Shown here: positions 1 to 64,000 of the stretch, piece by piece
Position numbering within the stretch: position 1 is the first letter of the stretch
Layout: each line of letters opens with the position of its first letter
Assembly: GCA_001001555.1 (NCBI GenBank)
Contig: LCKS01000004.1
Span: forward strand, 36,130 to 100,129
Length of the DNA: 64,000 nucleotides
Direction of reading: 5' to 3'
DNA from: Candidatus Amesbacteria bacterium GW2011_GWC2_45_19
GTDB lineage: Bacteria; Patescibacteriota; Microgenomatia; CAZETR01; Amesbacteraceae
The notes under the pieces: generated by a model
Told to the model about the DNA's origin: nothing
The model's input: the letters and a program-made list of their open reading frames with translations, nothing else
Databases searched by the model: none
Translations under genes and position numbers: made by a program

Positions 1-3000
1 GCCTTGGGGAATAACTTGCAGACCCAAGCTTTGCAGTTCCTTGACCAAAACGTTAAAGGACTCGGGAACGGAGGCGCTGGGAATTTCCGTGCCCTTGACG
101 ATGGCTTCAAAAGCTTTGGCCCGGCCGACGACGTCATCGGACTTGATAGTCAGCATTTCCTGCAAAGTGGCGGCGGCTTTGTGAGCTTCCAGACCCCAAA
201 CTTCCATTTCTCCCAGGCGCTGGCCGCCCATCTGGGCTTTGCCTCCCAGGGGCTGCTGGGTAATCAGGGAGTAGGGACCAGTAGAACGGGCGTGGGTTTT
301 GTCCTCCACCATATGATGGAGCTTGAGGATATAGCCGATACCCACCACCGAGGTTTGTTCGTAAGCCAAGCCGGTCCGGCCGTCAATAAGAGGGGCCTTT
401 CCGGAAACAGGCAGGCCGGCTTTGATAAGGCTGTGGGCAATTTGATCCTCCGATACCCTCTCAAAAACCGGAACAGCCACGGTTTGACCCAGTTTTCTCA
501 TGGCCCAGCCCAAACGGGCTTCCAGAAGCTGTCCCAGATTCATCCGGGCCAGAACCGAAAGAGGAGAAATCATAATATCCACCGGGGTGCCGTCAGCCAG
601 ATGGGGCATGTCTGCTACCGGAACAATTTTACTGATGACGCCTTTATTGCCGTGCCGGCCGGCCAGTTTATCCCCGACAGTAATTTTTCGCAGTTGCGCT
701 ACTTTGACGACCACCCGTTTACTGGTACCGGGGGGCAGTTCGTCTCCGGCTTCACGGTCCAAAATGTGCACGTCAACCACTATCCCCCGTTCGCCGTGGG
801 GCATGCGCAAGGAAGTGTCGCGGACGTCGCGGGCTTTTTCACCAAAGATAGCCCGCAGCAGCCGCTCTTCGGCCGAAAGCTCGGTCTCTCCTTTGGGGGC
901 GATTTTACCGACCAAAATATCGTTGGGGCGGACTTCACTCCCGACCGTGACAAAGCCGCCTTCGTCGAGGTTGGCCAGATAGCTTTCGCCGACGTTGGGA
1001 ATGTCCCGGGTTGGTTCCTCTGGTCCAAGCTTAGTGTCTACTACGTCGGCTTCGTACTTTTCAATATGAATAGACGTGAGCAGATCTTGAGTGACTAACC
1101 TATCCGAAATAACTATAGCGTCTTCGTAACCCAGACCGTCATATGAAGCGTAAGCGATGAGCAGATTTTGGCCGAGGGCGATTTCTCCGTTCTCGGTAGC
1201 CGGACCATCGGCTAAAAGAGTACCGGGGGTAACTTTTTGGCCCGGAGAGACAACCGGGGTTTGAGAAAAGTTGGTGCTGTGGGAAGTCCGCTTGAACTTG
1301 GTGAGATAGAAAGTCTGCAAATTTTCCTGGAAGACAACTTCTTCACAGCCAGCGGGGTTTTGGGGTTTTTTATCCAATTTAATTATGATTTTATTGGCGT
1401 CCACGTAGGCGACTGTCCCAGAATAGGTGGCATAAATTGCCCAGCCCATGGCAGCGGCGACCTCTTTTTCCATGCCGGTGCCCACTATAGGAGCGGAGGG
1501 GGAAAGCAGGGGCACAGCTTGAGATTGCATGTTAGTGCCCATCAGGGCCCGGTTAGCCGCGTCGTTGGCCAGGAAGGGAATAAGGGAGGCGGAGGTACCC
1601 ACCACCTGCCGGGCGACCACATCTACGAAATCAACTTGGGAGGCCGGGCCTTCGGTGAAGATATTGGCGTGGCGGATAGGCAACCACTTATCCAAAATAT
1701 AGCCCTTACTGTCTACCCGCATGTCACTGGAAGAGATCCGATACTGTTCTTCGTCGTCTGCAGTTAAATACACGATTTCGTCTGTCACCCGGCGCTTTAT
1801 AACCCGGCGGTATGGAGCTTCTAAAAATCCATATTCATTAATTCGGGCATACAGAGACAAATAAGTAATCAGGCCGATATTCGGACCTTCCGGAGAGCGG
1901 ACCGGGTCAATGCGGCTATATTGGGAGGCGTTGATATCGCGGATGCTGAAAGAGGCCCGTTCCCGGGTCAGGCCGCCGGGGCCAAAAACGGACAAGCGGC
2001 GGAGATGGTCTATCTCGGATAAGGGATTTGTCTGATCCAAAATTTGGGATAGTTGGGAGCTCCGGAAAAATTGGTTGATGGCGGAAATGACCGGGCGGGC
2101 GTTGACCAGCTGGGTAGGGGTAATCAACTCCTCGGTATAAACCAAGCTCATTTTTTCGCGGATAGCCCGTTCCAGGCGCAGCAGGCCTTCGCGAAAAGCG
2201 GTTTGAACGACAATTTCTCCCACCCGGCGGACACGGCGGTTGGCCAGATTATCGATATCGTCGGTGTAACCCTGGCCTTGAGACAGACTGATAAGATATT
2301 TAATGGCGGCTACTAAATCGTCGCGGGTAAGAATTCTGGAGTCGGAAATTCCGCCCAGACGGCGGTTTATTTTGTAACGGCCAACTGCGCCCAGGTCGTA
2401 ACGGCGGGGATTAAAAAACAGGTCGTACAAAAGTTTTTGGGCGTTTTCCAGAACAATGGGTTCTCCGGGGCGCATCTTTTTATAAACTTCGATGAGGGCG
2501 TCTTCGGTAGTTTTGGTAGTGTCTTTGGCCGCTGCAGCTTCCAGGCCTTCAGGAAATTCCGACAGACCCATAGCCCGGAGAATGGTGGTGGCTAAGAATT
2601 TGCGCCGGCGGTCAATCCTGATGTAAATAACGTCGGAACGGGCAGTTTCAAATTCCAGCCAAGTGCCGCGGATGGGCCGCAACTCGGCGGTATGCAAAAG
2701 TTTGCCGGAGGCCGCGTCCAGTTCGGCTCCAAAGTAGACTCCGGGAGAACGCACGATTTGGTTGACGACTACCCGCTCTACGCCATTGACGATGAAAGTT
2801 CCGCGGCTGGTCATTTGCGGAATATCACCCAGAAAGACTTCGCTGGCAGTGGTTTTGCGGGTTTGCTTGTTGGTCAGCTTGGCCGCAACGCGCAGGGCAG
2901 AAGAATGAGTCAGGCCTTTACGAATAGCGTGTTGGGGAGTAATTTTAGGCTTTTCCACGGAGTAAGCCCCAAATTCCAGAAGCCAGTTCTTGCCGGTAAA

Positions 3001-3147
3001 ATCCTCGACAGGGGAAATTTCAGCAACAGCTTCTTTAATTCCATCGCTAATAAACCACTGCCACGAGTCCAATTGAATCTGAGTCAGATTGAGGGGAGGA
3101 AGGTGGGCGGGTTCCTGTCCCCAAATGTAACGGCGAGATACTGGCAT
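1..3147 (-). CDS. rpoB: DNA-directed RNA polymerase subunit beta (partial; C-terminus lies beyond window start)
   Basis: Own reverse-strand translation from ATG at ~3147: MPVSRRYIWGQEPAHLPPLNLTQIQLDSWQWFISDGIKEAVAEISPVEDFTGKNWLLEFGAYSVEKPKI... It stays open to position 1 and shows RpoB N-terminal conserved blocks (LDSF-like and GTFIVNGVERVVV-like). It is absent from the ORF track because no stop falls in the window. The plus-strand ORFs listed here are antisense artefacts. Confidence 0.8.
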   Translation of the reverse strand, partial: MPVSRRYIWGQEPAHLPPLNLTQIQLDSWQWFISDGIKEAVAEISPVEDFTGKNWLLEFGAYSVEKPKITPQHAIRKGLTHSSALRVAAKLTNKQTRKTTASEVFLGDIPQMTSRGTFIVNGVERVVVNQIVRSPGVYFGAELDAASGKLLHTAELRPIRGTWLEFETARSDVIYIRIDRRRKFLATTILRAMGLSEFPEGLEAAAAKDTTKTTEDALIEVYKKMRPGEPIVLENAQKLLYDLFFNPRRYDLGAVGRYKINRRLGGISDSRILTRDDLVAAIKYLISLSQGQGYTDDIDNLANRRVRRVGEIVVQTAFREGLLRLERAIREKMSLVYTEELITPTQLVNARPVISAINQFFRSSQLSQILDQTNPLSEIDHLRRLSVFGPGGLTRERASFSIRDINASQYSRIDPVRSPEGPNIGLITYLSLYARINEYGFLEAPYRRVIKRRVTDEIVYLTADDEEQYRISSSDMRVDSKGYILDKWLPIRHANIFTEGPASQVDFVDVVARQVVGTSASLIPFLANDAANRALMGTNMQSQAVPLLSPSAPIVGTGMEKEVAAAMGWAIYATYSGTVAYVDANKIIIKLDKKPQNPAGCEEVVFQENLQTFYLTKFKRTSHSTNFSQTPVVSPGQKVTPGTLLADGPATENGEIALGQNLLIAYASYDGLGYEDAIVISDRLVTQDLLTSIHIEKYEADVVDTKLGPEEPTRDIPNVGESYLANLDEGGFVTVGSEVRPNDILVGKIAPKGETELSAEERLLRAIFGEKARDVRDTSLRMPHGERGIVVDVHILDREAGDELPPGTSKRVVVKVAQLRKITVGDKLAGRHGNKGVISKIVPVADMPHLADGTPVDIMISPLSVLARMNLGQLLEARLGWAMRKLGQTVAVPVFERVSEDQIAHSLIKAGLPVSGKAPLIDGRTGLAYEQTSVVGIGYILKLHHMVEDKTHARSTGPYSLITQQPLGGKAQMGGQRLGEMEVWGLEAHKAAATLQEMLTIKSDDVVGRAKAFEAIVKGTEIPSASVPESFNVLVKELQSLGLQVIPQG

Positions 3148-3219
3148 TTGCTTCTCTATAGCGCAAAAGACCCCTCCGGTATCTCTACCGTTCGGGGTTT
3201 CTAAGCTAGCCTGACTTTA

Positions 3220-4146
3220 TCAGCGGGTAAGATATTTGTCAATGTTCAAATTGTGTTCTTCGATAGTGACGGCATAATGAGTGGTCCCGTCGGGGGCGTG
3301 CAGATAAAACCAGTAAGGCGAAATTCGGGGAGAGCGGGCGGCTTCAATGGAGGCTAAGCCAGGATTGGCAATGGGAGTGGGGGGAAAGCCAGGATAGATG
3401 TAAGTGTTGTAGATGGAAGGATAACGCGTATCTGTAACAGGAGACCAATCGCCGCGGGCATACTGGACAGTGGCGTCTACCTGAAGGGGCCAGCCGGCCC
3501 TAAGACGTTTGAGAAGAATCCCGGCTACGATGGGACGATCGGCTACAGTTCTGGTTTCCCGCTCAACCAGTGAAGCCAAAATCAGAATATCCGGGTCGAT
3601 GGGGCCTACTTTACGGTCAAAAGTAGAAACCATAGTGTCCACAATATCTGCCGGCGTGGCGTAGGTGGGAATGAGGTAGGTATCGGGAAAGAGACGGCCT
3701 TCAAGAGTGGCGGTTAGAGACAAAAAAGTAGTAGTATCAAAATTCTCCAGATTGGAAGCTAGGCGGGCGGCAATTTGCTCCCGGCGCCAACCCTCCGGAA
3801 TGGTGACCCAAATGTCCCTAGGACCGGCGGTCAGTGAAGTGAGGAGGTTTTTGAGACCGGTACCAGAAGAAATAAGATAAGTCCCCGCTTTAATTTTTTT
3901 GTCCAGGCCGGAAAATATAAAGTATATCTTGGCCACTTGAGCCGAGCGGATAAATTTTTGGGCAAAAAGAGCCTGGGAGACGGCAGAGGCCGACTGGGCG
4001 GGAGTAATGATGAAAGAGCGATGAAGATCTGAAGCAGGATCTAGAGGAGAAAGCTGGCGGGTCCACCAGGTAAAGCCCAATAAAGCGGTTAAAGTGAGAA
4101 GAACAAACGAACCGGCCAGGAGCTTCACGATTTTAGACCTCCTCAA
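3220..4146 (-). CDS. mltG: endolytic murein transglycosylase MltG/YceG family
   Basis: N-terminal TM; motifs DTYLIP, LASLVERE, LQVDATVQYA, SIYNTYIYPGFPPTPIANPG typical of YceG/MltG. Confidence 0.8.
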   Translation of the reverse strand: MRRSKIVKLLAGSFVLLTLTALLGFTWWTRQLSPLDPASDLHRSFIITPAQSASAVSQALFAQKFIRSAQVAKIYFIFSGLDKKIKAGTYLISSGTGLKNLLTSLTAGPRDIWVTIPEGWRREQIAARLASNLENFDTTTFLSLTATLEGRLFPDTYLIPTYATPADIVDTMVSTFDRKVGPIDPDILILASLVERETRTVADRPIVAGILLKRLRAGWPLQVDATVQYARGDWSPVTDTRYPSIYNTYIYPGFPPTPIANPGLASIEAARSPRISPYWFYLHAPDGTTHYAVTIEEHNLNIDKYLTR

Positions 4147-4336
4147 ACAAGGCCCGACGATATTTGTCAGTTTCGGATTCTTTGATAAAAATGCGGCTAC
4201 ACTTTTTACAGATTATTTTAGTGCCTTTAGAGTGTTTTATAGATTTGCCCAAGGAGAGATCGGTACCACAGCCCACACAACGGCCTTGAGAGAGAAGCCA
4301 GGCCTGGACAGGGGCGATGACGTTTTTGAACATCAC
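4133..4336 (-). CDS. small zinc-ribbon protein (CxxC...CxxC), function unknown
   Basis: 67 aa with CVGCG...CKKC; same strand as neighbours; the overlapping plus ORF 4094..4342 judged less likely. Confidence 0.35.
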   Translation of the reverse strand: MMFKNVIAPVQAWLLSQGRCVGCGTDLSLGKSIKHSKGTKIICKKCSRIFIKESETDKYRRALFEEV

Positions 4337-4344
4337 TGGTGACT

Positions 4345-4833
4345 TTAACGGGTTTTAGATTTCCAGTCAAGGCGCTTGCGAAAAATTCCCTCTGTATAGC
4401 CTCCTTCTTTGATAAATTTCTCTTCCAGAGACCTTATCTGTCTATCTAAAAGATAGTTGGTTCTTCTAATAAGGTTGGCCGAATAATTAAGAGGGATAAA
4501 TGGGTTAAGATTGTCCCGTTTACCCCCCTTATCCCACTTGGGTAAAATTGTCAGTTCTCGGGTTCGGGCAAAGTCTTCATAATCTTTAAGCAGTTCTTCG
4601 TTAGACCCCCTGGTTACTCCTAAAAGTTTAATATAACCCTTGAGGCTTTTTTGGAGGTAGCCCTCAACAATACACTGCTTGCTAGATCTGGCGGCTTGAA
4701 CCATCTGTTCTCTGGTTCGTAGATATTCCCTTCCGGAAAGAAACCTGTCGCAAAATTGAATAGTCAGATCGTAGACTTCTATCGAGTTTTGGTAAGTGAT
4801 TAGATACTCGTATCCAGGTTTTGATCCAGCCAT
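4345..4833 (-). CDS. four-helix-bundle protein (Avd / 23S rRNA IVS-like family) with C-terminal extension
   Basis: YQNSIEVYDLTIQF...QMVQAARSSKQCIVEGY...LLGVTRGSNEELLKDY resembles the TIGR02436 pattern (RAA.S...NIAEG ... ArGS..EL). Confidence 0.5.
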   Translation of the reverse strand: MAGSKPGYEYLITYQNSIEVYDLTIQFCDRFLSGREYLRTREQMVQAARSSKQCIVEGYLQKSLKGYIKLLGVTRGSNEELLKDYEDFARTRELTILPKWDKGGKRDNLNPFIPLNYSANLIRRTNYLLDRQIRSLEEKFIKEGGYTEGIFRKRLDWKSKTR

Positions 4834-5156
4834 CCTTGTAATATTATAGTTGCAGACGCCGCGTGTTCCAAATTGCGTCGTTTGGACTTAGTAGTATGCA
4901 ATAGGAATCGACGGGCGTCGTGAGAAGAAAGAGTCTCGTCAACTTTATGCACAATTGCTAACTCCGACAATTTGTCTAAAAAACTTTCCGGACAATCCCC
5001 CACTACAATACCATCTATATTATGTTTACTAATCAGCAATTTAATTGACTGAAGTGCTTTGATGGTCTTAACTGTGGCCAGCGGTTCAGTCAACGGCCCA
5101 ATAGCCAACGCCACTCCCACTCTCGCCGCTCCATAATCAATTCCCAAATAGTTCAT
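4800..5156 (-). CDS. ruvX: Holliday junction resolvase-like YqgF/RuvX
   Basis: MNYLGIDYGAARVGVALA N-terminus, about 118 aa. Confidence 0.75.
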   Translation of the reverse strand: MNYLGIDYGAARVGVALAIGPLTEPLATVKTIKALQSIKLLISKHNIDGIVVGDCPESFLDKLSELAIVHKVDETLSSHDARRFLLHTTKSKRRNLEHAASATIILQGWLDQNLDTSI

Positions 5157-5221
5157 TGAAACAATGATAACAAATAACTCCCTATATTAACAATTTTAAT
5201 GCGGTCGCATTTTAATTGTTA

Positions 5222-5252
5222 AATAAAAAATCCCACTTTTCAGGCGGGATTG
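5222..5252 (-). terminator. rho-independent terminator downstream of sortase gene (hairpin AATCCCGCC..GGGATT followed by TTTTTATTT on minus strand)
   Basis: Plus-strand sequence aaaaaatcccacttttcaggcgggatt. On the minus strand this is a stem-loop followed by a T-run. The adjacent 37-bp palindrome ttaacaattttaatgcg-gtc-cgcattttaattgttaa (5196..5232) may be an operator. Confidence 0.5.
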
Positions 5253-5307
5253 GAGTAGACACGCTCCTCTATATCAAATCGTATCAAAAAGGCGTGGCCT
5301 TTCAAGG

Positions 5308-5958
5308 CTAGTTTACCAGTTCGGCGCGGGCGACGAAGCGGCGCAGATAAGTGCCTAGGGGAACACAAGTTATTAGAGTCAGCTCGTTTTTATCATAGCG
5401 CTGGGCTAAAACTTCAATTTGGGAGGGGTCAACTTCGGTAATGTTGCGCACTATGTATTTATAGGTCACGCCGTCGTACTGGATAGTGACGGCGTCGCCG
5501 ACTTTGATTTTGGGCAGAGGATTAAAAAGGGAAATGGGATCATTGGGTTTGTAGAGAGCGGGTAACGTAGAATGGCCAAAGATAACGGTGTTGCCGTAAT
5601 CACCCGGCAGCGCAGTGCCGGGAAATTGAATGGCGTTTTTTTTCAGATCAGTACCATTAATCTCTACAGGGATATCTTGAAGATTAAGCTGGGGGATAGA
5701 CAGAGTATAGTAGCGAACCCGACTAACGGTGGGGGTGGCGCTGGCTGTAGGAAACCAAGTGGTGGGTTGGGTGTAATCAGGAGTAGTTACGCCTAGGATA
5801 TTAGCAACAAAAGGCACAGGAACTAAGGCCACGGCGGTGGGGTCCAGAAGTTTCGGCTGGAGACTAAAACTTAATTGGGATAAGCCAATAGGCAACAGGA
5901 CACTTAAAAGAAGTATTAGGCCCACTATGATTAGGGACAGGGAGAGAAAACGGCGCAT
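5308..5958 (-). CDS. sortase family transpeptidase
   Basis: N-terminal TM, catalytic His (GNTVIFGHS) and TLITC Cys motif, conserved Arg downstream. Confidence 0.75.
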   Translation of the reverse strand: MRRFLSLSLIIVGLILLLSVLLPIGLSQLSFSLQPKLLDPTAVALVPVPFVANILGVTTPDYTQPTTWFPTASATPTVSRVRYYTLSIPQLNLQDIPVEINGTDLKKNAIQFPGTALPGDYGNTVIFGHSTLPALYKPNDPISLFNPLPKIKVGDAVTIQYDGVTYKYIVRNITEVDPSQIEVLAQRYDKNELTLITCVPLGTYLRRFVARAELVN

Positions 5959-8021
5959 TATTTTAGAGAACGGACGGAGACGGTAATGTGCTTAGAAACG
6001 CGAGGTAGGGTGGCCAGAAAAGCGGGCAGCCGGGGAGAAATTAGAATGTTTATTTGGCCAATGGCGGGTAAGGATTGGAGATATTCTTTAGCCCAGCCCG
6101 GATATTTGCCAGCTATGTCTTTGGCAATTTTTGCAGTATCCATTTGCGGCAGAAGCAAAGCGGCTACCCGGACTTGAAAAGTGGCGGTGTTTTTGTCGGC
6201 TTTTTTGACAGTCATGCTCTGGGTGACGTCGGTATCAAAAACGTAGCCGGCGGGTATTTGGGGATTGACCTGGGCGTCAATGATGGACTGCAGGTCAGAC
6301 TTAGAAACTACCAAGCCGCGGGCGGTGGCCGAAAGTTTAAGAGAAACGTTGTCTGCCTCTTCGTCGATCTTGTAATTAAAGTTTTCGGAGACCGACTGGA
6401 GACTGATAGATTCGGCAATAAGCTGCATGTCTGAACTGACTTTTTGAGACAGCTCGTCCTTGGCCTTATTTTTCAGAGTTTCAGTCAAGTCGGCCCGGAG
6501 TTTGGCGGCATCATCTTTGGAGACCACTTTGGCCTGCCGGCTGGTACCTCCCGAAAGGGCCGCATCGTTTTTTGCGGAGGTTTCTACAGAGGAGTAACTT
6601 CCTATACGAAAGTCTGTTCCAGCAGAAAGATTATAGTCTCCGCCAATTTGTCCGGCGGTAACTTTGGCAGTCACTTTTCCTGATTGAACGTTCGGGGCAT
6701 ATCCGCTAGCAGAGGCAACGGTGGCAATTTCATCTAAAACGAATTTCAGTCCGGATGGAGAAATTAAAATTGTCCCTGCAGTAAAAGTGCGACTGGCGGC
6801 AGCATTGTTGGTGATAACTACCGAACCCGTGGCTTTGTCGCCGACAATTTTGGAGCCAGTGGCGGGAATGGATTTGTCTGCAGAAACCGCTTCCTCCAAG
6901 CTTTCTGCCGGCAGGTCTTTGCCGCCGGCCACAAGTTCAAATTGATGCTCCAGATTCTTGGGGGTGACAAACAAAACAACTTCGGCTTTGGGTAAGTACC
7001 AGTAAGCTGCTCCTAATCCGCCGACGACAGCAAGAAATATTAACACGGAAATGATAGCTACTGCAGAAAAATTGAGGTGAATTTTTGGCAAGTGAATCGT
7101 GGGGAGTTTAAATTTGGGTTTGGGTGGCACAACCACCGGAACAGGTTCCGGTTCCGGAGGCGGCGGAAGCGGAGATTGAGCGGCCACATCTATATCTTGG
7201 ACAAACCCCAGGTCAGAGGCAGAGTGAGCCGGTTGGGATTCAGTGGTAGGTTCTTCTTCAGCCCGAGCGACTTCTGATCCTCCAGAGAGGGCAATGGCCC
7301 GGATGGTGAAATCGGCCGGCAAAATTTCTACCTTGGGAAAGTGCAGAAAAGGCAGGTGTTTTTGCGGGGCTTGCCAGGGGTGGGCCAAAAGCAATTGTTT
7401 GACTTCCTCCAAGTCTATGCCGGAATCATACAGAAGCATCCGGGAAGGCAGCATGTCAATATCGGAAAAGCGGGACAGACCTTCGACCACATCGTCGGCC
7501 AGGTGGGAACTTTTTTGCACCAGATAGGTACCGTTAATCTTACCTAATCTAACCAAGGTGATTTCCAGACAGTGCGGCCAAAAACCAATGAGAATGGCGG
7601 TGGGGGGGACACCTTCAGTGGACTGGAGATATTTGGCGGCGGCTTCGGGAGTAACTACAAATCCCACCGGCACCAGGTCCAGTTTTTCTGATAAAGCTTT
7701 AAGAAGACGAAGTTGGGAGGGGAAAATTTTGTCTGCCCCTACCCAATCGGCGGGCAGGCCAAAGATAACCTTGTGGACGTCTACTTTGCCGGTGGGGTCC
7801 AGGTGGGAAGTGGCGTCGGAAAGAGTGGCGTCCGCAATTGTGATAAGTGAGTCTTCGGCTTTGTCATCCCACGATTGGCTACTACTGACGGCTAAAACTT
7901 GGGGCTTGTCATTGATAACTGACCAAACAGCGCTTTTGATTAAACCGTGGTCGATCTCCAAAGCGAAAAAATATTCCCGGGCAGGGGTTTTTTCGGGTTT
8001 TTTAAGAAACGGCAGTTGCAT
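5958..8021 (-). CDS. membrane protein with N-terminal cytoplasmic actin-like (FtsA/PilM-like) domain, Pro-rich linker, TM, large extracytoplasmic C-terminal domain (possible PilM-PilN-like fusion)
   Basis: FALEIDHGLIKSAVWSV and ILIGFWPHCLEITLV resemble PilM/FtsA phosphate motifs; PPPPEPEPVPVVVPPKPK linker; TM AVAIISVLIFLAVVGGLGAAYWYL preceded by an IHLP/IHLNF stretch (PilN-like INLLP?). Confidence 0.4.
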   Translation of the reverse strand: MQLPFLKKPEKTPAREYFFALEIDHGLIKSAVWSVINDKPQVLAVSSSQSWDDKAEDSLITIADATLSDATSHLDPTGKVDVHKVIFGLPADWVGADKIFPSQLRLLKALSEKLDLVPVGFVVTPEAAAKYLQSTEGVPPTAILIGFWPHCLEITLVRLGKINGTYLVQKSSHLADDVVEGLSRFSDIDMLPSRMLLYDSGIDLEEVKQLLLAHPWQAPQKHLPFLHFPKVEILPADFTIRAIALSGGSEVARAEEEPTTESQPAHSASDLGFVQDIDVAAQSPLPPPPEPEPVPVVVPPKPKFKLPTIHLPKIHLNFSAVAIISVLIFLAVVGGLGAAYWYLPKAEVVLFVTPKNLEHQFELVAGGKDLPAESLEEAVSADKSIPATGSKIVGDKATGSVVITNNAAASRTFTAGTILISPSGLKFVLDEIATVASASGYAPNVQSGKVTAKVTAGQIGGDYNLSAGTDFRIGSYSSVETSAKNDAALSGGTSRQAKVVSKDDAAKLRADLTETLKNKAKDELSQKVSSDMQLIAESISLQSVSENFNYKIDEEADNVSLKLSATARGLVVSKSDLQSIIDAQVNPQIPAGYVFDTDVTQSMTVKKADKNTATFQVRVAALLLPQMDTAKIAKDIAGKYPGWAKEYLQSLPAIGQINILISPRLPAFLATLPRVSKHITVSVRSLK

Positions 8022-9792
8022 AGATGCGGCGGACGCCGGCGGATACCGCCTCCTGGCGGGTTATCTTTATCCTACCAATTTCCCCAGTGGATTGCACATG
8101 GGGACCGCCGCACAGCTCTTGGGAAAAATCCCCTATTGAATAAACCGAGGTCACCTCGGGATATTTTTCCGGGAAAAAAGCCAGGGCGCCTTCGGCCAGA
8201 GCTTGGGCTTTGGGCATTTCCACTCGCTCAATTTTAATGTCCTCTCCGATCTTTTTATTAACAATTTCCTCGACCTGTTTTATTTTGTCATCGGTAAGTT
8301 TTTCCGGATGGGAAAAATCAAAGCGTAGGCGTTCGACGGTAATATTGCTGCCTTTTTGAGACACGTGAATCCCCAGTACTCTCCTCAGGGCCGCGTGTAA
8401 AAGATGTGTGGCGGTGTGATACTTAGTAACAATTTCTGATTGGTCTTGCAGTCCTCCTTTGAACATGCTTGCGGAGGCAGTGCGAGATAACTTTTTATGT
8501 CTTTCGTTTATATGATCGAATTCATTTTTATCAAGGTCTTTCCCTTTTTGTTTAAATAATTCTTCTGTGACTTCGTAAGGGAATCCATATGTCTGATATA
8601 GATTAAAGGCGTTAAGCGCGTTCAGTTGGTTGTCTTGATATTTATTAAACTCTCGCAATCCTCTGTCTAAAGTGTCGCTGAATTTACTCATTTCTTCCTC
8701 TATTATTGACCGTACAGTTTCTCTGTCTTTAGATTCTTCGAAATACACGGCGTCTCTGTATGTTTCTAATACTGAATGACAGATAGCTTGAAAGCCAGGA
8801 ATTGGAGTTAGCCCGCCCTTGAGTTGATGCATCTTTACCGCAGCACGTCGAAGTAATCGACGAAGAAAATATCCTTGAGTCTTATTTGAGGGGGTTACTC
8901 CGTCTACCATCAAAAATGTGGCCGCCTTGAGATGGTCGGTTATTGTTCTCATTGCAGGCTTGTTTTGGTCGTCGGAATACTTTTTATCTGTATAGTCTTC
9001 GACCGTTTTAAGTATTATGGAAAATAGATCTGTTTTAAAAATGTCCGGGTCGTGGTTAACTGCGGCAGTGATTCTTTCCAATCCCCCGCCAAAATCTATG
9101 TTTTTTTTGGCTAGCGGTTCAAATCCATCTTTGGTTTTTTGATAGGTCATGAAGACGTTGTTGCCGATTTCCAAAAATCTGCCGCAGTCACAGTTGGGAT
9201 GGCAGGAGTCGCCGAATTTCGGATCGTGGGGGGTACCAAAATCATAAAAAACTTCAGAGTCTGGGCCGCCGGGTTCGCCAATTGGCATGCTGGCATAACT
9301 GCTTCTGGCCCACCAATTTTTTTCCACACCATAATAAAAAATGTGTTCTGACGAAACTCCCAACTTTTTCCAATTATCCGCGGCTTCCTCATCACGGGGA
9401 ACTTGATTATTCCCTTCAAATACGGAAACGTATAACCTTTTGGGGTCTAAGCCTAATTCTTTGGTAAAAAATTCCCAAATCCAGGCTTGTTGTTCGGCCT
9501 TGAAATAATCTCCCAGAGACCAGTTGCCCAGCATTTCAAAAAAAGTGGTGTGACAGTTGTCCCCAACTTCTTCAATATCCTGGGATCGGAAACATTTTTG
9601 GGAATCAACTAAACGGGTGCCTAAAGGGTGGGGTTGGCCCAGTAAGTATGGCAACATGGGTTGCATACCGAATCCGGTAAAGAGGGTAGTGGGATCGTTT
9701 TCGGGAACGAGAGGCGCCGAGGGAATTTCTATGTGTCCCCGGTCTTTAAAAAACTTCAGATATTTAGCTCTGACATCATTGGCCGAAACCAT
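8002..9792 (-). CDS. alaS: alanine--tRNA ligase (short form lacking C-Ala domain)
   Basis: KYLKFFKDRGHIEIPSAPLVPENDPTTLFTGFGMQP class II AlaRS N-terminus; editing domain HTATHLLHAAL and CGGPHV; 596 aa. Confidence 0.85.
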   Translation of the reverse strand: MVSANDVRAKYLKFFKDRGHIEIPSAPLVPENDPTTLFTGFGMQPMLPYLLGQPHPLGTRLVDSQKCFRSQDIEEVGDNCHTTFFEMLGNWSLGDYFKAEQQAWIWEFFTKELGLDPKRLYVSVFEGNNQVPRDEEAADNWKKLGVSSEHIFYYGVEKNWWARSSYASMPIGEPGGPDSEVFYDFGTPHDPKFGDSCHPNCDCGRFLEIGNNVFMTYQKTKDGFEPLAKKNIDFGGGLERITAAVNHDPDIFKTDLFSIILKTVEDYTDKKYSDDQNKPAMRTITDHLKAATFLMVDGVTPSNKTQGYFLRRLLRRAAVKMHQLKGGLTPIPGFQAICHSVLETYRDAVYFEESKDRETVRSIIEEEMSKFSDTLDRGLREFNKYQDNQLNALNAFNLYQTYGFPYEVTEELFKQKGKDLDKNEFDHINERHKKLSRTASASMFKGGLQDQSEIVTKYHTATHLLHAALRRVLGIHVSQKGSNITVERLRFDFSHPEKLTDDKIKQVEEIVNKKIGEDIKIERVEMPKAQALAEGALAFFPEKYPEVTSVYSIGDFSQELCGGPHVQSTGEIGRIKITRQEAVSAGVRRIYATAVS

Positions 9793-9860
9793 ATGGTAAT
9801 TTTAGCATTCATAGTGCTACTATTATGTACAGGTCTGATTTGAAGACCTACTTTGTGGTC

Positions 9861-9889
9861 TTGACAGGCAACCTAATTCCGGTTAGAAT
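9861..9889 (+). promoter_or_regulatory. sigma70-like promoter TTGACA-N17-TAGAAT driving phd/relE, near-leaderless (ATG about 7 nt after -10)
   Basis: ttgacaggcaacctaattccggttagaat directly upstream of ATG at 9896; preceded by hairpin aagacc-tactttgt-ggtctt. Confidence 0.45.
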
Positions 9890-9895
9890 TTCTAA

Positions 9896-10135
9896 ATGAC
9901 TAACCTATCTATTTCCCAACTCAAAATGAATCCGCGCCAGGCAATATTGGCGGCTCTTGACTATCCAGTAGCTATTAAAAGCCGGAATCAGGTTCAAGGT
10001 TATTTGGTCGGAAAGGATCTCTATGAAAAAATCATTACTTATATTGAAGATTTTATAGACCAAAGAGCTATCAAACATACGGACTTTTCCAAAGGTAGAG
10101 ATTTTGAAACCGTCGCCAAAAAACTGGGAATATGA
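9896..10135 (+). CDS. Phd/YefM-family antitoxin
   Basis: 79 aa; overlaps downstream RelE-like gene by 4 nt (ATGA); YefM-like length and charge pattern. Confidence 0.65.
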   Translation: MTNLSISQLKMNPRQAILAALDYPVAIKSRNQVQGYLVGKDLYEKIITYIEDFIDQRAIKHTDFSKGRDFETVAKKLGI

Positions 10136-10398
10136 GGGTCGTTCTTTCTCCCCGGGCGGAAAAGCAGTTAAAAAAATTACCTAAGATTGCCCAAATTGCG
10201 GCGGCTAATAAAATTAGATCAATAAGAGATAACGATATTACCGTCAATGAAGAGAAATTGGGCGGTTATAAGAATATCTATCGGGTCAGAATCGGAGACT
10301 ACCGGATTGTCTACCGCAAAATGGTTGGGGAACTATATATTGTCTTAATCCATCACCGTAAAGACGTTTATCTCCTACTCCATCGACTATTTAATTAG
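10132..10398 (+). CDS. RelE/ParE-family toxin (mRNA interferase)
   Basis: 88 aa, GDYRIVYRKMVGELYIVLIHHRKDVY typical of the RelE/StbE C-terminus. Confidence 0.75.
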   Translation: MRVVLSPRAEKQLKKLPKIAQIAAANKIRSIRDNDITVNEEKLGGYKNIYRVRIGDYRIVYRKMVGELYIVLIHHRKDVYLLLHRLFN

Positions 10399-10413
10399 TC
10401 TGATCGCTAGAGC

Positions 10414-10689
10414 TTGAGGGACATGCTAAAAATTCCTAAACAAATATATTTCGATCAGGAAACACTTACCCTCTATTCGGAATACGCTCAGATGGAACAT
10501 AAACCATTCGCCCTTGTCATCCGAGAAGTCTTAGCTGAAAAAGCCCCAGCGATCAAAAAACGTGTTGCCAAAACCGTAACAAAAAGTTCTTCCCTGCTTG
10601 ATCTTTATGGTTCTGTCAAAAGCCCGTACAAAAAACGTTTCTCTTCAGAGGAAGAACGGGCTTCCTTCGAAATGAGGATACGCTCATAA
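10414..10689 (+). CDS. hypothetical protein (possible orphan antitoxin-like)
   Basis: 91-aa ORF following relE; no recognisable motif. Confidence 0.35.
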   Translation: MRDMLKIPKQIYFDQETLTLYSEYAQMEHKPFALVIREVLAEKAPAIKKRVAKTVTKSSSLLDLYGSVKSPYKKRFSSEEERASFEMRIRS

Positions 10690-10856
10690 ATATACACTCG
10701 TGCTAGCCCCGGTACTTTTTTTGGAGTTAACGTGGCTACTCAATTCATTTTATAAACAGAAAAAGGACTCAGTCATTTTGATACTCAAGAAAATGCTTAG
10801 TTTCTCAAATTTTGAAGTCATTGAAAAAGAACTTGTCACAAACATGGTATCTCTAT

Positions 10857-10969
10857 AGCGAGCGGGAATGGGATCTGAGCCAGGAGGAGATGGCTTTTAA
10901 TTCAGGCTGGGAATTGTCCACATAAACCATAAAATCGGCGGCTTCTTTAAATATAAATCCCACCTGTAA
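10857..10969 (-). pseudogene. remnant of doc 3' end (diverged duplicate)
   Basis: Minus-strand translation ...FIFKEAADFMVYVDNSQPELKAISSWLRSHSRSL* aligns to Doc residues REKEIVKFMVSVANQNLSVDEISSWLKSN. It starts immediately after the vapC stop. Confidence 0.55.
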
Positions 10970-11359
10970 TTACGGTTCGAGGCGTTTTACCCAATTAAAT
11001 TTACTTAACCCCTTATCATACGAATATATCTCTCTAACATTGTCATCTTTAATAAGAAATATATTCAAACAGTCGGTCCAGTCCACAGTATGAGACTCGT
11101 AAAATTCTATTGCTTTTACAAGTATCATCTTGTTATCAATTTCAATATTAGAAGATATAACTGTTTTCAAACATTTCACGACAACACGTTTATCCAACTC
11201 ATATGCTGACCTTAATACCCACTCAATCTCAGAAAAAACAAAGCTGGAAGTCTGTAAATTTTTCGCTTCTTTTAATAAAGCTTTGCACCTGTCTGATTTG
11301 TTGCCAAACCTCACAAACACTTCAATAAAAATATTAGTATCTACGAATTTATTTACCAT
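10970..11359 (-). CDS. vapC: PIN-domain toxin VapC
   Basis: Starts at internal Met MVNKFVDTNIFIE (the ORF-track N-extension overlaps vapB); acidic PIN residues D..E..D; SYDKG motif. Confidence 0.75.
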   Translation of the reverse strand: MVNKFVDTNIFIEVFVRFGNKSDRCKALLKEAKNLQTSSFVFSEIEWVLRSAYELDKRVVVKCLKTVISSNIEIDNKMILVKAIEFYESHTVDWTDCLNIFLIKDDNVREIYSYDKGLSKFNWVKRLEP

Positions 11360-11615
11360 ATTTCTTGGCGAGTCTTTGGGCTTCTTTTTTCCTAGCGATT
11401 TCAATGATTTGTAATGTTGAATATTTTTTAGAAATAGGATGATTTGCCAAAAGACCCTGCAGACTATCCCAATCATCCTCTGCCTTTTCCAAAAAAATGG
11501 TATTATCTTTAACTTTCGTCCATAATTTACTTCCTTTATTCAGTCCCAATAGGGAGACAATAGATACCGGCAAAGTAAGCTGATTTTTTGAAGTTAACGT
11601 CAATAATGTATTCAT
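11349..11615 (-). CDS. vapB: AbrB/MazE/SpoVT-type antitoxin VapB
   Basis: 88 aa; swapped-hairpin-like N-terminus SKNQLTLPVSIVSLLGL; 11-nt overlap with vapC. Confidence 0.65.
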   Translation of the reverse strand: MNTLLTLTSKNQLTLPVSIVSLLGLNKGSKLWTKVKDNTIFLEKAEDDWDSLQGLLANHPISKKYSTLQIIEIARKKEAQRLAKKYGK

Positions 11616-11618
11616 CCC

Positions 11619-12059
11619 TTACTTTATAACATCTTCCTTACTCTTTGTCAACATCCTTACTTTTATCCTAGAGACCACCAGCATGTATCCGTTGGATTTG
11701 AGCCAGGAGGAGATTTCGTCAACGGAGAGATTTTGATTGGCTACAGAAACCATAAATTTCACTATCTCTTTCTCTCTAGCTGTGATTTTAACTCCGTTTA
11801 GGGATAGAAAGTTGTAAGTAGTAATAAAAGCGGTGCGTTTATTACCATCTATGAAGGGATGATTTTTAACGATAGACTGGATGAGGGCTCCGGCTTTGAG
11901 AAAAATGTCGGGGTATAAGTCCTGGCCATCGAAAGTGGCGAAAGGGCGGAAAATAGCTGACTGAAGCATACTGGTATCCCGAATACCAGAGGATCCGCCG
12001 TATTTTTGGATTGCCCGCTCGTGAACTGCCAAAACCTGTTTAAGAGTAAAACTTATCAC
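11619..12059 (-). CDS. doc: Doc (death-on-curing) Fic-family toxin
   Basis: Fic motif HPFIDGNKRTA; 146 aa. Confidence 0.8.
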   Translation of the reverse strand: MISFTLKQVLAVHERAIQKYGGSSGIRDTSMLQSAIFRPFATFDGQDLYPDIFLKAGALIQSIVKNHPFIDGNKRTAFITTYNFLSLNGVKITAREKEIVKFMVSVANQNLSVDEISSWLKSNGYMLVVSRIKVRMLTKSKEDVIK

Positions 12060-12307
12060 TGAAGTTGGGCTAGTTCTTTGAGAGCGTGACCATAGCGTTT
12101 TTCCACCTCTTTAATTAAATCAAACCACTCTTTATCCGGGGCGGTCGCATATTGGGTGGATCTGGGAATATGGGTAGAATAAGTGATAGATCCGTCTGTG
12201 TGGGCAACGGAAATTTTGGAATTTTTGGTGACTTTGTTTTTGGTGACAAAATCTCTTGGAAGAGTGACACCCAAAGAATTTCCAATTTGGACGACGGATT
12301 GGATCAT
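12056..12307 (-). CDS. AbrB/Phd-type antitoxin partner of Doc
   Basis: QIGNSLGVTLPRDFV swapped-hairpin motif; 4-nt overlap with doc. Confidence 0.65.
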   Translation of the reverse strand: MIQSVVQIGNSLGVTLPRDFVTKNKVTKNSKISVAHTDGSITYSTHIPRSTQYATAPDKEWFDLIKEVEKRYGHALKELAQLQ

Positions 12308-12315
12308 GGGCTTAT

Positions 12316-12343
12316 GTTATAACATGTTATAACGGTTTGTCAA
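12316..12343 (-). promoter_or_regulatory. promoter (-35 TTGACA, -10 TATAAC) overlapping two tandem copies of the palindrome GTTATAAC (putative antitoxin operator)
   Basis: Plus-strand atgttataacatgttataacggtttgtcaa immediately upstream of the antitoxin ATG at 12307; leaderless arrangement. Confidence 0.45.
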
Positions 12344-12363
12344 GAGGGCTTGAGGGGCGTGCC

Positions 12364-12576
12364 CTACTTCGCTTGTGGGCTACGTAAGGGTGAACCGCCG
12401 CGGTGGAAGAAGCGGCGCAGGTGGGTGGAAAGTTCCGGGGGAGATTTACCTTTGAATTGCTTGATAGCGATGCGGATGTCGCGCAGAAGAAGAACTGTTT
12501 CGATGGTTACAAAGACCAGGAGAATGGTCAGGGTGACGATGACTATAACGAGTAAGAATTGAGCCAAATTAGTCAT
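12364..12576 (-). CDS. small single-TM membrane protein (LapA/DUF1049-like?)
   Basis: 70 aa; TM LLVIVIVTLTILLVFVTI followed by a basic tail; abuts rodZ-like gene. Confidence 0.3.
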   Translation of the reverse strand: MTNLAQFLLVIVIVTLTILLVFVTIETVLLLRDIRIAIKQFKGKSPPELSTHLRRFFHRGGSPLRSPQAK

Positions 12577-13205
12577 TTTTTAACAACGGTACGCATCAGA
12601 CTGGCAGTCTTGCCGGACTTGGAAGTAGCCATAATAGAAATAATATTGTCTCCTGGTGTGAGAGGCAGGCGGAGAAAGAAACGGCCGCCTTTTTCCAGAG
12701 CCACCAGCTGGCCGTTAACTGAAACGGTGGCTTCCGGGCTAGTGATACCCACAACTTCAACGGTGGCCTCGGTGGTTTCTTGCCTATCAATTGGCATAAC
12801 TAGGCGCAGAGAAGGCGGGCCGGTGAGCACCCGGTATTGGAAAATGAGATAAGCCCCAAAGAGAGTAAAAATTAGGGCGATGGCGGCAATGATAGTGGTG
12901 CGCGGGGTCCAAAAACTGACTTCACTCACCGGTTTGACCATCCCCCGGGGGATAATTTGCCCTTGCTCGTTTTCCCCAAAATCCCGGCGGAAAATGGCCA
13001 GGATACTTTCCGGCTTTAACTCTAAAAATTCACTGTAATTTCTGATAAATCCCCGGGCTACCGCCCCCGAAGGCAATTGGGTGTAATCGTCGGCTTCGAC
13101 GGCATCTAAAAAGCGGGCCCGGATGCGGGTGATACGGGAAACATCCTTGAGATCCAGCTTTTGAGCGTTACGGGCTGTCTGCAGAATTTGGCCGACTGTT
13201 TTCAT
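12573..13205 (-). CDS. rodZ: RodZ-like HTH (Cro/C1-type) membrane protein
   Basis: N-terminal HTH ILQTARNAQKLDLKDVSRITRIRARFLDAVE, TM, C-terminal DUF4115-like domain. Confidence 0.6.
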   Translation of the reverse strand: MKTVGQILQTARNAQKLDLKDVSRITRIRARFLDAVEADDYTQLPSGAVARGFIRNYSEFLELKPESILAIFRRDFGENEQGQIIPRGMVKPVSEVSFWTPRTTIIAAIALIFTLFGAYLIFQYRVLTGPPSLRLVMPIDRQETTEATVEVVGITSPEATVSVNGQLVALEKGGRFFLRLPLTPGDNIISIMATSKSGKTASLMRTVVKK

Positions 13206-15288
13206 TTCCTAATTGATCCAGGCTTTTAATAAGAATATCCCGGGGTTTGGCTCCGGCGGCCGGGCCGATGATGCCGGCCTGCTGCAGCTCATCCAAAATC
13301 CGGGCGGCCCGGGCATAACCGATGCTTAACTTGCGCTGCAAAAACGAAGCGGAGGCGTTGTTAGCCGAAAGAATCAGGCGGACAGCGTCTTCAAATAATG
13401 GATCCCGGTCCTCGCCGTTGGGGGAAATGAAACTCCGGCCTTTTTGGCCCACAGACATAGAGGTGACTTCCTCGGTATAGTGGGGGGCCACTCCCTGTTT
13501 TTTCAAAAACTCGATCAACTGGTGAATTTCCCGGTCGGAAACAAAGGCGCCCTGAATACGGGTAGGTTTGGCCTGGTCCGGGGGAATGTAGAGCATATCT
13601 CCGCGTCCCAAAAGTTTTTCGGCGCCGGGCTGGTCGATGATGACTTTGGAATCGATCATGGAGGAAACGGCAAAGGCAATCCGGGTGGGAATATTGGCTT
13701 TGATCAGGCCGGTGATAATATCCACGGAGGGACGTTGGGTGGCCAAAACTAAGTGCAGGCCGGTGGCCCGGGCCATTTGGGCAATGCGGGTAATGGCATC
13801 CTCCACTTCCACCTGGGCATAGAGCATGATATCTGCCAATTCGTCGATAACAATAATGATATACGGCAAAGCCTGGAAACCGGACAATTCGTTGTAGGCG
13901 TCGATGTTTCTGGCGCCGACTTCGGCAAAAAGTTTGTAGCGGCGGTCCATTTCGCCGGTGGCCCATTTGAGGGCCGAAAGGACCTTGGCCGGTTCGACGA
14001 TAACCGGACAGAGCAAGTGAGGAATACCATTATAGTTAGTCAGTTCCACCCGTTTGGGGTCGACCATAATCAGATTAACCTCGCTGGGCGAGGTGCGGAA
14101 AAGCAGGGAGCCGATAAAAGCATTGATGCACACGGATTTGCCGGAACCGGTGGCGCCGGCGATTAAAACGTGGGGCATTTTGGCAATATCCGCTACAATA
14201 GGATTACCGGAGACGTCCAGGCCTAGAGCCACGGCCAGCTTGCTTTTGTGATGCTTCATGGGATCCGACTCCAGCATTTTGCGCAAAGACACAAATTCAG
14301 GAGAGCGGTTGGGAAGTTCTATGCCGACCAGGGACCGGCCGGGGATAGGAGCTTCAATACGGATTTGGCCGGTGGGAGCGGCCAGGGCCAAGGCTAAATC
14401 ATTAGACAGGGCGGAAATTTTGGAAAGCTTGGTGCCGATAGCTACCTCTAAAGCGTATTGGGTGACGGCCGGGCCATAATTAATTTCGGAAACTTTGGCG
14501 GTAATGCCAAAAGCGTCCAGGGTTTTTTCAATAGTACCGGCGTTGGTTTTGGTATCTCCCCGGTCGGCTTTGCCGGAGATATTTTCAGACAGCAGAGACA
14601 GGGGGGGGAAATGCCACGGCGTTTCGGAAGCGGAAGGCGGCAGGGGGGGGCGGAAATGCGACAGCTGCGCTGGAGAAGCTGGGGACGGCGGGGTAAATGG
14701 GGGAGGAGTTGCCATGCCGGAAAATTTAATGACTCTTTGAGTGGGGGCTTGGGAAACTTTTTTGAATTTGGATAAGAAATTTCTTACCCGAGAAAAAGTT
14801 TTGCCAAAAAAGGCTAAGACGTCCTCAAAAGGAATGTTGAACATAATAATCACACCAATAGATAAGCCAGCCAGTAAAAATAAGCCGGCACCCGGCGGTG
14901 ATAAAAATGAGCTGCTGCCCTGCCAGAGCTGATTACCCAATTGGCCGCCGCGGGATAGCCCGGCCAGAGCGGCCAAAACCACAAAGCTGCCAATAAAAAC
15001 ATGGGGCTCGGCCAGGCTGGATCTGATTTTGGTCAGCATCAGGCCACCCACAATAAAGGGAAAGGGCAGGAAGAAAGTGGTGAGGACGCCGAATTGAGTA
15101 GTGAGTAGTGAGTAGAGAGTGGAGAGGAGAGGTCCTTGTTTGGTAAAAGACAGCCAGATGAGGCCGGCGATAGCAAATAAGAGGATGGCGGTGATGGAGT
15201 AAATGACAGACTTTTTTAATTTGACTTTGAATGAAGTCTTGCGGCCAAAGAATGCGCGGGTTCTGGGCATGAACTTATTATACCTCAA
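13168..15288 (-). CDS. ftsK: DNA translocase FtsK/SpoIIIE
   Basis: N-terminal TMs, Pro-rich linker, Walker A GATGSGKSV, C-terminal gamma winged-helix domain. Confidence 0.85.
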   Translation of the reverse strand: MRYNKFMPRTRAFFGRKTSFKVKLKKSVIYSITAILLFAIAGLIWLSFTKQGPLLSTLYSLLTTQFGVLTTFFLPFPFIVGGLMLTKIRSSLAEPHVFIGSFVVLAALAGLSRGGQLGNQLWQGSSSFLSPPGAGLFLLAGLSIGVIIMFNIPFEDVLAFFGKTFSRVRNFLSKFKKVSQAPTQRVIKFSGMATPPPFTPPSPASPAQLSHFRPPLPPSASETPWHFPPLSLLSENISGKADRGDTKTNAGTIEKTLDAFGITAKVSEINYGPAVTQYALEVAIGTKLSKISALSNDLALALAAPTGQIRIEAPIPGRSLVGIELPNRSPEFVSLRKMLESDPMKHHKSKLAVALGLDVSGNPIVADIAKMPHVLIAGATGSGKSVCINAFIGSLLFRTSPSEVNLIMVDPKRVELTNYNGIPHLLCPVIVEPAKVLSALKWATGEMDRRYKLFAEVGARNIDAYNELSGFQALPYIIIVIDELADIMLYAQVEVEDAITRIAQMARATGLHLVLATQRPSVDIITGLIKANIPTRIAFAVSSMIDSKVIIDQPGAEKLLGRGDMLYIPPDQAKPTRIQGAFVSDREIHQLIEFLKKQGVAPHYTEEVTSMSVGQKGRSFISPNGEDRDPLFEDAVRLILSANNASASFLQRKLSIGYARAARILDELQQAGIIGPAAGAKPRDILIKSLDQLGNENSRPNSADSP

Positions 15289-16933
15289 CTACCACCGGCA
15301 GGATCATGGGGCGGCGGCCGGTGCGGTCGAAGAAGAAACGCTCCAGGGTATCGGATATTAACTCCCGCAGGCGGCGCTCGGAATCGATGTGGCCCAGGCG
15401 GCGCAGGACAGTTTGTTTAACCAGAGCCCCGGCCTCGGCTAAAAGATTAGTGTTTTCTTTGTTGAAAACAAAACCCCGGCTGATAAGGTCCACGTTTTCA
15501 ATCCGGGACAGCTGGTTTTGCTTGGCTTGGATAACGGCCACTACTACGCCCTCTTCGGCCAGGACCCGGCGGTCCCGCAGAACCACATGGCCCACATCTC
15601 CGACTCCCAGGCCATCGACCATGATGTTTTTAACATCAACCACCGGGCCGGCTTTGACGAGGTCCGGAGTTACTTCGATAGTTTGGTTGTATTCGGGAAG
15701 GAGAATTTGGGCTTCCTGATAACCCATAGATTGGGCCAGGCGGGAATATTGAACCATATGCCGGTAGGTGCCGCCGATGGGAACCAGATATTTAGGCCGG
15801 GTCAGGGCTATCATTAGCAGTAAATCTTGTTGGCTGCCGTGGCCGGAGACGTGCAGATTATCGGTGATATTGGAATAAACGACGGTGGCCCCGAGTTTAG
15901 AGAGAGAATCAATCAAAGATTGAGTGGCCGACTCGGTGCCGGGAATATAGTCCGAGGAAAAAACAATTTTGTCTCCGGGCTTGATAACGGCGTCTTGATG
16001 TTCGCCCGCAGCCAGCCGTTCCATGGCCGAGCCAGTCTGGCCCTGGGAACCGGCTACTAATAAACATAAATTTTGCGCGGGCAACTTGCGGGCTTGTTTA
16101 GGGTCGACAAATACCCCTTTGGGGACTTTGAGATAGCCTAGGTTTTGAGCTACGTTTAGGTTGCGGCCAATGGACCGGCCCAGAATGGCCACCCGCCGGC
16201 CGTGACGGATGGCGGCATCGATAGCCTGGCGGAAACGGCTAATATTGCTGCCCATGGTGGTGACGATGAATTTGCCGGGGCAATGGTTAATTTCCCGCTC
16301 AAACATTTCTTCCAGGGTTTTTTCGGAAGGAGTGTGGCCTTTGCGCTCGCTGCCCAAACAATCGGAAAGCAGGAGATGGATGCCGGAGTTGCCGGCGGCG
16401 GCGATGCGGCCGATATCGGGAAGGACGCCGTCAACAGGAGAAAAATCAAATTTAAAATCGCTGCCGTGGTAAACGGTACCGGCGGGAGTTTTAATAATTA
16501 AATTGGTGGCATCCGGAATGGAATGAGAAATGCGGGCAGATTCGACGGTAAATTTTCCCAAGGTTAGGGACTGGCCAGGAACTAAAATATTTACTTGCTT
16601 GGGAATCCCTTCGTATTCGGCCAGCTTTTCCATAACCAGGTGGGCGGTGAGTTTGCTGGCATAAACCGGTACGCCTTTGAGCTGGGGCAGGATGTAGGGC
16701 AGGGCGCCGGTGTGATCTTCGTGGCCGTGGGTGAGAACTAAAGCCCTGACCCGGTTAAGTTTGTTTTTAAGATATGAAATATCGGGAATTAATAGATCCA
16801 CTCCCAGCATGTCTTCGGTGGGAAAACCGATGCCGCAGTCAACCAACAAAATATCGTCGCCATATTCGTAAACGAACATGTTGGACGTTACCTTACCAAA
16901 ACCCCCCAATGAAATGATTTTCAAATTTTCCAT
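15278..16933 (-). CDS. rnj: ribonuclease J
   Basis: metallo-beta-lactamase HGHEDH, beta-CASP and C-terminal domain; 551 aa. Confidence 0.85.
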   Translation of the reverse strand: MENLKIISLGGFGKVTSNMFVYEYGDDILLVDCGIGFPTEDMLGVDLLIPDISYLKNKLNRVRALVLTHGHEDHTGALPYILPQLKGVPVYASKLTAHLVMEKLAEYEGIPKQVNILVPGQSLTLGKFTVESARISHSIPDATNLIIKTPAGTVYHGSDFKFDFSPVDGVLPDIGRIAAAGNSGIHLLLSDCLGSERKGHTPSEKTLEEMFEREINHCPGKFIVTTMGSNISRFRQAIDAAIRHGRRVAILGRSIGRNLNVAQNLGYLKVPKGVFVDPKQARKLPAQNLCLLVAGSQGQTGSAMERLAAGEHQDAVIKPGDKIVFSSDYIPGTESATQSLIDSLSKLGATVVYSNITDNLHVSGHGSQQDLLLMIALTRPKYLVPIGGTYRHMVQYSRLAQSMGYQEAQILLPEYNQTIEVTPDLVKAGPVVDVKNIMVDGLGVGDVGHVVLRDRRVLAEEGVVVAVIQAKQNQLSRIENVDLISRGFVFNKENTNLLAEAGALVKQTVLRRLGHIDSERRLRELISDTLERFFFDRTGRRPMILPVVVEV

Positions 16934-16934
16934 G

Positions 16935-17564
16935 TCAAAATAAACTGGCTTGACTGGGAGTATTATCCTCTATTTTGGCTTGGGGCGCCAGCAGATTTTT
17001 TAATTTAACAAAGTCGGCTTTAAAAGCGTTCATCATGGTGGTACCACGCAGGGCGGCGGCCGGGTGATACATAGGAAATATGATTAGTTGATAGTTCATG
17101 GTTGATGGTTGATAGTAGCGGGCAACGCCGTGGATTTGGGAAATGGTGACGCCGGGGATGAATTTGGTCATACTGAAACGGCCCAATGTAACAATAATCT
17201 TGGGAGAAATAATTTTTATCTGCCGGTCCAGCCAATCGGCGCAGGCGGCAATTTCGTTATCAAACGGGTCGCGGTTGTCCGGAGGCCGGAATTTAACAAT
17301 ATTGGTAATATACACATCCCCGCGCTTTAGGCCTAAAACTTCCAGTAGAGTTTTCTCCAACAACATCCCGGCTTGACCGACAAAAGGGCGGCCCTGCATA
17401 TCCTCGTTATACCCCGGCGATTCGCCGATAAACATAATGGCCGCGTCAGGATCACCCTCTCCGGGTACAGCGTGCGTAGCATTTTTAGCAATATCCAAGC
17501 CCTTAAAGGCTTTTATTTCCCGGGCAATTTTCTCCAGCTCTTGCTTTTTTTGATCCGTAGTCAT
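16935..17564 (-). CDS. uracil-DNA glycosylase family 4
   Basis: GEGDPDAAIMFIGESPG and GRPFVGQAG motifs. Confidence 0.8.
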   Translation of the reverse strand: MTTDQKKQELEKIAREIKAFKGLDIAKNATHAVPGEGDPDAAIMFIGESPGYNEDMQGRPFVGQAGMLLEKTLLEVLGLKRGDVYITNIVKFRPPDNRDPFDNEIAACADWLDRQIKIISPKIIVTLGRFSMTKFIPGVTISQIHGVARYYQPSTMNYQLIIFPMYHPAAALRGTTMMNAFKADFVKLKNLLAPQAKIEDNTPSQASLF

Positions 17565-17586
17565 CTCTCAATAACTCCCTCTCATT

Positions 17587-17610
17587 CTCCCTCTTAATCT
17601 AAGAGGGAGA
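17587..17610. repeat. palindromic hairpin TCTCCCTCTTA-atc-TAAGAGGGAGA overlapping the last codons and stop of the phosphoesterase gene (related to the CCCCCTCCTAA hairpin family)
   Basis: Perfect 10-bp stem; the minus strand reads ...SLLD* through it. Confidence 0.5.
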
Positions 17611-18100
17611 CGCTAGTATAACTGCTAGATAAGGTGTCATAAATTCCAAAAGATGCGGGAGCTAGTTTGCCGGAAATGATGCCGCAGATGGAGCCGGGGT
17701 TGGCAAGCAAAGTTTTGCCTACTTGCTCTTGATAGGCTTTGTGGGTGTGACCGTGGAAAACCGCGTCATAATCTCCCGTTCCGGCCAAAAGTTTGCCGAG
17801 TTTGGGATAATGACAGAAGGCGATTTTTTTACTTTCCAATTCTACTTCGGCAAATTCTTTGGTTAGAGGCCAAAGCTGGACAGCTTTTAATTTTTCGGAA
17901 ATGGCAAATTGATCCTCATCATTATTCCCAAAACAAGCATAAATTGGTAAGGCTGATTCGGCTAAAATTACAGCCGTAAATGGAGCGCAAAAGTCTCCGC
18001 AAAAAATTATGACCTCGCATTTTTGCTCTTTGATTATTTGAATCGCCTTCCGCAGGTTCCAAATATGATCGTGGGTATCTGATAAAACTGCTATTTTCAT
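17594..18100 (-). CDS. metallophosphoesterase (YfcE/MJ0936 family)
   Basis: MKIAVLSDTHD...GDF...GNND...GHTH motif set. Confidence 0.75.
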   Translation of the reverse strand: MKIAVLSDTHDHIWNLRKAIQIIKEQKCEVIIFCGDFCAPFTAVILAESALPIYACFGNNDEDQFAISEKLKAVQLWPLTKEFAEVELESKKIAFCHYPKLGKLLAGTGDYDAVFHGHTHKAYQEQVGKTLLANPGSICGIISGKLAPASFGIYDTLSSSYTSVSLLD

Positions 18101-18219
18101 TAGTAGGTGGGCAGGAATTGTTTGAGATTGTTTTTCATTTCCACACCCAATGGTCCGTAGTCATAAAAGTCCTGCAAGCCTTCGTTTTTGCACAGGCTGA
18201 CAATTTTTTCCATGAGGTC
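18100..18219 (-). pseudogene. remnant of lon-like gene 3' end. The last 28 nt are nearly identical to 19100..19127.
   Basis: Minus-strand [43 protein letters not shown] ends NLKQFLPTY*, identical to the C-terminus of ORF 19096..20076. Its TAA overlaps the ATG of the phosphoesterase gene. Confidence 0.5.
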
Positions 18220-18383
18220 CATGTGTTTAGTTTACAACAAAAAGCTCTTCTTTCCAATTCCGACTCGATTTGTCGTTTGGCGCGGCCGCGACTAACGGCA
18301 AAATTGACGGGTACTGACAAATAGTTTGTGGGGATAAAATACTTCAGTAGTTTTCTCCAACTCAATTTTCTTTTCATCGGTAG

Positions 18384-18803
18384 TCATCGTAAGGGGTTGA
18401 TTACTTTAATATCTTTCATAGGATAGTGCTTGATGTTCATGGTCAAAAGAGTCAGTTTGTGAATTTTGCAAGTTGCGGCGATTAAATAATCTATTAAGTT
18501 AATATTAACGTTTCGATACTTATTCCAATACTCTCCTGCCAGTTTTGCTATCGCGAAGTTTATGGGGACCTGGTTATGCCACTTGAAAAAGTGTCTGTTC
18601 GAGGCCTCTTCTTCGGGAAAAGAATTTTTGTAAATTTCGCCAACCGTTAAGATAGAGATAGCTACGAACTGATCATCCACTATTTTTGAAACTGCTTCAA
18701 TTGCCCTTTCATTCCCCCTGATTATCCAAATTGAGACATCTGAATCAAGTAAAAATCTATCTTTCCTTTTTGGGCTTGGCATAGGGAATATATGAATAAT
18801 CAC
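18384..18803 (-). CDS. PIN-domain toxin (VapC-like)
   Basis: FLLDSDVSIWIIRG N-terminus and DYLIAATCKIHKLTLLTMNIKHY C-terminus; AT-rich. Confidence 0.7.
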   Translation of the reverse strand: MIIHIFPMPSPKRKDRFLLDSDVSIWIIRGNERAIEAVSKIVDDQFVAISILTVGEIYKNSFPEEEASNRHFFKWHNQVPINFAIAKLAGEYWNKYRNVNINLIDYLIAATCKIHKLTLLTMNIKHYPMKDIKVINPLR

Positions 18804-19068
18804 GGTTAGTTGCGGCCCGGCCTTCGTTTACCCAGTTTACAATGTTTTCCATGTTTTCCCATCCAGGCCGGCTTCTTACGCCCAACACACCGGTAAACTT
18901 TCTCAACGCATCCGCATAAGAAACTTTTCTCTTTCTCAATTTCAACTGCTTGCCAACCGCCATAGCCACAAAACGGCTTCTTTGCCTAGTGGACACTTGA
19001 TCTTTCAGGTCTGAGTATAAGTCCCAAGGCAACGTAAAATTCACTCTAGTCGTTGTTTGCATATACAC
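18757..19068 (-). CDS. ribbon-helix-helix (CopG-like) antitoxin
   Basis: TRVNFTLPWDLYSDLKDQVSTRQRSRFVAMAV RHH pattern; overlaps the PIN gene. Confidence 0.6.
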   Translation of the reverse strand: MYMQTTTRVNFTLPWDLYSDLKDQVSTRQRSRFVAMAVGKQLKLRKRKVSYADALRKFTGVLGVRSRPGWENMENIVNWVNEGRAATNRDYSYIPYAKPKKER

Positions 19069-19095
19069 ACTTTATATCACCATTATACACACTTG

Positions 19096-20076
19096 TCAAT
19101 AGGTGGGTAGGAATTGTTTGAGGTTGTCGGCGGTAATATAAAATTGGTTGCCTTTGCCTTCGACTATGAGTTTGGCGGTTTTGCGGACGATGCCCTGGAT
19201 AGTGCGCTCCAGAGTGCGGATACCGGCGTCAAAGCCTAGGGGGCGGACGATTTGGGGCCAAACGGCGTCGTCGATTTTGAGAGCTGAATCCGGAAGAGAA
19301 GCATTTTTAATCTCGATGGGCAAAACGTAATCGCGGGCGATGGTGATTTTTTCCTCGTCGTTGTAGGAGGGCATAGTCAGAGGCTCGAGCCGGTCCATGA
19401 CGGCAGCAGAAATATTGGTAGTGTTGTTACAAGTGGCAATAAACAGAACCTGGGAGAGATCGAAAGGATAATCAATGTAATGATCGGTAAAACCGGCATT
19501 TTGTTCCGGGTCGAGAAGCTCGACCAATACACCCATGATTTCAGAGCGGGCGGAATCGGCCACCCGGTCGATTTCGTCCAGTAAAATTACCGGGTTTTTG
19601 GTTTGGGCCCGGCGCAGATTTTTGATGATTTGGCCCGGCTCGGCGTCGGGGTAAACCCGGGACTGGCCACGCAAGTCTAAGGCCAAGCCCATGCCGCCAA
19701 AGGGAATGCGCACAAATTTTCTGCCCATAGCTTCGGCGATGGATTTGGCCAGAGTGGTTTTGCCGGTACCCACCAGGCCCACCAGCAATAAAATCGGGGC
19801 GTGATAAATGGTGCTTTTTTGCTGATTTAGGATCAGGACTGAGAGATATTCCAGAATGCGTTGTTTTAAATCTTCCAGGCCGTAGTGGTGCCGGTCGAGA
19901 ATTTGCTTGGCGTGACCCAAGTCTAAAATATCTTTGGTGGTTTTGTCCCAGGGAAGATTAGTAATCCAATCAATATAGTGGGCCGCCTGCTCGGGATTGG
20001 TGCCCCGAGTCAAAACCTCTTCGGCTTTGGCCCGCAGGTCATCCGGCAGCGTGGCAGTCTTTAACTTGTCATCCAT
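19096..20076 (-). CDS. Lon-like AAA+ ATPase module (no N-domain, no S16 protease domain)
   Basis: Residue-level match to the Lon AAA+ region: HYGLEDLKQRILEYL, GTGKTTLAKSIAEAMGRKFVRI, ILLDEIDRV, LDPEQNAGFTDHY, ATCNNTTNI, DRLEPL. It ends ([10 protein letters not shown]) exactly where canonical Lon continues into the protease domain. Confidence 0.75.
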   Translation of the reverse strand: MDDKLKTATLPDDLRAKAEEVLTRGTNPEQAAHYIDWITNLPWDKTTKDILDLGHAKQILDRHHYGLEDLKQRILEYLSVLILNQQKSTIYHAPILLLVGLVGTGKTTLAKSIAEAMGRKFVRIPFGGMGLALDLRGQSRVYPDAEPGQIIKNLRRAQTKNPVILLDEIDRVADSARSEIMGVLVELLDPEQNAGFTDHYIDYPFDLSQVLFIATCNNTTNISAAVMDRLEPLTMPSYNDEEKITIARDYVLPIEIKNASLPDSALKIDDAVWPQIVRPLGFDAGIRTLERTIQGIVRKTAKLIVEGKGNQFYITADNLKQFLPTY

Positions 20077-20091
20077 TGGTTCTAGTTTACA

Positions 20092-22221
20092 TCAAAAGCG
20101 GCGGCGGGTGTCGCGGCGCATGGGGGCACGGAAGCGGTTGTCGGGGCGCCCGCCTTCGCTAAAGCTACGGCGAGGTGAAGGACGGGGCTCACGGGCTTTG
20201 ACTAGAGGCTGGCCGGCCGCGTCGAAAAGCATGGACAGGCTGATACGGTTTTGAGCGTCGATTTCGATGACCCACACCCGGACTTTATCGCCTTCGTGGA
20301 CAATCTGATTGGGATCGGCCACAAAACCCTGGGCCATCTGGGAAACGTGGACCAGGCCGTCCTTGCCGGGCAAAATATTTACAAAAGCGCCAAAAGGCTG
20401 GATGCGGGCCACGGTGCCTTCATAGATTTCTCCGGCTTTGACTTCCTGGCCCAAGGATGCAATCCAACTAATAGCGCCGTTTACACCATCCTGGTCGGTA
20501 CCGGAGATAAAAACGGAGCCGTTATCATTGACATCGATTGACACACTGAAGTCGGCCATGAGTTTTTTGATGACTTTGCCGCCCGGACCGATCAGCTCGC
20601 CGATCTTGTCCACGGGAATAGTGACCACATGAATTTTGGGAGCGTACTGGGATAATTCTTTTCTGGGTCCGGGAATAGTCTTGAGCATGGTTTGCAAAAT
20701 CTGCATGCGGGCGGTTCTAGCCCGGGCGAATGTTTGTTCACAAATATCCAAGGTTAATCCGGGAATTTTGACGTCTAATTGAATGGCGGTGATACCTGTT
20801 TCTGTGCCGGCGACTTTAAAATCCATATCGCCGTAGTGATCTTCCCCACCATTAATATCTGTCAACAGCTGGCGGTCAACCAGACCGATAGAAATACCGG
20901 CTACGGGAGCAATGATAGGAACTCCGGCGTCCATCAAGGACAAGGTTGAACCGCAGGTACTGGCCATGGAAGTGGAGCCGTCGGAGGACATGATTTCCGA
21001 AACCACCCGGATGGCGTAGGGAAAATCAGTTTCAGCAGGAATAACCGGGGCCAAGGCCCTTTCAGCCAAAGCTCCGTGACCGATTTCCCGCCGGCCGGGC
21101 GAACCCATGCGGCCGGTTTCTCCGGTGGAAAACGGGGGGAAATTGTAATGGCACATGTAACGTTTGGTGTCTTCTCCTTCGGCCGATTCCAGAGATTGAG
21201 ACAGAGAGGGGGCGCCGAGAGTTGTGACGGTTAGGACTTGTGTTTCTCCTCTTTGAAAAATGGCAGAGCCGTGAACCCGGGGCAAAACTCCAACTTCGGC
21301 AGAAAGCGGGCGGATTTCATCCAATTTGCGGCCGTCGGGGCGCTGGCCGGCCAGAATATTTTTGCGGAAAGCGGCAGAAAACAATTCTTCAACTATTTCT
21401 TTGACTTCTGCCTGGTCCTGGGGATCAAAGCTGGAAACGAGAGGTTCTATTTCTGCCTCATCCTGCAAATTTTTGGCGGCTTTGCGAACTTGGGCCACCA
21501 GTTCAGAATTATGATCTTTAGCGGTAACAGAAATTTTGTCCCGGCCAATTTCTTTGACCAAGTTATTGATGAGGGAGATAATTTTTTTGTTTTCGGCAAA
21601 CCCGGTTTTCAAAGCTTCCAGGATAGTAGCTTCCGGGACTTGATTGGCCCCGGCCTCAATCATAGGAATAACAGTTTCGGAACTGGTGACAACCAAGTCC
21701 AAATCCACTCCAGCGCGGTTTCCGTTTTCGGGGTTAATCACCAACTGGCCGTCGACCAATCCCATACGAACTGCGGCCACGGGTCCATTCCAGGGAATTG
21801 GGGAAATAGCCAAAGCGGCCGAGGTGGCAATGAGACCTAAAACGTCGGCATCGTTGGCGGTGTCTACGGAGAGGACGGTAATAATTACCTGGACTTCGTT
21901 TTTAAGCCCTTTGGGGAAAAGAGGGCGGATGGAACGGTCAATGAGCCGAGCTGATAAAACTTCGGCGTCGGTAGGGCGGCCTTCGCGTTTAACCCAACGC
22001 GAACCTTTGATGCGGCCGCCGGCATATAAACGCTCTTGGTACTCGACAGATAAAGGAAAATAATCTTTTTTCAGGTCTTCTTTACCCAGAACGACAGTGG
22101 CCAAAAGCGAAGTGTCCCCATAACGGGCAAAAACGGCGCTGGTGGCACGAGAAGCGAACCGACCAACCTCTAAGGTTAAAGTACGTCCGGCTAGTTCTAA
22201 AGTTTTACTGACTAATTTCAT
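20092..22221 (-). CDS. pnp: polynucleotide phosphorylase
   Basis: two RNase PH domains, KH and S1 domains; 709 aa. Confidence 0.9.
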
Positions 22222-22487
22222 TTGGATAAACCCAATTTCTTAGACAGGTCATTATATCTTTTAATGTCCTTCTTTTGTAAGTAGAATAATAGTCGGCGGC
22301 GCTTGTTGACCATAGATAGCAGGCCCCGGCGGGAATGTTCGTCCTTTTTATGGGCTTGCAAATGTTCGACCAATTTGGTGATCTTTTCGCTCAGCAGGGC
22401 CGCCTGAACTTCGGGAGAACCGGTGTCTCCTTTGCCTTGGGCAAATTTCTTGATGACGTCTTCTTTTGATTTAGGGTCTAAAGCCAT
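22218..22487 (-). CDS. rpsO: 30S ribosomal protein S15
   Basis: [24 protein letters not shown]; 89 aa. Confidence 0.9.
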
Positions 22488-22671
22488 AATAAACGTAAGA
22501 GGTAGGGCGAGAGTGAGTCCGCTTAGCGGACAAACCCCCGTTAATGTCTCTTACTGCCGGTATTATAACACAAAAATGGGTTCTAAAACCAATTTGGGCT
22601 ATTATTCGCATCAAATTATCCTCTTACAAATCCCCACGGCCGTCAAAATTTGTAAGAAACTTGTCCAAAAT

Positions 22672-23421
22672 TTAGGAAACGGTGGTGCCGGAAAAGACTT
22701 TGGGGGTGTACCAATCGGGAGACGGGTTAGTTGGTTCTTGGTTATTGGTTATCTGCGAGTTACTTGGTTCTGGAGTGAAGCCGTCGTGGCGGCGGGCACC
22801 CTGGCGCATAAGAACTGCGGCGATTTCAAAAGTATCGGCCGTGACATTAGCCGTAAAATTGGAGGTAGATTTTTCCAGTCCGGCTAAGAGATTAGAGGCG
22901 GCATCATTAGAAATAGGGAGCTTGAGAGTTTCGAGAAGGCGGGTGACTTCCTCGGATCCAGCCAGAGAAAAGTGTTTGGTTTGAGCAAAAACTTCCGGAA
23001 CTTCCGCTCCGGCCACCAGAATGATCAGATCGGCCTGGGCGCCGCCAGAGATGAAATTTAATTTGCGGTGGTCAAGACCGGGGGTGTTGGGTTTGGGAGT
23101 GATAACTAAATTCAGCTCCCCCCTATCATCTAAATGATAACTGACTTTATCCACAATTTCCGTCTGGCCGGGAAAGGTGATCACCAGGTTGCGGCTGCCA
23201 AAGTTAGAAATGACCGTATCTGCTCCCACTAAGCGGTGAAATTCCACGGTCATGGGATCGGCACAGGTCACAGAGGCGGGTTTGCCGAACTGATCCAGGG
23301 AGAGTTTGAGAGCCAGGGCGGCGGCCACGGCATCATAGCCAGGGTTTTGGGGAAGAAGAATGGCTACCGAACGGGCAGAATCCAGCAGGCCCTTAAATTG
23401 ATTGGTATCAACTGGCGCCAT
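22672..23421 (-). CDS. DHH-family (NrnA-like) domain protein with degenerate catalytic motifs
   Basis: Occupies the nrnA-like slot between infB and rpsO; AILLPQNPGYDAVAAALAL resembles DHH motif I but lacks the Asp residues and the DHH triad. Confidence 0.35.
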   Translation of the reverse strand: MAPVDTNQFKGLLDSARSVAILLPQNPGYDAVAAALALKLSLDQFGKPASVTCADPMTVEFHRLVGADTVISNFGSRNLVITFPGQTEIVDKVSYHLDDRGELNLVITPKPNTPGLDHRKLNFISGGAQADLIILVAGAEVPEVFAQTKHFSLAGSEEVTRLLETLKLPISNDAASNLLAGLEKSTSNFTANVTADTFEIAAVLMRQGARRHDGFTPEPSNSQITNNQEPTNPSPDWYTPKVFSGTTVS

Positions 23422-24796
23422 GGATAGTGACGGCTATTATAATATCACCGGTCTTGAAGTCAACTGGCGGAGAAAAAACGGCCCCGAATTCCTGGCCGGT
23501 TTTAATTTTTTCAACTTCGGCTTTGCCAATTTTAAGAGATTTTATTTTGGTAATTTTGTCACCGATTTTGATCGAGTTGGTTTTGAGTATTTCTCCTTCG
23601 GTGCATTTACCCCCGGCCACCCGTAGATTGTCTATTTTGAACCCGGCCAGAATCTGGGCCCGGCCGGTAATGGTTTCGGTCTCTTGAGGATGGACTAATT
23701 TTTCTATGGCATCTAAAAGCTCATAAATAACATTAAAAGAGTGGATTTTAACTTTGTCTATTTCGGCTAGTTTGGCGGTGGAGCCGGGAATTTTGACATT
23801 AAAAGCAATTATTTGAGAATTTGTGGAAGTGGCAAAAAGAATGTCAGATTCGGTAACTTCGCCAGTAGCTGACGAAATTAGATTGACTTCCGGGGGTAAC
23901 AAAGAAGTAATGGCCTCAAGAGAACCGAGAGTGTCGGCTTTGAGGATAATTTTGACTATATCACCCTCTCCCTTCGGCCTGCCTGCCGGCAAGGCAGGGT
24001 TTCCCCCTCTTAAATTAAGAGGGGGAACGAAAGGGGGTGATATTTTAGTGATAGCAGAACTTAGTACAGACCCTACAGGGACGACGGAAGTGAGGCCGAG
24101 AATTTCGACGGGGGTAGAAGGCAGAGCAGGATTGACAGACAGGGCCTTGGCTTTACCGACCAATTTGTCTGAAAATAGCTCCTGGCCAACTTTTAAAGTA
24201 CCGTTTTTGACGATGCACATAGCCAAAGGGCCGCGGCGGGTATCCAAGTGAGATTCAAGAACAATACACTCTAGAGAGCCGGAAGGGTCGGAGACTGGAG
24301 GTTGGAGGCTAGAAACTAGATGGACCATCTCCAAAAGTTCAGGCAAGCCCTGGCCGGTTTTGGCAGAAACGGGAATGGCAGGTACGTCACCTCCAAACCC
24401 TTCGACTAAAACTGCGTTTTCAACCAATTGGGATTTGACGGTGTCTGCGGAGGCCCCGGGAAGGTCCATTTTATTAATAGCCACAATCATGGGAATACCG
24501 GCTGATTTAATGGTGGCTATAGATTCTTTGGTCTGGGGCATGACCCCGTCTACGGCGGAAATTACCAAAATAGCAATGTCGGCAATATCAGCTCCCCGGC
24601 TGCGCATTTGAGAAAAAGCAGCGTGTCCCGGCGTGTCGATGAAAGTGATACCGTTCGTCTGGAAAGCGTGAGTGCTTTGGGTTATACCCCCGACTTCACG
24701 AGAGGCGATGTTGGTTTTACACAGAGCATCAAGAAGAAAAGTTTTGCCATGATCTACATGGCCCAAAATGACAACGATAGGTGGTCTGGTTTGCAT
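23408..24796 (-). CDS. infB: translation initiation factor IF-2 (short form starting at the G domain)
   Basis: [28 protein letters not shown] GTPase motifs; 462 aa. Confidence 0.85.
   Translation of the reverse strand: MQTRPPIVVILGHVDHGKTFLLDALCKTNIASREVGGITQSTHAFQTNGITFIDTPGHAAFSQMRSRGADIADIAILVISAVDGVMPQTKESIATIKSAGIPMIVAINKMDLPGASADTVKSQLVENAVLVEGFGGDVPAIPVSAKTGQGLPELLEMVHLVSSLQPPVSDPSGSLECIVLESHLDTRRGPLAMCIVKNGTLKVGQELFSDKLVGKAKALSVNPALPSTPVEILGLTSVVPVGSVLSSAITKISPPFVPPLNLRGGNPALPAGRPKGEGDIVKIILKADTLGSLEAITSLLPPEVNLISSATGEVTESDILFATSTNSQIIAFNVKIPGSTAKLAEIDKVKIHSFNVIYELLDAIEKLVHPQETETITGRAQILAGFKIDNLRVAGGKCTEGEILKTNSIKIGDKITKIKSLKIGKAEVEKIKTGQEFGAVFSPPVDFKTGDIIIAVTIHGAS
23939..24022. mobile_element. 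RPE-like nested palindromic element (TIR TATCACCC/GGGTGATA; inner hairpin CCCCCTCTTAA-tt-TAAGAGGGGG plus CCTGCC-GGCAA-GGCAGG) inserted in-frame within infB
   Basis: About 84 bp (28 codons). Translated within IF2 as ...VPPLNLRGGNPALPAGRPKGEGDIV. A homologous element lies in grpE. Confidence 0.55.
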
Positions 24797-24797
24797 C

Positions 24798-25769
24798 TCA
24801 TTTTTCGCTCTTGATATCGATGTGATAGCCGGTGAGCTTGCCGGCTAGTTTGGCGTTTTGACCCTCGCGGCCGATAGCCAGAGACAGTTGATCGGCGGGG
24901 GCAGTAACAACGGCCTCAGCTTTTTTGGCATTGGCTTTGACGATCAGGCCGGTGGCGGGAGACAGGGCGGAGGCGATAAATTTCTCCGTCTCTTCACTAA
25001 ACTGAACTATATCTATTTTTTCTCCGTTGAGCTCACCGATAACAGCCTGAACCCGGACGCCTTTTTGGCCTACACAGGAGCCGACCGGATCTACCCCAGA
25101 TTGGTGGGAGTAGACGGCAATTTTGGTCCGGGATCCGGGGTCGCGGGCAATGACTTTAATCTCGACAGCACCGGAGTTGACCTCGGGAACTTCTCTTTTG
25201 AACAATTCCTTGATCAGACCGGTGTTGGCCCGGGAAACGATCACTTCGCGGCCACGTAAGGAGTCGCGGATACTGTCCAGATAAAAAGTCAGGCGTTGGT
25301 TGATGTGATAGTCCTCGGAATAGACCTGTTCGGCGGGAGGCATGACGGCCTCGGCCTTGCCGATATCCACAATGATTTCGTTGCCGATGAAGCGCAGAAT
25401 CATGCCGTTGACCAGTGTGCCTAAGCGTTTTTCATATTCGGTGACGGTGGCGGATTTTTCGGCCTCGCGGATTTTCTGCATGATAACTTGCTTGGCAGTT
25501 TGGGCGGCGATGCGGCCAAACCCCGGAGGAGTGATATCCAATCTTTTTTTACCCTTGAGAACAAATACCCGGTGGTCGCCTGTTTGAGAATCGAGGTCCG
25601 AATCGTATGTTTTAGTCTCGTCGTATTGGTCGGGATGGTCTTTTTTAAAGGCGGCGACAATGGCTTGCTTAATAGTGTCCAGGACGACTTGAGGATCCAG
25701 ATTGCGCTCATGCGCCACCTGATTTAAGGCGGAGGCAAATTCGGTTCTGGCTTGCAAAACTTTGGCCAT
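24798..25769 (-). CDS. nusA: transcription termination/antitermination factor NusA (short, no AR repeats)
   Basis: N-terminal domain, S1, KH1/KH2; 323 aa. Confidence 0.85.
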   Translation of the reverse strand: MAKVLQARTEFASALNQVAHERNLDPQVVLDTIKQAIVAAFKKDHPDQYDETKTYDSDLDSQTGDHRVFVLKGKKRLDITPPGFGRIAAQTAKQVIMQKIREAEKSATVTEYEKRLGTLVNGMILRFIGNEIIVDIGKAEAVMPPAEQVYSEDYHINQRLTFYLDSIRDSLRGREVIVSRANTGLIKELFKREVPEVNSGAVEIKVIARDPGSRTKIAVYSHQSGVDPVGSCVGQKGVRVQAVIGELNGEKIDIVQFSEETEKFIASALSPATGLIVKANAKKAEAVVTAPADQLSLAIGREGQNAKLAGKLTGYHIDIKSEK

Positions 25770-25801
25770 ACAGTGGCCAATTTTATCAGAAGCTGAGGCG
25801 T

Positions 25802-25841
25802 TATACCACCCCCACCCTCCCCCTCCTAATCTAGGAGGGGG
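25802..25841. repeat. left inverted repeat TATACCACCCCCACCCTCCCCCTCCTAATCTAGGAGGGGG (contains hairpin CCCCCTCCTAA-tc-TAGGAGGGGG)
   Basis: Inverted partner at 27011..27048; the hairpin overlaps the DUF559 stop (..LTPS*). Confidence 0.6.
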
Positions 25842-26190
25842 TAAGTTCCTTTCTAATCTGGTCCACTACTTTGTCTAAATTGGACTGAACTTCCCAATTC
25901 CAAAATCTAATAACTTTGATGTTAAAAGCCCCTAGATATCTGGTTCTATACGAATCATATTTATAATTTTGCTTGTGTTGCTCGCCATCGAGTTCTATGG
26001 CAAGTTTTTTCTCCGGACAGTAAAAGTCCAAAATATAAAATGTTACACTGTGCTGTCGGCGAAACTTAAAGCCGAGGCGGCTATTTTTCAACTTGCTCCA
26101 AAGCAACCTTTCTTCTCTAGTGCCATAGTTTCTTGACCTCCTTCGTTTTTGTTTGAGTTTAGGAGTATTAAAAATAAATTCTTTTCTCAT
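25831..26190 (-). CDS. DUF559 (Vsr/restriction-endonuclease-like fold) domain protein
   Basis: YILDFYCPEKKLAIELDGEQH core motif; AT-rich. Confidence 0.7.
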   Translation of the reverse strand: MRKEFIFNTPKLKQKRRRSRNYGTREERLLWSKLKNSRLGFKFRRQHSVTFYILDFYCPEKKLAIELDGEQHKQNYKYDSYRTRYLGAFNIKVIRFWNWEVQSNLDKVVDQIRKELTPS

Positions 26191-26260
26191 AAAACTGTAG
26201 TTTTATTTCCTTAATCTTACCAGTGCGCGCCTTTTGTGTTCAGGGTGTTAATATGATCGC

Positions 26261-27022
26261 ATGGTCAGTCGTTTGTATTCCGCTATATATTTATTGGAAA
26301 AATTATCTAATTTGGGGGCCATGAAGGTTAATATGCAGTATTTAACGAAAGGTGGCCCGGAATTAAATCACTTTATCGATCGTCAGGCACACCCTGCTAG
26401 AAATGAATATCTTGATATATGCAACCTTAAAAGATTTGTTGAGAGTGGCGAATATGTGATCTCAAATAAATATGTATGTATTTCGACTACATTTGAAACT
26501 TCCGATGTCAAATATAAGGCTTTTATTGGTCTTGATGTGGAGATCGGCGATGAGAAAGTAGTGTTTAATGTTGCCAAGTTTCTCGCACATAAATTAGGTA
26601 AATCGATTGATGTATTTAAAACAACGCGCGGTTTCCACTTTTTTATTCCTGATTTGGTATTTTCTGGTGATTTTGAGTACTTAACGAAAATATTTGAAAT
26701 TGCGAACGATGCTTCTTTGCGGATTGGAGACAAGTGGGTCGCAGGATATTTTGACTGTGTAAAAAAAGCAAAAACTTATAAAGATTTACAACAAATTTCG
26801 CGAGAAATATTAAACAATTTCGGACACTATCAAGCCAGAGGAAAATACACCTTCTTTGACTTAAGACATATCGCTCATGGCATGTTCGAATATGAACGTC
26901 AGCGGGGTATTTCTGATCAGAATAATGGTGTTAGAACACAATTGTTTTTTAGAATAACATCCAAGAACCACAACGATCATCCTCCGGTGTTTATAAAACA
27001 GTTTATTTATTCCCCCTCCTAA
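26261..27022 (+). CDS. hypothetical protein, possible archaeo-eukaryotic primase-polymerase (PrimPol/AEP) domain
   Basis: IGLDVEIGDE (motif I DxE), then about 28 aa later TTRGFHFFIP (motif II sxGxH), then an acidic motif III candidate; AT-rich; start may be an internal Met. Confidence 0.35.
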   Translation: MVSRLYSAIYLLEKLSNLGAMKVNMQYLTKGGPELNHFIDRQAHPARNEYLDICNLKRFVESGEYVISNKYVCISTTFETSDVKYKAFIGLDVEIGDEKVVFNVAKFLAHKLGKSIDVFKTTRGFHFFIPDLVFSGDFEYLTKIFEIANDASLRIGDKWVAGYFDCVKKAKTYKDLQQISREILNNFGHYQARGKYTFFDLRHIAHGMFEYERQRGISDQNNGVRTQLFFRITSKNHNDHPPVFIKQFIYSPS

Positions 27023-27048
27023 GTTAGGAGGGGGACGAGGGGGTGGTA
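27011..27048. repeat. right inverted repeat (hairpin CCCCCTCCTAA-gtt-AGGAGGGGG, spacer ACGA, then GGGGGTGGTA)
   Basis: Its reverse complement TACCACCCCCTCGTCCCCCTCCTAACTTAGGAGGGGG matches the left repeat at 25802; the hairpin supplies the ...SPS* stop of the 253-aa ORF. Confidence 0.6.
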
Positions 27049-27115
27049 CTAGAGAATGTCTGCTAATTCTTCCAGTAAACGTCTTTGTTCGTGGGAAAGA
27101 TGGGCGGGGAGATCG
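27049..27115 (-). pseudogene. remnant of dnaJ 3' end (diverged duplicate)
   Basis: Minus-strand translation VEHFYIDLPAHLSHEQRRLLEELADIL* versus DnaJ C-terminus DFYIRLIIDFPTHLSHRQKQILEEFERS*. Confidence 0.55.
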
Positions 27116-27221
27116 ATGTAGAAATGTTCCACCTAAGAGATGGAACTGCCTAACTATATTAAGCTAGGCGGTCTAATTGTTTATTGACATCTGGTCTTAC
27201 CCTTGTTAACATTAGTTTACA

Positions 27222-27827
27222 ATGGAACAGGGTGATGCGGGTGTTGCTGTTCCCGAAAAGGAAGCGGCCGATGAGACGTTAAGGCCTGTTGTTGACAGGT
27301 TGCTCCTTGACACGCATTTTCGGGAAGTTCCCCTCCCAGATAACTTTGATGGTTGGACTGGCGAAGATCTAAGGAAGCGCCCCAATGAATCTCTGAAGAG
27401 AATGCTTACCCAGGAGGCGGTTGGGGAAGTTCAACAGGCTTTGGGACTAAGTTTTGAATCTAAGTTTAGTGGTCACACTGGTCGCCCATTACCGAAGGCG
27501 GAGACAAAACAAGCTGTTCCTGATTATGAAAGTTGGTCTGCAAGACTAGAGGCTTTAAGAGGAGAAATGGGCGAGAAAGTAAATGAGGCGGAAGCACGAG
27601 GCGTGAGTGTTCCAAGATTTGACGCTGAAACGGGACAGCCCCTGCCCAAAAACTCATTAAGAGTTTATGAGGCCGTGCATGGCAGACGTCAGCCTCAAGA
27701 GGCACCTCCGTCTATGTCTGATCAAGAGGCTCTTGAAATGGGTCTTAGTGCCTTGAGGGAAATGAAGGCCATAAGGCGTGAAGACGAAGCTGCTAGGAAA
27801 TCCGGAGGACTACTGCCCAGATCGTGA
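27222..27827 (+). CDS. hypothetical acidic protein
   Basis: 201 aa, no recognisable motif; higher GC than the neighbouring cassette. Confidence 0.4.
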   Translation: MEQGDAGVAVPEKEAADETLRPVVDRLLLDTHFREVPLPDNFDGWTGEDLRKRPNESLKRMLTQEAVGEVQQALGLSFESKFSGHTGRPLPKAETKQAVPDYESWSARLEALRGEMGEKVNEAEARGVSVPRFDAETGQPLPKNSLRVYEAVHGRRQPQEAPPSMSDQEALEMGLSALREMKAIRREDEAARKSGGLLPRS

Positions 27828-27849
27828 GACGGTAATTTGGGTTACCAAC

Positions 27850-29262
27850 ATGTCAGAAACTACAACCTCAGAGGTTATGGTGCCAAAACAAGCTGCTGAA
27901 CTGGGATTAGAGTTGGTTTACACGGACGAAAGTTCGCACCCCCCATTTAACGTATTACCCAAAGCGTCTATCGGAATACAGAAAAACGGCGAGAAAGCAG
28001 AATTAATAAAAGTTAGCCCGGAACACGGGCGGGCGACGGCAGATGCCAGGCTATTGTCAACAGTCGTGTGGCGTGACGATTTTGGTATACCTTTTGGGTC
28101 GGTGGATTATAAGGGGAACGTCGTGGATGATGTGGTTATTGATACGGATCAAACCGATAAATTAAGGGTGTGTGGAATTAAAACAGGAAAGGTCACCAGA
28201 AGAATTATTGCGGCCTCTCGGGCCTTGAGAGGAATGGGGTTACCAACTGAGGCCATTTACAGGATGTATAAAATTACCTGGTTTCCCGAAAACGGTCGGC
28301 GGATAAGTCCAGAAGAATGGAGAAAACAACTACTAACAGAGCTTGAATCAGATATCGAATTTGCCAGAGAACAGCTGAGGAATCCCTCAACTTACGGCCA
28401 GAAAAAGGATGAACTAGAGGAGCTTTTGGCAAAAGCTGAAGAAGAGGTCAAATTTGTAAAAGGTTATTTGAAGCAGAATGACAATTTCTATGTTTTTGAA
28501 AGGCATCTACAAACACCGATTAGATTACGAGATATCCCGCACGCCAAGACCAAAAATGACTTTGAAAATCTGGCTAAGCAGAGCATGGAGTGGCTTGACA
28601 AAATTCTAACCAGGAGACAACGAGCGAAAACTCCGGTCTGGAATAAGTTGTTACGTAAATCTAAAGACTTATGTTTTGCGCTTTGGCCCTTTTCAGGAGA
28701 CGAAAAATTTGATTTTAATAACTCGGATCATTTATCTCGAGTGTTTGTTGAGTGGCTACCTGCTCAAATGGGACAATACTTAGCGAGGCTACATAAAAAT
28801 GGCTTGATTCATGGTTTTCCCCACTCACAAAACTGGTCCTTGGGAAGTCTTTACGACTTAGACAGTGTGTATGGCCCTGCGTTGGGAGATAACCCGAGAA
28901 CCGAAGATAATTTTGTAAAGGATGTAGAGATTGCGGCAAGAGCCGTCATGGATATCTTTGCTGTACGGGCCCCAGGTTTTGACTGTGTGGGATTGACGGC
29001 AAGTCACTATCTGGCTCAGACGATTCTTGGGCAAAACAAAGATGAACTGCCTTTGGTAAAAGCTGTAGCTAACTTTGAATACGGCTACTTGGAGGCAAGA
29101 TTTAGGAAAAAGCTGACTCCTGCGAATGTTGATGGGTATGTCAGGAGGTATATGCCCCAAGTAAAGGTCGGCGGAGACGTTGTGAGAAGTTGGGCTGCCG
29201 TAAATGAGAGAATTATTAATTTGATTAAGTCTAAACTTTTGGTCTTGCGGGAGACGGGGTGA
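27850..29262 (+). CDS. hypothetical large protein (weak kinase-like HG..H..N / DLD signature, central coiled coil)
   Basis: Probable start at MSETTT after the upstream stop (the track start 27778 overlaps the previous gene); LARLHKNGLIHGFPHSQNWSLGSLYDLDSVYG. Confidence 0.45.
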   Translation: MSETTTSEVMVPKQAAELGLELVYTDESSHPPFNVLPKASIGIQKNGEKAELIKVSPEHGRATADARLLSTVVWRDDFGIPFGSVDYKGNVVDDVVIDTDQTDKLRVCGIKTGKVTRRIIAASRALRGMGLPTEAIYRMYKITWFPENGRRISPEEWRKQLLTELESDIEFAREQLRNPSTYGQKKDELEELLAKAEEEVKFVKGYLKQNDNFYVFERHLQTPIRLRDIPHAKTKNDFENLAKQSMEWLDKILTRRQRAKTPVWNKLLRKSKDLCFALWPFSGDEKFDFNNSDHLSRVFVEWLPAQMGQYLARLHKNGLIHGFPHSQNWSLGSLYDLDSVYGPALGDNPRTEDNFVKDVEIAARAVMDIFAVRAPGFDCVGLTASHYLAQTILGQNKDELPLVKAVANFEYGYLEARFRKKLTPANVDGYVRRYMPQVKVGGDVVRSWAAVNERIINLIKSKLLVLRETG

Positions 29263-29265
29263 TAT

Positions 29266-30096
29266 TTAAGATCTTTCAAACTCTTCCAGTATTTGTTTTT
29301 GGCGGTGGGAGAGGTGGGTGGGGAAATCGATGATGAGACGGATATAGAAATCGCCGCGGTTGGCTACTCCACGGCCGGCCAGGCGAACCATGGTACCGGG
29401 TTGGGTGCCGGGGCGGATTTTAAGCTTTAAGTCCGCGTCTAAGGTAGGGACACTTGTGGTCCCTCCGAGAATAGCCAGGGTGAAAGGAATTTTGTGGTCT
29501 ATATAGATGTCTGCCCCATCGCGGCGGAAAATTAGATCCGGCTCAACTTCAAAAGTAATATCAAAATCGGTAAAACGCAGATGAGTACCGGTATCAGCGC
29601 CGGCGGGAATTTTAATAGCGTGGGTCCGGCCGTCAATGGTGACGCTTTCGGTACCGCCTGAAACTGCCGTTTTAAAAGGAATGCGCAAAGAATAATGAGG
29701 CTTGGCAGGCCGGCTGCGGCCAAAGGGCGAAGCGCCGCCAAAAAATTGTTCAAATATTTCAAAAGGATCGCCCATGTCCCCGAAAGGATTTTGTCCGCCT
29801 CCAGAAGTTGAATAGTAATATTGGAAAGGGCCTTGCTGTTGCCCGGCAAAGCCGGATCCGCCGGAAAAACCACCGGGCGGAGTGTGGCCGAATTGGTCAT
29901 AAGTTTGCTTCTTTTGAGAGTCGGAAAGAACTTGATAAGCCTCGTTTATTTCTTTGAACTTCTCTTCGGCTTCGGGAGACTTATTTTTGTCCGGGTGCCA
30001 CTGCATGGCCATTTTGCGGTAGGCAGATTTGATCTGGGCATCGGAAGCGCCTTTAGAAACACCTAAAATATCATAATAATCACGCTTAGCGGCCAT
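29266..30096 (-). CDS. dnaJ: DnaJ-like co-chaperone (J domain + G/F region + C-terminal domain, no zinc finger)
   Basis: DYYDILGV...HPDKN J domain with HPD; 276 aa. Confidence 0.8.
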   Translation of the reverse strand: MAAKRDYYDILGVSKGASDAQIKSAYRKMAMQWHPDKNKSPEAEEKFKEINEAYQVLSDSQKKQTYDQFGHTPPGGFSGGSGFAGQQQGPFQYYYSTSGGGQNPFGDMGDPFEIFEQFFGGASPFGRSRPAKPHYSLRIPFKTAVSGGTESVTIDGRTHAIKIPAGADTGTHLRFTDFDITFEVEPDLIFRRDGADIYIDHKIPFTLAILGGTTSVPTLDADLKLKIRPGTQPGTMVRLAGRGVANRGDFYIRLIIDFPTHLSHRQKQILEEFERS

Positions 30097-30211
30097 AGTT
30101 CAGCTTGACATTCTATGCTATTATAAATGTTGACAAGTAATTCCCCATGCGTGGGCTGCCGGAATGGTTGCTCGAATATAGCGTGTGGGGTTTTGTCATT
30201 TTTACGGAACT

Positions 30212-30847
30212 TCAAGCAAACAGAGAGCTTTCTCCGATAATCAGGGACTTAATAATATCATAGTAACTGCTGTCTCCATATTCGTACTTTCTAAAAATTG
30301 ACCAGCTAATAAAATCGGTCGCTTGTAAAGACTTCTCTTCGTGGGGAGTTTTTATTATTACCTGTAGTTTGTGTTTATGATTCACCTTGATCTTATCAGC
30401 CAGGTACGATTTGAAATTTTCGTTCAAAAAACGATTTGTTTCCTTTCTGGAAGCTATCAGTGTTAAATTGTCCAGAGGAACTAACTTATTTTCATAAATT
30501 CTATTCAATAGGATATTAGTTACATAGTTGTACAAGACACTCTTCTCTTCTTGAAGTTTGGTATAAACTTTCTTCTTGTTTAGATATATAACCATAATTT
30601 GGCAGTCTCTGCCTGCCAATTCCCGAAGTAATCGGAATCTGGTTGTGGGCGACTCTTTATGACAATGAAGCACTCCGCTTTTCTTTTTGTGAATTTTTTT
30701 AAGTCCCGTATGAATTTTTGATACTAATTTTTCAATTAGGCGTTTTTCCTTGCAAAATAGAAATGTGACCAAAAACCATTGAGTGGTTCTCTTTTTGCTA
30801 AAGTCAAAACCTAAGTCTCCACTCTCATCCATGAATATATACGCCAT
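30212..30847 (-). CDS. DUF3800 family protein
   Basis: N-terminal MAYIFMDESGDLGF (DESG motif); strongly AT-rich; the track start 30886 probably extends too far. Confidence 0.5.
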   Translation of the reverse strand: MAYIFMDESGDLGFDFSKKRTTQWFLVTFLFCKEKRLIEKLVSKIHTGLKKIHKKKSGVLHCHKESPTTRFRLLRELAGRDCQIMVIYLNKKKVYTKLQEEKSVLYNYVTNILLNRIYENKLVPLDNLTLIASRKETNRFLNENFKSYLADKIKVNHKHKLQVIIKTPHEEKSLQATDFISWSIFRKYEYGDSSYYDIIKSLIIGESSLFA

Positions 30848-31188
30848 CTTACTGGCAATTGTACCCCGCGAGTGCCAAATTGACAAATTTTAAACATTGA
30901 GTAAGATACGAATATATGAGTTCTCAAATCGAATATGTGCTAACACGAGAAAGAGGCACTTGGGTTGATTGGTTTGTTCGGATAACATCGGTGGGGTTTT
31001 TGGGTTGGGAGAAAAATCTGGTTTCTAATACATGGGGAATGACATCTGGACCCGATGTTTCTGCGCCCAGAAAATCAGGGAGTTTCTATTGGTGGTTTTT
31101 TGGTCTGGGATGAAAGTAGAGATTGTGGAAAAGACCGAAGGTTGATACAATTGAAGAAAGCTAATTGGCTTTATTTTTTTGACCTCTT

Positions 31189-33333
31189 ATGGCTGATGTA
31201 AAGACTACTAACAGGATGGTGCCGTTGGATCGGGTGCGCAACATTGGCATAATTGCCCATATCGACGCCGGAAAGACGACGACAACCGAAAGAATTTTGT
31301 TTTACACCGGGAAAAGTTACAAGATTGGAGATATTGACGAAGGAGACACACAAATGGACTGGATGGAGCAGGAAAGAGAACGAGGAATCACCATTGTTTC
31401 GGCTGCAACTACAACCTTTTGGACAGTAAACGACGCAAATTCTCCAGTGGAGGCGGGGTCGTATCGGATAAATATCATCGACACGCCCGGACACATTGAT
31501 TTTACGGCAGAAGTAGAACGGAGCTTACGGGTATTGGATGGGGCAGTAACTGTTTTGGACGCGGAAGAAACGGTACAGTCGCAGACAGAAACGGTGTGGC
31601 GGCAGGCGGACAAATATAAAGTCCCGCGGATAATTTTTGTGAATAAAGTGGATAAACTGGGAGCCAATTTCGAAGGGACAGTCAAAGCAGTCATCGACAG
31701 GCTAGGGGCCAACCCGGCGGTCATGGCCTATCCCATTGGAGTTGAAAATACTTTCCGGGGGGTAGTTCTACTTTTGGAGCGCAAGGCTTTAATTTGGCAG
31801 GGTGACGAAACCGGGGCCAAATTTGTAGAGGAAGAAGTGCCGGCAGAGATGAAAGAAGTGGTAGAGAAATGGCGCAGCCAGTTAATTGAGCAGATTTCAG
31901 AAACAGACGATGACTTGCTAAATAAATTCCTGGCCGGAGAAGAGCCGAGCATTACGGAGCTAAAAACTGCCCTAAGAAAAGCCACTATTGCCTATAAATT
32001 GGTACCCATATACTCGGGGGCATCACTTCGCAATAAAGGGGTGCAGCCGCTTCTGGACGCAGTGGTGGAGTATCTGCCCTCCCCGGTTGACATTGACCAG
32101 GCAAAGGGAGTCAACCCCAAAACTGGGGGTGAAGAGGTCAGAAAAACTATTAATGAAGAAAAATTCTGCGGGCTGGCGTTTAAGATCCAGACCGACCCGC
32201 ATGTGGGACGGCTGACTTATCTGCGGATTTATTCAGGAAAACTCACGGCCGGGCAGGGAGTGTATAACGCCACCAAAGACAAGGAAGAGCGGATTTCCCG
32301 AATGCTTCTGATGCACGCTAACAAGCGGGAAGAGATAGACGCGGCCTACACGGGAGAGATTGTGGCTCTGGTGGGGCTGCGGGAGACGAGTACAGGACAT
32401 ACTCTATGCGACAAAAGCGCACCAATTGTACTCGAGTCTATTACGTTTTCGGAACCGGTTATTTCTTTAGCTATCGAGCCAAAAACTAAACAGGATCAGG
32501 AAAAGATGGGGTTGGCTCTGAATAAATTATCGGACGAGGATCCAACTTTCCGGATCAAGTCTAACCTGGAAACAGGACAGACGATTATTTCCGGAATGGG
32601 AGAATTGCATTTGGAAATTATCGTGGACCGGATGAAACGGGAGTTTGGAGTGGAAGCGACCACGGGAGCTCCCCAGGTGGCATACAAAGAAACTGTCAGA
32701 AAAGCCGCTGAGGCGGAAGGAAAATATATCCGCCAGTCCGGTGGCCGGGGACAATATGGCCATTGCTGGTTGAGACTTGAACCGTTACCCCGAGGCGCAG
32801 GGTTTGAATTTGAGGACGAGATTAAGGGTGGGGCAATTCCAGCAGAATTCATCCCGGCTATTGAAAAAGGGGTCAAGGAAGCTATGGAAAATGGAGTATT
32901 GGCGGGTTTTCCGGGAGTAGATATGAAAGTCGCCTTATTCGACGGAACTTATCACGATGTGGATTCTTCGGAAATGGCGTTTAAAATTGCCGGTTCAATG
33001 GCGTTTCAACATGGGGTGAAATTGGCCGATCCGTGCCTTTTAGAGCCGATCATGAAGGTGGAAGTGTCCACCCCCGAAGACTATATGGGGGATGTAATTG
33101 GTGACTTGTCCAGCAAGCGGGCGCAGATTTTGGGAACTGACAAGCGGGGGCACTTAACCATTATTAACGCTTTTGTGCCCTTGGCCGAACTATCAGGTTA
33201 TGCTACCAAACTGCGGTCCATGTCCCAAGGCCGGGCCACCTATTATATGGAGCCATCCCACTATGAAGAAGTGCCCAAAAACATCGCCGAGAACATCATT
33301 GCTAAATCTGGTAAAGTGACAGCAAATGCTTAA
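31189..33333 (+). CDS. fusA: elongation factor G
   Basis: [27 protein letters not shown]; 714 aa. Confidence 0.9.
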
Positions 33334-33898
33334 GTGGATAATTGGGATATTAATTTTGGTCGGCGGCGGAGTATGGCTGGTGAGCGGGCGGGGCGGTTTG
33401 CCGGGGGAAGCGGTGGCGGATCAGGGAAGAGAACATCGGGACCATGGCAAACTGGATGAGTTTAAATATAACTCTAATCCCCCCGCTTCCGGTCCGCATG
33501 ATGCGGATTGGATACGGCCGGGGGTTTATGGCGAGGCGCAGGATAAATACAAGTTAATCCATTCACTGGAACACGGATATGTGGTCGTGCACTATAACTG
33601 TGCAAAAGCCCTCAGCGCTCAGCCCTCAACGCTCAGTGTGAGCGCACATGAAGATAACGAGGTGGCAACGGATAGTGGAACAATTAAGACTGATTGTGCT
33701 TTGGGCCAACAATTGGCTGATTTTGCCAAGAAAATGGAGTTAAAAAAACTCATTGTCCAACCTAATCCGACGATTGATAAACCAATCATTATGGTGGCCT
33801 GGGACAGGATACTAAAAATGGATACATTTGACGAAAAGCTGGCAGAAAAATTCGTCAAAGCTTTCCGCAATAAAGGCCCGGAAGCAACAATGGAATAA
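33326..33898 (+). CDS. DUF3105 domain membrane-anchored protein
   Basis: TM then [10 protein letters not shown] and [11 protein letters not shown] motifs typical of DUF3105; overlaps the fusA stop by 8 nt. Confidence 0.55.
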
Positions 33899-33906
33899 TT
33901 TGGGAC

Positions 33907-33935
33907 TTGCGTAGAAAAATCATTTCGTTTAGAAT
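33907..33935 (+). promoter_or_regulatory. sigma70-like promoter TTGCGT-N17-TAGAAT upstream of tuf with about 6-nt leader
   Basis: ttgcgtagaaaaatcatttcgtttagaat, then the ATG at 33948. Confidence 0.4.
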
Positions 33936-33947
33936 TGAGGGCATCAT

Positions 33948-35126
33948 ATGGCTACTTTTGTCAGAAATAAACCCCACGTCAATATCGGAACCATTGGTCA
34001 TGTAGATCATGGGAAGACGACTTTGACGTCCGCTATTACCGTGGTGTTGGCCAAAAAAGGGATGGCCACTGCCAAGAGATATAATGAGATCGATTCGGCT
34101 CCGGAAGAAAAGGCCCGGGGAGTGACCATTAACCTGTCCCATCAGGAATACGAAACTGAGAAAAGACACTACGCCCACATTGATGCTCCGGGGCACGCCG
34201 ACTACATCAAGAACATGATTACGGGCGCAGCCCAGATGGACGGGGCCATTTTAGTGGTGTCCGCTCCGGACGGACCCATGCCGCAAACCCGGGAACACAT
34301 TCTGCTGGCCAAACAGGTAAATGTGCCGGCTATTGTGGTCTTTTTGAACAAATGTGACATGGTGGACGACCCGGAGCTATTAGATCTGGTGGAAATGGAA
34401 GTCCGAGAACTATTAACTAAATATGGATTCCCCGGCAATGACGTGCCTATCATCCGCGGGTCGGCATTAAAGGCTACCGAAGGAGACGCCAAAGCGGAAG
34501 AAGCGGTTTTAGAACTTATTAAGAAGGTGGATGAATATATTCCCGACCCGGTGCGCGAACTGGATAAGCCGTTTTTGATGCCGGTAGAGGATGTCTTTTC
34601 TATCAAGGGCCGGGGAACGGTGGTCACGGGCCGGATCGAGCGCGGAAAAGTGAAAATTAACGACACGATTGAAATTGTAGGCATCAAGGCTACCCAGTCT
34701 ACGGTGGTTACGGGCGTGGAAATGTTTAGAAAACAACTGGACGAGGGATTGGCCGGAGACAATGTGGGAATACTGCTAAGGGGAATTGAAAAGGATCAAG
34801 TAGAGAGGGGCCAAGTCTTGGCCAAGCCAGGCACGGTTACTCCACATACTGAATTTGAAGCTGAAGTATACGTTTTGACCAAAGAGGAGGGCGGGCGGCA
34901 CACGTCTTTCTTTTCGGGATACCGGCCCCAGTTCTACATCCGGACCACTGACGTGACCGGCGAAGTGACATTGGCGGCTGGAGTAGAGATGGTCATGCCC
35001 GGAGACAACGCCAAAGTGAAAGTAAAGCTAATTGCTCCGGTAGCTTTGGAAGAGGGACTGCGGTTTGCTATCCGTGAAGGCGGCAAGACCGTGGGTGCAG
35101 GCGCGGTGACCAAGATCATCGCATAA
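33948..35126 (+). CDS. tuf: elongation factor Tu
   Basis: [23 protein letters not shown]; 392 aa. Confidence 0.95.
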
Positions 35127-35145
35127 AACTTATTAGCACTTTAAT

Positions 35146-35454
35146 ATGGCAAAAGGAAGACTACGAGTCCGGCTGAAGTCTTTTGACCATCGGGTCGTAG
35201 ACGAAACAGCCGCCAAGATACTAGAAACGGCTTTGGCCACTGGGGCTAAAGTATCGGGTCCGGTTCCTTTGCCGACTGACCGAAAATTAATTGTGGTGAC
35301 GTCCTCGCCCCATGTGGACAAAAACGCCCGGGAACACTTTGAGATGCTGGTGCACAAACGCTTGATTGATATTCTGGACCCTACACCCAAAACAATAGAG
35401 TCTCTTTCCAACCTGGAACTGCCGGCGGGAGTGGATATTGAGATCAAGATGTAA
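35146..35454 (+). CDS. rpsJ: 30S ribosomal protein S10
   Basis: [23 protein letters not shown]; 102 aa. Confidence 0.9.
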
Positions 35455-35462
35455 AAAGCCCG

Positions 35463-35780
35463 CTATTCATTCGTGGTTGTTCCATGGCTAATTTTGGCAG
35501 ACCGGATGCGAACTTGATGGGGAGAGACAATAACAATATTTTGGCGATAATTTTTTTCATTTAGTTGTGACAGTAACTGAAAAACTCTTTGATTAATCAA
35601 TTTAATTGATAACTCGTTGGGAAAGCGGAGAACGGCCTTCTTTTGTTGAGCGAAGGAGAATATTTCCGAGTCCGAATAGCCTCGCAAGCCGTGGTCACGG
35701 ATATCGAACACGGTAAAGCCTAGGGACTCAAGAACTGGTTTTAGCGATCGATGGAGGTCCTCGTCAATTACGGCATTCAT
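35463..35780 (-). CDS. DUF5615 (PIN-like) putative toxin
   Basis: MNAVIDEDLHRSL...GFTVFDIRDHGLRGYSDSEIFSFAQQKKAVL matches the DUF5615 pattern. Confidence 0.6.
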   Translation of the reverse strand: MNAVIDEDLHRSLKPVLESLGFTVFDIRDHGLRGYSDSEIFSFAQQKKAVLRFPNELSIKLINQRVFQLLSQLNEKNYRQNIVIVSPHQVRIRSAKISHGTTTNE

Positions 35781-36010
35781 GCCGATAAAAATCGTTCTGA
35801 AGAGACAATGGCTGCGGCGTATTGGAGCGCGGCCATGACTTGCTCCCGAGTCAAGTCATACTCGCCTCTAACCGCCTCAATTTCCATACCGCCTGCGATT
35901 TTCCCCACTACCAACTCTACTGGTACTCTCGTGCCGGCAATTACCGGTTTACCAAACCGCACCTTAGGATCAACCTTAATCAACTTTTTGAGTTTAGGAG
36001 TCATGCTCAC
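35777..36010 (-). CDS. DUF433 putative antitoxin
   Basis: DPKVRFGKPVIAGTRVPVELVVGKIAGGMEIEAVRGEYDLTREQVMAAL is the DUF433 signature; 4-nt overlap with the DUF5615 gene. Confidence 0.65.
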   Translation of the reverse strand: MSMTPKLKKLIKVDPKVRFGKPVIAGTRVPVELVVGKIAGGMEIEAVRGEYDLTREQVMAALQYAAAIVSSERFLSA

Positions 36011-36065
36011 TGTGAGAATACAGGGCGCATACTGCGGATAACGTAAGTGCGGACGGCGAACTTTA

Positions 36066-36090
36066 GAAAGTGCTTTCCGGCACTTTTTTT
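36066..36090 (+). terminator. terminator-like hairpin AAAGTGC-tttccg-GCACTTT followed by T7, immediately upstream of rplC start
   Basis: 7-bp perfect stem plus a TTTTTTT run on the plus strand; it could insulate the rp operon from antisense TA transcription, or attenuate. Confidence 0.4.
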
Positions 36091-36096
36091 GTGCAT

Positions 36097-36627
36097 ATGT
36101 TGAATACTATTTTTGCCAAAAAAAAGGAAATGACCATGAGATATACCTCCGATGGAAGGCAGGCGGGGGTAACTTTGCTTTCCATATTACCCACGACTGA
36201 TGCCGGGACACGTACTGTTGAAAAACACGGGTATGCCGCCCAAATTCTTAAAATTCAAATGACAAATAACAAATATCAAATAAAAGAAGTCCGCAACGTA
36301 AAAGAGGCGGACTTTTTAGTTGGGGATGTAGTGAAAGTAAGAGGAGTGTCTAAGGGCAAAGGGTTTGCCGGGGTGGTAAAAAGACACGGATTTGCCGGCG
36401 GACCCAGAACCCACGGCCAATCTGACCGCGAAAGAGCTCCCGGATCCATCGGACAAACGACCACTCCGGGACGGGTGTACCGGGGAAAGAGAATGGCGGG
36501 CAGAATGGGTGGAGAAACTGTGACCACAAAGGGGCTCAAAGTTTTGGATATTAACGAAAAAGAGATAGCGATTATTGGAGCGATACCGGGACACCGAGGA
36601 ACGCTGGTCAGGATTACAAAAATATGA
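36097..36627 (+). CDS. rplC: 50S ribosomal protein L3
   Basis: Start chosen at ATG MLNTIFAKKKEMTMRY (the track begins at an upstream GTG); GFAGGPRTHGQSDRE..GR L3 motifs. Confidence 0.85.
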   Translation: MLNTIFAKKKEMTMRYTSDGRQAGVTLLSILPTTDAGTRTVEKHGYAAQILKIQMTNNKYQIKEVRNVKEADFLVGDVVKVRGVSKGKGFAGVVKRHGFAGGPRTHGQSDRERAPGSIGQTTTPGRVYRGKRMAGRMGGETVTTKGLKVLDINEKEIAIIGAIPGHRGTLVRITKI

Positions 36628-37238
36628 TTTCAGCTGTAACATACAACTTGAAGGGAGAAAAGGTTGAGTCAACTTCCCTGCCTGGTTCTATTTTTGAAAT
36701 TAAGGTCAAACCAGTTTTGCTGGCTCAAGCGGTACGGGTGTGGCTGTCTAACCAGCGGCGGGGAATGGCAAAAACCAAGACCCGAAGTGAGGTAGCCAAA
36801 ACAACGGCCAAAATGTATAGGCAAAAAGGCACAGGCCGGGCCAGACATGGATCTTATGCGGCTCCAATTTTCGTGGGGGGAGGCATAGCCCACGGTCCGT
36901 CAGGGAAACAAAACTACAAATTGAGCCTGCCGGCAAAAATGCGCCGGCTGGCCCTACTGGGAGCGTTGTCTGTCAAGGCTAAGGCCAAAGAGATACTAAT
37001 TGTTGAGGGAGTGGATAAGGCATTGGGGAAAACCAAACAATTAGCTTGGCTCCCCGCAGGCAAGAAACTGGTAATAATGGAGGGCGGCCAGACAAAATTC
37101 AAGCGGGCAATTCGCAATCTGGAACAAACCAGCGTCAGGGGACCGGAGAGCCTGTCGGCGTATGAGGTGTTGGCACACAAACAATTGGTTTTGACCAAAG
37201 AAGTTATTTCGAGCATTAAGAAAATATATGCTGCTTAA
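36624..37238 (+). CDS. rplD: 50S ribosomal protein L4
   Basis: 204 aa, uL4 composition; overlaps rplC/rplW. Confidence 0.85.
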   Translation: MISAVTYNLKGEKVESTSLPGSIFEIKVKPVLLAQAVRVWLSNQRRGMAKTKTRSEVAKTTAKMYRQKGTGRARHGSYAAPIFVGGGIAHGPSGKQNYKLSLPAKMRRLALLGALSVKAKAKEILIVEGVDKALGKTKQLAWLPAGKKLVIMEGGQTKFKRAIRNLEQTSVRGPESLSAYEVLAHKQLVLTKEVISSIKKIYAA

Positions 37239-37455
37239 AGCCATCATCACGGAAAAGTCTATGCGGGAAGCCCAAAACAAAAGATATACTTTTGGGGTGA
37301 CTCCGGCAGCCACCAAGTCGGGGATAAAAAGGACTGTAGAAAAGATGTTTGGAGTAAAAGTGTTAAGAGTGCACACCTTGCGGTCAGGCGGCAAAAAAAA
37401 GGCGATCGTGCAGATTAATTCCCAGCAAAGCATTGACTTATGGAAAAGAGATTAA
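37228..37455 (+). CDS. rplW: 50S ribosomal protein L23 (short)
   Basis: LLKAIITEKSMREAQNKRYTFGV. Confidence 0.8.
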   Translation: MLLKAIITEKSMREAQNKRYTFGVTPAATKSGIKRTVEKMFGVKVLRVHTLRSGGKKKAIVQINSQQSIDLWKRD

Positions 37456-38180
37456 CCTGGACATTACCAAAGAAGTCCGGCCGGAATGCTACCGGAGTAG
37501 TGACCACCCGGCACCAGGGGGCCAGAGAGAAAAGACGCTACCGGGAAATTGACTGGAAACGGGATAAGCGAGACATGCCGGCCCGGGTGGTGGCTGTTGA
37601 ATACGATCCCAATCGCACGGCAGATTTGGCTCTAGTTCAATATGCGGATGGAGAAAAAAGATATATCCTGGCACCTGAAACTCTCCGCGTGGGTCAGAAA
37701 GTAATGAGTGGTGAGTCAGCCCCCCTGACTGTCGGAAGCGCGTTGCCACTGAAGGCAATCCCGGTAGGAACCATGATCCATTGCCTGGAGCTGGCTATCG
37801 GCCGGGGAGCAAAGCTGGTACGCGGGGCGGGGGGGGCTGCCATGATTCAGGGTTTCGAAGGGCCGTGGGCTCTGGTAAAATTGCCGTCGGGTGAGATCCG
37901 GCGCATCGGAGCCGGCGCGTATGCCACTATCGGGCAGGTCGGTAATCCGGATTGGAAGAACGTAAACCTAGGTCTGGCGGGAAGAAAAAGGCATATGGGA
38001 ATCAGGCCAACCGTCCGGGGAACAGCCCAAAATCCCAGGTCTCATCCGCACGGCGGCGGGGAGGGACGGTCTGGTGAAGGCATGCATCCTAAAACACCGT
38101 GGGGCAAGTCTGCCCGGGGAAACAGGACCAGAAACAAGTCTAAATATTCGCACAAAATGATTGTGCAAAGACGCAAATGA
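37440..38180 (+). CDS. rplB: 50S ribosomal protein L2
   Basis: [40 protein letters not shown]. Confidence 0.9.
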
Positions 38181-38431
38181 AAGCACCATATCTGGATCAA
38201 AAATTAATGGCCAAAGTGGGCAAAAAAATTAATCCCATCAAGACCTGGGCCAGAAATAGTCAGATTCCCCCAGAATTTGTGGGGACGACTTTTCGGGTGC
38301 ATAACGGACATAAATTTGTGGACGTGTTTGTAAATGAATCAATGGTGGGGCACCGCTTGGGAGAATTTGCTCCCACCCGGACATTTCGTGGCCATGGAGC
38401 AATAGTTAAAAGAACTATGGAGAAAACATGA
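38177..38431 (+). CDS. rpsS: 30S ribosomal protein S19
   Basis: [33 protein letters not shown]. Confidence 0.9.
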
Positions 38432-38781
38432 TAATTAAGGCCAAAGCCAGTTCTGTAATGACCAGCCCGCGGAAATTGCGGCTGGTGGCTAACGCCGTGC
38501 GAGGGCTATCCCCCAAGGTTGCCATTGACCAGCTAAGATTGCTGCCCAAGAGAGCAGCCAGGGTCTTACTGGCCGTGTTTGAGCAAGCTATGGGTAACGC
38601 CAAAAATAACTTTAAGATGTCACCGGAAAATCTAAAAATTAAATCTCTACAAATTAACGATGGTCCGCGGGGACCAAAGCGGATGGACCGATCCCATGGA
38701 GCCAGGTTTGACAGAGGTGTCAAGAGGCGTAAGTATGCACATATTAACCTAGAGTTGGAGGAGGAAATACATGGGAAATAA
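38428..38781 (+). CDS. rplV: 50S ribosomal protein L22
   Basis: [14 protein letters not shown]. Confidence 0.9.
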
Positions 38782-39430
38782 AGTCAATCCGGTAGGATAT
38801 CGGCTACCGCTATCCCCAACCGCAACCTGGAAATCCCGGTGGTTTACTACCAACCCCAAGAAATACCGGGAATACTTGGCGGTCGATGTCAAACTAAGAA
38901 AAGCCCTCATGGAAAAATTGAGGGCAGCCGGGGTAACCAGAGTGAACATAGAAAGGTCTCTTAAAAGTTTAAAAGTAACCATCTTTGTCACCCGACCCGG
39001 AGTGGTAATCGGACGAGGTGGGGCGGGAATCGACGATCTAAAACGGTTTATCTCCAAAACGCTGGGCCGCCTAGATTTGAGGGTAGACCAACCGCAAATC
39101 GAAGAGGTCAAATTCCCGGACTTGAATGCGCATCTGGTAGCGTCTAAAATCGCCGAGCAAATTGAGCGCCGGCTGCCGGCTCGCAGGGTAGCTAAAAAAT
39201 CGCTGGAAAGAACCATGCAAGCCGGAGCCAAGGGAATAAAAATATTGATCGCCGGCAGAATTAACGGAGCGGAAATATCCCGACGGGAGCTATATCACGA
39301 AGGGTCCGTGCCACTCCAAACCTTGCGGGCGGACGTGGATTATGCCCAAATACCGGCTCTTACCCGTTCCGGATATGTGGGGGTAAAAGTATGGATTAAC
39401 CGAGGAGAAACAAATTATGCTCCAACCTAA
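38771..39430 (+). CDS. rpsC: 30S ribosomal protein S3
   Basis: [14 protein letters not shown] and C-terminal domain. Confidence 0.9.
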
Positions 39431-39827
39431 AAAGCAAAAATACCGAAAACAATTCCGGGGCCATATGGGGGGATCGGCTAGCCGGGGCAACACTTTGAAT
39501 TTTGGGGAATACGGCCTAAAGGCTATAAGCCGGGGGTGGCTGTCGGCCAAGCAAATTGAGGCGGCCAGGAAGGCCATTACCCATTACTCCCAAAGAGGCG
39601 GCAAAGTGTGGATTCGGGTTTTTCCGGATAAGCCGATTACCAAGAAAGCTCTGGGGACCAGAATGGGGTCGGGTAAGGGAGATATCGTTGATTACGTAGC
39701 GGTGGTCACCCCGGGCAGGATTATTTTTGAAATTGCCGGAGTGCCTGAAGAAGTGGCCCGAACAGCCTTTCGTAGGGCAATAGCTAAATTACCGTTTAAA
39801 TTCAGAGTCATTTCTAAAAATGATTAA
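39417..39827 (+). CDS. rplP: 50S ribosomal protein L16
   Basis: [15 protein letters not shown]. Confidence 0.9.
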
Positions 39828-39987
39828 ATTTAAGTCTCAAGTTAAAATACTGACCGCAAACGAATTAGTGGTTAAAGTGCGAGAGTTGGCGGCACAAATC
39901 GCCCGGGCCAGAGTTGAGAAAAAACCAACTCTAAAATTGCGTAAACAGTTAGCTATTGTAAAAACATATGAGAACGCTAAGCGGTAA
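39820..39987 (+). CDS. rpmC: 50S ribosomal protein L29 (not in ORF track, under 60 aa)
   Basis: Own translation [55 protein letters not shown]; ATGA overlap with the rplP stop. Confidence 0.7.
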
Positions 39988-40183
39988 GGTCATATCCAAT
40001 AAAATGGCCAAAACCGTAGTGGTAGAGGTGGAGCGGTTAGTCGTCCACCCCAAATACCACAAGCGGATAAAGAGAACGCAAAAGTTTCACGCCCATAGCG
40101 AGCTAGGGATAAAAATTGGGGATGTGGTGAAAATAGCTGAAGTTAAACCTATTTCCAGAACCAAAACCTGGAGAATTATATGA
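39968..40183 (+). CDS. rpsQ: 30S ribosomal protein S17
   Basis: [28 protein letters not shown]. Confidence 0.85.
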
Positions 40184-40551
40184 TTCAATTACGCAGCATA
40201 TTAGTCCCGGCAGACAACAGCGGCGCCAAAAAACTGAAGGTCATTCAGATTATGGGGGGCTCGAAGCGCAAATGGGGAAGCTTGGGAGACGTGGCGACGG
40301 CGGTGGTGGACGGAGCGGATCCTACCGGAGTGGTCAGGGATTCAGAGATAGTCAAAGTGGTCATTGTGCGCATCCGCAAGGAACGGCGACGCAAAGACGG
40401 CAGTTATATCCGTTTCGATGATAATGCCGGAGTGGTTATAGACATCAAAACGGGCGAGCCCAGAGGGAGCCGGATCTTTGGACCGGTGGCCCGGGAAGTA
40501 AAAGACGCCGGTTTTAATAAAATCGCATCGCTGGCGGCGGAAGTGATATGA
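40180..40551 (+). CDS. rplN: 50S ribosomal protein L14
   Basis: [18 protein letters not shown]. Confidence 0.9.
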
Positions 40552-40853
40552 AGTTACACAAAGGAGATAAAGTTCTGGTTACAGCCGGAAAAGACCGGGG
40601 GCGGGAGGGCGTGGTAGAAAAGGTGTGGGCAGATAAATCACGGGTGCTAATTCCAGGAGTAAATCAATATAAGAAGCACCGCAAGGCCCAGGGGGAAAAA
40701 CAGCCAGGAGAAATCTTGACCTTGAGCCGGCCGCTGCCGGTTGGCAACGTAGCTTTAGTTTGTCAAAAATGCAAACAGCCAACCCGGGTAGGATATAGGA
40801 TAATTAACGACAAAAAAGTTAGAATCTGCCGCAAGTGCGACCAAAATATTTAA
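40548..40853 (+). CDS. rplX: 50S ribosomal protein L24 with C-terminal Cys4 zinc-ribbon
   Basis: [22 protein letters not shown] motif; C-terminus [30 protein letters not shown]. Confidence 0.85.
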
Positions 40854-41323
40854 ATATGTGGGAAGCAAAAATCACCAAGGCCGTTTTGAATATCGGACTG
40901 AAAGAGGCCGTGACCGATAAAGGGGTGCTGGCCAAAGCTTCCGAACAACTGGCGGCTATTGCCGGACAAAAACCTAAGGTTACCCGAGCTAAAACTTCCA
41001 TCGCTAACTTTAAAGTAAGAGAAGGAGATCCGGTGGGTCTAACTGTGACCTTGCGTGGTAAAAGAATGCAAGATTTTGTGACTAAATTGATAAACATTGT
41101 TCTACCCAGGGTGCGGGATTTCCATGGCGTGCCGACCACTGCTTTCGATAAAAAGGGCAACTATACACTGGGGCTGGCTGAACAAATCGTTTTCCCGGAA
41201 ATAGACTATGCGAAAATTGATAAAATCAGGGGTCTGGAAATTACCTTGGTAAACAACGCCGACAATCCGAAGTCTGCCAAAAAGTTATTAGAATCTCTAG
41301 GGTTCAAATTTAAAAATGGCTAA
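40835..41323 (+). CDS. rplE: 50S ribosomal protein L5 (start may be ATG at ~40856)
   Basis: [12 protein letters not shown]...[19 protein letters not shown]. Confidence 0.85.
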
Positions 41324-41504
41324 AACATCTAAAGTCGTCAAACAAGAAAAAGGTTACTTAAAGTATCCGACGCAATACCGCAACCGGTGCCACCGCTGCG
41401 GCCGGCCCCGGGGTTATCTGCGGATGTTTGGCCTGTGCCGGCTGTGTTTCAGGGAGCTGGTACACCGCGGAGAATTGCCGGGGGTAAAAAAAGCATCATG
41501 GTAA
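41316..41504 (+). CDS. rpsZ: 30S ribosomal protein S14 type Z (zinc-binding)
   Basis: [23 protein letters not shown]. Confidence 0.85.
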
Positions 41505-41878
41505 ACGATCCCCTATCAGATTTGATTTCCCGAATTAAGAACGGTTACCGGGCAAATCTAACCGAAGTGCGTCTGCCGTGGAGCCGGGTAAAAGAGAATG
41601 TGGTGCGGGTGCTGGCCGAACAAAAACTAGTTGAAAAATGCGATAAGCAAAAAGACGAATTGGTAGTAAAACTGCAATATGAAGGCAAAACTCCGGCTCT
41701 GACAGATATCCGCCGGGTAAGCAGGCCGGGGGTGCGGATTTACGCCGGGGTGAAAAAGTTGCCGCGGGTTCTGGGGGGACTGGGGATTAATATCCTGTCT
41801 ACACCCCAGGGGGTTATGGCGGATAAACAGGCTAAAAAGTTACATGTGGGGGGCGAAATTATCGCCCAAGCCTGGTAA
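41498..41878 (+). CDS. rpsH: 30S ribosomal protein S8
   Basis: Own translation from ATG overlapping the rpsZ stop: [20 protein letters not shown]...; the ORF-track entry 41387..41878 is the same frame with a spurious 5' extension. Confidence 0.85.
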
Positions 41879-41882
41879 AAAT

Positions 41883-42416
41883 ATGTCCAGAATGGGCAGA
41901 CTACCGGTCCCCATCCCAGAAGCTGTAACTGTAACGGTAAACAGTAACAGGATAAGTGTCATAGGACCAAAAGGACAGCTCGAATGGACAATGCCGGATG
42001 GAGTGGAAGCAAAAATTGAGGAAGGCAGAGTAATGATAACGGCCAAGTTATCGAACTTGCATGGGCTATCCAGATCGCTAATTAATAATATGGTTTACGG
42101 AGTAAGCCAAGGCTGGAGCAAAACTTTGGAACTGACGGGGACTGGTTACCGGGCCAGCACTAGCGGGACTGAACTAAACTTGTCTTTGGGGTTCTCACAT
42201 CCGGTGAAAATCCCGGCTCCCGAAGGCATTACTTTTGAGGTGGTAGAAAACAAAATTAAGGTCCTGGGAATAGACAAGGTGAAAGTGGGAGAGGTGGCTG
42301 CTAAAATTAGGTCCTGGCGGCCGGCTGATCCTTATAAAGCCAAGGGGCTAAAATATGAAGGCGAAATTATCAGGCGAAAAGCCGGAAAAGCGGCCAAAGC
42401 TGAAATAAAAATATGA
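41883..42416 (+). CDS. rplF: 50S ribosomal protein L6
   Basis: Start at [12 protein letters not shown] after the rpsH stop; two L6 repeats. Confidence 0.85.
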
Positions 42417-42652
42417 GACTGACTGTGTTTCGCTCCAATAAATATATTTATGCCCAAGCGATTGATGACGCCAAGGGGATAACCGTGGCAGAAGCACATG
42501 GAAAGAATCCTTCCGAAGTGGGTAAGCTGGTGGCCCAAAGGGCAATCAAGGCCGGAGTGAAAAAAATTGTTTTTGACCGGGGACGATACCGATATCATGG
42601 CCAGGTCAAGATTTTGGCAGAGGCCGCCAGAGAAGGGGGGTTAACGTTTTGA
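42413..42652 (+). CDS. rplR: 50S ribosomal protein L18 (short)
   Basis: [18 protein letters not shown]...[24 protein letters not shown]. Confidence 0.8.
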
Positions 42653-43119
42653 GACCGTTTGTAAGAACCGGACAATTCAACGCGGAACCCAAGGAGTTTG
42701 ACGAAAAAACGGTGCAAGTGAACCGGGTGTCCAAAAAAACCAAGGGCGGCAACCGGATGAGCTTTTCGGTGTTAGTGGTAGTGGGAGACAAAAAAGGCCG
42801 GGTGGGAGTGGGCCTGGGGAAAGCCGCCGATGTGAGCTCTGCCATGCGCAAAGCCAGCACATATGCCCAAAAGCACCTGATCACGGTTCCTCTTAAGGGC
42901 CGGACCATTCCCCATGAGATACGGATCAAAGTGGGGGCAGCCCAAGTAATGATGAAGCCGGCTCCGGACGGGACCGGGGTGATTGCCGGCGGGCCGGTAA
43001 GAGCGGTGGTAGAAGCGGCGGGAATCCGGGATATTGTGAGTAAAATCCTAGGAACAAAAAACAAGGCGTCTAACGTATATGCGGCATTTGCAGCGCTGAA
43101 GCGTTTGAAACAGATATGA
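42649..43119 (+). CDS. rpsE: 30S ribosomal protein S5
   Basis: [24 protein letters not shown]. Confidence 0.9.
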
Positions 43120-43352
43120 ATTTAAATAAATTACCCAGAATAATCACCAGACCCAAGAAGAGGGTGGGACGGGGTATGGGATCCGGCAAAGGCAGCCACA
43201 CCGCGGGGCGGGGAACTAAGGGGCAAAAAGCCCGGGGAAAAGTGTCTATTTTATATGAGGGGACCAAAACCAAAAAATCCCTGGTCAAGCGTATTCCCAT
43301 GCTGCGCGGCAAGGGCAAATTCAAGGCCAAAGTAAAGCCGGGGACATATTAA
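43116..43352 (+). CDS. rplO: 50S ribosomal protein L15 (N-terminal half only, 78 aa)
   Basis: [26 protein letters not shown]; ends 2 nt before the secY start; no rpmD (L30) between rpsE and rplO. Confidence 0.75.
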
Positions 43353-43353
43353 A

Positions 43354-44640
43354 ATGAATAAAGTGCTGACCAGTCTGAAGCAAATTTGGGGGACGCCGGA
43401 GATACGCAAGAAATTGTTATTTACGGCGGCGGTACTGCTGATCTACCGCCTGTTGGCGCATATTCCAGTGGCGGGAATCGACCGCCAAGCTCTGGCTAAC
43501 CTGTTCTCCGGTTCACAACTTTTGGGGCTTCTGGACATTTTTTCCGGAGGGACGCTAGCCAATTTCTCGCTGATCGCTCTGGGCTTGGGGCCATATATCA
43601 ATGCCTCGATTATCTTGCAACTATTGACCATGGTATTTCCCAAGCTGGAAGAGCTGTCCAAAGAGGGAGAATCCGGCCGGGAGATGATCAACCAATATAC
43701 CCGGTGGCTGACGGTGCCCATCGCGATTTTACAGGGTTTTGGAATGTATTCGCTCCTGCGGGGGCAAAACATAATTGGACAGCTAAATTTGGGGTCACTG
43801 CTGGCTCTCATTGTCACCATGACGGCCGGGACCATCCTGGCAGTATGGCTGGGGGAGTTGATCTCTGAATATGGGGTGGGCAATGGCGTGTCTTTGCTTA
43901 TTTTTGCCGGAATTGTGGGCCGGCTGCCGGTGGTTCTGGGGCAGACAGCGGTGACTTTGGAAACGTTGTCTGTGGGGAATTTAGGGATTTTTGGGATGGT
44001 GGGGTTGATACTGGTGGCGGCGGTGGTGTTTGTGAACGAAGCTTCGCGAAAGATTCCGGTGCAGTATGCCAGACGCGTCCGGGCCGGCAAGGTATATGGC
44101 GGGCAATCCACCCATTTGCCGCTGCGGGTAAATCAGGCCGGGGTAATCCCCATCATATTTGCGGTATCTCTGGTTTTACTCCCCTCTTTGGTAGGCCAAT
44201 TTTTGCAAAATGTGAACAATGCCCAAGTAGCCTTGGCGGCCAGGTCGGTGCTGGCTTTTATGCAACCGAACGGTTGGGCTTATAACTTGATTTATTTTGC
44301 TTTGGTGGTGGGATTTACTTACTTTTATACCGCGGTGGTATTTAATCCGGTGAAAATTGCCGACGAAATCAAAAAATACGGAGGGTTTGTACCGGGAATT
44401 AGACCGGGGGGGGCAACTGCCAATTATTTAAATGGCATTATGAACAGAGTAACGGCGGCCGGAGCGGTATTTTTGGGGGCCATCGCCATTATGCCGGCCA
44501 TTGTCCAAGTGGTTTTCAGAATTCCTACTTTGAGCTTGGGGGGGACCGGGATTTTAATTGTGGTATCGGTGGTTCTGGAAACAGTCAAGTCCCTGCAATC
44601 CCAACTGTCTGTTAGAAATTACGATAGTTTTTTGCCGTGA
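43354..44640 (+). CDS. secY: preprotein translocase SecY
   Basis: 10-TM topology, [17 protein letters not shown]-terminus; 428 aa. Confidence 0.9.
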
Positions 44641-45179
44641 ACATAATTTTGCTGGGACCACAGGGGTCGGGAAAGGGAACGCAGGCGGCACTACTAGCCG
44701 AGAGGTTTGGGCTGCAGCATTTTGAAGCGGGAAAGATTTTGCGCAGCATTGCCGATTCTGATAATCAGCATGCCTCCGCCGTAAAAGCGGCGGCTAACTC
44801 GGGAAACTTGGTGCCGGATGAACTGGTGAGGTTAATTGCCTGGAACTTTGTTAACAAACACAGAAACGGCGGGTTTGTTTTTGACGGATATCCCAGATCA
44901 GCGGCCCAATACGAACATTTGCAGGATATGTTAATGAAATTTGGACAAAAAATTGACCGGGTGATTGACCTGGAAATTTCACAGGCGGAAACTATTAAAA
45001 GGCTGGCGAAAAGAGGAAGGGAAGATGATACGCCGGAAGCAATTAAAAAAAGGTTGGAGCTGTTTAGATTGCAGACAGAGCCGGTGATAGAAAAAGCCAG
45101 ACAAGACGGAATACTTCTGGAAATTGACGGAGAAAGACCGATCGACGTAATCCACCGGGACATGGTGAGTAAATTATGA
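44637..45179 (+). CDS. adk: adenylate kinase (short-lid form)
   Basis: [12 protein letters not shown]-loop, VFDGYPR. Confidence 0.85.
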
Positions 45180-45925
45180 CTAAATTAACCATCAAGACCG
45201 GAAAGGAGATAGAGATGATGAGAGAAGGGGGAGTGAAGCTGGCAGGCATTAGAGATAAGATAGTCAGAGCCGTAAGACCGGGGATAACCGCGGCGGAACT
45301 GGACAGTCTGGCGGATAAATTGATTGCCCAGGCAGGAGGAAAACCGTCGTTTAAAATGGTTCCCGGGTACAGATGGGCAACCTGTATAAATATCAACGAC
45401 GTAGTAGTACATGGAATACCTAATGATTACAAAATCAAGGCGGGAGATAAAGTAGGAATAGACATGGGCTTTTTTTATAAGGGGTGGCACACGGATACTT
45501 CGGTAACGGTGGGCGGGCCGGCCAGATTTTTAGAAGTCGGCCGGCTAGGACTGAAGAGGGCCATCGCACAGGCGCAAATGGGAAAGAGGGTAGCAGATAT
45601 TTCCGCCGCCATGCAAAAAACAGTGGAAGGGGCGGGATACAATGCGGTGCGGGCGCTGACGGGACACGGGATAGGGAGAGAGCTGCACGAAGAACCGGCT
45701 ATCCCCTGCTTTGTGCTGGGGAGTTACGGGCACAGTCCGAAATTAATTCCCGGCATGGTATTAGCTATCGAAATTATGTATAACCAGGGAGGATCGGCAG
45801 TGGTATACAAAAATAGCGACGGTTGGACAATAGTCACGGCTGATGGTAAAATATCAGGGCTGTTTGAAGAGACCGTGGCCATAACCAGTCACGGTCCCCT
45901 TGTTTTGACATGCCAAACTCGTTAA
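45176..45925 (+). CDS. map: methionine aminopeptidase type I
   Basis: 249 aa; conserved Asp/His/Glu metal ligands, HGIG region. Confidence 0.85.
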   Translation: MTKLTIKTGKEIEMMREGGVKLAGIRDKIVRAVRPGITAAELDSLADKLIAQAGGKPSFKMVPGYRWATCININDVVVHGIPNDYKIKAGDKVGIDMGFFYKGWHTDTSVTVGGPARFLEVGRLGLKRAIAQAQMGKRVADISAAMQKTVEGAGYNAVRALTGHGIGRELHEEPAIPCFVLGSYGHSPKLIPGMVLAIEIMYNQGGSAVVYKNSDGWTIVTADGKISGLFEETVAITSHGPLVLTCQTR

Positions 45926-46131
45926 TTTTTGAGGTAGAGGGAGAAGTCGTAGAAAATCTACCTAATACCTCTTTCCGGGTCAAATTAAACGGCTCGGAAA
46001 AAGTTGTATTGTGCCACTTGGCAGGCAAGATGAGAATCCACTGGATCCGCCTGTTGCCTGGGGACAAAGTAAGAGTGGCTATGGCAGGTCCTAACGAAAC
46101 ATTAGGCAGAATTATTTATAAATTAAAGTGA
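45910..46131 (+). CDS. infA: translation initiation factor IF-1
   Basis: S1-like fold; [20 protein letters not shown]...KMR. Confidence 0.85.
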
Positions 46132-46241
46132 AAGTCCAAGCATCCATCAAAACCAGGTGCAGAAACTGCAAAATTGTGAAGCGGAAAGGGGTGTTATTTG
46201 TAATTTGCACCAACCCCAAGCATAAGCAACGCCAAGGATAA
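46127..46241 (+). CDS. rpmJ: 50S ribosomal protein L36 (GTG start; not in ORF track)
   Basis: Own translation [37 protein letters not shown]. Confidence 0.7.
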
Positions 46242-46243
46242 AT

Positions 46244-46651
46244 ATGCCCAGAATCGCCGGACGAGACATTCCCGAGAACAAAAAAATAGAGTTTTCCCTG
46301 CGGTACATATATGGCATTGGGCCGACGAACGCTGCCGGAATTTTAGCCAAAGCAAAACTGGATACGAATAAAAGAACGAAAGACCTGACGGCGGAGGAGC
46401 TGGCCAGACTGCAAAAAGCAGTAGACGAAGTAAAAGTGGAGGGGGACTTGAGAAAAACTGTCCAGCAAAATATATCCAGGTTAAAGGAGATTGGGTCGTA
46501 TCGGGGCCACCGGCACGCTAAGGGATTACCTGTTCGGGGGCAACGAACGCGGACTAATGCCCGGACTAAGAGAGGTAAAAGAATGACCATCGGGGCGCTG
46601 AAGAAAGAGGTGTTAGCTACCAAGGAACCTAAAGTGGAGGAAAAGAAATGA
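46244..46651 (+). CDS. rpsM: 30S ribosomal protein S13
   Basis: [16 protein letters not shown]. Confidence 0.9.
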
Positions 46652-46989
46652 CCGGCAAAGCCTTTATTACGGCCACTTTTAATAACACCCTGGTGACTAT
46701 TACAGACATGGCGGGAAATGCTATTGCCTGGGGATCGGCAGGAGCGGCCGGATTTAAGGGCGCCCGCCGGGCTACTCCGTACGCGGCTACGACGGCAGTC
46801 GAAGTGGTGGCCAGAAAAGCCATGACAGCGGGAATTAAGGAAGTGGAGGTATATTTGAAAGGCCCGGGATCTGGACGAGACGCGGCCCTAAGAGCGTTAA
46901 AAGCGGCAGGATTAAAAATGAATCTGATTGCCGACGTAACGCCAGTTCCGCATAACGGAGTCAGGCCGAGTAAAAAGAGAAGAGTTTAG
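46648..46989 (+). CDS. rpsK: 30S ribosomal protein S11
   Basis: [18 protein letters not shown]. Confidence 0.9.
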
Positions 46990-47024
46990 TTTACCACTTC
47001 CCCTTCTTCGGCTTTTTTGGCGTC
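46987..47024 (-). pseudogene. remnant of dnaK 3' end (38 bp, 2 mismatches to 47590..47627)
   Basis: The reverse complement reads ...[12 protein letters not shown], identical to the DnaK C-terminus. Its first TAG also serves as the rpsK stop. Confidence 0.55.
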
Positions 47025-47058
47025 ATATGTTGGGCTAGTTGCTTGTTATAATGGGAAG

Positions 47059-47592
47059 ATGTTCAAAATATCGCGTTTGCATGTTTTTATCGCAACATCT
47101 TTGGGGGTAGGAGTTCTTATTGGATTTTTAATAGGGAGATATGTTAAGCCGAGGGTAGTTTATATAAAAAAAGAGAAAGAAAAGGTTGTCGTAAAATACG
47201 CTGAAGAAACAGCTGAAAACAGGATAATAAGATGTGGTTTCATCCCAGAAAATTTTAGGACAAACCAGGATCACTTTAGTGTAGTGTCAGGGCCCGATTG
47301 GTCCCCTGACTGCAGGTATATTGCTTGGGGTTTTTGGCAGTCGGGAACTTCATGGCTAGGAGATGATACTCAAGTTGTGTGGGAAAGAAAGTTGGATCAG
47401 CGGGAAGGTTTATATTTATACAACGATCGGACGGGGCGGACTAGAAAAATATACGCCCCTAAAGAACTAGATGAAAGCGTGACTTTTAACAAGTGGGTCG
47501 ATAGTGGTTCTATTGAGTTCGCTGCTAAAAGAATTGGGTATGTGTACGATATCGCGTCCGGTAAAATATCTATACAAGAAAATGGCTATTAG
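47059..47592 (+). CDS. hypothetical membrane-anchored protein
   Basis: Start at [29 protein letters not shown] (the track begins at an upstream TTG); TATAAT 7 nt upstream of the ATG; AT-rich; no motif. Confidence 0.45.
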
Positions 47593-49466
47593 TTTACTAC
47601 TTCCCCTTCCTCGGCTTTTTTGGCGTCGGCTGGTTTTTCTTCCGCGGGTTTTTCTTCTGTGGGAGGTGGGGTTTGCTTATACATTTCGGCCCCTAATTTT
47701 TGCAAAGAATCCATGAGGTCTTTGGATTTGGCTTCCAGATCTTCTTTGGTGCCGGATTCGAGAATATCTTTGAGAGCTTTTACTTTATCTTCTACCTCGG
47801 TTTTAAGTTCAGCCGGGGCTTTGTCGCCGGCATCTTTGAGAGTTTTTTCGGCGGTAAAAATTAAAGAATCTGCCTGGTTTTTGGATTCGATCTTGGTTTT
47901 CTTTTCGGCGTCTTCGGCGGCGTGGGCTTCGGCTTCTTTGCGCATTCTTTCCACTTCTTTTTCATCGAGGTTTGTGGAGTTGGTAATGGAAATGTGCTGC
48001 ATTTTGCTCGTAGCTTTGTCGAGGGCTTTGACATTAAGAATACCGGAGGCGTCAATATCGAAAGTAACTTCGATCTGGGGCACGCCACGGGGGGCAGGAG
48101 GAATACCATCCAGAATAAAGCGGCCGAGAGTTTTGTTATCCGCGGCCATGGGGCGTTCGCCCTGAAGGACGTGGATTTCGACGGAGGTCTGAGAATCAGC
48201 GGCGGTGGAAAAAACTTGAGATTTAGAAGTGGGAATAGTGGTATTCCTCTCTATAAGAGGGGTCATGACCGATCCGAGAGTCTCCAGCCCCAGGGTCAAA
48301 GGGGTGACGTCCAAAAGAACTACATCTTTGACATCGCCTGTGAGAACGCCGCCCTGAATGGCGGCGCCGACGGCCACCACTTCGTCGGGATTGACAGACT
48401 TGTTAGGCTCTTTGCCAAAGAATTTCTTGACCACTTCAATAACAGCCGGCATGCGGGTCATCCCGCCGACCAGGACCACTTCGTTAATTTTAGAAGTATC
48501 GATTTTGGCGTCCTTAAGACAGGCTTTAACTGGAGCAACGGTTTTTTGAATTAGGGAATCCACTAAAGCTTCTAATTTGGCCCGGGTGAGTTTGAGATTT
48601 AAATGCAGGGGTTGGCCGTTATTCTGAGTAATATACGGCTGATTGATCTCTGTTTCCATGGCCGAAGACAGTTCGATTTTGGCTTTCTCGGCGGCGTCGC
48701 GGACGCGCTGCAGAGCTTGGGTGTCTTTTTTAAGGTCCACACCGTTATCTTTCTTGAACTCCGAAACTATCCAATCCATAATTACCTGGTCAAAATCGTC
48801 TCCCCCTAAGTGGGTGTCGCCGTTGGTGGCTTTGACTTCAAAAACGCCGTCGCCCAGTTCGAGGACGGAAATGTCAAAAGTACCGCCACCCAGATCATAG
48901 ACGGCCACGGTGTGGGCATTTTTCTTGTCCAGACCGTAAGCCAGGGCCGCGGCGGTGGGTTCATTAATTATTCTTTCGACTTTCAGGCCGGCGATTTCCC
49001 CGGCTTGCTTGGTAGCTTGGCGCTGGGAGTCATCAAAATAAGCTGGGACGGTAATCACGGCCCGGTCGACGGTGCCACCCAGGTAAGACTCGGCGTGGGC
49101 TTTCATGATTTGCAGAATCTTGGCGGAGATTTCCTGGGGAGTGTAAGTCTTACCTTCGACCTCGACGCAAGCCATATTGTCTTTGCCGGCCACGATTTTG
49201 TAGGGCACCATTTCCATGGTGCGCTTGACTTCGGGGTCGGAAAACTTGCGGCCCATCAAACGTTTGATGGAGTAGATAGTGTTTTTGGAATTTAAGATCA
49301 TCTGGCGTTTGGCGACTTCGCCCACCAGATTTTTGACCGGTTCCACAATAGAGGGGGTGGTGTTGCGGCCGGTGTCCGCAGCGGGGATAACCTTGGGAGT
49401 CCCCCCCTCCATAACGGCCACACAGCTATTAGTGGTCCCCAAATCAATTCCGATTATCTTTGACAT
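47589..49466 (-). CDS. dnaK: molecular chaperone DnaK (Hsp70)
   Basis: [22 protein letters not shown], Hsp70 signatures; 625 aa. Confidence 0.95.
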
Positions 49467-49962
49467 ATGCTTTTATTTTAGCGGGTCTAATAACATAATT
49501 GTTAATTTTATAACCTTTAGTGACTATTTCTGCAATAGTATTATCGGGCTCTCCCGGCAAAGTTTCAAGACATTCGTGTATCTCGTGATTATATGAATCG
49601 CCTATTTTGGGAGAAATTTCCTGCAGACCTTCGGCTGTCAAGACGTCTCGAAATTGCTTAACGGCCATTTGCACCCCCTGATCTTGGGAGTGGATGGCGG
49701 CCAACTCCAAAACGTCTAGAGTGGGCAGAAGTTTGGCCATAATATTAGCCGTGGCGTAAGTGACAAAGTCTTTTTTGTCAGCGTCAACACGTTTAACCAG
49801 ATTATGATAATCAGCTAAGGCCCGTTTCCAGTTTTCTGTAAGGGTTTTAACCGTATCACCCTCGGCCTGCGGGCCACCCCCTCTTAAATCGAGCCTTGGG
49901 CTCGCGTCTGACGCCGTAAGAGGGGGATGGGGGGTGATATTGGGTGATTTTTTAGTCTTCAT
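49444..49962 (-). CDS. grpE: nucleotide exchange factor GrpE (N-terminal region carries in-frame palindromic element)
   Basis: [18 protein letters not shown]...; sits between hrcA and dnaK. Confidence 0.8.
49854..49939. mobile_element. RPE-like nested palindromic element (TIR TATCACCC/GGGTGATA, inner hairpin CCCCCTCTTA..TAAGAGGGGG) within grpE coding sequence
   Basis: Translated as ...[27 protein letters not shown]; homologous to the infB copy at 23939. Confidence 0.55.
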
Positions 49963-49969
49963 TTTTTGA

Positions 49970-50713
49970 TTACCAGCCAGAAGTCATTCCAGAAACCAGT
50001 TCAGAGAAATAACGCAAGGTGGGCAAAACGACGGGAAAATTGAGACGGCAGGGACCGATGAGTCCCAAAATGCCCCGACGGCCGGAGCCGGCAGCAAAAG
50101 GCGTAAAAGCAAAACCGACCGGCTCGAAATAATCTCCCCAACCCAGATCCTGCCCAAAAACGATATGCACTGTTTCGGCGGGGTCATATTGGCGGTCAAA
50201 AAACAGCTGGCGGATGCGAGTTTCCTGATCTAAAAGAGTCAGCACGGTGCGGGTCACGTCAATATCGTAAAACTCGGGAGTAGAAAGAATGTTGGCTGTC
50301 CCGGCATAATACACATCGCCGGCGTCGGTGACGGCTACGGACAGATTTTTGGTGCGGTCAGCCAGGGCCAAGGTGGTATGGCGCATCAGGCGGTCAAAAT
50401 CGAAACGGGAGTCCCAAACTTTTTCTTTGGCGGCCACTTCCTCCGTCACAGACATCTTTTTCTCTTGCATGAGGTGGCCGATGTAAAAGCGCAGAGCTTC
50501 CGGGGTAGGCACCCGGCCGGCAGAGGTATGGAGTTGTTTTAACAGACCCACCTCGGTCAGAGCGGCCATTTCGTTACGAATGGTGGCCGGGGAAACACCT
50601 AGGGAATATTTACGGTCCAGAACTTCGCTGCCTACCGCTTCGGCGGTGTTGATATATTCCTCGATCAGACATTTAAGGATCCGGATCTGGCGGGTAGTAA
50701 GGTTGGTGTCCAT
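49970..50713 (-). CDS. hrcA: heat-inducible transcription repressor HrcA
   Basis: N-terminal wHTH TTRQIRILKCLIEEY; 247 aa; upstream of grpE-dnaK. Confidence 0.85.
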   Translation of the reverse strand: MDTNLTTRQIRILKCLIEEYINTAEAVGSEVLDRKYSLGVSPATIRNEMAALTEVGLLKQLHTSAGRVPTPEALRFYIGHLMQEKKMSVTEEVAAKEKVWDSRFDFDRLMRHTTLALADRTKNLSVAVTDAGDVYYAGTANILSTPEFYDIDVTRTVLTLLDQETRIRQLFFDRQYDPAETVHIVFGQDLGWGDYFEPVGFAFTPFAAGSGRRGILGLIGPCRLNFPVVLPTLRYFSELVSGMTSGW

Positions 50714-50715
50714 AT

Positions 50716-50742
50716 TGTCACTCTTATATCAAGAGTGCTAAC
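50716..50742. promoter_or_regulatory. CIRCE operator (TTGTCACTC-N9-GAGTGCTAA)
   Basis: 16/18 match to TTAGCACTC-N9-GAGTGCTAA; lies between the divergent hrcA and glycoside hydrolase genes. Confidence 0.6.
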
Positions 50743-50776
50743 GATTGTCAAGGGGAGAATCTCGGAGTAGAATCAA

Positions 50777-52102
50777 ATGATGAAGAGGGACCAGATAATT
50801 TCATTGGGGGGGGTGGTGATACTGGCGCTGGCGCTGCCGCTGCTGCTGAAGGGAGTGAATTATGTGCAGAAATTAATGGTGGGGGCGGAGGGAAGATTGG
50901 CAGCCATTACGGTGGAAACGGATCGCGTTTTAGGACCTATGCCTCAACCCTGGCGGGCGCTAGCCCAAGGCGGAGAGGATCTGTTGGGTTTTATGGACCA
51001 GGTTGGAGGACAAGTGGCGGGAGTCAAGACCCAGTATGTGCGGATAGATCATATATATGACGGCTTCAACGTGGTGGGGAACGGTTTAACCTTCAACTGG
51101 ACAGGGCTGGACCGGGTGGTAGATAAAATACGGGCGGCCGGAGCCACGCCATTTTTGTCCTTGTCTTACATGCCCCTGGCCATCTCCAAAGGAGATATTT
51201 TGGATGAGCCGCGAGATTGGAACGAGTGGTCGTTAGTAGTCCGGAAAACGATTGAACACTTTAGCGGAGAAAAAAATATCCCGGGAGTGTACTACGAAGT
51301 CTGGAATGAGCCGGATCTATTTGGTAAATGGACCATGGGAGGAAATAAGGATTATAAAAAATTATATTTGTATGCCTCCAGAGGAGCACAGGCGGCCCGG
51401 GTGTCCCAATCTTTTAAATTCGGAGGACCGGCCACAACGGGACTATATAAAAATTGGATGGACCGTTTCTTTCCGTTTATTTTGGAAAACCGTTTAAGAC
51501 TGGATTTCTTCTCCTGGCATAGGTATGACGCAGATTTGGCTAAATACAGCCAGGATGTGGCCTTTGTAAACCGGTGGATAGAAAGCCACCCGTATTTTGC
51601 AAATGTGGAAAAAGTGATTTCAGAAATGGGGCCGGATAGTGAAAAAGGCGGGCAAAATGATACCCGGGCGGGGGCGGCCCATTTGCTGGCGGTAATGCGG
51701 GAGTTACTGTACCAAATAAAATACGTGTTTACATTTTCAGTAACGGGACAGTGGGGAGTGGTGGGCAAGCCCAGGTATGAAGCCTTGAGACTGCTGTCTA
51801 ATTTGGGAGATCAAAGACTGGCGGTGACCGGAGACGGGACCTGGGTGCGGGCGTTTGGAGCCAAAAAAGGCGACGCGTATCAGGTGCTAGTGGTGAATTA
51901 CGATCCCAAAGGCAGACATTCGGAAGTGGTGCCGGTGACGTTTGTAAATTTATCAAGTGAAAATTTTTTGCTGCGGCAGATAACCATGGGCGGAGGAACT
52001 ATTCAATCCGAAGTAGCCACTACAGAAGCTATACTCCAGCGAGAAATACCTATGACTCCAAATAGCGCGGTACTACTCGAACTCACACCCAAATCCCAAT
52101 AA
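50777..52102 (+). CDS. membrane-anchored glycoside hydrolase, clan GH-A (GH39/GH5-like)
   Basis: N-terminal TM; YYEVWNEPD catalytic acid motif. Confidence 0.55.
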   Translation: MMKRDQIISLGGVVILALALPLLLKGVNYVQKLMVGAEGRLAAITVETDRVLGPMPQPWRALAQGGEDLLGFMDQVGGQVAGVKTQYVRIDHIYDGFNVVGNGLTFNWTGLDRVVDKIRAAGATPFLSLSYMPLAISKGDILDEPRDWNEWSLVVRKTIEHFSGEKNIPGVYYEVWNEPDLFGKWTMGGNKDYKKLYLYASRGAQAARVSQSFKFGGPATTGLYKNWMDRFFPFILENRLRLDFFSWHRYDADLAKYSQDVAFVNRWIESHPYFANVEKVISEMGPDSEKGGQNDTRAGAAHLLAVMRELLYQIKYVFTFSVTGQWGVVGKPRYEALRLLSNLGDQRLAVTGDGTWVRAFGAKKGDAYQVLVVNYDPKGRHSEVVPVTFVNLSSENFLLRQITMGGGTIQSEVATTEAILQREIPMTPNSAVLLELTPKSQ

Positions 52103-52112
52103 ATTTGTGTTC

Positions 52113-53318
52113 TTAAATTTGAAATCCATATATTACTTTTTTTAATTTTTTGTCGGCTTTGTCCAAACTCACCACCCGGCAATTGGTTATTCCCAGCTTT
52201 AACGCCGTTCTTTCCAATTTCTGCACGTCAAATCCTCCCCCCGCCGTTTTTACCTCATAAGCTGTTCTGCCTTCCACTATAAAATCAATCTCCGCTCCGC
52301 TTTTTAGCTGGTAATACCCTATGTTTTCTTTCATGTTCCCCAATTTCCCTCCGTAAACCAATCGGATAAACAACTGGTTAAATACCTTATTTTCAAACAA
52401 TTGTCCTCGCGACACTTGAGCCACTCTGTTCAATATCCCCGTGTCTCCAAAATAGATCTTGGGTAAATGCTTAACCTGCACGTCCCGGGAACCAGATATC
52501 GGCCTTAAGTAATGAATCAAGTATGTCTGTTCAAAAAAATCTAAATAGCCCGATACGGTCTGACGGGACACACCCAAACTTTCGGCCAACTTACCTATTT
52601 CCGGCTTTGATCCCACTCGGGAAGACAATAAAAACAACAAATCTTTCAGGTTTTGATTATCCCGAAAGTTGGCCAGCGCTTGCACATCCAGCTTAAAATA
52701 TGATCCCAATATATCATCCAGCCGCAATAACTTCTCTTCCGCCGACTGGGCCAACACTACCCCCGGAAACCCCCCATATGTCAAATATTCCTCATATAGT
52801 GCCGACAGCCACTCATACCCCGCGTCCGGTCTGACCTGCGTTTCTTTAAACCATAAGAACTCTGCAAAATCTAATGGATATAACTCAAACAGGAACTTCC
52901 TCCCCGCCAGGCTTTCCGAAAACCAGTTTTTTAAATAAAAACTGCTTGATCCGGTCAGGTAAAATTTAATATTGTTATGGTCATAAAGATACTTTACTGC
53001 CGACGGCAGATTACGCACGTTCTGAATTTCATCCAAAAACACATACGCCCTCCGGCTATAATCAATCCCCAACCTGCCTAAATACGCCTTGATATTGTCA
53101 TAGTTATCATCGGCAAACACTCTTTGATTCACCGGACTTTCCATATCCAAAAAAATCTTGTTTTTGGTGGCTACACCCTCGTAAATATGTTTTAACAATT
53201 CCGTCTTCCCCACTCGCCTGAATCCAGTTACCACTATCGCTTCTTGGGCATCTGCATGCCTGGCTAAAATATCTAAAATCTTGCGCTTTTGGAACATATC
53301 TGGCATAGAGCTTAACAA
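52113..53318 (-). CDS. AAA family ATPase (AAA_14 + DUF4143)
   Basis: VTGFRRVGKTELL Walker A, FLDEIQ Walker B; 401 aa. Confidence 0.7.
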   Translation of the reverse strand: MLSSMPDMFQKRKILDILARHADAQEAIVVTGFRRVGKTELLKHIYEGVATKNKIFLDMESPVNQRVFADDNYDNIKAYLGRLGIDYSRRAYVFLDEIQNVRNLPSAVKYLYDHNNIKFYLTGSSSFYLKNWFSESLAGRKFLFELYPLDFAEFLWFKETQVRPDAGYEWLSALYEEYLTYGGFPGVVLAQSAEEKLLRLDDILGSYFKLDVQALANFRDNQNLKDLLFLLSSRVGSKPEIGKLAESLGVSRQTVSGYLDFFEQTYLIHYLRPISGSRDVQVKHLPKIYFGDTGILNRVAQVSRGQLFENKVFNQLFIRLVYGGKLGNMKENIGYYQLKSGAEIDFIVEGRTAYEVKTAGGGFDVQKLERTALKLGITNCRVVSLDKADKKLKKVIYGFQI

Positions 53319-53347
53319 AAAGCATGCTTTTTGTCAAGTAATTGCGG

Positions 53348-55111
53348 TCAATTTACTTTCAAAATCGACAGGAAGGCTTCCTGAGGGAGGTCGATTTTAC
53401 CCACACGTTTCATGCGGGCTTTGCCTTTTTTTTGTTTTTTGAGGAGCTTGTCCTTGCGGGTTTGGTCTCCCCCGGAAAGTTTGGCGATGACGTCTTTGCG
53501 GTAGGCTTTGACGTCGGCCCGGGCCAGAATACGACTGCCGATGGCGGCCTGGATGGGCACCTCAAAGTTTTGCCTAGGAATAATATTTTGCAGGGTATCG
53601 ACTAAACTTTTAGCCAAATACCGGGCTTGGGCGCTGGGGATGATTTGAGACAGGGCCTCTATTTTTTCGCCGGCGACGAGAACGTCTAGTTTAGCCAGAT
53701 CTGCTGCCTGATAACCAGCCAGTTCATAATCCAGAGTGGCAAAGCCCTGGGAAACGCTTTTGAGAGAATCGTAAAAGCCGCGGATCAGCCCGGCCAGGGG
53801 CAGAGAGTAGGACAACTGGACTAAACGAGCCAGGTATTGAATATGGGTTTGAGTACCGCGATGATTCTGGCACAGCCGGATGACCGGACCGATGTATTCT
53901 TGAGGAACAAAAATTGAGAGATTTAACATAGGTTCGCGAATTTCTTTGATGATTGACGGGTCGGGGAAGGCGGAGGCCTGGTTGATAGTTATTAGTTCAT
54001 GGTTCATGGTTAGTATTTGATAGGAAACCGAGGGGGCAGCGGCGATAACATCCAGACTAAACTCACGCTCCAGTCTTTCCTGGACGATGTCGGCGTGAAG
54101 CAGGCCCAAAAAGCCGACGCGAAAACCGTTACCCAGGGCCGGAGAAAATTCCGGAGTAAAAGTGAAAGCTGAATCGGATAGCTGAAGTTTGTCCAGAGCG
54201 CCGCGCAGGATATTTATTTCGGATCCCTCGGTGGGGTAAAAACTGATGAAAACCACGGGTTTTATTAGTTTGTAGCCAGGGAGTGAAACAGCGTTTAAAG
54301 AAGATGAAAGCGTGTCGCCAACAGTAAGAAGAGATAGATCTTTAAGGTTGGTGACAACGTAACCCACCTCTCCGGCTGATAACTTGGGAGAGGGGGTACG
54401 CTGGGGGGTAAAATAACCAACCTCAATAGCTGTGGTTGGGGCGCGGGTGCCTAGCAAAAAGAGTTTGTCGTGTGCTCTAATTTCGCCATCGACAAGCCTG
54501 ACCCAGGCAACCACTCCTAAGTGGGGGTCGAAATTACTATTGAATACCAAGGCCCGGGTGGGCCCGCCTTCGCTAGAGCTACGGCGAGGCGAGGGAATAC
54601 GATGGATGATAGTAGTGAGGAGTTCGGGGACGCCGGCGCCGGTTTTGGCCGAGACCAGTAATGGAGATTCCAAATTTAATATTTCTTTAAGCTGTTTTTC
54701 AGCGCCGGCGATATCCGCGGTAGTAATATCGATTTTATTAATGACGGGGATAATGGTTAGGCCTAACTTTTTGGCTTGGTGATAGTGGGCCAGGGTTTGG
54801 GCCTGAACGCCCTGGGTAGCGTCGACAAGTAAAATCGCTCCTTCGCATGCGGCCAGGGAGCGGCTGACTTCGTAGGAAAAATCTACATGACCCGGGGTAT
54901 CTATCAGGTTCAGAATATAATTCTGGTACTCCATCCGCACCGGTGCCAATTTAATCGTGATCCCCCGCTCTCTTTCGATAGGGTTGCTGTCTAAAAGTTG
55001 GGCCCGCATTTGCCGCTTGGGGACAGTGCCGGTGATTTCCAGCAACCGGTCGGCCAAGGTAGATTTACCATGGTCAACATGAGCAATAATGGCAAAATTG
55101 TGGATATTCAT
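53348..55111 (-). CDS. lepA: elongation factor 4 (LepA)
   Basis: Start at MNIHNFAIIAHVDHGKSTLADRLL (the track N-extension is probably spurious); its ATG overlaps the murJ stop. Confidence 0.85.
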   Translation of the reverse strand: MNIHNFAIIAHVDHGKSTLADRLLEITGTVPKRQMRAQLLDSNPIERERGITIKLAPVRMEYQNYILNLIDTPGHVDFSYEVSRSLAACEGAILLVDATQGVQAQTLAHYHQAKKLGLTIIPVINKIDITTADIAGAEKQLKEILNLESPLLVSAKTGAGVPELLTTIIHRIPSPRRSSSEGGPTRALVFNSNFDPHLGVVAWVRLVDGEIRAHDKLFLLGTRAPTTAIEVGYFTPQRTPSPKLSAGEVGYVVTNLKDLSLLTVGDTLSSSLNAVSLPGYKLIKPVVFISFYPTEGSEINILRGALDKLQLSDSAFTFTPEFSPALGNGFRVGFLGLLHADIVQERLEREFSLDVIAAAPSVSYQILTMNHELITINQASAFPDPSIIKEIREPMLNLSIFVPQEYIGPVIRLCQNHRGTQTHIQYLARLVQLSYSLPLAGLIRGFYDSLKSVSQGFATLDYELAGYQAADLAKLDVLVAGEKIEALSQIIPSAQARYLAKSLVDTLQNIIPRQNFEVPIQAAIGSRILARADVKAYRKDVIAKLSGGDQTRKDKLLKKQKKGKARMKRVGKIDLPQEAFLSILKVN

Positions 55112-56751
55112 TAATTTTGGTCCGGGGCGGGGAGAATGACGGGCTCGGAAGGCGTGGGGGCAAGAATGTTTCTCCATTTGGTAATTCGTTTAATTAAATC
55201 GACGAAAGTGGCCAGTTCTTGAATTTTGAAAACTACCGAGAGAAAGAAATAGACGGACAAACCAATGAGAGTAGTAATTCCGGTCAATAAAAGCAGGGGG
55301 AGAGTCCGGGTAGTATCGAAAACAAACTCGTCCAGAAGGCGCATGGGCAGCCACAAGAAGAGGCCGGTGATGAGGCTGGTAAGAATCATTTTGGCCAGAG
55401 GGACAAAAACCTTATGGGGAGCGACAGAGACGCGGCGGTATAGCAGCCAGGACAGGACTAGGGTTTCTAGGATGGCGGTAGCGGAAATGGCCACCGCGAT
55501 GCCTAAGATTCCCCACCCCAACCAAGTAACGGAGAAAACTGCCAGCAAAGAACTAAAAATGGCGGCCAAGAAGCCCACTAAAAGCGGAGTGCGGGTGTCG
55601 TGTAAAGCGTAAAAACCGCGGATGACTAATTGCATTACCGCGTAGAACGCTGCTGAAGCACAAAGAATGGCCAGGGTTTTGCCGGTTAAAAGAGTAGCGG
55701 CCCAAGGAAAGGTTTTGGCCCCAAAAATAAGACGCACGATGGGAATTCTCAAGATGATAAACAGGGTGCTCAGAGGAAGAGCCATGAAAGCAATTTGTAA
55801 AAATGAGGAGATGAGGGTGCTACGAAATTGATCTAGGTTGGAATGGGCAGCTTCTTTGGCCAGTTGGGGAAAAGCGGCCTGACTGATGGTCACCCCAAAA
55901 AGAGAAGTGGGGATAGTAAAAAGGAGACGGGCGGCATTAAGGAGAGATAAAGAGCCGGGAACCAAAAGCGAGGCTAGAGTAACGGCCACGAACTGTTCTA
56001 TTTGATCAATGCCCAGGGCCAAGACCCGGGGAGGCATGAGCCGGCCTACTTCCCGAACCCCGGGGTGAGAAAAATTCAAGGACAAAGAGGGACGAAAACC
56101 CAAACGCCAGGCCAACGGCAGTTGGATGAGCATGTGCAAAACCGCCCCCAGGACGACTCCCCAAGCCGGTCCGAGAATGCCCAAGGTGGGGGAGAGAAAG
56201 ACGATACCGGCGATAATACCCAGGTTATAGGCCACCGGAGCCAGGGCGGGAATAAGAAAACGCTGGTGAGACTGGATGATGCCGGTCAAAAATCCGGAAA
56301 TGGAAAAGAAAATTTGAGCCACTAACATGATCCGCAGCAACTGAACCATAGTGCCGATTTGGAAAGCGGTAAATCCGGGGGCAATCAGGCGGGAGAGCGG
56401 GTAGGCAAAGACAAAAATCAAAGCCGAGAGAAGCATAAAAATCAGAATAATCAGGTTCATGGTGGTCGAGGTCATGGTCCAGGCTTCTTTTTCATCCTTG
56501 GCCAGATATTTACTAAAGGTGGGGATGAAAGCCGCAGAAAGAGAGCCGATGACCAGAAGTTGAAAAATAGTATCAGGGATAACAAAGGCGGCGTAATACA
56601 CATCCAGCAACTGGGATTGGGCGCTAAAGAAAGAAGAGATAAGCAGGCGGGTTTTGACCAGACCGATGAGGTGGGACAAGCCATAAGTGGCCATAATGAT
56701 AAAAGCGGCGGAGAGAATATGGCTCTGGCGCCGGAAGAAAATATCCCGCAT
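55111..56751 (-). CDS. murJ: lipid II flippase MurJ/MviN
   Basis: 546 aa, about 14 TM segments, MviN-like N-terminus. Confidence 0.75.
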   Translation of the reverse strand: MRDIFFRRQSHILSAAFIIMATYGLSHLIGLVKTRLLISSFFSAQSQLLDVYYAAFVIPDTIFQLLVIGSLSAAFIPTFSKYLAKDEKEAWTMTSTTMNLIILIFMLLSALIFVFAYPLSRLIAPGFTAFQIGTMVQLLRIMLVAQIFFSISGFLTGIIQSHQRFLIPALAPVAYNLGIIAGIVFLSPTLGILGPAWGVVLGAVLHMLIQLPLAWRLGFRPSLSLNFSHPGVREVGRLMPPRVLALGIDQIEQFVAVTLASLLVPGSLSLLNAARLLFTIPTSLFGVTISQAAFPQLAKEAAHSNLDQFRSTLISSFLQIAFMALPLSTLFIILRIPIVRLIFGAKTFPWAATLLTGKTLAILCASAAFYAVMQLVIRGFYALHDTRTPLLVGFLAAIFSSLLAVFSVTWLGWGILGIAVAISATAILETLVLSWLLYRRVSVAPHKVFVPLAKMILTSLITGLFLWLPMRLLDEFVFDTTRTLPLLLLTGITTLIGLSVYFFLSVVFKIQELATFVDLIKRITKWRNILAPTPSEPVILPAPDQN

Positions 56752-56763
56752 GTGTGATATTAT

Positions 56764-57012
56764 ATGGCGGATATGCCAGTAACTCTAGGCGCAATCAGAA
56801 AGCTCCGGACTGATAAGGGCAGGACCGGGATTAATGCCGTGGTAAAGCGGATATTTAGAGAAGTAGTATCAAAGATGCGTAAACACCCGACGGCGAAGAA
56901 CCTGGTGGAGGTCTATAAAAGGCTGGACCGGGCCGCCAAATCCCAGGTCATCCACAGAAACAAGGCCGATAGGTTAAAATCCAGGCTCTCGCGTTTGCTG
57001 CGGAAAAAATAG
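56764..57012 (+). CDS. rpsT: 30S ribosomal protein S20
   Basis: AIRKLRTDKGRTGINAVVKRIFRE... Confidence 0.8.
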   Translation: MADMPVTLGAIRKLRTDKGRTGINAVVKRIFREVVSKMRKHPTAKNLVEVYKRLDRAAKSQVIHRNKADRLKSRLSRLLRKK

Positions 57013-57024
57013 TATACTACAGAC

Positions 57025-57555
57025 ATGACTGCCCCGGGTAATATCAATTTGTTGCCTAAGTCTGGTTTCGAAGCTTCTTTTTGGGGGAAATTTTTGAAAT
57101 GGGGACTGAGCACCGGAAGATACCTGGTAATTTTGACGGAGTTGGTCGTAATCGCCGCGTTTTTATCCAGATTTAAATTGGATCAGGATTACGCAGACCT
57201 AGGAGACAAAATTAACGGCAAAAAAGCGGTGCTGACAGCCATGGCCGAAACGGAAAAAAGATTTAGACTGGCTCAGGAAAGATTGGAAGCGGCCGGAAAA
57301 ATCATCGGGGGGCAGTTAGAGGCAGCAAACGAAATTGAAGAAGTGACTGCCAAAGTTCCTGTGGGAGTAGTTTTAACTGATTTGGCAGTGTCTAATAAAG
57401 TAATATCGGTAACGGGAAGCGCTGATAAAACGGATGAAATTGGAGTCTTTTTATCCCGTTTGGCAGGAGGCGGCGGTTGGAAAAGCGTGCGGGTGACCAG
57501 CTTGTCTGCTGACGGGCAGACGGGAATTAAATATTCAATTAATATTTCGCTCTAA
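57025..57555 (+). CDS. pilN: type IV pilus assembly protein PilN-like
   Basis: N-terminal INLLP motif followed by a TM and coiled coil. Confidence 0.55.
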   Translation: MTAPGNINLLPKSGFEASFWGKFLKWGLSTGRYLVILTELVVIAAFLSRFKLDQDYADLGDKINGKKAVLTAMAETEKRFRLAQERLEAAGKIIGGQLEAANEIEEVTAKVPVGVVLTDLAVSNKVISVTGSADKTDEIGVFLSRLAGGGGWKSVRVTSLSADGQTGIKYSINISL

Positions 57556-57557
57556 AT

Positions 57558-58124
57558 ATGGCTCAACTAAACTACAAAAGCAGTTTGGCTCAATACCGCA
57601 GATACTTGGCGGTAATTCGAGAACAGCCTATGTTTGCGGCTAGTTTGGGATTGGTGCTATCTTTAATGTTGGTAATAATTTTGGTATCGGCAGCCTTGAG
57701 GCCGACTTTAGTAGCTATCGCTTCCCTGCTGGGAGATATTAGGCAGCAAAGCGAAGTAGAGAAAAAATTGGATGAAAAAATTGCGGAAGTAACGGCAGCC
57801 CAAGCGGTGTACCTGAAGAATGAATCCAGGCTGAAAGTGCTGGACGAAGCATTGCCAATCGGCCGGAAATACGCGGCCTGGGCAATAAGATTGGAAGACG
57901 TCGCTTCCGAGAGTGGAGTGAAAGTGGCAGAATGGTCGCTCCTTGAAGGGAAAAATTTTAGTGTCTCCCTGGTCGGAGACGTCCCGGAGTTAAAACGGTT
58001 TTTGGCTGCTTTGGAAAACTTGCGAAGATTAGTGGAAATTGAGAGCGTGCAGCTGGCTAAAGAAAAAGAATTGACGTTAATTATGAAGGGAGTTCTGAAA
58101 TCATATGAGGAAAAACAAGATTGA
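57558..58124 (+). CDS. pilO: type IV pilus assembly protein PilO-like
   Basis: TM plus coiled coil plus C-terminal domain; immediately follows pilN. Confidence 0.45.
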   Translation: MAQLNYKSSLAQYRRYLAVIREQPMFAASLGLVLSLMLVIILVSAALRPTLVAIASLLGDIRQQSEVEKKLDEKIAEVTAAQAVYLKNESRLKVLDEALPIGRKYAAWAIRLEDVASESGVKVAEWSLLEGKNFSVSLVGDVPELKRFLAALENLRRLVEIESVQLAKEKELTLIMKGVLKSYEEKQD

Positions 58125-58305
58125 CCGTGATATTGTGATGGTACTAGTTATGACTTTGATTACGCTGACCGCGTGGGTGGGATTTGAAGTTTACCGGGCT
58201 TATACCCGAGTAAATATTTCTCCTGTCCCAGATAAGCAACTGCTAAAGTTATCTCCCACGCTGGACATCCCCGTGCTGGAAAAATTAGAAAGCAGGACCC
58301 CGTGA
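58105..58305 (+). CDS. small single-TM protein
   Basis: 66 aa, TM MVLVMTLITLTAWVGF. Confidence 0.35.
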   Translation: MRKNKIDRDIVMVLVMTLITLTAWVGFEVYRAYTRVNISPVPDKQLLKLSPTLDIPVLEKLESRTP

Positions 58306-59561
58306 GAAAAAGAGAGCTGACCATTCCTACAATCTTGGGGGTTCTGGCCATAATTGGGGGACTGGTAGGGGGGATGGTGTTATTGAACAAACCGTTACGG
58401 AATTTGGTGGGAGCTAGTCCGGAGGAAACTCCGAAAGAAGTCAAAATTACTAATATTTCCGACACAAATTTTGTAGTCAGCTGGGTGACAGACAAATCTA
58501 CTTCCGGTTATATCCAATATAATGGAGAATTGGTGGTATCCGACGACCGGGATCAGGAAAGGGGCGAAATTGGCAACTATTTTACCCATTTGGTAACGGT
58601 CAGGGGGCTGAAACCGGCTACCAAGTATAGCTTTAAAATCGGGTCCGGGGGAGATTTATACGAGGTGACGACAGCCATGACGGCGGGACAACCTCCGGCA
58701 GCAGACGTGGCATATGGACAAGTGGTGACGGCCAGCGGCGATCCGGTAGAAGGAGCTATTGTGTATTTATTGATGCCGGGAGCGGTGACCCAAGCCGCCA
58801 TGACCAAGCCCTCTGGATCGTGGGTTATTCCCGTATCTGCCGCCCGCAGCGCAGATTTAACCAGCTTCGCAGCTTACGACCGGGAAAAAGAACGGGTAGA
58901 AATTGTGGTCCAGGTGGGAATGTTGGGAACGGCGACAATAAATACGACGGCTGGAGCGACTAAACCAGTGGCAGAGATTGCTTTAGGAAAATCCAGGAAT
59001 GAGCCAGAGCCAACTACCGGATCAAAATTTCCGGCTATGGACGTGGAGAAAGAATTGGTAATTTTGACGCCCAAGTCGGGAGAGAGAGTAAATTCCCCAA
59101 AGCCGGAAATTATGGGCAGAGCTCCGGCAGGAAGCCAAGTTACCATTAAAGTGGAATCGTCCAAATTATTTACCGAGACTTTAACCGCCAGTGAAAACGG
59201 GGAATGGACGTATAGTGTTCCTGAAAACTTGGAACCCGGAGAGCATACGGTGACGGTGACGTCGATCATTGACAGTGTAACTAAAACGATCAAGAAGAAT
59301 TTTGTGGTGGAAGCGGCGGGCGTTTCTAACGCGCCAGCCAGAGTGGCTACTCCGTCTGCAACCCTAAAACCGACTCCTACGCCAACGCCGACTCCAACAC
59401 CTACTCCGACGCCAACGCCTACAATTGCTCCCAGAGTCGCTTATCCGTCCACGGAATCCGGCATTCCCGTATCTGGAAATTTGATTCCGACTTTAATTTT
59501 ACTCATACTGGGAACAGGATTAATTGTAGCCGGATATACTGGCTACAATTACAAATTCTGA
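58302..59561 (+). CDS. cell-surface protein: signal-anchor, FN3-like domain, Ig-like region, (PT)n linker, C-terminal TM anchor
   Basis: ITNISDTNFVVSWVTDKSTSGYIQYNGE FN3-like; [16 protein letters not shown]; C-terminal LIPTLILLILGTGLIVAGY. Confidence 0.5.
   Translation: MRKRELTIPTILGVLAIIGGLVGGMVLLNKPLRNLVGASPEETPKEVKITNISDTNFVVSWVTDKSTSGYIQYNGELVVSDDRDQERGEIGNYFTHLVTVRGLKPATKYSFKIGSGGDLYEVTTAMTAGQPPAADVAYGQVVTASGDPVEGAIVYLLMPGAVTQAAMTKPSGSWVIPVSAARSADLTSFAAYDREKERVEIVVQVGMLGTATINTTAGATKPVAEIALGKSRNEPEPTTGSKFPAMDVEKELVILTPKSGERVNSPKPEIMGRAPAGSQVTIKVESSKLFTETLTASENGEWTYSVPENLEPGEHTVTVTSIIDSVTKTIKKNFVVEAAGVSNAPARVATPSATLKPTPTPTPTPTPTPTPTPTIAPRVAYPSTESGIPVSGNLIPTLILLILGTGLIVAGYTGYNYKF
59377..59427 (+). 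repeat. tandem PT-encoding dinucleotide-codon repeats within surface protein gene
   Basis: ccgactcctacgccaacgccgactccaacacctactccgacgccaacgcct. Confidence 0.6.
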
Positions 59562-59675
59562 TTTCTAATTTCTAAATCCTAAATAAATTTCAATGTCAAA
59601 ATCTAAAAAGTTTAAACAATTGGAATTTAGATATTATTTAGAGTTTAGATATTAGAATTTAGAGTTTTTTAAAGT

Positions 59676-60614
59676 ATGGATTCTGTCCAAGACCTAAAAA
59701 TAATTATGCCGGGTACGGAGGAGACAACTCCCGTACCGCCTCCGCCCCCACCCACTCCGGTGATTGAACCCCCGACAACTTCAACGCCGGCTCCGGCCAG
59801 TGACAGCGCGCAAGTTATAAAGCCCCGGAAAAAATGGGGTACGGGAGTGCTAATTGGCAGCGCGACCGCATTGATGGTCTTAGTCGTGGGGCTGGGTTTT
59901 GGTATATGGCAAGTCAAGCAAAATCAAAAAATAAAACCGTCGCTAGCAGCTAATTGTCGTTGTATAACTCCAGGAAGTTCTTGTTATGGAGACAGAATTC
60001 CTAATGGTAGTTGTCCACTCGACGCAAATGGCCAAGGTCAGGCTTGTTGTGACAAGGTGGGTGATGACGAAGACGAGAACGGCGATGATAGTGCTAGGCA
60101 CTATATTACATTTACGTGCGATAGGTGTGCCAGCGATAGAAGGTGTCAAACACCTGATATAGGAACTAATCCGCGCTATTCGACGGGGGCGGCTCCCGGA
60201 GCGTGCGCTCAAGTAGATAGTTGTGAGTCACCCGGAAATAGTAATTGTAGAGTAGTATCGTTGTGTGCAGAATCGTGCAGTGGCCCCACCCCAACGCCAA
60301 GGCCAACACCTACTCCCGCCCCAACGCCACCTCCAACGAGTTCGATGTGTCAGAGGATAGATATTTTGAGAAATGGGGTAGTGATTGCTCAAAATCAAAT
60401 TCAAGTTGGAGACCAAGTTGTATTTAGAGGTTTTGCCAGCGCGGTAAATACGACGGTGACGGCTATTAATTTTGCTGTTTCTCAAAACGGAGTCGTTACT
60501 AGTTATGCAGGAACTGGTTTACAGTTGGTGGGTGGGTTATGGCAAGCAGACTCCCCGACTATTACTATAGTTGCCGCTAGTTATTCGGTGACGGCGACAC
60601 CAATATATCCATGA
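59676..60614 (+). CDS. Cys-rich secreted/membrane-anchored protein with Pro/Thr linkers
   Basis: N-terminal Pro-rich region plus TM, at least 16 Cys in the central region, [17 protein letters not shown] linker. Confidence 0.5.
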
Positions 60615-61201
60615 ATTTAGATACGCAGCCAAAAATAAATGTCATTGGGCCGAAAAAGGGGTTGGATTGGCCCAGATTTCCAAAAATAAGTCCAACTTGG
60701 GTGGTGGCGGCAACAGTGGTGTTGGCAATAATATCGGTGATTTCGGCGGTGCTTTTGTATCAAAGAAGGCAGGAGTCGGTGGCGCCGACAGCAGGAATTC
60801 CTAGCCAGGCGGCAGTGGGTACATCTTGTACAATTGCATTTAATGTAACTGCTTCTCCCACTCCGACGCCATCTCCATCGTCTACACCCACACCGTCACC
60901 CACGCCAACGGGAACCCCGGATCCCACCCCAACCCCCACCACTACACCAACCCCCACACCTACTCCATCGCCATCCCCATTCCCCACCCCGACGCCAACG
61001 GGCACTCCACAACCTACTCCCACCCCGACGCCAATTGTGAGCGGGCCGACGCCTACCTCAACGCCGGTGACTATTGTGAGCGGGCCGACGCCCACTCCGG
61101 TAGAATTGGCAAAGGCGGGCGATGTAACCGGAACCTGGACCATCTCAATTGCCGGTATACTGCTTTTGGGCTTGGGAAGCTTACTAATGTTAGCGTTTTG
61201 A
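60611..61201 (+). CDS. PT-rich surface protein with N- and C-terminal TM anchors
   Basis: About 80 aa of PT/PS repeats; tandem 40-bp repeat IVSGPTPT; C-terminus [31 protein letters not shown]. Confidence 0.5.
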
Positions 61202-61269
61202 TCTGGAGTTATGGTGGTATTATGTTAATCCGCTTTTCCCGCGGCCGCTGAAGAATGGGATTAAAAAAT

Positions 61270-62469
61270 CTATTTCCAGGAGGGGAACCAGAAGTACGAA
61301 TTGGCCAGAGATTTGGGAATGTGAATGCCTGTCCAGTGAGAATAGAAATATACAAAAACCACAAATCCCAGGCCACAAATCCCAAGCGTGATAAATTTGT
61401 TATTTAACTTTTGCAAAGTGTAAGCCAAAGCGATATATAAAAAGGGGATCGAAGGCAAGTAGTGATAAAGAAACATAATGCGGGGGGCCCGGGCCCAAGG
61501 AAGCCAGAAGACCAGAAAACCACAAATCCCAAGCCACAAGCGCCAAGAGCGGGTTTTAAAAGCTGAATAAAGAGTGTAGAGAATTGCCGGAATGCCCAGC
61601 CACCATAAAATGGGATTGCCCATGGCATAAATATTGGCAATTTTATCGCCGGCATAATCCACAAAATACCACACCGGCCGCAGCATGAAAGGCCAAGTCC
61701 ACCAATCTGACTGGTAGGTATGAGTGGCCTTAAGAGTAGTGTTGTACCACCACATCTGATTCTGCAACTCCAGGAAATTTTTCCAGGTGCCGCCTAAAAC
61801 AAAGTACTGGGAATACGACAGCACATATAGAACAGCGGGGATGAAAACCAGAGAAATAAATATAGAGGGCCAGTTTTTAATCTTTTTGAGATTTTGCAGT
61901 CCGATCCAGCCGCCGAATAAGACGATGGCGTAGAGACCTGTCCATTTGGTTGCAATTAACAGTCCAAGAATAAACCCTAGTCTAAGCAGAGATAATTTAC
62001 TAGTTTTGAGCTGATACTTAATAAATGCCCAGAAAGAGAAAAGAATAAAAAAAGTAGCCACAATGTCGTTCATGTTGATGCGGGATTGGACGAGGAGAAG
62101 ACCATCGAGGCTGGCAAAGCCGGCAGCCAAAAGAGCCCAGCGCTTAGTGCCTAATAAATCTTTGGCAATTAGGTAAGTCAGATAAATTGCACCGGTGCCG
62201 ATTAGGACGTTGGCGATGCGCCATCCAAATGAATTGGGGCCGAAAACCAGAATGCCGGTGGCGTCAATTAGTTTGGCTAGGGGCGGATGTGTCCAGCCGT
62301 AGGCGGTCCCGGGGGGAGTAGTGTGGAACCATTCATAGGCGTCTTTGTTACCTTTGGCAATTTCCAGGGTGGTAAAAGCGTTGTAGACCTCGTCAAAATA
62401 AAAATTCGGAGGGTAAGAAAGGTTGAAAATGCGGGTAAGAAAAGCAAACGCTAAAATTAAGCCCAACAT
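61270..62469 (-). CDS. GT39/GT83-type (PMT/ArnT-like) integral membrane glycosyltransferase
   Basis: YFDEVY motif in the first loop, multiple TM segments; 399 aa. Confidence 0.6.
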   Translation of the reverse strand: MLGLILAFAFLTRIFNLSYPPNFYFDEVYNAFTTLEIAKGNKDAYEWFHTTPPGTAYGWTHPPLAKLIDATGILVFGPNSFGWRIANVLIGTGAIYLTYLIAKDLLGTKRWALLAAGFASLDGLLLVQSRINMNDIVATFFILFSFWAFIKYQLKTSKLSLLRLGFILGLLIATKWTGLYAIVLFGGWIGLQNLKKIKNWPSIFISLVFIPAVLYVLSYSQYFVLGGTWKNFLELQNQMWWYNTTLKATHTYQSDWWTWPFMLRPVWYFVDYAGDKIANIYAMGNPILWWLGIPAILYTLYSAFKTRSWRLWLGICGFLVFWLPWARAPRIMFLYHYLPSIPFLYIALAYTLQKLNNKFITLGICGLGFVVFVYFYSHWTGIHIPKSLANSYFWFPSWK

Positions 62470-62485
62470 ACGCTAAAATAATATC

Positions 62486-64000
62486 ATGCTGGGGCTAATA
62501 TTGGGAACGATGATAGGAACATGGGCCAGTTTTTTAGTGTCTCTGGTGACAAAACAGGTTGAAGTGTGGCCATTTGTTGTTGTGATGTTAATTTTTGTGA
62601 CAAGAATTTCACTGCGAATAAAAGAGACTAAGGTTTTTTGGATAACGACGGTGGGATGGGGAATATTTTTGGTAAAACTTTTTTCGCAGATGATGGTGGT
62701 GAGACCGGATGGAATTTGGGCCGGGGGGAGTAATGTGTGGGGAGATTGGGCGGGACACGTGGGATACATTGCCAACTGGCTATATGGCAGTAATTTTCCA
62801 CCGCAAAATCCCTGGTACGCCGGCATCCGCTTGTCGTATCCGTTCTTATTCGATTTTACCAGTGCAATATTAGCCAAAATGGGACTGTCCATTCCCTGGT
62901 CGATGGAGTTACCTGGGATCGTTTTTGGGTTAACGATTGTAATTCTGTTGTTTAAACTGGCTGAAAAGATTTCGGGGAAGGCGGCGGTGGGGGCAATAGC
63001 GGTAGCAATTTTTATGCTCTCGGGAGGATTGGGATTTGTGTATCTAAAAGACGGAGCAAAAGAGGCCACGCACTATTATGAAAAGAATATCCAGTGGGTA
63101 AATTTTGTGATTTCGGAAATGGTGCCGCAAAGGGGAATATTAATAGGCATTGCGGCGGCACTGCTGATATTTAATTTATGGTGGGATGGCTATGAGAAGA
63201 ATGATAGCAAAAAGTTTTTACTGTCTGGAGTGATTGCCGGGCTGGTCCCCTTTTTTCACGCGCATACTTTTTTGGTTCTGGCCGCGGTTTCAGGATTTTT
63301 GTTTTTAATAAAACCCAAAAAGGTATGGTGGTACTTTTTCATTCCGGCGGGGATATTGGTCCTCCCCCAGTTGGCTTATTTTGTGCCGCAAGTGGCCGGT
63401 TATAGTCCGGGATTTATGAGGTGGCAGCCGGGGTGGACGGCTTATGTGCAAAGCGACAATTGGTTTTGGTTTTGGATAAAAAACATAGGACCGGCGGCCA
63501 TCCTTATCCCGGTGGCGTGGGCCACAGCTTGGAAAAAAGACCGGAAATTATTTTGGCTGTATATGCCGTTTGTGATTATTTTTGCGGCGGCAAATTTATG
63601 GATATTCCAGCCATGGGAAAACGACAATTCCAAATTGCTGCGATTTTGGTATTTGGGATCGGCAATACTGATGGGGTGGTGGCTGGCGAGAATACCTAGG
63701 GTTTTGGCTGTAATTTTCTTGATAATGATAACTTTGGCGGGAGCGATAGACGCGGGTAGCTGGCTGAATTTTGAGAAAAACAAATTAATGATGTGGAACA
63801 ACTCTGATATGTCTCTAGCCGAGTGGACGAAAGACAATACGCCAAAAGATGCTATTTTTTTGACAACAGATGCGCATAACCATTGGGTGGTGGATTTAGC
63901 GGGAAGAAAAATTGTCATGGGATTTAAGGGATGGCTATGGAGCTGGGGTATAAACTATGGCGAGAGAGAAAAAGACGTAGAAAAAATGTGGAACACCGGC
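62486..64000 (+). CDS. polytopic membrane protein, probable GT-C-type glycosyltransferase (partial, runs off window end)
   Basis: Own translation from ATG 62486: MLGLILGTMIGTWASFLVSLVTKQVEVWPFVVVML...; open for more than 500 codons to the window end; W/F/Y-rich TM segments. It is not in the ORF track (no stop). The antisense ORF 62473..63069 is spurious. Confidence 0.5.
   Translation, partial: MLGLILGTMIGTWASFLVSLVTKQVEVWPFVVVMLIFVTRISLRIKETKVFWITTVGWGIFLVKLFSQMMVVRPDGIWAGGSNVWGDWAGHVGYIANWLYGSNFPPQNPWYAGIRLSYPFLFDFTSAILAKMGLSIPWSMELPGIVFGLTIVILLFKLAEKISGKAAVGAIAVAIFMLSGGLGFVYLKDGAKEATHYYEKNIQWVNFVISEMVPQRGILIGIAAALLIFNLWWDGYEKNDSKKFLLSGVIAGLVPFFHAHTFLVLAAVSGFLFLIKPKKVWWYFFIPAGILVLPQLAYFVPQVAGYSPGFMRWQPGWTAYVQSDNWFWFWIKNIGPAAILIPVAWATAWKKDRKLFWLYMPFVIIFAAANLWIFQPWENDNSKLLRFWYLGSAILMGWWLARIPRVLAVIFLIMITLAGAIDAGSWLNFEKNKLMMWNNSDMSLAEWTKDNTPKDAIFLTTDAHNHWVVDLAGRKIVMGFKGWLWSWGINYGEREKDVEKMWNTG

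What the first reader, a model, noticed from the sequence alone, without database searches (positions are those of the whole stretch)
49854..49939. Second copy of the palindromic element inside the grpE N-terminal region
The sequence is TATCACCCCCCATCCCCCTCTTA, a loop with its own palindrome, then TAAGAGGGGGTGGCCCGCAGGCCGAGGGTGATA. The ends (TATCACCCC and CAGGCCGA.GGG.GAGGGTGATA) match the infB copy; the centre is variable. It is translated as [27 protein letters not shown] in the unstructured N-terminal tail of GrpE. Two independent in-frame copies in essential genes make a real element family likely.
Basis: seen in the sequence. Interest (0 to 1): 0.7.

Follow-up and report, generated by a model that had tools for sequence, protein, structure and literature searches.

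The report
Selfish hairpin DNA translated inside GrpE
An 86-base hairpin-forming piece of selfish DNA sits in frame in the floppy N-terminal tail of the GrpE chaperone gene of a Candidatus Amesbacteria genome; it belongs to a large, apparently undescribed family of such inserts found in several bacterial phyla, and the inserts look like stripped-down copies of a small cassette that encodes a DUF559 nuclease.

Summary
Window 49854-49939 is an 86-nt nested palindrome. It has an outer stem TATCACCC/GGGTGATA, a central stem CCCCCTCTTA/TAAGAGGGGG, a side hairpin and two mini-hairpins in the loop. It lies in frame at codons 8-36 of grpE. A sister copy (23959-24042) lies in the infB inter-domain linker.

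The closest GrpE relatives (88% identical) lack the insert. Three lineages share it at this site: the outer 58 nt are 98% identical, while grpE third-codon identity is only 42-59%.

Two capped pattern scans each returned about 120 loci. The hairpin-plus-tail core occurs in CPR bacteria, Geobacter, Bacteroidota, Nitrospirota and others. About half of the full-length mini copies lie in frame inside genes such as leuS, def, fmt and infB.

The only gene family recurrently next to the motif is a roughly 120-aa DUF559 endonuclease. Its nearest characterised fold is the homing endonuclease I-Bth0305I. In Amesbacteria the same ends bracket this gene, the window carries one (25831-26190), and one Saccharibacteria LeuRS carries the whole nuclease in frame where a relative has a mini copy.

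Best reading: a non-autonomous derivative of a nuclease-encoding selfish cassette, comparable to Rickettsia palindromic elements. The mobility mechanism is inferred, not shown.

The parts
49854..49939 (-). 86-nt nested-palindrome element, in frame in grpE (codons 8-36). Layout on the + strand: outer arm TATCACCC 49854-49861; side hairpin GGCCTGCGGGCC 49864-49875; central arm CCCCCTCTTA 49877-49886; loop with two mini-hairpins 49887-49916; central arm TAAGAGGGGG 49917-49926; outer arm GGGGTGATA 49931-49939.
   Evidence: fold -44 kcal/mol, z -4.65. The insert is absent from the closest GrpE orthologues.
49444..49962 (-). grpE (172 aa), the host gene. It lies between hrcA (49970-50713) and dnaK (47589-49466).
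   Evidence: 100% hit to GrpE of Candidatus Amesbacteria GW2011_GWB1_47_26. In the AlphaFold model residues 1-30 are low-confidence coil and the helix starts at residue 31.
23959..24042 (-). 84-nt sister element, in frame in infB (23408-24796), in the linker between domain II and the IF-2 domain (aa 252-279). It is the common 63-nt form plus a 21-nt extension of the side hairpin (23978-23998).
   Evidence: Pfam domains 176-247 and 277-365 flank it; IF2 relatives with no element, or with simpler or other types.
25831..26190 (-). DUF559 (Vsr-like PD-(D/E)XK) endonuclease gene, 119 aa. This is the candidate protein-coding partner of the element family.
   Evidence: Pfam PF04480 E = 1.9e-32. PDB 3HRL E = 1.6e-18. 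Fold matches 3HRL, then the homing endonuclease I-Bth0305I. Active-site columns D55, E66, D68, H72 are invariant in 40 homologues.
25804..25841 (-). Element end attached to the DUF559 gene. The hairpin CCCCCTCCTA-GAT-TAGGAGGGGG contains the gene's stop codon and is followed by GGGGGTGGTA (the CTCCTA/GTGGTA subtype).
27011..27048 (+). Half element (hairpin TCCCCCTCCTAA-G-TTAGGAGGGGGA, then GGGGGTGGTA) that supplies the stop codon of ORF 26261-27022.
17587..17609 (-). Degenerate solo hairpin CTCCCTCTTA-ATC-TAAGAGGGAG. It overlaps the stop codon of a metallophosphoesterase gene (17594-18100) and lies just upstream of the next gene.

Best explanation
The 86-nt segment is a copy of a small mobile, or formerly mobile, palindromic DNA element. 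It landed in grpE and survives there for three reasons: it is read in the one stop-free frame, it keeps the reading frame, and it sits in the disordered N-terminal tail. It is therefore translated as about 28 extra residues with no required role in GrpE.

The element is a miniature, non-autonomous form of a cassette with this layout: TAYCACCCC, side hairpin, hairpin CCCCTCYTA..TARGAGGGG, [DUF559 endonuclease ORF], hairpin, spacer, GGGGTGRTA. Losing the ORF between the two identical hairpins gives exactly the mini layout.

Proposed mechanism (inferred). The DUF559 nuclease, a homing-endonuclease-like Vsr-fold enzyme, cuts at or near the hairpin/cruciform of resident copies. Repair from other copies then spreads the cassette, swaps and homogenises copies, and moves loop modules. 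Occasional ectopic integration, apparently at TA, seeds new sites. Selection removes every genic insertion except in-frame ones in tolerant loops.

Status of each step. Shown: anatomy, family membership, insertion polymorphism, translated frame, physical linkage to DUF559. Inferred: that DUF559 is the mobilising enzyme, its cut site, and the route of ectopic insertion.
For: Insertion, not ancestral tail. The closest GrpE orthologues lack it.

Family.
- The window holds 2 full and 3 partial copies.
- The 84-nt infB variant recurs in a different gene in L162/L230, so variants were copied as units.
- 28 of 62 full minis lie inside long ORFs, always in the PPL.LRGG frame. In each orientation the other two frames hit TAA in the central loop (read directly from the sequence).
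- In-frame hosts include LeuRS, Def, Fmt, a UvrD-like helicase and IF2.

DUF559 link.
- It is the top recurrent neighbour in both locus sets: 15 and 12 loci by clustering, 17/118 and 15/120 by HMM.
- The geometry is fixed. In Amesbacteria-like contigs the same ends bracket the gene (L042, L130, L208, L191/197, L217, L168).
- The window has its own copy, with its stop codon inside the hairpin.
- The nearest DUF559 homologues almost all end ...LPS*/TPS*, which places the stop codon in the hairpin.
- Of four contigs chosen by protein alone (L242, L244, L246, L247), three carry clear related hairpins next to the gene and the fourth (L246, Bacteroidota) only an imperfect one.
- Saccharibacteria LeuRS in L098 carries hairpin-DUF559-hairpin in frame at the site where L027 has a mini.
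- The cassette is present or absent in the dnaJ-nusA spacer.
- The DUF559 model's best characterised fold match is the homing endonuclease I-Bth0305I.

Constraint or homogenisation.
- The outer 58 nt are 98.3% identical among three grpE lineages whose third-codon identity is 42-59%.
- The side hairpin and the loop mini-hairpins differ between copies by compensatory changes.

Tolerance. The insert falls in low-pLDDT coil of GrpE and in an inter-domain linker of IF2.
Against: - No enzymatic evidence exists. PD-(D/E)XK nucleases cut but are not known to join DNA on their own, so insertion at non-homologous sites needs host repair or an unseen partner.
- No mini was found whose spacers exactly match a sampled DUF559 cassette.
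- Target-site duplication is unresolved. TA at both ends is invariant and the empty sites are compatible with it, but the comparisons are between sequences 65-80% identical, and extra bases occur.
- Most sampled loci (about 86%) have no DUF559 within the fetched stretch. The loci were chosen by motif, so the association is partly biased, and the unbiased sample is small.
- DUF559 genes are rare in the phage and plasmid collections, so the route between phyla is unclear.
- The 98% conservation could instead reflect a host-level function.
Confidence: 0.68

Rival explanations
1. This is a REP/REPIN- or IS200/IS605-type single-strand hairpin element, mobilised by a HUH (Y1) transposase such as a RAYT encoded once elsewhere in the genome. 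DUF559 genes are then merely frequent neighbours, because the hairpins accumulate around small horizontally acquired genes.
For: The unit is REP-sized: a 9-10-bp stem plus a conserved 9-mer a few nt away. Full copies resemble REP doublets. The hairpins show compensatory variation, as expected if the folded single strand is the substrate. Copies nest inside each other's loops.
Against: No transposase-like family recurs near the motif in either locus set; DUF559 is the only recurrent small gene. About half of the full copies are intragenic, unlike REPs. The same 9-mers occur across phyla, whereas, from general knowledge, REP sequences are species-specific. The ends bracket DUF559 in the way REPs bracket RAYT genes, but the enclosed gene is a PD-(D/E)XK nuclease.
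Confidence: 0.12
2. The element is primarily a functional cis-acting module: a portable ribosome-binding site with a sequestering hairpin, a terminator, or an mRNA structure that tunes heat-shock gene translation. It is kept in grpE by selection on RNA structure.
For: The outer arms resemble the Shine-Dalgarno / anti-Shine-Dalgarno pair: GGGGTGATA or GGAGGTGATA against TATCACCCC, compared with the 16S 3' end GAUCACCUCC (general knowledge). Some copies sit with this arm 8-11 nt before start codons, for example dnaJ and DUF559. Nucleotide conservation is extreme relative to the host gene. Three window hairpins supply stop codons.
Against: Copies occur in both orientations, at unrelated positions inside many different proteins, and in intergenic DNA. 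Closest relatives do well without the grpE copy. The start-codon enrichment is modest (48 against 33 control hits). No Rfam family matches. Exaptation of some copies is compatible with the selfish-element reading.
Confidence: 0.1
3. The extra peptide is a selected functional extension of GrpE, for example a proline/glycine-rich linker, and the DNA palindrome is incidental.
For: The peptide motif ITP.PPL..LRGG..EGD is retained in three GrpE lineages.
Against: The same DNA occurs in non-coding positions, in the opposite orientation where it encodes a different peptide (SPSPFGFPPLKLRGGTKGGD), and in unrelated proteins. Conservation is at nucleotide level and includes synonymous sites. The segment is predicted to be disordered.
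Confidence: 0.03
4. The feature is a chance low-complexity similarity or an assembly artefact.
For: None beyond the G/C-run composition.
Against: Zero matches are expected against two observed. The identical protein is seen on 28 contigs from several sources. Orthologous copies occur in independent assemblies, and there are hundreds of family members.
Confidence: 0.01

Closest known systems
Rickettsia palindromic elements (RPEs; Ogata et al. 2000, as summarised in PMC10969869)
   Same: Short palindromic selfish repeats, with a large fraction inserted in frame into unrelated housekeeping genes of a small-genome bacterium. They are translated as extra surface or loop peptides. No transposase lies inside the element.
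   Different: Different taxon and sequence. These are shorter (54-96 nt against about 100-150 bp) and built from modular nested hairpins. The core motif is shared across several phyla. It is physically linked to a nuclease gene, whereas, to my knowledge, no protein partner is known for RPEs.
MITEs (e.g. Correia, ERIC, Nezha), non-autonomous derivatives of IS elements
   Same: Small and multi-copy, with terminal inverted repeats. The ends are shared with a longer protein-coding relative. There may be a TA target. Copies can provide regulatory signals or in-frame fusions (PMC10969869).
   Different: The coding relative carries a DUF559 PD-(D/E)XK nuclease rather than a DDE, serine or HUH transposase. 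The TIRs are only 8-10 bp. A target-site duplication is not demonstrated.
Homing endonuclease genes, especially I-Bth0305I (PDB 3R3P, Vsr-fold homing endonuclease family)
   Same: The DUF559 model superposes on the I-Bth0305I catalytic domain (TM 0.64/0.76, E = 9e-4). The nuclease gene sits inside its presumptive target (hairpin-ORF-hairpin). It is present or absent at the same site in orthologous genes (LeuRS L098 against L027; dnaJ-nusA spacer).
   Different: There is no intron or intein context, and in L098 the domain is simply translated within LeuRS. The ORF-less hairpin elements are dispersed at many non-homologous sites, which classical homing does not produce. Cleavage specificity is unknown.
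REP / REPIN elements with RAYT transposases
   Same: Hairpin plus a conserved short flanking motif. Doublets form larger hairpins. Inverted copies flank the associated gene. The stems show compensatory evolution.
   Different: The associated gene is not a Y1 HUH enzyme. Copies are often intragenic. The motif is shared between phyla.
Mitochondrial GC-cluster / 'byp' hairpin inserts in yeast coding genes (general knowledge)
   Same: Mobile GC-rich hairpins inside protein-coding genes.
   Different: Byps are skipped by translational bypassing and need not be in frame. Here all 28 genic copies examined are open and in frame, so ordinary translation suffices.

Membership tests
MITE | Small (<~500 bp), multi-copy, no coding capacity for its own transposase | tested here: met
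   Copies are 54-96 nt. Scans returned more than 118 and more than 120 loci, each capped.
MITE | Terminal inverted repeats | tested here: met
   TA(Y)CACCC(C) / (G)GGGTG(R)TA, 8-10 bp, in all full copies.
MITE | Target-site duplication | tested here: inconclusive
   TA is invariant at both ends. The empty sites upstream of dnaJ and in the dnaJ-nusA spacer contain a TA at the junction, but the alignments are between diverged sequences and show 1-6 extra bases.
MITE | Shares its ends with an autonomous IS that encodes a transposase | tested here: not met
   The longer relative encodes a DUF559 nuclease, not a known transposase. No transposase family recurs nearby.
Rickettsia palindromic elements | Palindromic repeat inserted in frame in protein-coding genes and translated | tested here: met
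   grpE, infB and 26 more genic copies are open in frame. Translation itself is inferred from intact ORFs.
Rickettsia palindromic elements | Sequence homology to one of the RPE families; Rickettsiales host | not tested
   The host is Candidatus Amesbacteria. No RPE sequences were available for comparison. Length and architecture differ, so this is treated as an analogue, not a member.
REP/REPIN-RAYT | Extragenic location | tested here: not met
   28 of 62 full copies are intragenic.
REP/REPIN-RAYT | Associated Y1 (HUH) RAYT gene flanked by the repeats | tested here: not met
   The flanked gene is DUF559. No HUH-like cluster appears among the neighbours. Whole genomes could not be searched.
Homing endonuclease gene (Vsr-fold / I-Bth0305I-like) | Nuclease of the family fold with intact catalytic residues | tested here: met
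   Foldseek 3R3P E = 9e-4, TM 0.64/0.76, and 3HRL E = 5.5e-7. D55, E66, D68 and H72 are invariant.
Homing endonuclease gene (Vsr-fold / I-Bth0305I-like) | Gene embedded in its own recognition site; presence/absence polymorphism at a fixed site | tested here: inconclusive
   The layout hairpin-ORF-hairpin against a single hairpin is seen at the same LeuRS codon and in the dnaJ-nusA spacer. However, the two LeuRS inserts are of different subtypes, and the recognition site is unknown.
Homing endonuclease gene (Vsr-fold / I-Bth0305I-like) | Site-specific cleavage of the ORF-less allele | not testable with these tools
   This needs biochemistry.
Known structured RNA (Rfam) | Match to a curated covariance model | tested here: not met
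   No hit at gathering score in the whole window, and only chance-level hits (E >= 0.84) in 49800-50000.

The most novel reading that the evidence does not exclude
DUF559 proteins, a very large family with no assigned function, are the mobility enzymes of a previously unrecognised class of hairpin-ended selfish elements that occurs in several bacterial phyla. The element ends mimic the Shine-Dalgarno / anti-Shine-Dalgarno pair. Its ORF-less derivatives colonise essential genes in frame and are homogenised by nuclease-driven gene conversion, which makes them a continuing source of new protein loops in CPR bacteria. In some cases the nuclease itself is translated inside an aminoacyl-tRNA synthetase.
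Probability: 0.35. Interest if true: 0.85.

Novelty: new variant of a known kind. Interest (0 to 1): 0.68.

Why it matters
- It would give a role, as a selfish hairpin-targeting nuclease, to DUF559, a widespread family of unknown function with a solved but unexplained structure (3HRL).
- It would extend the 'protein-coding palindrome' phenomenon, so far essentially a Rickettsia curiosity, to the Candidate Phyla Radiation and to other phyla.
- It explains recurrent odd peptides (PPL.LRGG, TTP.PS..RRG, etc.) in predicted proteins from metagenomes. These inflate protein lengths and mislead annotation: some DUF559 proteins are named 'leucyl-tRNA synthetase' by one source.
- It offers a tractable system for asking how new loops enter essential proteins.
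- The extreme conservation of the insert relative to its host gene makes a concrete hypothesis, nuclease-driven homogenisation, directly testable.

Tried and rejected
- **Rfam.** Nothing in the whole window at gathering score, and only chance-level hits in the local E-value scan.
- **Literature.**
  - Searches for the motif strings, for palindromic in-frame elements in Patescibacteria, and for MITEs in CPR found no description of this family.
  - The DUF559 search returned 25 papers, none describing it as mobile. One search failed on syntax.
- **Precise empty site for grpE.**
  - P0003 and P0046 orthologues lack the insert.
  - Their 5' ends are too diverged to fix the boundaries.
- **Precise empty site for infB.** The linker is hypervariable and carries other element types in relatives.
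- **Flank-joining BLAST for empty sites.**
  - It gave usable pairs upstream of dnaJ, upstream of uvrB, in one coding gene, and at window ~36100.
  - All are between sequences 65-80% identical, so the TA duplication stays unproven.
- **Exact ORF-deletion derivative.** A search for an exact derivative of a sampled DUF559 cassette found none.
- **GIY-YIG genes.** Small GIY-YIG genes lie near a few copies, but the geometry is not consistent.
- **Phage and plasmid carriage of DUF559.** It is rare.
- **Defence-system membership.** Only a weak PADLOC similarity to a methyl-directed restriction enzyme.
- **Translational bypass or splicing.** Considered and set aside, because every genic copy examined is open and in frame.
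- **Portable Shine-Dalgarno idea.** There is a peak at 8-11 nt before start codons, but only a modest excess over control.

Full report
**Observation**

The window comes from Candidatus Amesbacteria bacterium GW2011_GWB1_47_26 (CPR/Microgenomates). Its GrpE is 100% identical to that record. grpE is 49444..49962 on the - strand, between hrcA and dnaK.

The pattern TATCACCC-N40-70-GGGTGATA occurs twice in 64 kb, here and at 23959-24042 in infB, with none expected in 100 shuffles.

As RNA, the grpE copy folds at -44.0 kcal/mol (z = -4.65). The fold has an outer 8-bp stem, a 10-bp central stem with two mini-hairpins in its loop, and a side hairpin. The infB copy folds at -49.1 kcal/mol (z = -5.5).

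**Is it an insertion?**

Yes.
- The closest GrpE relatives (P0003-P0011, 81-88% identical over the shared part, 138-141 aa) begin MAAKTTTKTLEENW, and P0046 begins MKTKKTDEIKTLNENW. The window protein has MKTKKSPN-[ITP...EGD]-TVKTLTENW.
- P0002 (L121) has the same element without the central-loop piece: 59 nt against 86 nt, a difference of 27 nt.
- P0014 (L250) has it with a different loop piece of the same length.
- AlphaFold places residues 1-30 in low-confidence coil, with the long GrpE helix starting at residue 31.
- In IF2 the sister copy lies between Pfam domains 176-247 and 277-365.
- IF2 relatives carry either no element, the simple 63-nt form (P0122), a form with a loop module (P0123), or elements of other subtypes at that linker.

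**Family**

The window holds two full copies and three partial ones (17587-17609, 25804-25841, 27011-27048). Each partial copy overlaps a gene's stop codon.

These come from Amesbacteria, Saccharibacteria, Kerfeldbacteria and Zambryskibacteria, but also from Geobacter/Desulfuromonadales, Nitrospirota, Ignavibacteria, Pedobacter (including a complete chromosome), Prevotellaceae/Muribaculaceae, KSB1 and others.

Two linked subtypes exist:
- CTCCTA/TAGGAG with GTGGTA: 107 copies.
- CTCTTA/TAAGAG with GTGATA: 25 copies.
- Mixed: 3 copies. These counts are of copies, not independent events.

A metagenome scan for the CPR-type full element also hit its limit, at 120 loci. Full minis are 54-96 nt. 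The commonest form is a 61-63-nt consensus: TATCACCCTCTCCCTTCGGGTTTCCCCCTCTTAAATTAAGAGGGGGA-N5-GGGGGTGATA.

Of 62 full minis, 28 lie within long open frames, always read as ...PPL.LRGG.... The sequence itself explains this, because in either orientation the other two frames meet TAA in the TTAA-centred loop. Hosts include LeuRS (two sites), peptide deformylase, Fmt, a UvrD-like helicase, a PduO-type adenosyltransferase and IF2.

The 84-nt variant of the window's infB copy recurs in another gene in L162/L230, so variants propagate as units.

The side hairpin varies by compensatory changes: GCC/GGC, GAC/GTC, CCC/GGG, GTCC/GGAC, GGCC/GGCC, GAAC/GTTC and others. So do the two mini-hairpins of the 27-30-nt loop modules: CGAGCC/GGCTCG, CGAGTC/GACTCG, CGAACC/GGTTCG.

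**The nuclease link**

I clustered all ORFs within 1.2 kb of the motif in the 118 genome loci. One family stood out, in 15 loci from roughly ten phylum-level groups: a roughly 120-aa DUF559 protein (PF04480, E about 1e-31). The metagenome set gave the same top neighbour. An HMM finds it in 17/118 and 15/120 loci, and once in the window.

The geometry is fixed:
- In Amesbacteria-like contigs: TATCACCCC, side hairpin, CCCCTCTTAAnTTAAGAGGGG, AAATT, about 20 nt, ATG...DUF559..., CCCCTCTTAAaTTAAGAGGGG, 8 nt, GGGGTGATA. This is a mini element with the gene placed between two copies of the central hairpin.
- In other phyla, and in some CPR loci, the gene lies between two full or half elements, with GGGGTGGTA 0-10 nt before the start codon and ACCACCCC-hairpin over the stop codon.

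Further support:
- The window's own DUF559 gene (25831-26190, next to nusA and 1.8 kb from the infB insert) ends inside such a hairpin, followed by GGGGGTGGTA.
- The nearest DUF559 homologues retrieved by protein search almost all end ...LPS*/TPS*, which places the stop codon in the hairpin.
- Of four contigs chosen by protein alone, three carry clear related hairpins beside the gene, and the fourth (L246, Bacteroidota) only an imperfect one.
- In Saccharibacteria L098, LeuRS carries hairpin-DUF559-hairpin translated in frame (about 150 aa) between RSEGAEIEF and FTTRADT. That is exactly where L027's LeuRS carries a mini element.
- The cassette is present in the dnaJ-nusA spacer of L042/L242 and absent in L252, where the spacer is 16 nt. 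The window keeps the same nusA leader downstream of its cassette.
- The DUF559 model (pLDDT 89) matches 3HRL, then the homing endonuclease I-Bth0305I (E = 9e-4, TM 0.64/0.76), and Vsr only weakly. The catalytic-type residues are invariant.

**Conservation**

Among the three grpE lineages, the outer 58 nt of the element are 98.3% identical. The downstream 330 nt of grpE are 67-79% identical, with third-codon identity of 42-59%. All three copies differ at a single unpaired position.

The element is therefore either under nucleotide-level constraint, or homogenised from other copies, or re-acquired at the same site.

**Insertion sites**

Filled and empty alleles were found upstream of dnaJ, upstream of uvrB, inside a coding gene, and at an intergenic site that is empty in the window near 36100.

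The junctions are compatible with insertion at a TA. For example...CCAG TA CAACTATG is the empty form and ...CCAG TA[TCACC...GGTGA]TA TTTATG the filled form. Likewise TGA|TA|AAATTGG against TAA|TA|[...]|TA|TAAATGG. The compared sequences are diverged and extra bases occur, so a TA duplication is plausible but not shown.

**Best explanation and rivals**

- The grpE segment is a non-autonomous, ORF-less derivative of a DUF559-encoding selfish cassette, tolerated and translated in a disordered tail (confidence about 0.68 for this composite).
- Within that composite, being a selfish, inserted and translated family member is near certain.
- The derivation from DUF559 cassettes is likely.
- Nuclease-driven copying is inference.
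- Rivals are a REP/RAYT-like single-strand system (0.12), a primarily regulatory RNA/RBS module (0.10), a selected peptide (0.03) and chance or artefact (0.01).

**Comparison with what is known**

- It works like Rickettsia palindromic elements (PMC10969869) and like MITEs.
- It fails the MITE criterion of a transposase-encoding parent.
- It fails the REP criteria of extragenic location and a RAYT partner.
- The gene-in-target layout and the fold resemble homing endonuclease genes, but dispersed ORF-less copies are not classical homing.
- No paper in the searchable library describes this family or a mobile role for DUF559.
- I therefore rate it a new variant of a known kind.

**Limits**

- Both collection scans were pattern-defined and capped, so counts are samples and not censuses.
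- The DUF559 association is measured mostly on motif-selected loci.
- No whole genome could be searched for other recombinases.
- Nothing here tests enzymatic activity or translation directly.

Noticed in passing
L098:391-2911 (Saccharibacteria contig CAYXQM010000094.1), aa 250-398 of the open frame: LeuRS carries a complete DUF559 endonuclease domain with hairpin-encoded flanks, translated in frame at the entry to the editing domain. L027 LeuRS has a mini element at the same codon. One source names a free-standing 110-aa DUF559 protein 'leucyl-tRNA synthetase' and another 'MetH', which suggests such fusions exist in reference sets.
   Followed up: partly
window 24042-23959 region; IF2 homologues P0121-P0149: The IF2 inter-domain linker is a hot spot. 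Relatives carry at least four different element subtypes or loop variants at this position (PPLNLRGG, SPSFPSPKVGEGRKGEV, TTPQSPPT..LGGEARQGGEV, ITSPPPL..NLRGGVGGGDI), and others carry none.
   Followed up: partly
L089:7765-7826, L159:5246-5307, L195:634-723; 284 hairpin-tail units overall: The G-rich outer arm (GGGGTGATA or GGAGGTGATA) resembles an extended Shine-Dalgarno sequence, and the opposite arm resembles the 16S 3' end. In 30 units the arm ends 8-11 nt before the start codon of a long ORF. Upstream of dnaJ the arm ends 3 nt before the ATG. This may be a portable ribosome-binding site with built-in sequestration.
   Followed up: partly
window 26261-27022 (+): A 253-aa ORF with no Pfam, NCBIfam or PADLOC match lies divergent from the DUF559 gene. 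Its last codons and stop codon are supplied by a half element (27011-27048).
   Followed up: partly
window ~36090-36110: This intergenic site, just after a terminator-like hairpin, is empty in the window but carries a 61-nt full element plus about 24 extra nt in the related contig L136 (6242-6303).
   Followed up: partly
L074, L081, L084, L104, L106 (Geobacteraceae / Deltaproteobacteria): The central loop of the Geobacter-type hairpin carries a conserved 26-nt module (TTTCGCTTAGAAGCGCCTACTTCTGG) in five loci from different genomes. It is analogous to the CPR loop modules.
   Followed up: no
GrpE homologues P0027, P0040, P0092 (C-termini): Some GrpE relatives have extra C-terminal tails (..DLHPERQSKDQL..DFHPEPVEGLD..NIHSEPVASDATQSRDPQL). 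These look like read-through into a different repeat at the 3' end of the gene.
   Followed up: no
L133:3697-4036, L137:1351-1624, L237:931-1192: Small GIY-YIG nuclease genes lie within a few hundred nt of some element copies, but without a consistent geometry.
   Followed up: partly
L042:1298-1345: The right end of the CTCTTA/GTGATA-type DUF559 cassette is followed 5 nt later by a GGGGTGGTA arm of the other subtype. This suggests that one element inserted next to, or into, an older one.
   Followed up: no
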